Made by a program: the position numbers and the translations under genes
NCBI GenBank assembly: GCA_040143965.1
Contig: JASJQH010006877.1
Span: forward strand, 57,533 to 77,532
Source of the DNA: Basidiobolus ranarum
Taxonomy: Eukaryota
Length of the DNA stretch: 20,000 nt
Direction of reading: 5' to 3'
Shown: positions 1 to 20,000 of the stretch, piece by piece
How positions within the stretch are numbered: position 1 is the stretch's first letter
Layout of the letters: every line of letters begins with the position of its first letter
Notes under the pieces: generated by a model
Told to the model about the DNA's origin: nothing
Database searches by the model: none
What the model saw: only the letters and a program-made list of their open reading frames with translations

Positions 1-1328
1 TTGTAGTACGGCTAAAACCCCTTTTGTGAAGGTGCACAAAGGGGATTCGAAATAAGGGTTTTGGTAACTACAGGATTCATAAAAGAGAAATCGCTTTTAA
101 AATAAGTCAAAGCATTGAAAATAAAGACAATTGAGCAAACCTTGAAACCTAAGGAAGTCATCATATGATTTTCTCCTTGTAAAAAGTCAAGCAAAAAGGC
201 TAGGTTTTAAGGGAAACTATATAAACACGTATTGATAGGCATATTTAAAGAATTAATAGCACATATAGCTGGAGTAGAGTCCAAGTAAAACGACCCGAGT
301 CACAAAATGGCTTAGAAAATCGTGGGGACTGTGGATATCCACATTTCATGGAGCAGAATCTCGAAGGACCTTCACAAATTTCGTTTACTACGAATTTTGA
401 ATTCTATATCCGCTTGTATACAATGTCAAGTGTATGATCTCACCAGCATTATCAAACAAAAATCCAAAAATGGAGCATTAAGCAACCTTCGGCGAAATTC
501 TGGAATGTAAGTAATGTAAAAAGGCACAACACTGAGATTCTATTCCTAATTCAGATCAAAACCCCGACTTGTCTCTTTTTCTTTGTAGCTGTAAACCCTC
601 ATGGGAGCTAGAATCCACCAGTTTTCATTTCGAGGAATTAGTTTTTTCCCACCATTAGTCCATAAGCGCTGCAATAGGCTCAAAATGAACGCTATCCGCA
701 GAATAGGATAGTTTAAGTCCTAAATTGAATTCAAAAAGCTTAAACCCAATTCCATACACATGTCTGGTAATAAGCCACTCAGTCATGATAGCTCTGTCTT
801 CTTCGAGCCAAAGATCAGTTGCGCATGTTGACAATGGTCAGTTATTGAAAGTCAGACTGAGATTGAGAGTGTGAATAGTGGCAGTAACGATTAACCGCAA
901 CGGTAGCTTAACCGTAGCTGTAACCGAAATATAATATAAAGTAAAGCTGTACTCAAAAAATATAAATGTGCCGCCTATCGGAGGAATTCTCAGGTAACAC
1001 ACAATGGGCTCTTGTTAAAGTGAATCATAATATGTCAGTTGGCTCCGGTTAGTTCACTATCAATATCCGATATTTTTCGTGACTTTGATTATCTCATTGA
1101 AATTTTGACACTTATGCATCGAGTGTGCGAATCACGCTCGCTAAACTTATCTAACTTTCAACATTTGGTATATTGTTTCATATTTCTCATCTAAGATTGC
1201 TTATATCACGTGTTTGGAATTGTTTGCCAAAACTCCCCAGTTTATGGACAAAGGCACATCAAACTGGACTATACTAGTATGACGTACTCCGAAATTTGGA
1301 ATCTTTGATATTCCCATTCAACTAAAAA

Positions 1329-1336
1329 TATATAAA
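1329..1336 (+). promoter_or_regulatory. Candidate TATA box upstream of the glutamine synthetase III gene
   Basis: TATATAAA about 80 nt upstream of the ATG at 1414; the AT-rich background weakens it. Confidence 0.3.
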
Positions 1337-1413
1337 TTGAAGCTTAGTTATTTCTCATGGTGTATCTATCCTAAATTCTTGTCCCTTAATTTAATTCAAG
1401 GACAAGTTTCACA

Positions 1414-3729
1414 ATGAGCCAATCTCGAACTGAAGCTATCATCAACAGCGTACACAGACCTTCTCGCAAGGTTGAGTATCCTACAATCAACGGGAAAGGA
1501 ATTTATCCTTCCGAGTTTTACGGTCAAAATGTTCTTACTCTCAAGGCTCTTTCCAAAGCTTTACCTAAACCAATATTCGGTCAATTTCTCAAGCAAGTGA
1601 GAGGTCGTCAACATCTTGATAAAGTTACTGCTGACGCGGTTGCTCATGCTGCTCGCGTTTGGGCTATGGAGCGTGGTGCCACCCATTATTCTCATTGGTT
1701 CCAACCTCAGACTGGCACTACAGCGGAGAAGCACGATTCTTTCTTGACTTTGAAAACTGGCCCTGCTGATGAGGTAAATACATACGTAGTCAATTGTACT
1801 GATTTTCAACGACTAACAGTTCTGTTTTATTAGGTTTATGTTCTTGAAGCTCTGTCTGGTTCTCAACTTCTTCAATCTGAACCAGATGCTTCCAGCTTTC
1901 CTTCTGGTGGTATGAGAACTACCTTTGAAGCTCGTGGATACACTGTATGGGATACCACTAGTCCAATGTTCATTCAGCCTGGTCCTCATAATACTTTCGT
2001 ATTGTACATTCCTTCCGTTTTTATTTCCTACAACGGTGATGCGTTAGATGAGAAGACTGTTCTTCTTCGTTCATGTGAAGCTGTTTCTAAAGCTTCTAGC
2101 AGATTATTAAACATTTTACAACCGGTACCTGCTGGTGTTCCTCCTCTCGTTAAGCGTGTTCATACTACTCTGGGAACAGAACAGGAGTTTTTCCTCATTG
2201 ACCGCTCTCTTTACGCGCTTCGCCCTGATTTGAAAACTTGCGGTCGCACTTTGATTGGAAACCTTCCTCCCAAGCATCAACAAATGGAAGATCATTATTT
2301 CGGTAGGATGCCTACTCGTGTATTAGCTGCTATCAGCGAAGTAGAACTTGAGCTTACCAAACTTGGTATTCCGATTAAAACTCGTCATAATGAAGCTGCA
2401 CCCGCCCAATTCGAAGTTGCTCCTATTTTTGAGGAGGCTGTTGTCGCTGTAGACCATAATCTTGTAACTATGGAAGTTATTCACAAGGTTGCTCACAAGC
2501 ACAATTTAAAGGCTTTGTATCACGAGAAGCCATTCAAAGGTGTTAACGGCTCTGGAAAGCATTGTAATTGGGCTTTGTCCACTGATCGTGGTGAAAACCT
2601 TCTTGATCCTACTGTTAAACCAGAGACAAATTACCGTTTCTTGCTTTTCTTGCTTGCTATTCTTCATGGTGTTCACAAGCATGGTGGACTTCTTCGTGCA
2701 TCCATCGCAAGTGCAGCTAATGATCACCGTCTTGGTGCTGCTGAGGCTCCACCTGGTATCATCTCTGTTTTCCTTGGTGAACATCTCAACGAAGTACTCA
2801 ACTCTATTGAAGAATCTCGTCCTCTTAAGACATTTTCGCAACCCCATATCCAATCTATTAAGGTTGGTGGAACTGTCCTCGATGTGAAGGTTGCTTCTCT
2901 TCCCAATATCTCCCGTGATCTCACCGATCGTAATCGTACTTCTCCCTTCGCCTTCACTGGTAATAAATTTGAGTTCCGTGCAGTTGGATCCAAACAGTCT
3001 CCTGCCTTCCCTGTTACGGTTCTTAACGCCGCTATCGCTTCCGCTTTAGAGGATGTTACAAATGCTCTTTTACAACAAAAGGGAGATAAAGATTTCGTTA
3101 CTGATGCCGATAAGGTTGCTGTTATCAAACAATTCATTACATCTACCAAGCCCATTCGTTTTGAGGGTGACAACTATTCTGAAGCATGGGCTCAAGAGGC
3201 TGAGAAACGTGGTCTCCCTAATATCCGTGGCTCTGTGGAAGCTTTCAGTCAATTACGCCTGGATTCCCACAGAGACATGTTGATCAAGACTACCGGTATT
3301 TTCACCGAATCCGAATTAAATTCCAGATATCATATTCTCAACGAAAGATACTCAAAGGATGTCATCGTCGAGGCCAATACATTACGTACTATGGTTCAAC
3401 AGCAAGTATTCCCTGCTGCTTACGAATACAGAAGAGAACTAGCTACTTCTGCCGCAGCTTTAGCGGCTATTAATGTTTCTAACGCACCCGAAGTTACATT
3501 GCTGAATCGTTTGAGTCCTATTTTGACGGATCTTCAATCTAGTAATGAAAACCTCCTTAACGAAATTGAGAAGGTGATGGAATTGGAGCATGAGGAACAA
3601 GCTCAGGCTACATACAATATTATTGTTCCACTCGTAGAACGAGTTCGTGAACTAGCTGATCAGTTGGAAGATATTGTTGCTGACAAGTACTGGCCTTTAC
3701 CCAAGAACACCGAGTTGTTATTCTTCTAA
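1414..3729 (+). CDS. Glutamine synthetase type III (GSIII, GlnN-like), 751 aa; exons 1414-1773, 1834-3729
   Basis: Intron 1774-1833 (GTAAAT...GACTAAC...TAG) joins the two ORFs in frame and restores LLQSEPDASSFPSGGMRTTFEARGYTVWD. GSIII signatures: GATHYSHWFQP..GTTAEKHDSF, GTEQEFFL, RHNEAAPAQFE, HEKPFKGVNGSGKHCNW, HRLGAAEAPP, DRNRTSPFAFTGNKFEFRAVGS, C-terminal WPLP. Length is typical of GSIII. Confidence 0.95.
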
Positions 3730-4003
3730 ATGTAATAACTTAATTTGTATTTTTGTTTCTATTCCCCCCTCCACTTAAACTCGACAATATTTGTTCATTC
3801 CTATACCTTTATCGTAAACAACTCTTTTCTATTCAAGAAGGATTCTTGATCACTGATAAATTAATAGAATTCATGAAGATTGATATATCGTATTTCAAAA
3901 TAAAATGGGTCAGTAACCCGTGAACAGAATTTGGTAAAAATCAAATGTGATAATCTCTATTATGTTGACGAGTTTTTCTATTTTTGTACCATAACGTGTA
4001 AAC

Positions 4004-5135
4004 ATGAAATACGAAACTGATACTCACAGTAATAGAGGAAAAATGAATGAAGTTACACCTCTTGACTGGATAGTTGAACATTATTGTACCAGAAATTCCA
4101 ACGATCTACCTTCGTTTAAGTTAGTTAAAGGTGACTATTTCATTATTATTATTGACTTGGTTTACTGCTCAAACTTTTATATCCAGGGCTTGTTGAGTAC
4201 TGTGAAGAAAGTAAGCATGTAGAGAATCCATCGTTACCTCTATTACTATTTACCATTCGGGATAATCTTTCTGAGAATGAACGCGATTGTAACTGGGAGA
4301 ATATGCTAGAGATAGTAAAGTATATTCAGCAGATTGAAAGATCTCGTCGAAAACTTAGAGAACAACTTTCAACAACTACGAAGAAAACTAAGTCCAATCG
4401 CTTACTTTCGGATTCTACCTGTTTAGAGATTCTATTTGAACAAAGTATATCCTCTTTGAAGCGCATGGTATTTACTTAAATAATTTCTACCATTTTCCTA
4501 TATATTAAACATACGAATTTCACTCTGTAGTTGGTATTGTTGGAGATGAACAAACTACCATTATCCTCTCCAAACTGTATGGCTCTAATAAATCTGCTGT
4601 TTCCTCCTAACTCTCGTCCGTTTAATAGGAATCAAAGAGAGATAGGGAATTTCCCTCTTAAACACATTCCCAACCCACGTACCCAACTACATGCACTTCT
4701 TTACCAGGTAGATATGTTACATTTAAAATCCACTGGAGCCAACAAGAAAAGGAAAGCCAGGTTCGTGTATTAAATTAAGGATATTATGCAACATATCTTT
4801 CTAACAAGAATTTCACAATCTAGTACCTGTTTCACAGATAGCGAAGTCACCACCAAAACGGATTTACCAGAGCCTGCTCGCACATTGTCCAAAACTGATT
4901 GGACAAAAATTTACCACTCCTTAATTGACTTCTTGAAGCAAGCTGAAAATGAAATCCGTATTCTTGATGAAATTCTTAATCCAGCCACCAAGGGCATGCA
5001 TGACAATGAGATTATGAGCGAATGCACAGTGTTGGAAAAGGTGAGTGCCATTATCTTTTGACACCAATGTATGTGTACTAAATCTACATCCTCCATTGCC
5101 AGATCGTTAGACATTATATGGCAAAGATTGATTGA
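4004..5135 (+). CDS. Hypothetical alpha-helical protein, about 295 aa, possible TRFH-like fold; exons 4004-4130, 4187-4467, 4531-4760, 4824-5040, 5103-5135
   Basis: Four GT-AG introns of 56-63 nt with compatible phases give one continuous 888-nt ORF ending IVRHYMAKID*. AATAAA lies at 5163-5168. Basic KKRK patch (possible NLS). Function not recognised with confidence. Confidence 0.75.
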
Positions 5136-5231
5136 CCTACAACACTATCTCGATGTATTGTAAATAAAGTGCTCAAGAAAGGGTTAGATATAGCGCTAAA
5201 CAATGCTATAGCACAAATTAGTAGTTCTGAG

Positions 5232-5263
5232 GTAATGTGTCACCATAGTAATGTGTCACCATG
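5232..5263. repeat. Two-copy 16-bp tandem repeat GTAATGTGTCACCAT(A/G)
   Basis: gtaatgtgtcaccata / gtaatgtgtcaccatg, 15 of 16 identical, intergenic. Confidence 0.85.
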
Positions 5264-5859
5264 GGCTATTGGCAATTAATATATCTCCATTAAAAGCCAA
5301 CGAAGGTTATTGAAGAGGTACAAGTCGACGCTCATTTCCTAGTACATTTCCCAGTATTCTATGGTAGCTGCAACCCAAATGCCCTACTGAAATTGCCCAC
5401 ATGTACTCGTTAAGCATCATGGATTATATGTATTGTTAGGCGGATAATTAATCTCCATATTATTTGCATGAGATTTATTGTATTGAAATAGATTCCGCAT
5501 TTTAGGAAAGCTATCTCGATTTAGAGTTTAATTCAGCCAAGCACCATATTTATATTATAGTAGTGACCTCCCTTTCCCTGCCAAGAATCGTGTGCTGCTT
5601 TCTCCTTTTCTTCTTGAACTGCAACTTGTTATAGTTTGACCTGTGCTTCTATTCTTAATTTTACTATATTGCTGTACGCTGATACCTCCTCCCAGTCCTT
5701 ATCTCCTCCATTCTAGATCTTTAAGGAGTCTTCAATTGCTGTATATAGAAACACCAACCTTGGTTAATGGTAAAATACACATTCGTTAATATCTGGTCAC
5801 TATAGTTCCCTTTCTGTTATAGACATTTGTATCACTATCCCTGCTTCTCCTAAATAGTC

Positions 5860-7478
5860 ATGGTGTTTAAGAAAAAATCAAAATCCTTGGGCACGCTAGA
5901 AGTTAGACCCTGCAAAGGTCGAGACTTGAGAGTAGTTCAAAAAATCGGAAAACAAGATCCTTTCCTTCAGTTTGAACTAGGAAATGGGCGTCAACGTACC
6001 AAAGCAGATAAGAACGGAGGACAAAAGCCAACCTGGAATGAGCGCCTCACTTTCGAAATAGTGGAAGGTGTACACAAAGTGGTGGTTAAATGTTTCGACC
6101 AAAACCTTAGAGAGCATGCTTTTATTGGCGAGGGAGAGATTGATTTCAGTACTGCAATCACATACTATCAACTCGACAGTAAGTGTTTATCTTTGTATTG
6201 CTCACCAAAACTTTGGGTGTCACTTTTTTATCTTTATTACCAAATACTCAGCAATACTTTTATCAATTAGATTGGTTTCAGTTGAAAGATAAGGGGGAAC
6301 CCGCTGGAGAGGTGTACCTAGAGTTTACATTTTTCCCTGTGGTAAGTTCCAAGCACTAATATACTTGATTAGTGAAAGTTCATTTATAGAGGGAAAAGAG
6401 AATACGAAGAGTTTATCATTACATAGTCATTATTCGACACTACTATAGATTACAGTTACTCTCCAAATACAATACTAATAAAATTCGTATTTTTCTTTGA
6501 AACGCCATCTTCACTTAGGATGGTCAAAAAAACCCACCACCCTTGCCATTTACACCTTCACCAATAGTAAGTAATGGTACACCGATGATCCCACTAAAAA
6601 CTCCCGCAACTGCCTCCCCTACAGTCAACTTAAGTATCCCGAAAGCACAGCCTTCGCCCAAGACGAGAAACTCGCCTAAAATCGTACCTAAAGCGGCCGC
6701 TCCTCCAACCAATAGTCCAAAACACAATGCATCGGAACGTAATGGCACACAAGCTCCCTCAGCGAACACCAATAAAGGAGATCACGATGGAGTTGGTTCA
6801 TATAATGGAGTGGGCCCTGCGGGAAAGCACCTGCCCATACTACCACCATCAAGTAGATCCAACACTCCATCCCAAAATGGTTCACCTCAATCTTCTCGCC
6901 ATGGTTTGGATAACTCCGATCATGCCGAACAAGGGAATTTAAGTTCCCATTTCTCTCAGGTAGTTAAATCACATAATTCTTGTTCAATGTCGTCGTATAT
7001 ACTGATGCATTTTGCATACGAAGGTCCCCTCCTATTACCAACAATACCCCTATCCAATATCTCCGGTAAGTATAAATCAGTATAATGACCAATTGTGATG
7101 CTCACGTATTAATGAACCATTTCTCAGGAGCAAGGCATGTACCTACCGGGACCTTATTATCCTCCACCTGATCCATATGCCTATGGTTATCCCATGATAC
7201 CTGGCACACCTTTCCCACCAGTGTGTCCGGACCCAGCAGCCTATGGAGGATACCCTATGCATGAAGGCTATATGTCCCCATTCCCAGATATGCATTTACA
7301 TGATCCTGGTATGTATCCAGACCGTTACCCTATGCCAGAAGAATTTGCACCACCGATCGGAATGTATTACGATGAATATGGGGTTCCTTTACCAATGCCA
7401 CCTATGAACTTCATGCCCTATCCAGCCATGGTGCCTCCTGGGCGCTATGTCCATCCTGACGAAGAGAAGCAAAAATAG
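5860..7478 (+). CDS. fic1: Fic1/Inn1-like cytokinesis (ingression) protein: N-terminal C2 domain plus Pro-rich tail, about 407 aa; exons 5860-6178, 6271-6341, 6519-6959, 7024-7065, 7128-7478
   Basis: C2 domain LGTLEV...GKQDPF...RTKADKNGGQKPTWNE.L.F...FIGE...WFQLK...AGEVYLEFTFFP matches the fungal Inn1/Fic1 C2 type. It is followed by PxxP-rich and P/Y/M/G-rich low-complexity regions. All four introns are GT-AG with consistent phase. Orthology is less certain than the domain call. Confidence 0.75.
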
Positions 7479-7799
7479 GCACTCTTCAGCTAGACCTACT
7501 CATACATTACTTATTTTACTGAAATTATGATTTACTACTTTAAAAATCATATATTTATTTTGAAAATAACCTCGAATTCATATCAAAATTGCTCGATAAA
7601 TTTCTTTCATATCCTATTTGAATTATTATGATATATACTCAGTTCATCAAGTATTGTTTAGTTTATAATAGTAATAGAAATCAAGGAACCAAAAAAAAGG
7701 GCTCCGAATCAATGAAAAAAAAACTCCGGAATTATTTAAAAAGGGATTATTGTGAGAATCTGATCCTTCTCGTTTGATTTCCATACTTGAACTTTGAAA

Positions 7800-8957
7800 A
7801 TGGTAAGTCCATATCATCCATTGTTTAGTGCATCCATCTTTTTTTCTGATATTGACATGAAATTCTCTATTACAAGGCTCCCTCCAAGAAATCTACCAAG
7901 AAAGTTGCCCCTGCTCCTTATTCTAAGGGCAAGCAAACCACCAAGGTTGCCAAGAACCCATTGTTCGAAAAAGCCCCCAAGAACTTCGGTATTGGTGCCG
8001 ATATTCAGCCTAAGCGTGATTTATCTCGCTATGTCAAGTGGCCTGAGTATGTTCGTCTCCAACGTCAAAGAAAGGTTCTCAAGCTTCGCCTCAAGGTCCC
8101 CCCTACCCTCAACCAATTTACAAAGGTTTTGGACCGCAACACTGGTATGGTTATTCGAATTTATTCGAAGTAGGCAGCCTCGTTGTTTCTTATTGAAGTG
8201 TCCTGAATTGCTGACGTTAAAAGTGTTTACACTTTTTGTCATGCAAACAGATCATCTAATTAGACTCATCGGACTGCCAATGATCCCCTTAGGTGTTAGA
8301 GTCTGATGGTGCTGAGAATACTTGAATGTTTCAGTGAGTGGACATTCGAGTGTTTTTCAGTCATAGGACTTCTAATTACCAATGACCTCCATACCATTTT
8401 TTATGTGTTGTATGTTATTGACACTCTTTTCTCTTGTAGCTACTCAATTGTTCAAATTCTTGAATAAGTATCGTCCTGAAACCAAGCAAGAAAAGAAGAC
8501 TCGTCTCACTGAAACCGCCCAAGCTACCGTCGAAGGTACCAAGGTTGAGACCAAGAAGCCTACTGTTGTCAAGTACGGTATCAACCATATTACCGCTTTG
8601 GTTGAATCCAAGAAGGCTCAACTCGTCGTCATCGCTGATGATGTCGATCCTATCGAGATTGTTCTTTGGTTACCCGCCCTCTGCCGCAAGATGGGTATTC
8701 CTTATTGCATTGTCAAGGGTAAGGCTCGTCTTGGTACTGTTGTTCACAAGAAAACTGCCACTGCTCTTGCCATCACTGATTTGGAAGAGGGTGATAAGGC
8801 TGATCTTGCCAAACTAGTAGACACCGTTAAGGCTGCTTACAACGATAAATACGATGAACATCGTAAACAATGGGGTGGTGGTATCATGGGTTTCAAGTCT
8901 CAAGCTGCCACTCTTAAAAAGCAAAAGGCCCTTAACAAAAGTTCTGGTAAAGCCTAG
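7800..8957 (+). CDS. RPL7A: 60S ribosomal protein eL8 (L7a; yeast Rpl8), 262 aa; exons 7800-7802 (ATG only), 7877-8144, 8440-8957
   Basis: [55 protein letters not shown]7Ae domain [60 protein letters not shown]. Strong codon bias; an ATG-only first exon is typical of ribosomal protein genes. Confidence 0.98.
8143..8396 (+). promoter_or_regulatory. Structured intronic RNA element in eL8 intron 2 (candidate splicing-autoregulatory element with poison exon 8251-8333)
   Basis: Hand-derived helices: 8143-8155/8381-8396 (covers the 5' splice site), 8192-8205/8364-8376, hairpins 8208-8246, 8267-8308 (K-turn-like) and 8312-8360 (about 20 bp, GTGAGT in loop). The intron is 295 nt against 55-92 nt for most others here. 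Confidence 0.6.
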
Positions 8958-8977
8958 ATATTATGTGTGTGCACCAT

Positions 8978-8983
8978 AATAAA
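8978..8983 (+). promoter_or_regulatory. Candidate polyadenylation signal of eL8
   Basis: AATAAA 21 nt after the stop codon. Confidence 0.5.
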
Positions 8984-9153
8984 GCTCTTATTTGAGCAGA
9001 TGTAATTTATATTTGATCCCACCGTTAGTTGTATTTACTACATTTCGTCGATTCATCATTCTCCACGTGATCTATATAATAAATGTTGAATCTCAATCAC
9101 AAGCCACAATAGTTAGTTGATTTATTATGGACCATATATTCACATGTGTGGTT

Positions 9154-10128
9154 CTAGTCAGAATGGAATCGGTTATGTAAATGATAGGACGAATTGGAGG
9201 AGTTTCGATGTGACCACATGGTTTTCCAATCGCTTGGTTGAGGCTCATTACCAGCATTCTCTGGCCCTACACATTCTTTATTAGTTATTTCATTACCCTT
9301 TACTGTGATATGATAGCTTCTTAACGTAATGGGAGGTTTCAAGTCAAAATTCTTAGCCTCCAAAATATTCATCAAGTCAGAAACCCGGTTAGCACTTTCG
9401 GGCCAAATATTATCTGGAAAGCAACATAATAACTGTCTTCTGATCTGAAGAAAGCGATTGAGGTACTCGTGTTCGGTGTCATGTCTGCCTGTAAGTTTCA
9501 TGATACTTCGAAGACTAATACCATCATCATTTTCATATCCATGTTGCAATGCAGTATCATAAAAAATCAATTTACCAAGGTTCGAGTTGATACCAGCTTT
9601 TCCAGCCAAGTAAATTGCTGGTCGAAGAATATTCTGATCAGCTACCTCCACTTGAACTTTACGAAATTTCTCATCACAAGCTGCTTTTTTCCATGCATCA
9701 GTAAATCCATATAAATCCGCATTTTTTGGCTCTGAATGACAACGTGTTGTATTGGAAAATTCGTTCAAAGTTGGTAAAAATTTGGCGAATAACTTGGAGT
9801 GTTCTCCTTTTACTTTGAAATATTCCTGGATTACTGTTAATGCTTCTCCTGCTGATGTAGTAAACCCAACAAAACCACAGGTGTAGCCCCTTTTATCGTC
9901 AAGATCTCGACACGATTGATAGTGAAAATTGGTTCTTGAATGTTCGAAAACATTGGATATCACCATGATGGTCTTCTTGACATCCGGTGATAGTGAAGAT
10001 GCAGCGTGAGTAATACCCTTTGAAGGAAGGCACAACTTCATAGCGGCCGTAAAGTCGAACTCAGCGCAGTGTGACGTTGAACTGACATATGGGCCTTTAC
10101 AGTAGGGAAAACTCGGTCTAGTGCTCAT
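9154..10128 (-). CDS. Chitosanase, glycoside hydrolase family 46, 324 aa, no intron in the ORF
   Basis: ISNVFEHS...Y..CRDLDDKRGYTCGFVGFTT..GEAL.VIQEY aligns by eye with Streptomyces N174 GH46 (VSSAENSS...IEDIGDGRGYTGGIIGF), catalytic Glu and Asp present. Also AWKKAA.D.KFR..Q, YDTALQHG and E.EYL..FL..RR. The start codon is uncertain. Confidence 0.88.
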   Translation of the reverse strand: MSTRPSFPYCKGPYVSSTSHCAEFDFTAAMKLCLPSKGITHAASSLSPDVKKTIMVISNVFEHSRTNFHYQSCRDLDDKRGYTCGFVGFTTSAGEALTVIQEYFKVKGEHSKLFAKFLPTLNEFSNTTRCHSEPKNADLYGFTDAWKKAACDEKFRKVQVEVADQNILRPAIYLAGKAGINSNLGKLIFYDTALQHGYENDDGISLRSIMKLTGRHDTEHEYLNRFLQIRRQLLCCFPDNIWPESANRVSDLMNILEAKNFDLKPPITLRSYHITVKGNEITNKECVGPENAGNEPQPSDWKTMWSHRNSSNSSYHLHNRFHSD

Positions 10129-10917
10129 AATTATTTTTCTCTATTCGGGGACAAAGACGAAGTTTATAAAGTCACCAATTCCCTAACAATTGATGACTGA
10201 TGAGATAAGTAATATAGATATTTCAGGTAGGAAGCAAAAGAGTTACCATCAAAATATCAAATTCCGTAATAACAAGTGTCAATAGTCTTTAAATCTATGA
10301 GTATTTGTTGGTCATGCTTGTTTCGTATAGCACCGCCCACTTGTTTCCTTTGCCTCTTATCGCTGTGGCTTACTAATGCTAAGAGTATAACTACTGATTA
10401 TTGAGAAACAAAACCAACCAAAGATGATAGAATTTCCAATGCTAGCTTCAATTAGCTCAGTTTCATAAAGATTTGTGATCAGGGGGGATCGATATACAAT
10501 TAACTAGTTTAGTCAAAGGCGATATCAAAGCTTGAAGCATTTCATCATTTTGACTATCAAGGTTTAGCTTAGTGTTCATGCGATTCTGGCGCCCCAGAAG
10601 TCAACTTGAGACAGCGGCGGTTGTTTCAAATAGCGTACTGTCCACAGCGATCGTACATATTAGTTTTACGTTCTCTCTCAAAGGTTATTACGGTTGAGTG
10701 TAACATTGTTTTAGAACGAACAATCCATGTTGCGATCTAATAAATATGATAAAAAACCAGACAGATGAAGATTTATTTCTGTAAAAGACTTCATGTAGAA
10801 CTAAATCATCAATACCTAAGAAACCATTGATTTGAGGAAAGAAGCCTGCTTCGGTAATTACAAAAACGACGGGGTATTTGAGATATATATTCACATAATA
10901 AATGGTAGTGCATATAC

Positions 10918-11711
10918 TCAATCTTCATCCTCTTCGTCGTCATCATCATCATTTTTGTTCTTTCCTTTATCTTGCTTTGCGCTCTTACCAACACCGATGC
11001 TAAGGTCTACGTTCTTTAGGAGTGAACCCTTGCCATTTATAGTGATGGTAGGTCGTTTCTCGAAAATCGTGACATCGTCCCAACCTTTTTCTGGATACTC
11101 CGGAATTCTTGGATAGCTGGGTAATTGAGCAATTGCTAACTTTGGTCCAGTGATTGAACCACCAGATTTACCTTTGATCGTAACGTCGGCGCAGTTCATA
11201 TAGAAGTCACGATTACCCTCTTTACTTATCCATGTCCAGGCAATTATGGCCTCTCCAGAAGGTGCATTTTTCGGAAGTGGAACATCAAAGTTCAACCCGG
11301 ACTCTAAGCAGTTGCGAAGAACTGTTTTTAGAACTACCCAAGTTTTACTATCATAAGAAATTACGAATTGGCATGTTCCACCTTTGTGGGGAGTTCCCCC
11401 AGCGATTTTGATTCTGATATTTGAGCCGGAAGAGTAACTCGCCACACTGGGCCCCTTGGATGCACCTTGGCAAGGGAATGGTCTCTAAAATACATATCGG
11501 ATTAATATCTTATTTGTAACAGAAGGTTGAATAGATTCTATACCTTGCTACTAAGCGGAGACATAATATCATAGTCGACATCCCCTTTCCTTTCGTAGTA
11601 GGAATTATGAGAGGATCTTCTAGGCGCAGGCTCTACCATCTCCATATGCCCAACAACGAATTGAACCAGAATTAACCCCGAAAAAATGATACAAAGTAAT
11701 TTGAATAGCAT
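10918..11711 (-). CDS. Secreted lytic polysaccharide monooxygenase, AA11 family, 244 aa; exons 11711-11544, 11484-10918
   Basis: Upstream exon missed by the ORF track: MLFKLLCIIFSGLILVQFVVG|HMEMVEPAPR, a signal peptide placing His at +1. A 59-nt intron (11543-11485, GTATAG...TTTTAG) follows, then FPCQG, HKGGTCQFVISYD (second His) and AWTWI..GNRDFYMNCAD (axial Tyr). Lys-rich then acidic tail. Confidence 0.9.
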
Positions 11712-12707
11712 GACTGATGTTGAAAGTCTTTGTGGGAGCGGTGTTTATAAATCTTTTGAAGAAACCCTTTCATCACCTAGCTTGTAATCTAGTGAGTCCT
11801 ATGCTTAGATTGCATATTTATGCGTGAAATGAATGTAATATCTTATAGTAGAGGGAGGTTCACTAATCGCTTCTCCATATTTTTCTCGCATCATCCCTGA
11901 GATAGAGGAACCTCAAGCCAAACCATCGCTTTGTTGTATAATTTCGTTTCATTTCTATTCTAAAAAGATACATTAGGAAGCATAAATGGGTTTCCTTTGG
12001 ATCTCTTTAGCAACGCAGCTACTCCTTTTCTTTACATATTAAGGGCCTGATAACTACACACACACATATGTATATGTTTACAATAACATGCTACTAAAAC
12101 CATTTGATTCTAAATTAGCCTTTATCTCACTTAGAGATCTTGATACGATTATCACTCTCAATAACGGCAGACTCGTGGAAGACAGTTATGCATCAAGAAT
12201 ACTAAATATCACCCACGATGTAGGTAGAGTCAATGCTCATATTCGTCTTTAGAAAATATGAAGATCAAATTTAAATGGACACACCTCATGTTTGCTTCTG
12301 CTGATACCTACATAAGTCTAGCTCGTGTTTGTAACCCCTTAATAAAATTTGATACCACTAGATACATTAAGTAGTGTTATATGCGAAATATCAATACTGC
12401 TTACAACATATGTTACTCATCATAGTAGCTAATTACTATATTGGCCTCGTTAATGTGTTTCCAATTAACCAATATTTTTTTATCAACTCAGTCTGTCAAA
12501 ACTAAAGTATACTATCCAACAAACATATACTAAAATCTTAGTCCTAGACTCCCCGTTGGTACAATAGTGTTCATATCATTTTCCTCATTAAACTTCTGTA
12601 TGCTGATAGATCGTATTATGTTTATCAACTTCATTTATGGATTGTAAATAATATAAAATTTATTTTAAATTTAATATCCTGAATTTTTTAGCTGACTATC
12701 TGTAAAC

Positions 12708-15151
12708 ATGGCCGAACAGAGGCTATATGCAGAGTTAGAGGAGTGTCAGATTGAGTTATCTTGTGTAGAACAAGAGTTGGAAATACTCCAGATTAGAAAA
12801 GAGGAACTTAATGAACGTGTTTCCCTTCTACAACGTGAGATCTCTACTTTAGTGATACAAGATAGTGAAGAAGAACTTATCGTTAGAGAGGAACCTTTGG
12901 AAGAAACGAATATAGAAAGATGGTTTGCCGATTTCCCTTGGTCAACTAAAGCTAATAATATAAGGGATAAGGTGTTTCACATAAAATCTTTTCGTTTAAA
13001 TCAATTGGGTATCATTAATGCTACAAGTGCGAATACTGATGTGTTTGTTCTCATGCCTACTGGTGGAGGTATATTATTTTCATAGAATTTTTACTCTTCC
13101 TAAATATCAGTGTGCTAAATGTTACTTAAATATTCGTATATTAAAGGGAAGTCTTTAACTTTTCAAATCCCTGGTTTATTGGTGGAGGGTTTAACCTTGG
13201 TTATTAGTCCTTTAATATCTTTAATTCATGACCAGATCATGCACCTCAAAAACTTGGGAATCTATGCTGCTTGTCTTACAGCGAAAACGCCCAAAGAACA
13301 AGCGAAAGCCATCATGGCCTCTATGCTGAGCTGTGCCCAGGATGAAAAAGAGGGCACTCAACCACCACTAAAATTTCTGTAAGTAAATATAGGTAAATAA
13401 TATAGAGTTTTATGAACTTAAAAAACCTTCTACTATTTAGTTATGTAACTCCCGAGAAAATCGCCAAAAGTAAAATGTTTGTGAACCAACTTGAGAAACT
13501 TGCTCAGGTAAAAGAACCCATAATTTTCTCAAAATTCGTAGGGGAATTATTTCATTTATTCTTTATATTTTAGCGTGGTTTACTTTTAAGAATAGTCGTC
13601 GATGAAGCTCATTGTTGTAGCGTGTACGGTCATGACTTTAGAACTGACTACGCTAAACTCGGATTGTTACGTAAAGTAATTCCAAAAGTACCTATAATAG
13701 CTGTTACAGCTACTGCAACCGCAGAAATAATCCAAGATGTGAAGAATATACTAGGCTTATCTTCTAAATGTGTCTTATTTCGTTCGCCCGTTGATCGACC
13801 AAATCTTGATTACGAAGTACTTCGTAAGGTTTGTTAATGTAAAAAATGCACAATTCCGATCTAGCATATAACTCTAACCTGTCGTCCATCTAGCCTTCGG
13901 ATAAAAATGAAGTACTCCAGATGATATGTCAAACCATAGGCAAATTCAATGGAGGATGTGGTATTATCTATTGTTTTTCAAAGAAGGAATCCTCAGAATT
14001 GGCCTCTGATTTAATTCAGCAAAAAATTCGAGCTGCGGCCTATCACGCGGATATGGATGAAGAACATAGAAACAGAGTACATATGAGATGGGTGAAAGGT
14101 TCTGTTCAAGGTAATGCTCCTGAGCTTTTAATCAGATTGTTGAACTGCCATTTAACTCTTCCAAGTTATTGTCGCCACCATCGCCTTTGGTTTAGGAATC
14201 TCTCATCCTCACGTACGATTTGTAAAGTATCATTTCACTACAATGAACATGGAGTATTTCAACGAGCTAATCTTTCTAGTGACTTAGGTTATTCACCATT
14301 CAATTCCTAAATCGATGGAGTCTTATTATCAGGAGAGTGGTCGCGCCGGTAGAGATAGTGAGCCAGCAAGTTGCATCCTTCTGTATCGAGTACAAGATGT
14401 ATTCCGACAATCAACCATGGTGTTCAACGAACAATCGGGACAACACAACCTTTATCGATTTGTAGAGTATTGTCAAAATATAGATACCTGCCGACATGTC
14501 TCCATCGCACTTCATTTTGGAGATTCTACACTTAAAAATAGTGAGTGTAATCAACGATGTGATGTTTGCAATCAAAAAGCACTCGGTAAAATCCCCCAAC
14601 AAAAAGATGTTACGGATATCGCTCTCGCCATAATCAATATCTTACTAAAGCTAAGGCAGGAAGGATCTTCTGAGGAGAAGGTCACGTTTTTAAAAGTTTT
14701 GGATTTAGTTCGTGGAGTCGGTATTTCAAAATACCCTACTTTGAAAAACTGGGCCGATAACCCAAAGATATCTATTCGAGCCAGTAAATCTCAAGATGCG
14801 TTTACAAAAGAAAATATAGAAGATGCTACTGTAAAATTACTACTAGACGGCTATTTAAAGGAAATCATGCATTTCACGGCATATTCGACTATTTCGTATT
14901 TAACTGTGAATGTGTCAAGAGCTCGTGGATTTCTTGCTCACTACAACCCCTCTCCAGAAAAGCAATCATCTCGACCAAAATTCTACATTTATCAGATAGA
15001 AGACTGTGGCCACTCAACTGAACCAACACAGGCAAGCACTTCGTCACAAGCTAAGAAGAAACCCAAAGATAAAGACTCCAGGAAAAGGAAGATCGAAATT
15101 GATTTAGATACTCTTGACGAAACCACGGATCCAGAAGTCATTATTTTGTAA
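12708..15151 (+). CDS. RECQL: RECQ1 (RECQL)-type ATP-dependent DNA helicase, about 683 aa; exons 12708-13068, 13147-13378, 13441-13507, 13574-13828, 13894-14110, 14166-14221, 14288-15151
   Basis: Spliced product has MPTGGGKS, SPLISL, YVTPEKIAKSKMF, VDEAHCCS..GHDFR, TATAT, GIIYC, YHA, ATIAFGLGI, YYQESGRAGRD, Zn-binding CR...C...CDVC, and the winged-helix hairpin FTAYSTISYL. It has an N-terminal coiled coil and no HRDC domain. Confidence 0.92.
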
Positions 15152-16694
15152 AGGAGACATTAGTCTGTAGAAGAAACACCATGTCTCCAATGTTAGATGG
15201 TTATTAAGTTACTATATTAAATAGGTGTCTCTATCACGAAACACCATTGAATGATAACGCTTAGTGAATGTTCAATACACCACATATAACACAGAAATGC
15301 ATATTCCACAATAATTCCAATGCATATACGCTACAACCAATGGAATATTAAGATCTGCTCTACCATGCAGAACAATGACCGCTTAGGTTAAGAAGCAATC
15401 ACATCATATATTGTAGCGTTCTTCCTCGGAACCTTAGCATGTCTTTTGCCTATTACCCGATAACCTGAAGTTTTTAATTCTTTCCAATTGGTTATTCGTC
15501 AATAATTCCTGTATAAGCCATATATATCAAATTACGTCATGAATGAAACCAAATTGCTGATATGAATATGATAATATCCCCAAAATGGAACGGAGGGAAC
15601 TAAAAGGGAATATGAACTTCTCTTTCAGCTCAGTATCTAGTCGATCATCCCTTGGACGAGATGTTCTTGCTAGTAGAAGATCTTGGAATTGCTCACTACA
15701 AGGGGTGGATCAGGCCTTGTACTTACGAGATCCGCTCAATGTTACCCAGGAAAAAAATGTAACGGTAAATCAACTGATTCCGTGCATTAGCTGAGAAAGG
15801 GGCCGATCATATCTGGATAGATTTAGCGTGGGCTTAGAGTGTTTCTCTAGGGCTAGCTGCTACTCTTGCACTGTTCCTAACCTCTTTTGTCCCAGCCCAT
15901 CCTATGTCATTGCCGAAATACGCTATCACTAGCAGGTTCGTATTTGTGATATTGAGCCAATAGCTTGTACATTGCCATATTTGGCTATAATAGGCTTAAA
16001 GGTAATCAGCCGTTCAAGAGACGTAAATCAAAGTCGGCCTCCAAATCTTGGCAAGCTGGATGGACGGGTTGGTTGGAGGGACTGGTTGGTATTATCGGTA
16101 TATGACAGAAAAAAGGTGCGGAATTTATAAGACCGCGTTATTTCGCATGAGTCTGTCATACATTAATCAGTCCATTCATTTTTCCTGGTGAAACCTGAAA
16201 TTGTCAGAACAATCAAGTGGGTATTCAGCCCTGATGGGTAGGTGAGTCTAACATATGATGATAAATTCGGCGCATTGATTGATTTGTTATTGATTTGTTC
16301 ACGTTCTTTTCCATCAACGTTACTAATGCCAAGTGTATACAAATTAGTTAGTAGTCTTCTTAGAATTATCCCTAATAAGGAAATCCGTAATTCTACCACA
16401 TATGGTTCTCCACTCAGCAGCCTCAATTGTATAAATAGCTCAAACATTAGAATAAGCATATTCTACAGTAGATATCTTTAGAATATTGATATAGAGCGAT
16501 ATTAAATTTTCTTTCTAGTGCTAAGCCAAGTATTCAAGACCCCTTTAGCCTAGTTAAGATATTATTATTCGTAAGAGCCCAACTTTTACAGTTCATACTC
16601 CTTTCATATCTTCTATCATATTTTCTAAACTCACTCTTGAACTTTACGGTCTCTCGATACCTTCACAGAACCTCTCTTTAATATTTGTTAAGAG

Positions 16695-19600
16695 ATGGGT
16701 AAGATTAGTTTTGGTGGGCGAAAATTCCTACCTTCTCAACGAGAAAAAGCCAAGAAAAGGAGAGTTGAAAAATCCCTCCTACGCTCCCCTTCACGCCATC
16801 GACGAAGTGGAGAGACTCTGCAAGTATATGTAAATATTTTACTACCACCTAATGCGTTGAATAGACACGGCTTCCCTAAGAAACAATACCCGAGTAATCG
16901 CATTCGCACTTCCAAATATACAATATTCAACTTTTTACCTAAAAATCTGTTTGAGCAATTCCGTCGCGTAGCCAATATGTACTTCTTATTTATGGCTATC
17001 TTACAGTTTTTACCTTATGTTGGAGTCAGTAGTCCTTTGTTTTCAGTAATGCCATTGATAACAGTAATTGCTATTACCTCTATCAAAGATGGCATGGAGG
17101 ACTACAAGCGACATAGGATGGATCTCAAATACAATAGCTCCAAGACACAGCTCCTAAGGAACTGGACAAATACGAATCACCCACTTCACGAACCGACTAT
17201 TTGGCAGAGAATCAGTTTTTCAATTTCGGATTTTGTGACAGCTCCACTTTACAAGTACAAGCTATTTGGATTCGTTGAGGACACTCCTCGTAGCGGAGTA
17301 AAAGATGTGACATTTCAAGAGTCAAATCCAGATGTAGCAGAGTTCCGAGAGGCATTGTGGCAAGACATTCGGGTGGGAGATATTGTTTACCTGAAAAACA
17401 ACGAAACATGCCCAGCGGATCTAGTGATTCTTTCCTCTGGCGAGTCAGAGGGTGAATGTTTTATTGAAACCAAAGAACTCGACGGAGAAACTAACCTTAA
17501 AACTAGACTGTCCATAGATGAAACCCTTCATCTTCAAACCCCCGCTGACTTTGCAAATACCAGATTCTATATTGATTCCGATGTGGCCACCTCCAATCTC
17601 CACTCTTATCAAGCCACCATGCATATTTATCAGAACGATGAGTCCGACAAAGATTTAAACCCACTTGGCTCAAGAAAAAGGCCTTCCGCTGTGCCGATTA
17701 GTATTAGTAATACGCTATTGCGAGGTCATGTCATTAGAAACACTAGCTTTGTGATTGGAGTTGCCATTTTTACTGGTGGTGATACTAAAATATTGTTGAA
17801 TTCCGGAGCAACTCCTTCAAAAAGAAGCAAGATCGAAAAGACCATGAATCGCCAGGTACCTTATTTTCATTGACTCGATTGGCAATTCATCGGAGTTTTA
17901 ATAGAGGTTTTCATTTTAGGTTATAGTGAATTTTGTCATTCTGTTAGTACTGTGCCTGGTCTGTGCTTTTGCCAACGGTATTATTGAAGCGCGACAACTG
18001 AATTCCTTCGATGAACCCAACCCTGACTCTCCATTTACGCTTGGGTTTTTTACATTCTGGTAAATACCCTTCTTTCACTAAAAATATCCAGCCAGTATAC
18101 TGATACTCGTATTTAGGTCTAGTTTGATTATATTTCAAAATATTATTCCGATATCGCTCTATGTCAGTGTGGAGTTTGTCAAGACTTGGCAGGTGAGTAT
18201 CAGATGTGTTTCGTCTCTAGTGATGTTGACACTGACTTTATCTTCTCTTACCACTAGGCTTTCTTCATTTTCAATGACCTTAATATGTACCATGAAGCTA
18301 CTCAGGCATCATGTGTGCCCAAATCGGTTAGTTGCTTTTGTGTAAACTATACAGTTGAATTACAATCTCTTACACTACTTCTCTGCAGTGGAATCTATCT
18401 GATGATTTAGGACAGATTGAGTACATCTTCTCGGATAAAACTGGTACTCTAACCCGTAACATAATGGAATTTCGTAAATGTACGATAAATGGGAAAATGT
18501 ATGGAAACATACCTGGTATGGAAACCGATGCTGCTAAAGGAGCTCGAGAACGTCAAGGACTCGGACGTGAGACTATACAAACCACTTCATACGGTCACAA
18601 TCAAATATTTCAACAGTTTGTAAAGGAGATGAAGAGCGTATACGATTCTAAATATGCCTGCCTTAATCCTGAAAAGCTTGCTTTCATTGATCCTCAAGTA
18701 TTTCGAGATCTACGTGTACTAAAGGAGAGTCAGGTCATTGTTCCTGATGAGGTTGAACAAGCGGAAAGAATTCGAGATTTCTTCAGTTTGTTGGCTGTCT
18801 GTCATACGGTAGTCATTGAAAAACCTGACGAGATAATAGCTGGTCAACCACCGTTTGCTTATCGTGCTGAGTCACCTGACGAGAGTGCTTTGGTATCTGC
18901 AGCCAGAGACCTGGGATTTTCGTTTTTGGGTAGAGCAAAGAATGTCATGACTCTGGATGTCCTCGGTGAAGAGATGGATTTCGAATTGCTTCACATTTTG
19001 GAGTTTAATAGTACCCGAAAGAGAATGTCAGTGATTGTACGGCGTCCGGCTCCATGGAATGATTTAGTTATATTGACCAAAGGTGCAGATAATATCATTC
19101 TAGAGAGACTTGCTGAAGGTCAAGATCGCTTGGTTGGTATGACTGCTCAGCACATTGATCAATTTTCCAACGACGGTTAGTAGATTCAGCATTCTTTCTT
19201 CATCATCATAGAACATTGTTAATCATATTCTCTTGTTTAGGCCTGCGTACTCTGTGTCTTGCCTATCGTCCCTTGTCAGAGGAGTTTTATCAGCAATGGG
19301 TGGAGGATTTACAGCAGGCATCAACATCACTTGATAATCGCGATGCTGAGGTGGAGAAATGCTATGAAAGAATTGAATCGGAATTGGTGCTGATTGGTGC
19401 CACAGCCATCGAGGACAAGCTTCAAGAAAATGCACCCGAGTGTATATTGGCTTTGCGTCAAGCAGGAATAAAAATGTGGGTTTTAACTGGAGACAAGATG
19501 CAAACCGCAATTAACATCGGGTTTGCTTGCAATTTGCTAACAAATGACATGGAATTATGGACCATCAAGGGTGAAGACAAGGAAAGTTCGATCAGTGATT

Positions 19601-20000
19601 TTTTCGATGTTGTATCCAGTATTCGTGGGGAAAAAGACAACAGCCATCTTCGACGTACCTCTTATTTCGAATCTCTTCCACCACCCCGACGCTCCCTCAA
19701 TATGAAACGTTCCAATAAGATCCATGCACTAGTGATCGAAGGGAGCGCGCTGAAGTATATCTTGGAGGATACGGAATGTAGAACGCAACTTTTGGAAATT
19801 GCTCCATTGTGCCGTTCGGTGATATGTTGTCGCGTCAGTCCCTTGCAGAAAGCTCAAATCGTTCACATGGTCAAGAAAGGTAGAAAGGCTGTATGTTTAG
19901 CTATTGGTGATGGAGCCAATGCTGTAAGCATGATCCAGGCCGCCGACGTTGGAGTAGAACTCGCAGTTGAAGAAGGTCTACAAGCTGCCGTGGATGCGGA
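16695..20000 (+). CDS. P4-type ATPase phospholipid flippase (Dnf/Drs2 family), 3'-partial; exons 16695-17855, 17920-18059, 18117-18192, 18258-18326, 18389-19175, 19241->20000
   Basis: [58 protein letters not shown] (phospho-Asp), [57 protein letters not shown]. Confidence 0.96.

Follow-up and report, generated by a model that had tools for sequence, protein, structure and literature searches.

A predicted fold in intron 2 of a Basidiobolus ranarum eL8 gene may gate the choice between two splice donors

The window analysed here, a 20,000-nt stretch of contig JASJQH010006877.1 from Basidiobolus ranarum, carries on its + strand a gene encoding the ribosomal protein eL8 in three exons (Table 1). 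The L7Ae domain (Pfam PF01248) was found in exon 3 with an E-value of 4.7e-25, and the spliced 262-aa product is identical, letter for letter, to P0121, whose public name is ribosomal protein L8. Orthologues span the junction between exons 2 and 3 without a gap in tblastn alignments, and the identity with P0121 shows that the gene has been modelled correctly. At least one paralogue is encoded by the same named species (P0123, identical at 229 of 262 residues); paralogue pairs are the setting in which splicing feedback of the sort considered here works in yeast. Intron 2 is 295 nt long, compared to 60-74 nt for six other introns in the window (lengths based on six junctions judged by eye together with intron 1 of eL8), and 84 nt are left when its three predicted hairpins are subtracted.

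Table 1 Features of the eL8 gene and its second intron (positions in the 20,000-nt window; structural features are thermodynamic predictions).
Feature	Position	Strand	Evidence
eL8 exon 1, ATG only	7800..7802	+	ATG/GTAAGT boundary; product identical to P0121
eL8 intron 1 (74 nt), internal control without structure	7803..7876	+	fold z = +0.36
eL8 exon 2	7877..8144	+	orthologues P0002 and P0003 (residues 2-92) aligned to 7877-8146 by tblastn
Closing helix, 5' strand (UG/GUAUGG), holds the entire authentic donor	8143..8150	+	predicted to pair with 8389-8396
eL8 intron 2, 295 nt, phase 1	8145..8439	+	GTATGG...TTGAC...TAG
Authentic donor GTATGG	from 8145	+	sequence
Mini hairpin of two TTCGAA palindromes	8154..8169	+	MFE structure
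First in-frame TAG if the internal donor is used or the intron retained	8171..8173	+	translation
Hairpin A, 39 bp, small internal loops	8173..8278	+	mean pair probability 0.92-0.93
GCTGAC, branch-like site of the putative cassette exon	8210..8215	+	unpaired probability <=0.04
T5 tract	8233..8237	+	sequence
Internal CAG, acceptor of the putative cassette exon	8248..8250	+	unpaired probability <=0.01
Hairpin B, 38 bp, nearly perfect, 7 G-U pairs	8292..8380	+	mean pair probability 0.86
In-frame TGA if the 83-nt segment is included	8304..8306	+	translation
Internal consensus donor GTGAGT, apical loop of hairpin B	8334..8339	+	GUGAG unpaired 0.95-1.0
Closing helix, 3' strand CCAUACCA ("anti-donor"), 25 nt 5' of the branch A	8389..8396	+	predicted pairing
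Probable authentic branch site TTGAC, 18 nt 5' of the acceptor	8418..8422	+	consensus only
Authentic acceptor TAG	8437..8439	+	sequence
eL8 exon 3, L7Ae domain and stop codon	8440..8957	+	PF01248; tblastn

The original prediction for intron 2 was that of an 83-nt poison cassette exon (8251-8333), lying between two introns of 106 nt each, interrupted by a premature TGA and serving feedback by eL8. When the sequence was re-read, all motifs on which this proposal had been built were found on the + strand where they had been placed, and both the length of the candidate exon and the 106-nt length of its two flanking parts were reproduced. Translation likewise agreed with the proposal, as inclusion of the segment gives 18 residues followed by the in-frame TGA, and use of the internal donor alone runs into the in-frame TAG; in the cassette form, the internal-donor form and the retained form, the premature stop lies upstream of a later exon junction. 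The accompanying claim that the internal GTGAGT fits U1 better than the authentic GTATGG held only within intron positions +1 to +6, as on the exon side it is the real site that better matches the 5' end of U1, having a G at position -1. A nested (twin) intron or recursive splicing was considered as well and set aside, as excision of 8145-8250 regenerates no donor at the junction.

That every signal for such an exon is present and correctly placed speaks for the cassette, as do the agreement of GCTGAC with the CTRAC-like branch sites judged by eye in other introns, the frequency of GTGAGT on the gene-rich strand (seven copies on + versus two on - in the window), and the nematode eL8 gene rpl-7A, which is under regulation of this kind according to excerpts of its description (PMC4937301). 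The same signals are, on the other hand, readily obtained by chance. Using lenient rules for branch, acceptor and donor, the full set was found in 516 of 5000 dinucleotide shuffles of intron 2, and four different YAGs could pair with the same internal donor under these rules, leaving three others as eligible as the proposed acceptor. An internal GTRAGT occurred in 1061 of 5000 such shuffles (21%), and among 295-nt tiles of the window the full set was present in 25 of 395 on the + strand versus 6 of 395 on the - strand. Furthermore, the last 13 nt 5' of the internal CAG (GUCAUGCAAACAG) hold no pyrimidine run beside the AG. Taken alone, the set of splice signals is thus weak evidence and does not rise beyond chance.

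The folding of intron 2 is a different matter. All structures reported here are thermodynamic predictions, and within these the minimum free energy of the intron was -86.2 kcal/mol, compared to -64.2 kcal/mol for shuffled sequences (z = -4.87), with none of 200 shuffles reaching equal stability; intron 1 of the same gene, serving as internal control, was unstructured, a difference that favors a role of the intron 2 fold in donor choice. The two large hairpins behave differently with respect to strand. Hairpin A is of similar stability on both strands (-32.9 and -34.3 kcal/mol, with z of -4.35 on + and -5.37 on -), and in the predicted fold it buries GCUGAC as well as CAG, the branch-like site and the acceptor put forward for the cassette exon. 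Hairpin B reaches -36.5 kcal/mol (z = -6.0) on the + strand versus -18.3 kcal/mol on the - strand, making it stable on the sense strand only. Its 90-nt window (-36.7 kcal/mol) was the most stable of 3984 such windows covering both strands of the 20 kb, the next unrelated window having -30.0 kcal/mol, and the distinction was kept in the GC-corrected residual (-21.9 versus -12.9 for the next unrelated window). The stem of hairpin B contains seven G-U pairs among its 38 and no A-C mismatch.

A purely neutral origin of these structures would have the hairpins as decaying inverted-repeat insertions that lengthened the intron, with the helix on the authentic donor (described below) and the donor in the hairpin loop arising by coincidence. 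The stability of hairpin A on both strands is what an inverted repeat at the DNA level would give, hexamers resembling a donor often arise internally by chance, and the significance tests on helix and loop were post hoc. Symmetric neutral decay should, however, yield both G-U and A-C oppositions, which argues against such an origin for hairpin B with its doubled stability on the sense strand; nor is a second copy of either hairpin found elsewhere in the 20 kb window, and the 8-nt complement to the donor is rare among shuffles. We consider an intron without function quite improbable. The strand asymmetry of hairpin B, its G-U pairs and its lack of A-C mismatches together point to selection acting on the sense RNA rather than to a DNA palindrome. 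A tandem duplication relating hairpins A and B was also tried and rejected, as 57 of 500 shuffles aligned at least as well as the complete hairpins, and 64 of 1000 at least as well as their 3' arms.

In the predicted fold, the intron is closed by an 8-bp helix in which the whole authentic donor is paired with the anti-donor strand. The pairing probability of this helix was 0.87-1.0 in three contexts that included exon sequence, and 0.80-0.90 for its six donor pairs when the intron was folded alone. The duplex energy was calculated to be -10.8 kcal/mol, and opening the side of the authentic donor would cost 10.2 kcal/mol. A fully complementary 8-nt stretch that covers the donor arose in 89 of 20,000 shuffles of the intron interior (0.45%), a statistic that, like that on loop position, was framed post hoc with the fold already seen. 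Nine further candidate donors in the window all lack a complement of even 6 nt within 300 nt.

The internal splice signals differ sharply in predicted accessibility. Opening the internal donor at 8334 would cost only 2.3-3.8 kcal/mol and the authentic branch-to-acceptor stretch (8415-8439) 4.6 kcal/mol, compared to 10.7 kcal/mol for the internal branch-like site and 13.5 kcal/mol for the internal acceptor region (8240-8250). Only two of 234 5-nt windows in the closed domain are fully open, and GUGAG is one of the two (again a post hoc count). Of the nine internal YAGs, eight have a G with an unpaired probability of at most 0.09, the ninth being the G with which GUGAGU starts. The cassette anatomy would therefore combine an accessible donor with a branch-like site and an acceptor that are, by prediction only, paired with a probability of roughly 0.96 or more, and the exon itself would have to reach from the 3' arm of hairpin A into the loop of hairpin B. 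With its branch-like site and acceptor buried and its signal set recovered in about 10% of shuffles, the 83-nt cassette is not supported, and we regard it as very improbable. The wider part of the original prediction, unproductive splicing of eL8 from intron 2, is still possible and gains somewhat from a fold centred on the donors; if such splicing takes place, the predicted structure makes it more likely to proceed via the second donor at 8334 than via a hidden cassette exon. On these predictions, intron 2 is a non-random sense-strand fold that appears to be built around two donors.

The same accessibility profile could also belong to a constitutive architecture, in which the hairpins shorten the effective length of the intron and hide cryptic acceptors, the entire intron is excised every time, the GUGAGU in the loop goes unused and nothing is regulated. 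The hairpin-free length of 84 nt is close to the 60-74 nt of the six other introns, and the internal acceptors are all predicted to be paired. The unpaired linkers joining donor, hairpins and branch total 72 nt, within the range of 42-85 nt given for yeast zipper stems in excerpts of the corresponding study, where stems that shorten the distance from donor to branch are widespread in ribosomal protein introns (32 of 88; PMC12350175). Against this stands the closing helix, which contains the donor itself and would thus compete with U1 rather than help it, and a structure that serves to hide sites is not expected to leave its one strong cryptic donor in one of its two open pentamers. A constitutive role is accordingly a possibility to be taken seriously, if a doubtful one.

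Intron 2 was also compared to known classes of structured RNA. No Rfam family was matched at gathering score anywhere in the window, no tRNA was found in the window, and no recognisable riboswitch aptamer was detected in intron 2 by Rfam. Below threshold, hairpin B matched mir-249 (21.6 bits, E = 0.087, gathering score 70) and mir-237 (17.9 bits, gathering score 80), a similarity to miRNA precursors that reflects hairpin shape only. With respect to snoRNAs, no pair of C (RUGAUGA) and D (CUGA) boxes was found in 8145-8439 with two C-box mismatches allowed, boxes 45-260 nt apart and a terminal stem required, and no snoRNA family in Rfam matched intron 2 at E-values up to 10. H/ACA snoRNAs carry an H box (ANANNA) in the hinge and an ACA 3 nt from the end of the second hairpin, together with pseudouridylation pockets. 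An inspection by eye for these features revealed no ANANNA in the hinge (8279-8291) and no ACA after hairpin B, which itself lacks a large internal loop, and no H/ACA family was matched.

Proteins of the L7Ae family usually bind the kink-turn (k-turn), and a pattern of C stem, 3-nt bulge, tandem G.A/A.G pairs and NC stem was therefore searched for in 7760-8960, which gave a single match, in exon 3 (8604/8793), and none in intron 2. The heptamer CCAAUGA, which we take to resemble the bulged strand of a U4-type k-turn, follows both hairpin A (8277-8283) and hairpin B (8379-8385). As a k-turn it was rejected by eye, with neither a GA partner nor an NC stem, and the repeat is unremarkable, as chance alone should repeat a 7-mer in a sequence of this length (295 nt).

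These comparisons bear on the idea that intron 2 hosts an independent RNA element, in which hairpin B, alone or together with hairpin A, is processed or bound by protein. Such an element could be a substrate of Dicer or RNase III, either miRNA-like or as a degradation signal of unspliced RNA, or a member of the two-hairpin rpl7-l8-s3 motif. The near-perfect, sense-specific 38-bp stem with its G-U wobbles and small loop would suit this, the only Rfam similarities of hairpin B are to miRNA precursor models, and yeast RNase III cuts unspliced RPS22B and RPL18A according to the excerpted account (PMC8047918). The Rfam scores are nevertheless far under the gathering scores of both models, no family reaches that level in the window, C/D box pairs are lacking as are H and ACA boxes at the required places (the latter by eye), and the helix masking the donor is left unexplained. 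An intron-hosted RNA is on balance improbable.

The reading we favor, tentatively, is that intron 2 is a folded cis-acting RNA domain which gates the choice between two donors, and not the host of a cassette exon. The closing helix would pair the weak authentic donor with the anti-donor and enclose the mini hairpin and hairpins A and B, a fold that would bury the internal acceptors and the branch-like site and display the strong donor GUGAGU in the loop of hairpin B. Where U1 wins the authentic donor, all 295 nt would be excised and eL8 made. Where the closing helix is formed or stabilised, the authentic donor would be masked, and either the donor at 8334 would be joined to the normal acceptor (8439) or the intron would be retained. 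As both of these forms would keep the stop codon at 8171-8173, a long way from the 3' end of the message, they may be expected to undergo nonsense-mediated decay (NMD). The fold in vivo, the use of donor 8334, the decay and the control by eL8 or another factor are all steps that we infer.

The partners of the closing helix are 245 nt apart, and U1 could hence occupy the donor co-transcriptionally, before the anti-donor exists. A long-range pairing beside a fungal 5' splice site has, in excerpts of the published work, been seen to raise rather than block the use of that site (PMC3597705), which is evidence against the gating proposed here. An internal GTRAGT in 21% of shuffles also weighs against it. 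In its most specific form, donor gating would amount to an RNA switch on one eL8 paralogue, with a masked weak donor and a decoy donor in the loop of a stable hairpin, where eL8 itself, or some other sensor of ribosome assembly, would occupy the fold and thereby divert the message to a stop-containing form that is degraded; this we judge unlikely. Autoregulation by eL8 itself is something we purely infer, and a direct eL8 sensor is unsupported since intron 2 has no canonical k-turn.

Several known systems resemble donor gating in part, and the comparisons made here draw on excerpts of the cited papers. One of them is yeast RPL22B, where a ribosomal protein intron likewise combines a long stem-loop, an internal alternative donor and a stop-containing transcript (PMC4838235), and paralogues are found in both cases. 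Binding by Rpl22, inhibition of splicing and sensitivity to NMD are experimental findings for RPL22B (PMC4838235), whereas the fold of the eL8 intron is a prediction from sequence. Moreover, the pairing of the authentic donor with display of the alternative donor in a hairpin loop is an arrangement that the excerpted account does not describe for RPL22B (PMC4838235). C. elegans rpl-7A encodes a member of the same protein family, eL8, and its splicing-coupled decay, which the original prediction had invoked, is documented: alternative splicing yields a stop-containing mRNA that builds up once NMD is disabled, and the share of productive transcripts shifts with the dosage of the gene itself (PMC4937301, PMC8047918). 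The alternative introns of nematode rpl-7A are exceptionally conserved between species (PMC4937301), and neither the mechanism nor the RNA element is defined in the excerpted nematode accounts (PMC4937301, PMC8047918).

In S. cerevisiae RPL30 and RPS14B, pre-mRNA structure in the donor region serves ribosomal protein feedback (PMC4838235), as is proposed here for eL8. L30 and eL8 belong to the same L7Ae/L30e superfamily (Pfam PF01248). The binding site of L30 in RPL30 is a k-turn. Unlike RPL30, the eL8 intron has no k-turn, and its donor is predicted to be hidden in a simple 8-bp Watson-Crick helix whose other strand lies far away. Zipper stems in yeast are similar in that intronic pairing draws donor and branch together in long ribosomal protein introns (PMC12350175); by the definition given in the excerpt, however, such a stem starts at least 10 nt from the donor, and the closing helix, although of 8 bp and ending 25 nt from the branch A, starts at position -2 and covers the donor (PMC12350175). 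The rpl7-l8-s3 motif of Li and Breaker (2017) comprises two hairpins in fungal L7, L8 and S3 introns, with a conserved purine-rich region in P2 as part of the consensus (PMC5640933), and hairpins A and B in this L8 (eL8) intron share its outline only, as judged from the description. The Neurospora TPP riboswitch also uses long-range pairing near a donor in a fungal intron to select the 5' splice site; that pairing is controlled by a ligand and raises the use of the nearby donor (PMC3597705), whereas the pairing in the eL8 intron would cover the donor and comes with no recognisable aptamer.

A metagenome scan with exon 3 returned 80 loci with a best identity of 69%, of which 79 had both exons, and an intron at the same site was found in none of these 79. 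Among the 120 protein matches listed, 20 were shorter than 225 aa, and of these 20 only the window's own protein carried intron-derived residues at the junction. Literature searches on eL8 autoregulation and on Basidiobolus ribosomal protein introns brought up no defined eL8 RNA element, and RPL8 is absent from the main text of the paper on a yeast feedback screen.

Splicing feedback on ribosomal protein genes is known in yeast, nematodes and humans. If the eL8 circuit proposed here is true, it would provide the first structurally defined eL8 feedback element, and it would mask one donor and display the other by means of plain helices, with no k-turn involved. If it is not, intron 2 would serve as a warning that splice-like motifs in long introns are common by chance, appearing in roughly 10-20% of shuffles. 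Should the fold work as predicted, it would offer a small and easily mutated model for how RNA structure chooses between two donors, and it would mean that circuits of this type exist in a deep, early-diverging fungal lineage.

The eL8 gene lies on the plus strand and has three exons, the last of which carries the L7Ae/L30e domain (PF01248, E = 4.7e-25). Among the matches listed, the nearest named relatives are Basidiobolus eL8 proteins (85–86% identity across exon 3), followed by chytrid, zoopagomycete and mucoromycete proteins (66–75%), and the source was therefore rightly described in the original prediction as an early-diverging fungus. The orthologues P0002 and P0003 align without gaps across the exon 2/exon 3 junction, and the predicted spliced product (262 aa) is identical to P0121, a Basidiobolus protein named 60S ribosomal protein L8 in its public source; 8145–8439 is thus wholly absent from the productive mRNA.

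Features of the eL8 gene and of intron 2, with predicted costs of opening the splice signals
Feature	Position	Strand	Details	Opening cost (kcal/mol)
Start codon ATG	7800–7802	+		
Intron 1	7803–7876	+	74 nt	
Exon 2	7877–8144	+		
Intron 2	8145–8439	+	295 nt, phase 1	
Exon 3	8440–8957	+		
Mini hairpin	8154–8169	+	predicted fold	
Hairpin A	8173–8278	+	39 bp, predicted fold, z = -4.35	
Hairpin B	8292–8380	+	38 bp, predicted fold, z = -5.7 to -6.0	
Authentic donor				10.2
Internal donor				2.3–3.8
Internal branch-like GCUGAC				10.7
Internal acceptor region				13.5
Authentic branch-to-acceptor stretch				4.6

Upstream of eL8 lies a C2-domain gene (PF00168; 5854–7478, plus strand) with a probable 62-nt intron (7066–7127) and a long, low-complexity C-terminal part rich in proline and tyrosine, as read from ORF translations. 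A 328-codon open frame on the minus strand (9154–10140) matches the chitosanases of glycoside hydrolase family 46 (PF01374, E = 4.2e-36) and converges on the eL8 3' end, the two stops lying some 200 nt apart; as GH46 is mostly bacterial, this gene was possibly transferred. A further minus-strand frame (10921–11484) gave weak, below-cutoff matches to lytic polysaccharide monooxygenases (AA9, 22.2 bits, cutoff 27.8; LPMO_10, 18.8, cutoff 23). The plus strand also encodes a type III glutamine synthetase (1390–3729; GSIII_N, Gln-synt_C and C-terminal domain) split by an apparent 60-nt intron (1774–1833) with an ACTAAC branch site, a RecQ-type helicase (12696–15151; Helicase_C, RecQ_Zn_bind) and a P4-type phospholipid flippase (16692–19998, extending past the window end; PhoLip_ATPase_N, Cation_ATPase), the latter two with short introns.

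The original prediction placed an 83-nt poison cassette exon (8251–8333) within intron 2. Its motifs are all present in the sequence (GCTGAC at 8210–8215, T5 at 8233–8237, CAG at 8248–8250 and GTGAGT at 8334–8339), the segment is flanked by two 106-nt parts, and translation gives the TGA at 8304–8306 upon its inclusion and the TAG at 8171–8173 when the internal donor is used alone. By itself, this set of signals is unremarkable. When intron 2 was shuffled 5000 times with dinucleotides preserved, an internal GTRAGT turned up in 1061 shuffles and the full set (YTRAY 8–50 nt upstream of YAG, then a 30–200 nt "exon", then GTRAGT) in 516; the full set was also present in 25/395 plus-strand and 6/395 minus-strand tiles of the window; under the same rules, four different YAGs serve the same internal donor.

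The real oddity of intron 2 is its predicted fold. The minimum free energy is -86.2 kcal/mol vs -64.2 ± 4.5 in shuffles (z = -4.87; 0/200 as good), with z = -4.76 under a second shuffling procedure; eL8 intron 1 is unstructured (z = +0.36). Hairpins A and B keep a mean pair probability of 0.86–0.93 in folds of the isolated intron, of 495 nt and of the whole pre-mRNA. The hairpin B window is the most stable of 3984 90-nt windows on both strands of the 20 kb (-36.7 kcal/mol, next unrelated window -30.0; GC-corrected residual -21.9 vs -12.9 for the next). Its sense strand is twice as stable as the antisense (-36.5 vs -18.3 kcal/mol), and its 38 predicted pairs include seven G-U with no A-C mismatches, a pattern that suggests selection acting on the sense RNA and not a palindrome in the DNA, whose symmetric decay should yield both types of change. 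Hairpin A, equally stable whichever strand is folded (-32.9 and -34.3 kcal/mol), is uninformative in this respect. Kinship of the two hairpins was not detectable, their alignment scores being reached by 57/500 and 64/1000 shuffles, and no further copies occur within the 20-kb window; that the fold is a relic without function appears quite improbable.

Six other introns in the window measure 60, 62, 62, 63, 65 and 74 nt (read by eye, with a homology check for the eL8 introns only), and intron 2 exceeds them in length by a factor of four to five. Without its three hairpins it would measure 84 nt, and the unpaired linkers lying between the donor and the branch site total 72 nt. A role in constitutive compaction only is a possible explanation of the fold, nearly as likely as the competition between donors discussed below.

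In the predicted structure, UG|GUAUGG (8143–8150), made up of the final two bases of the exon and the entire authentic donor, pairs with CCAUACCA (8389–8396; duplex energy -10.8 kcal/mol) and thereby encloses all three hairpins. The pairing probability is 0.87–1.0 in three exon-including contexts; in folds of the intron by itself, it is 0.80–0.90 for the six pairs of the donor. Among 20000 shuffled versions of the intron interior, 89 contained a perfect complement of 8 nt that covers the donor (276 one of 7 nt, 718 one of 6 nt); this test, like that of loop positions, was devised post hoc with the fold already known. Nine other candidate, unverified donors in the window have no complement of even 6 nt within the next 300 nt. 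The 3' strand of the helix ends 25 nt upstream of the probable branch A (TTGAC, 8418–8422).

Judged from opening costs and unpaired probabilities, the predicted fold hides the weak authentic donor along with all internal acceptors and leaves the one strong internal donor on display. GUGAG of the latter is unpaired with a probability of 0.95–1.0, GCUGAC and CAG with at most 0.04; eight of the nine internal YAGs have a paired G (unpaired probability ≤0.09), and the G of the ninth is the first base of GUGAGU. Only two of 234 five-nt windows in the closed domain are fully open, namely the inter-hairpin linker and GUGAG. As the cassette exon requires the buried acceptor and branch site, this pattern argues against it and makes that anatomy very improbable. 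The pattern instead favours the secondary scenario of the original prediction, in which donor 8334 would be joined to the normal acceptor, 8145–8333 would stay in the mRNA and translation would stop at the TAG. The best-supported reading, held tentatively, is that intron 2 may be a folded cis-acting domain pitting the masked weak donor against the exposed strong one, with stop-containing products.

No Rfam family matches intron 2, the sole hits being to models of miRNA precursors and lying far under threshold (mir-249, 21.6 vs 70 bits; mir-237, 17.9 vs 80), and the gathering score is reached nowhere in the window. Intron 2 contains no C/D box pair and, by eye, no H/ACA boxes; an intron-hosted or processed RNA is considered unlikely. 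The heptamer CCAATGA directly follows the 3' ends of hairpins A and B (8277–8283 and 8379–8385). It looks like the bulged strand in a kink-turn of the U4 type but has neither a GA partner nor an NC stem, and chance alone is expected to repeat a 7-mer within 295 nt.

Feedback via unproductive splicing is documented for C. elegans rpl-7A (eL8), whose alternative introns are unusually conserved (PMC4937301), and a review (PMC8047918) reports likewise for nematode eL8 and human L7A. From such precedent, eL8 might control intron 2, where no supporting k-turn is found. Zipper stems are described as frequent in yeast ribosomal protein introns and, by definition, as starting no closer than 10 nt to the donor (PMC12350175), a distance that the intron 2 donor helix, in contrast, does not keep. 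In Neurospora, adjacent long-range pairing raised donor use (PMC3597705), which cautions against presuming inhibition by the donor helix. Our literature search (eL8 autoregulatory intron element; Basidiobolus ribosomal protein splicing) found no description of the element, and the main text of a yeast feedback screen does not mention RPL8.

The paralogue P0123, listed under the same named species as P0121, is identical to the eL8 of the window at 229 of 262 residues, and three eL8 proteins are listed for a sister species. The eL8 paralogues (P0121, P0123, P0004, P0002, P0003, P0122) number at least two in one named Basidiobolus species and three in another, and paralogue-specific intron regulation similar to that of yeast RPL22A/B is conceivable for them.
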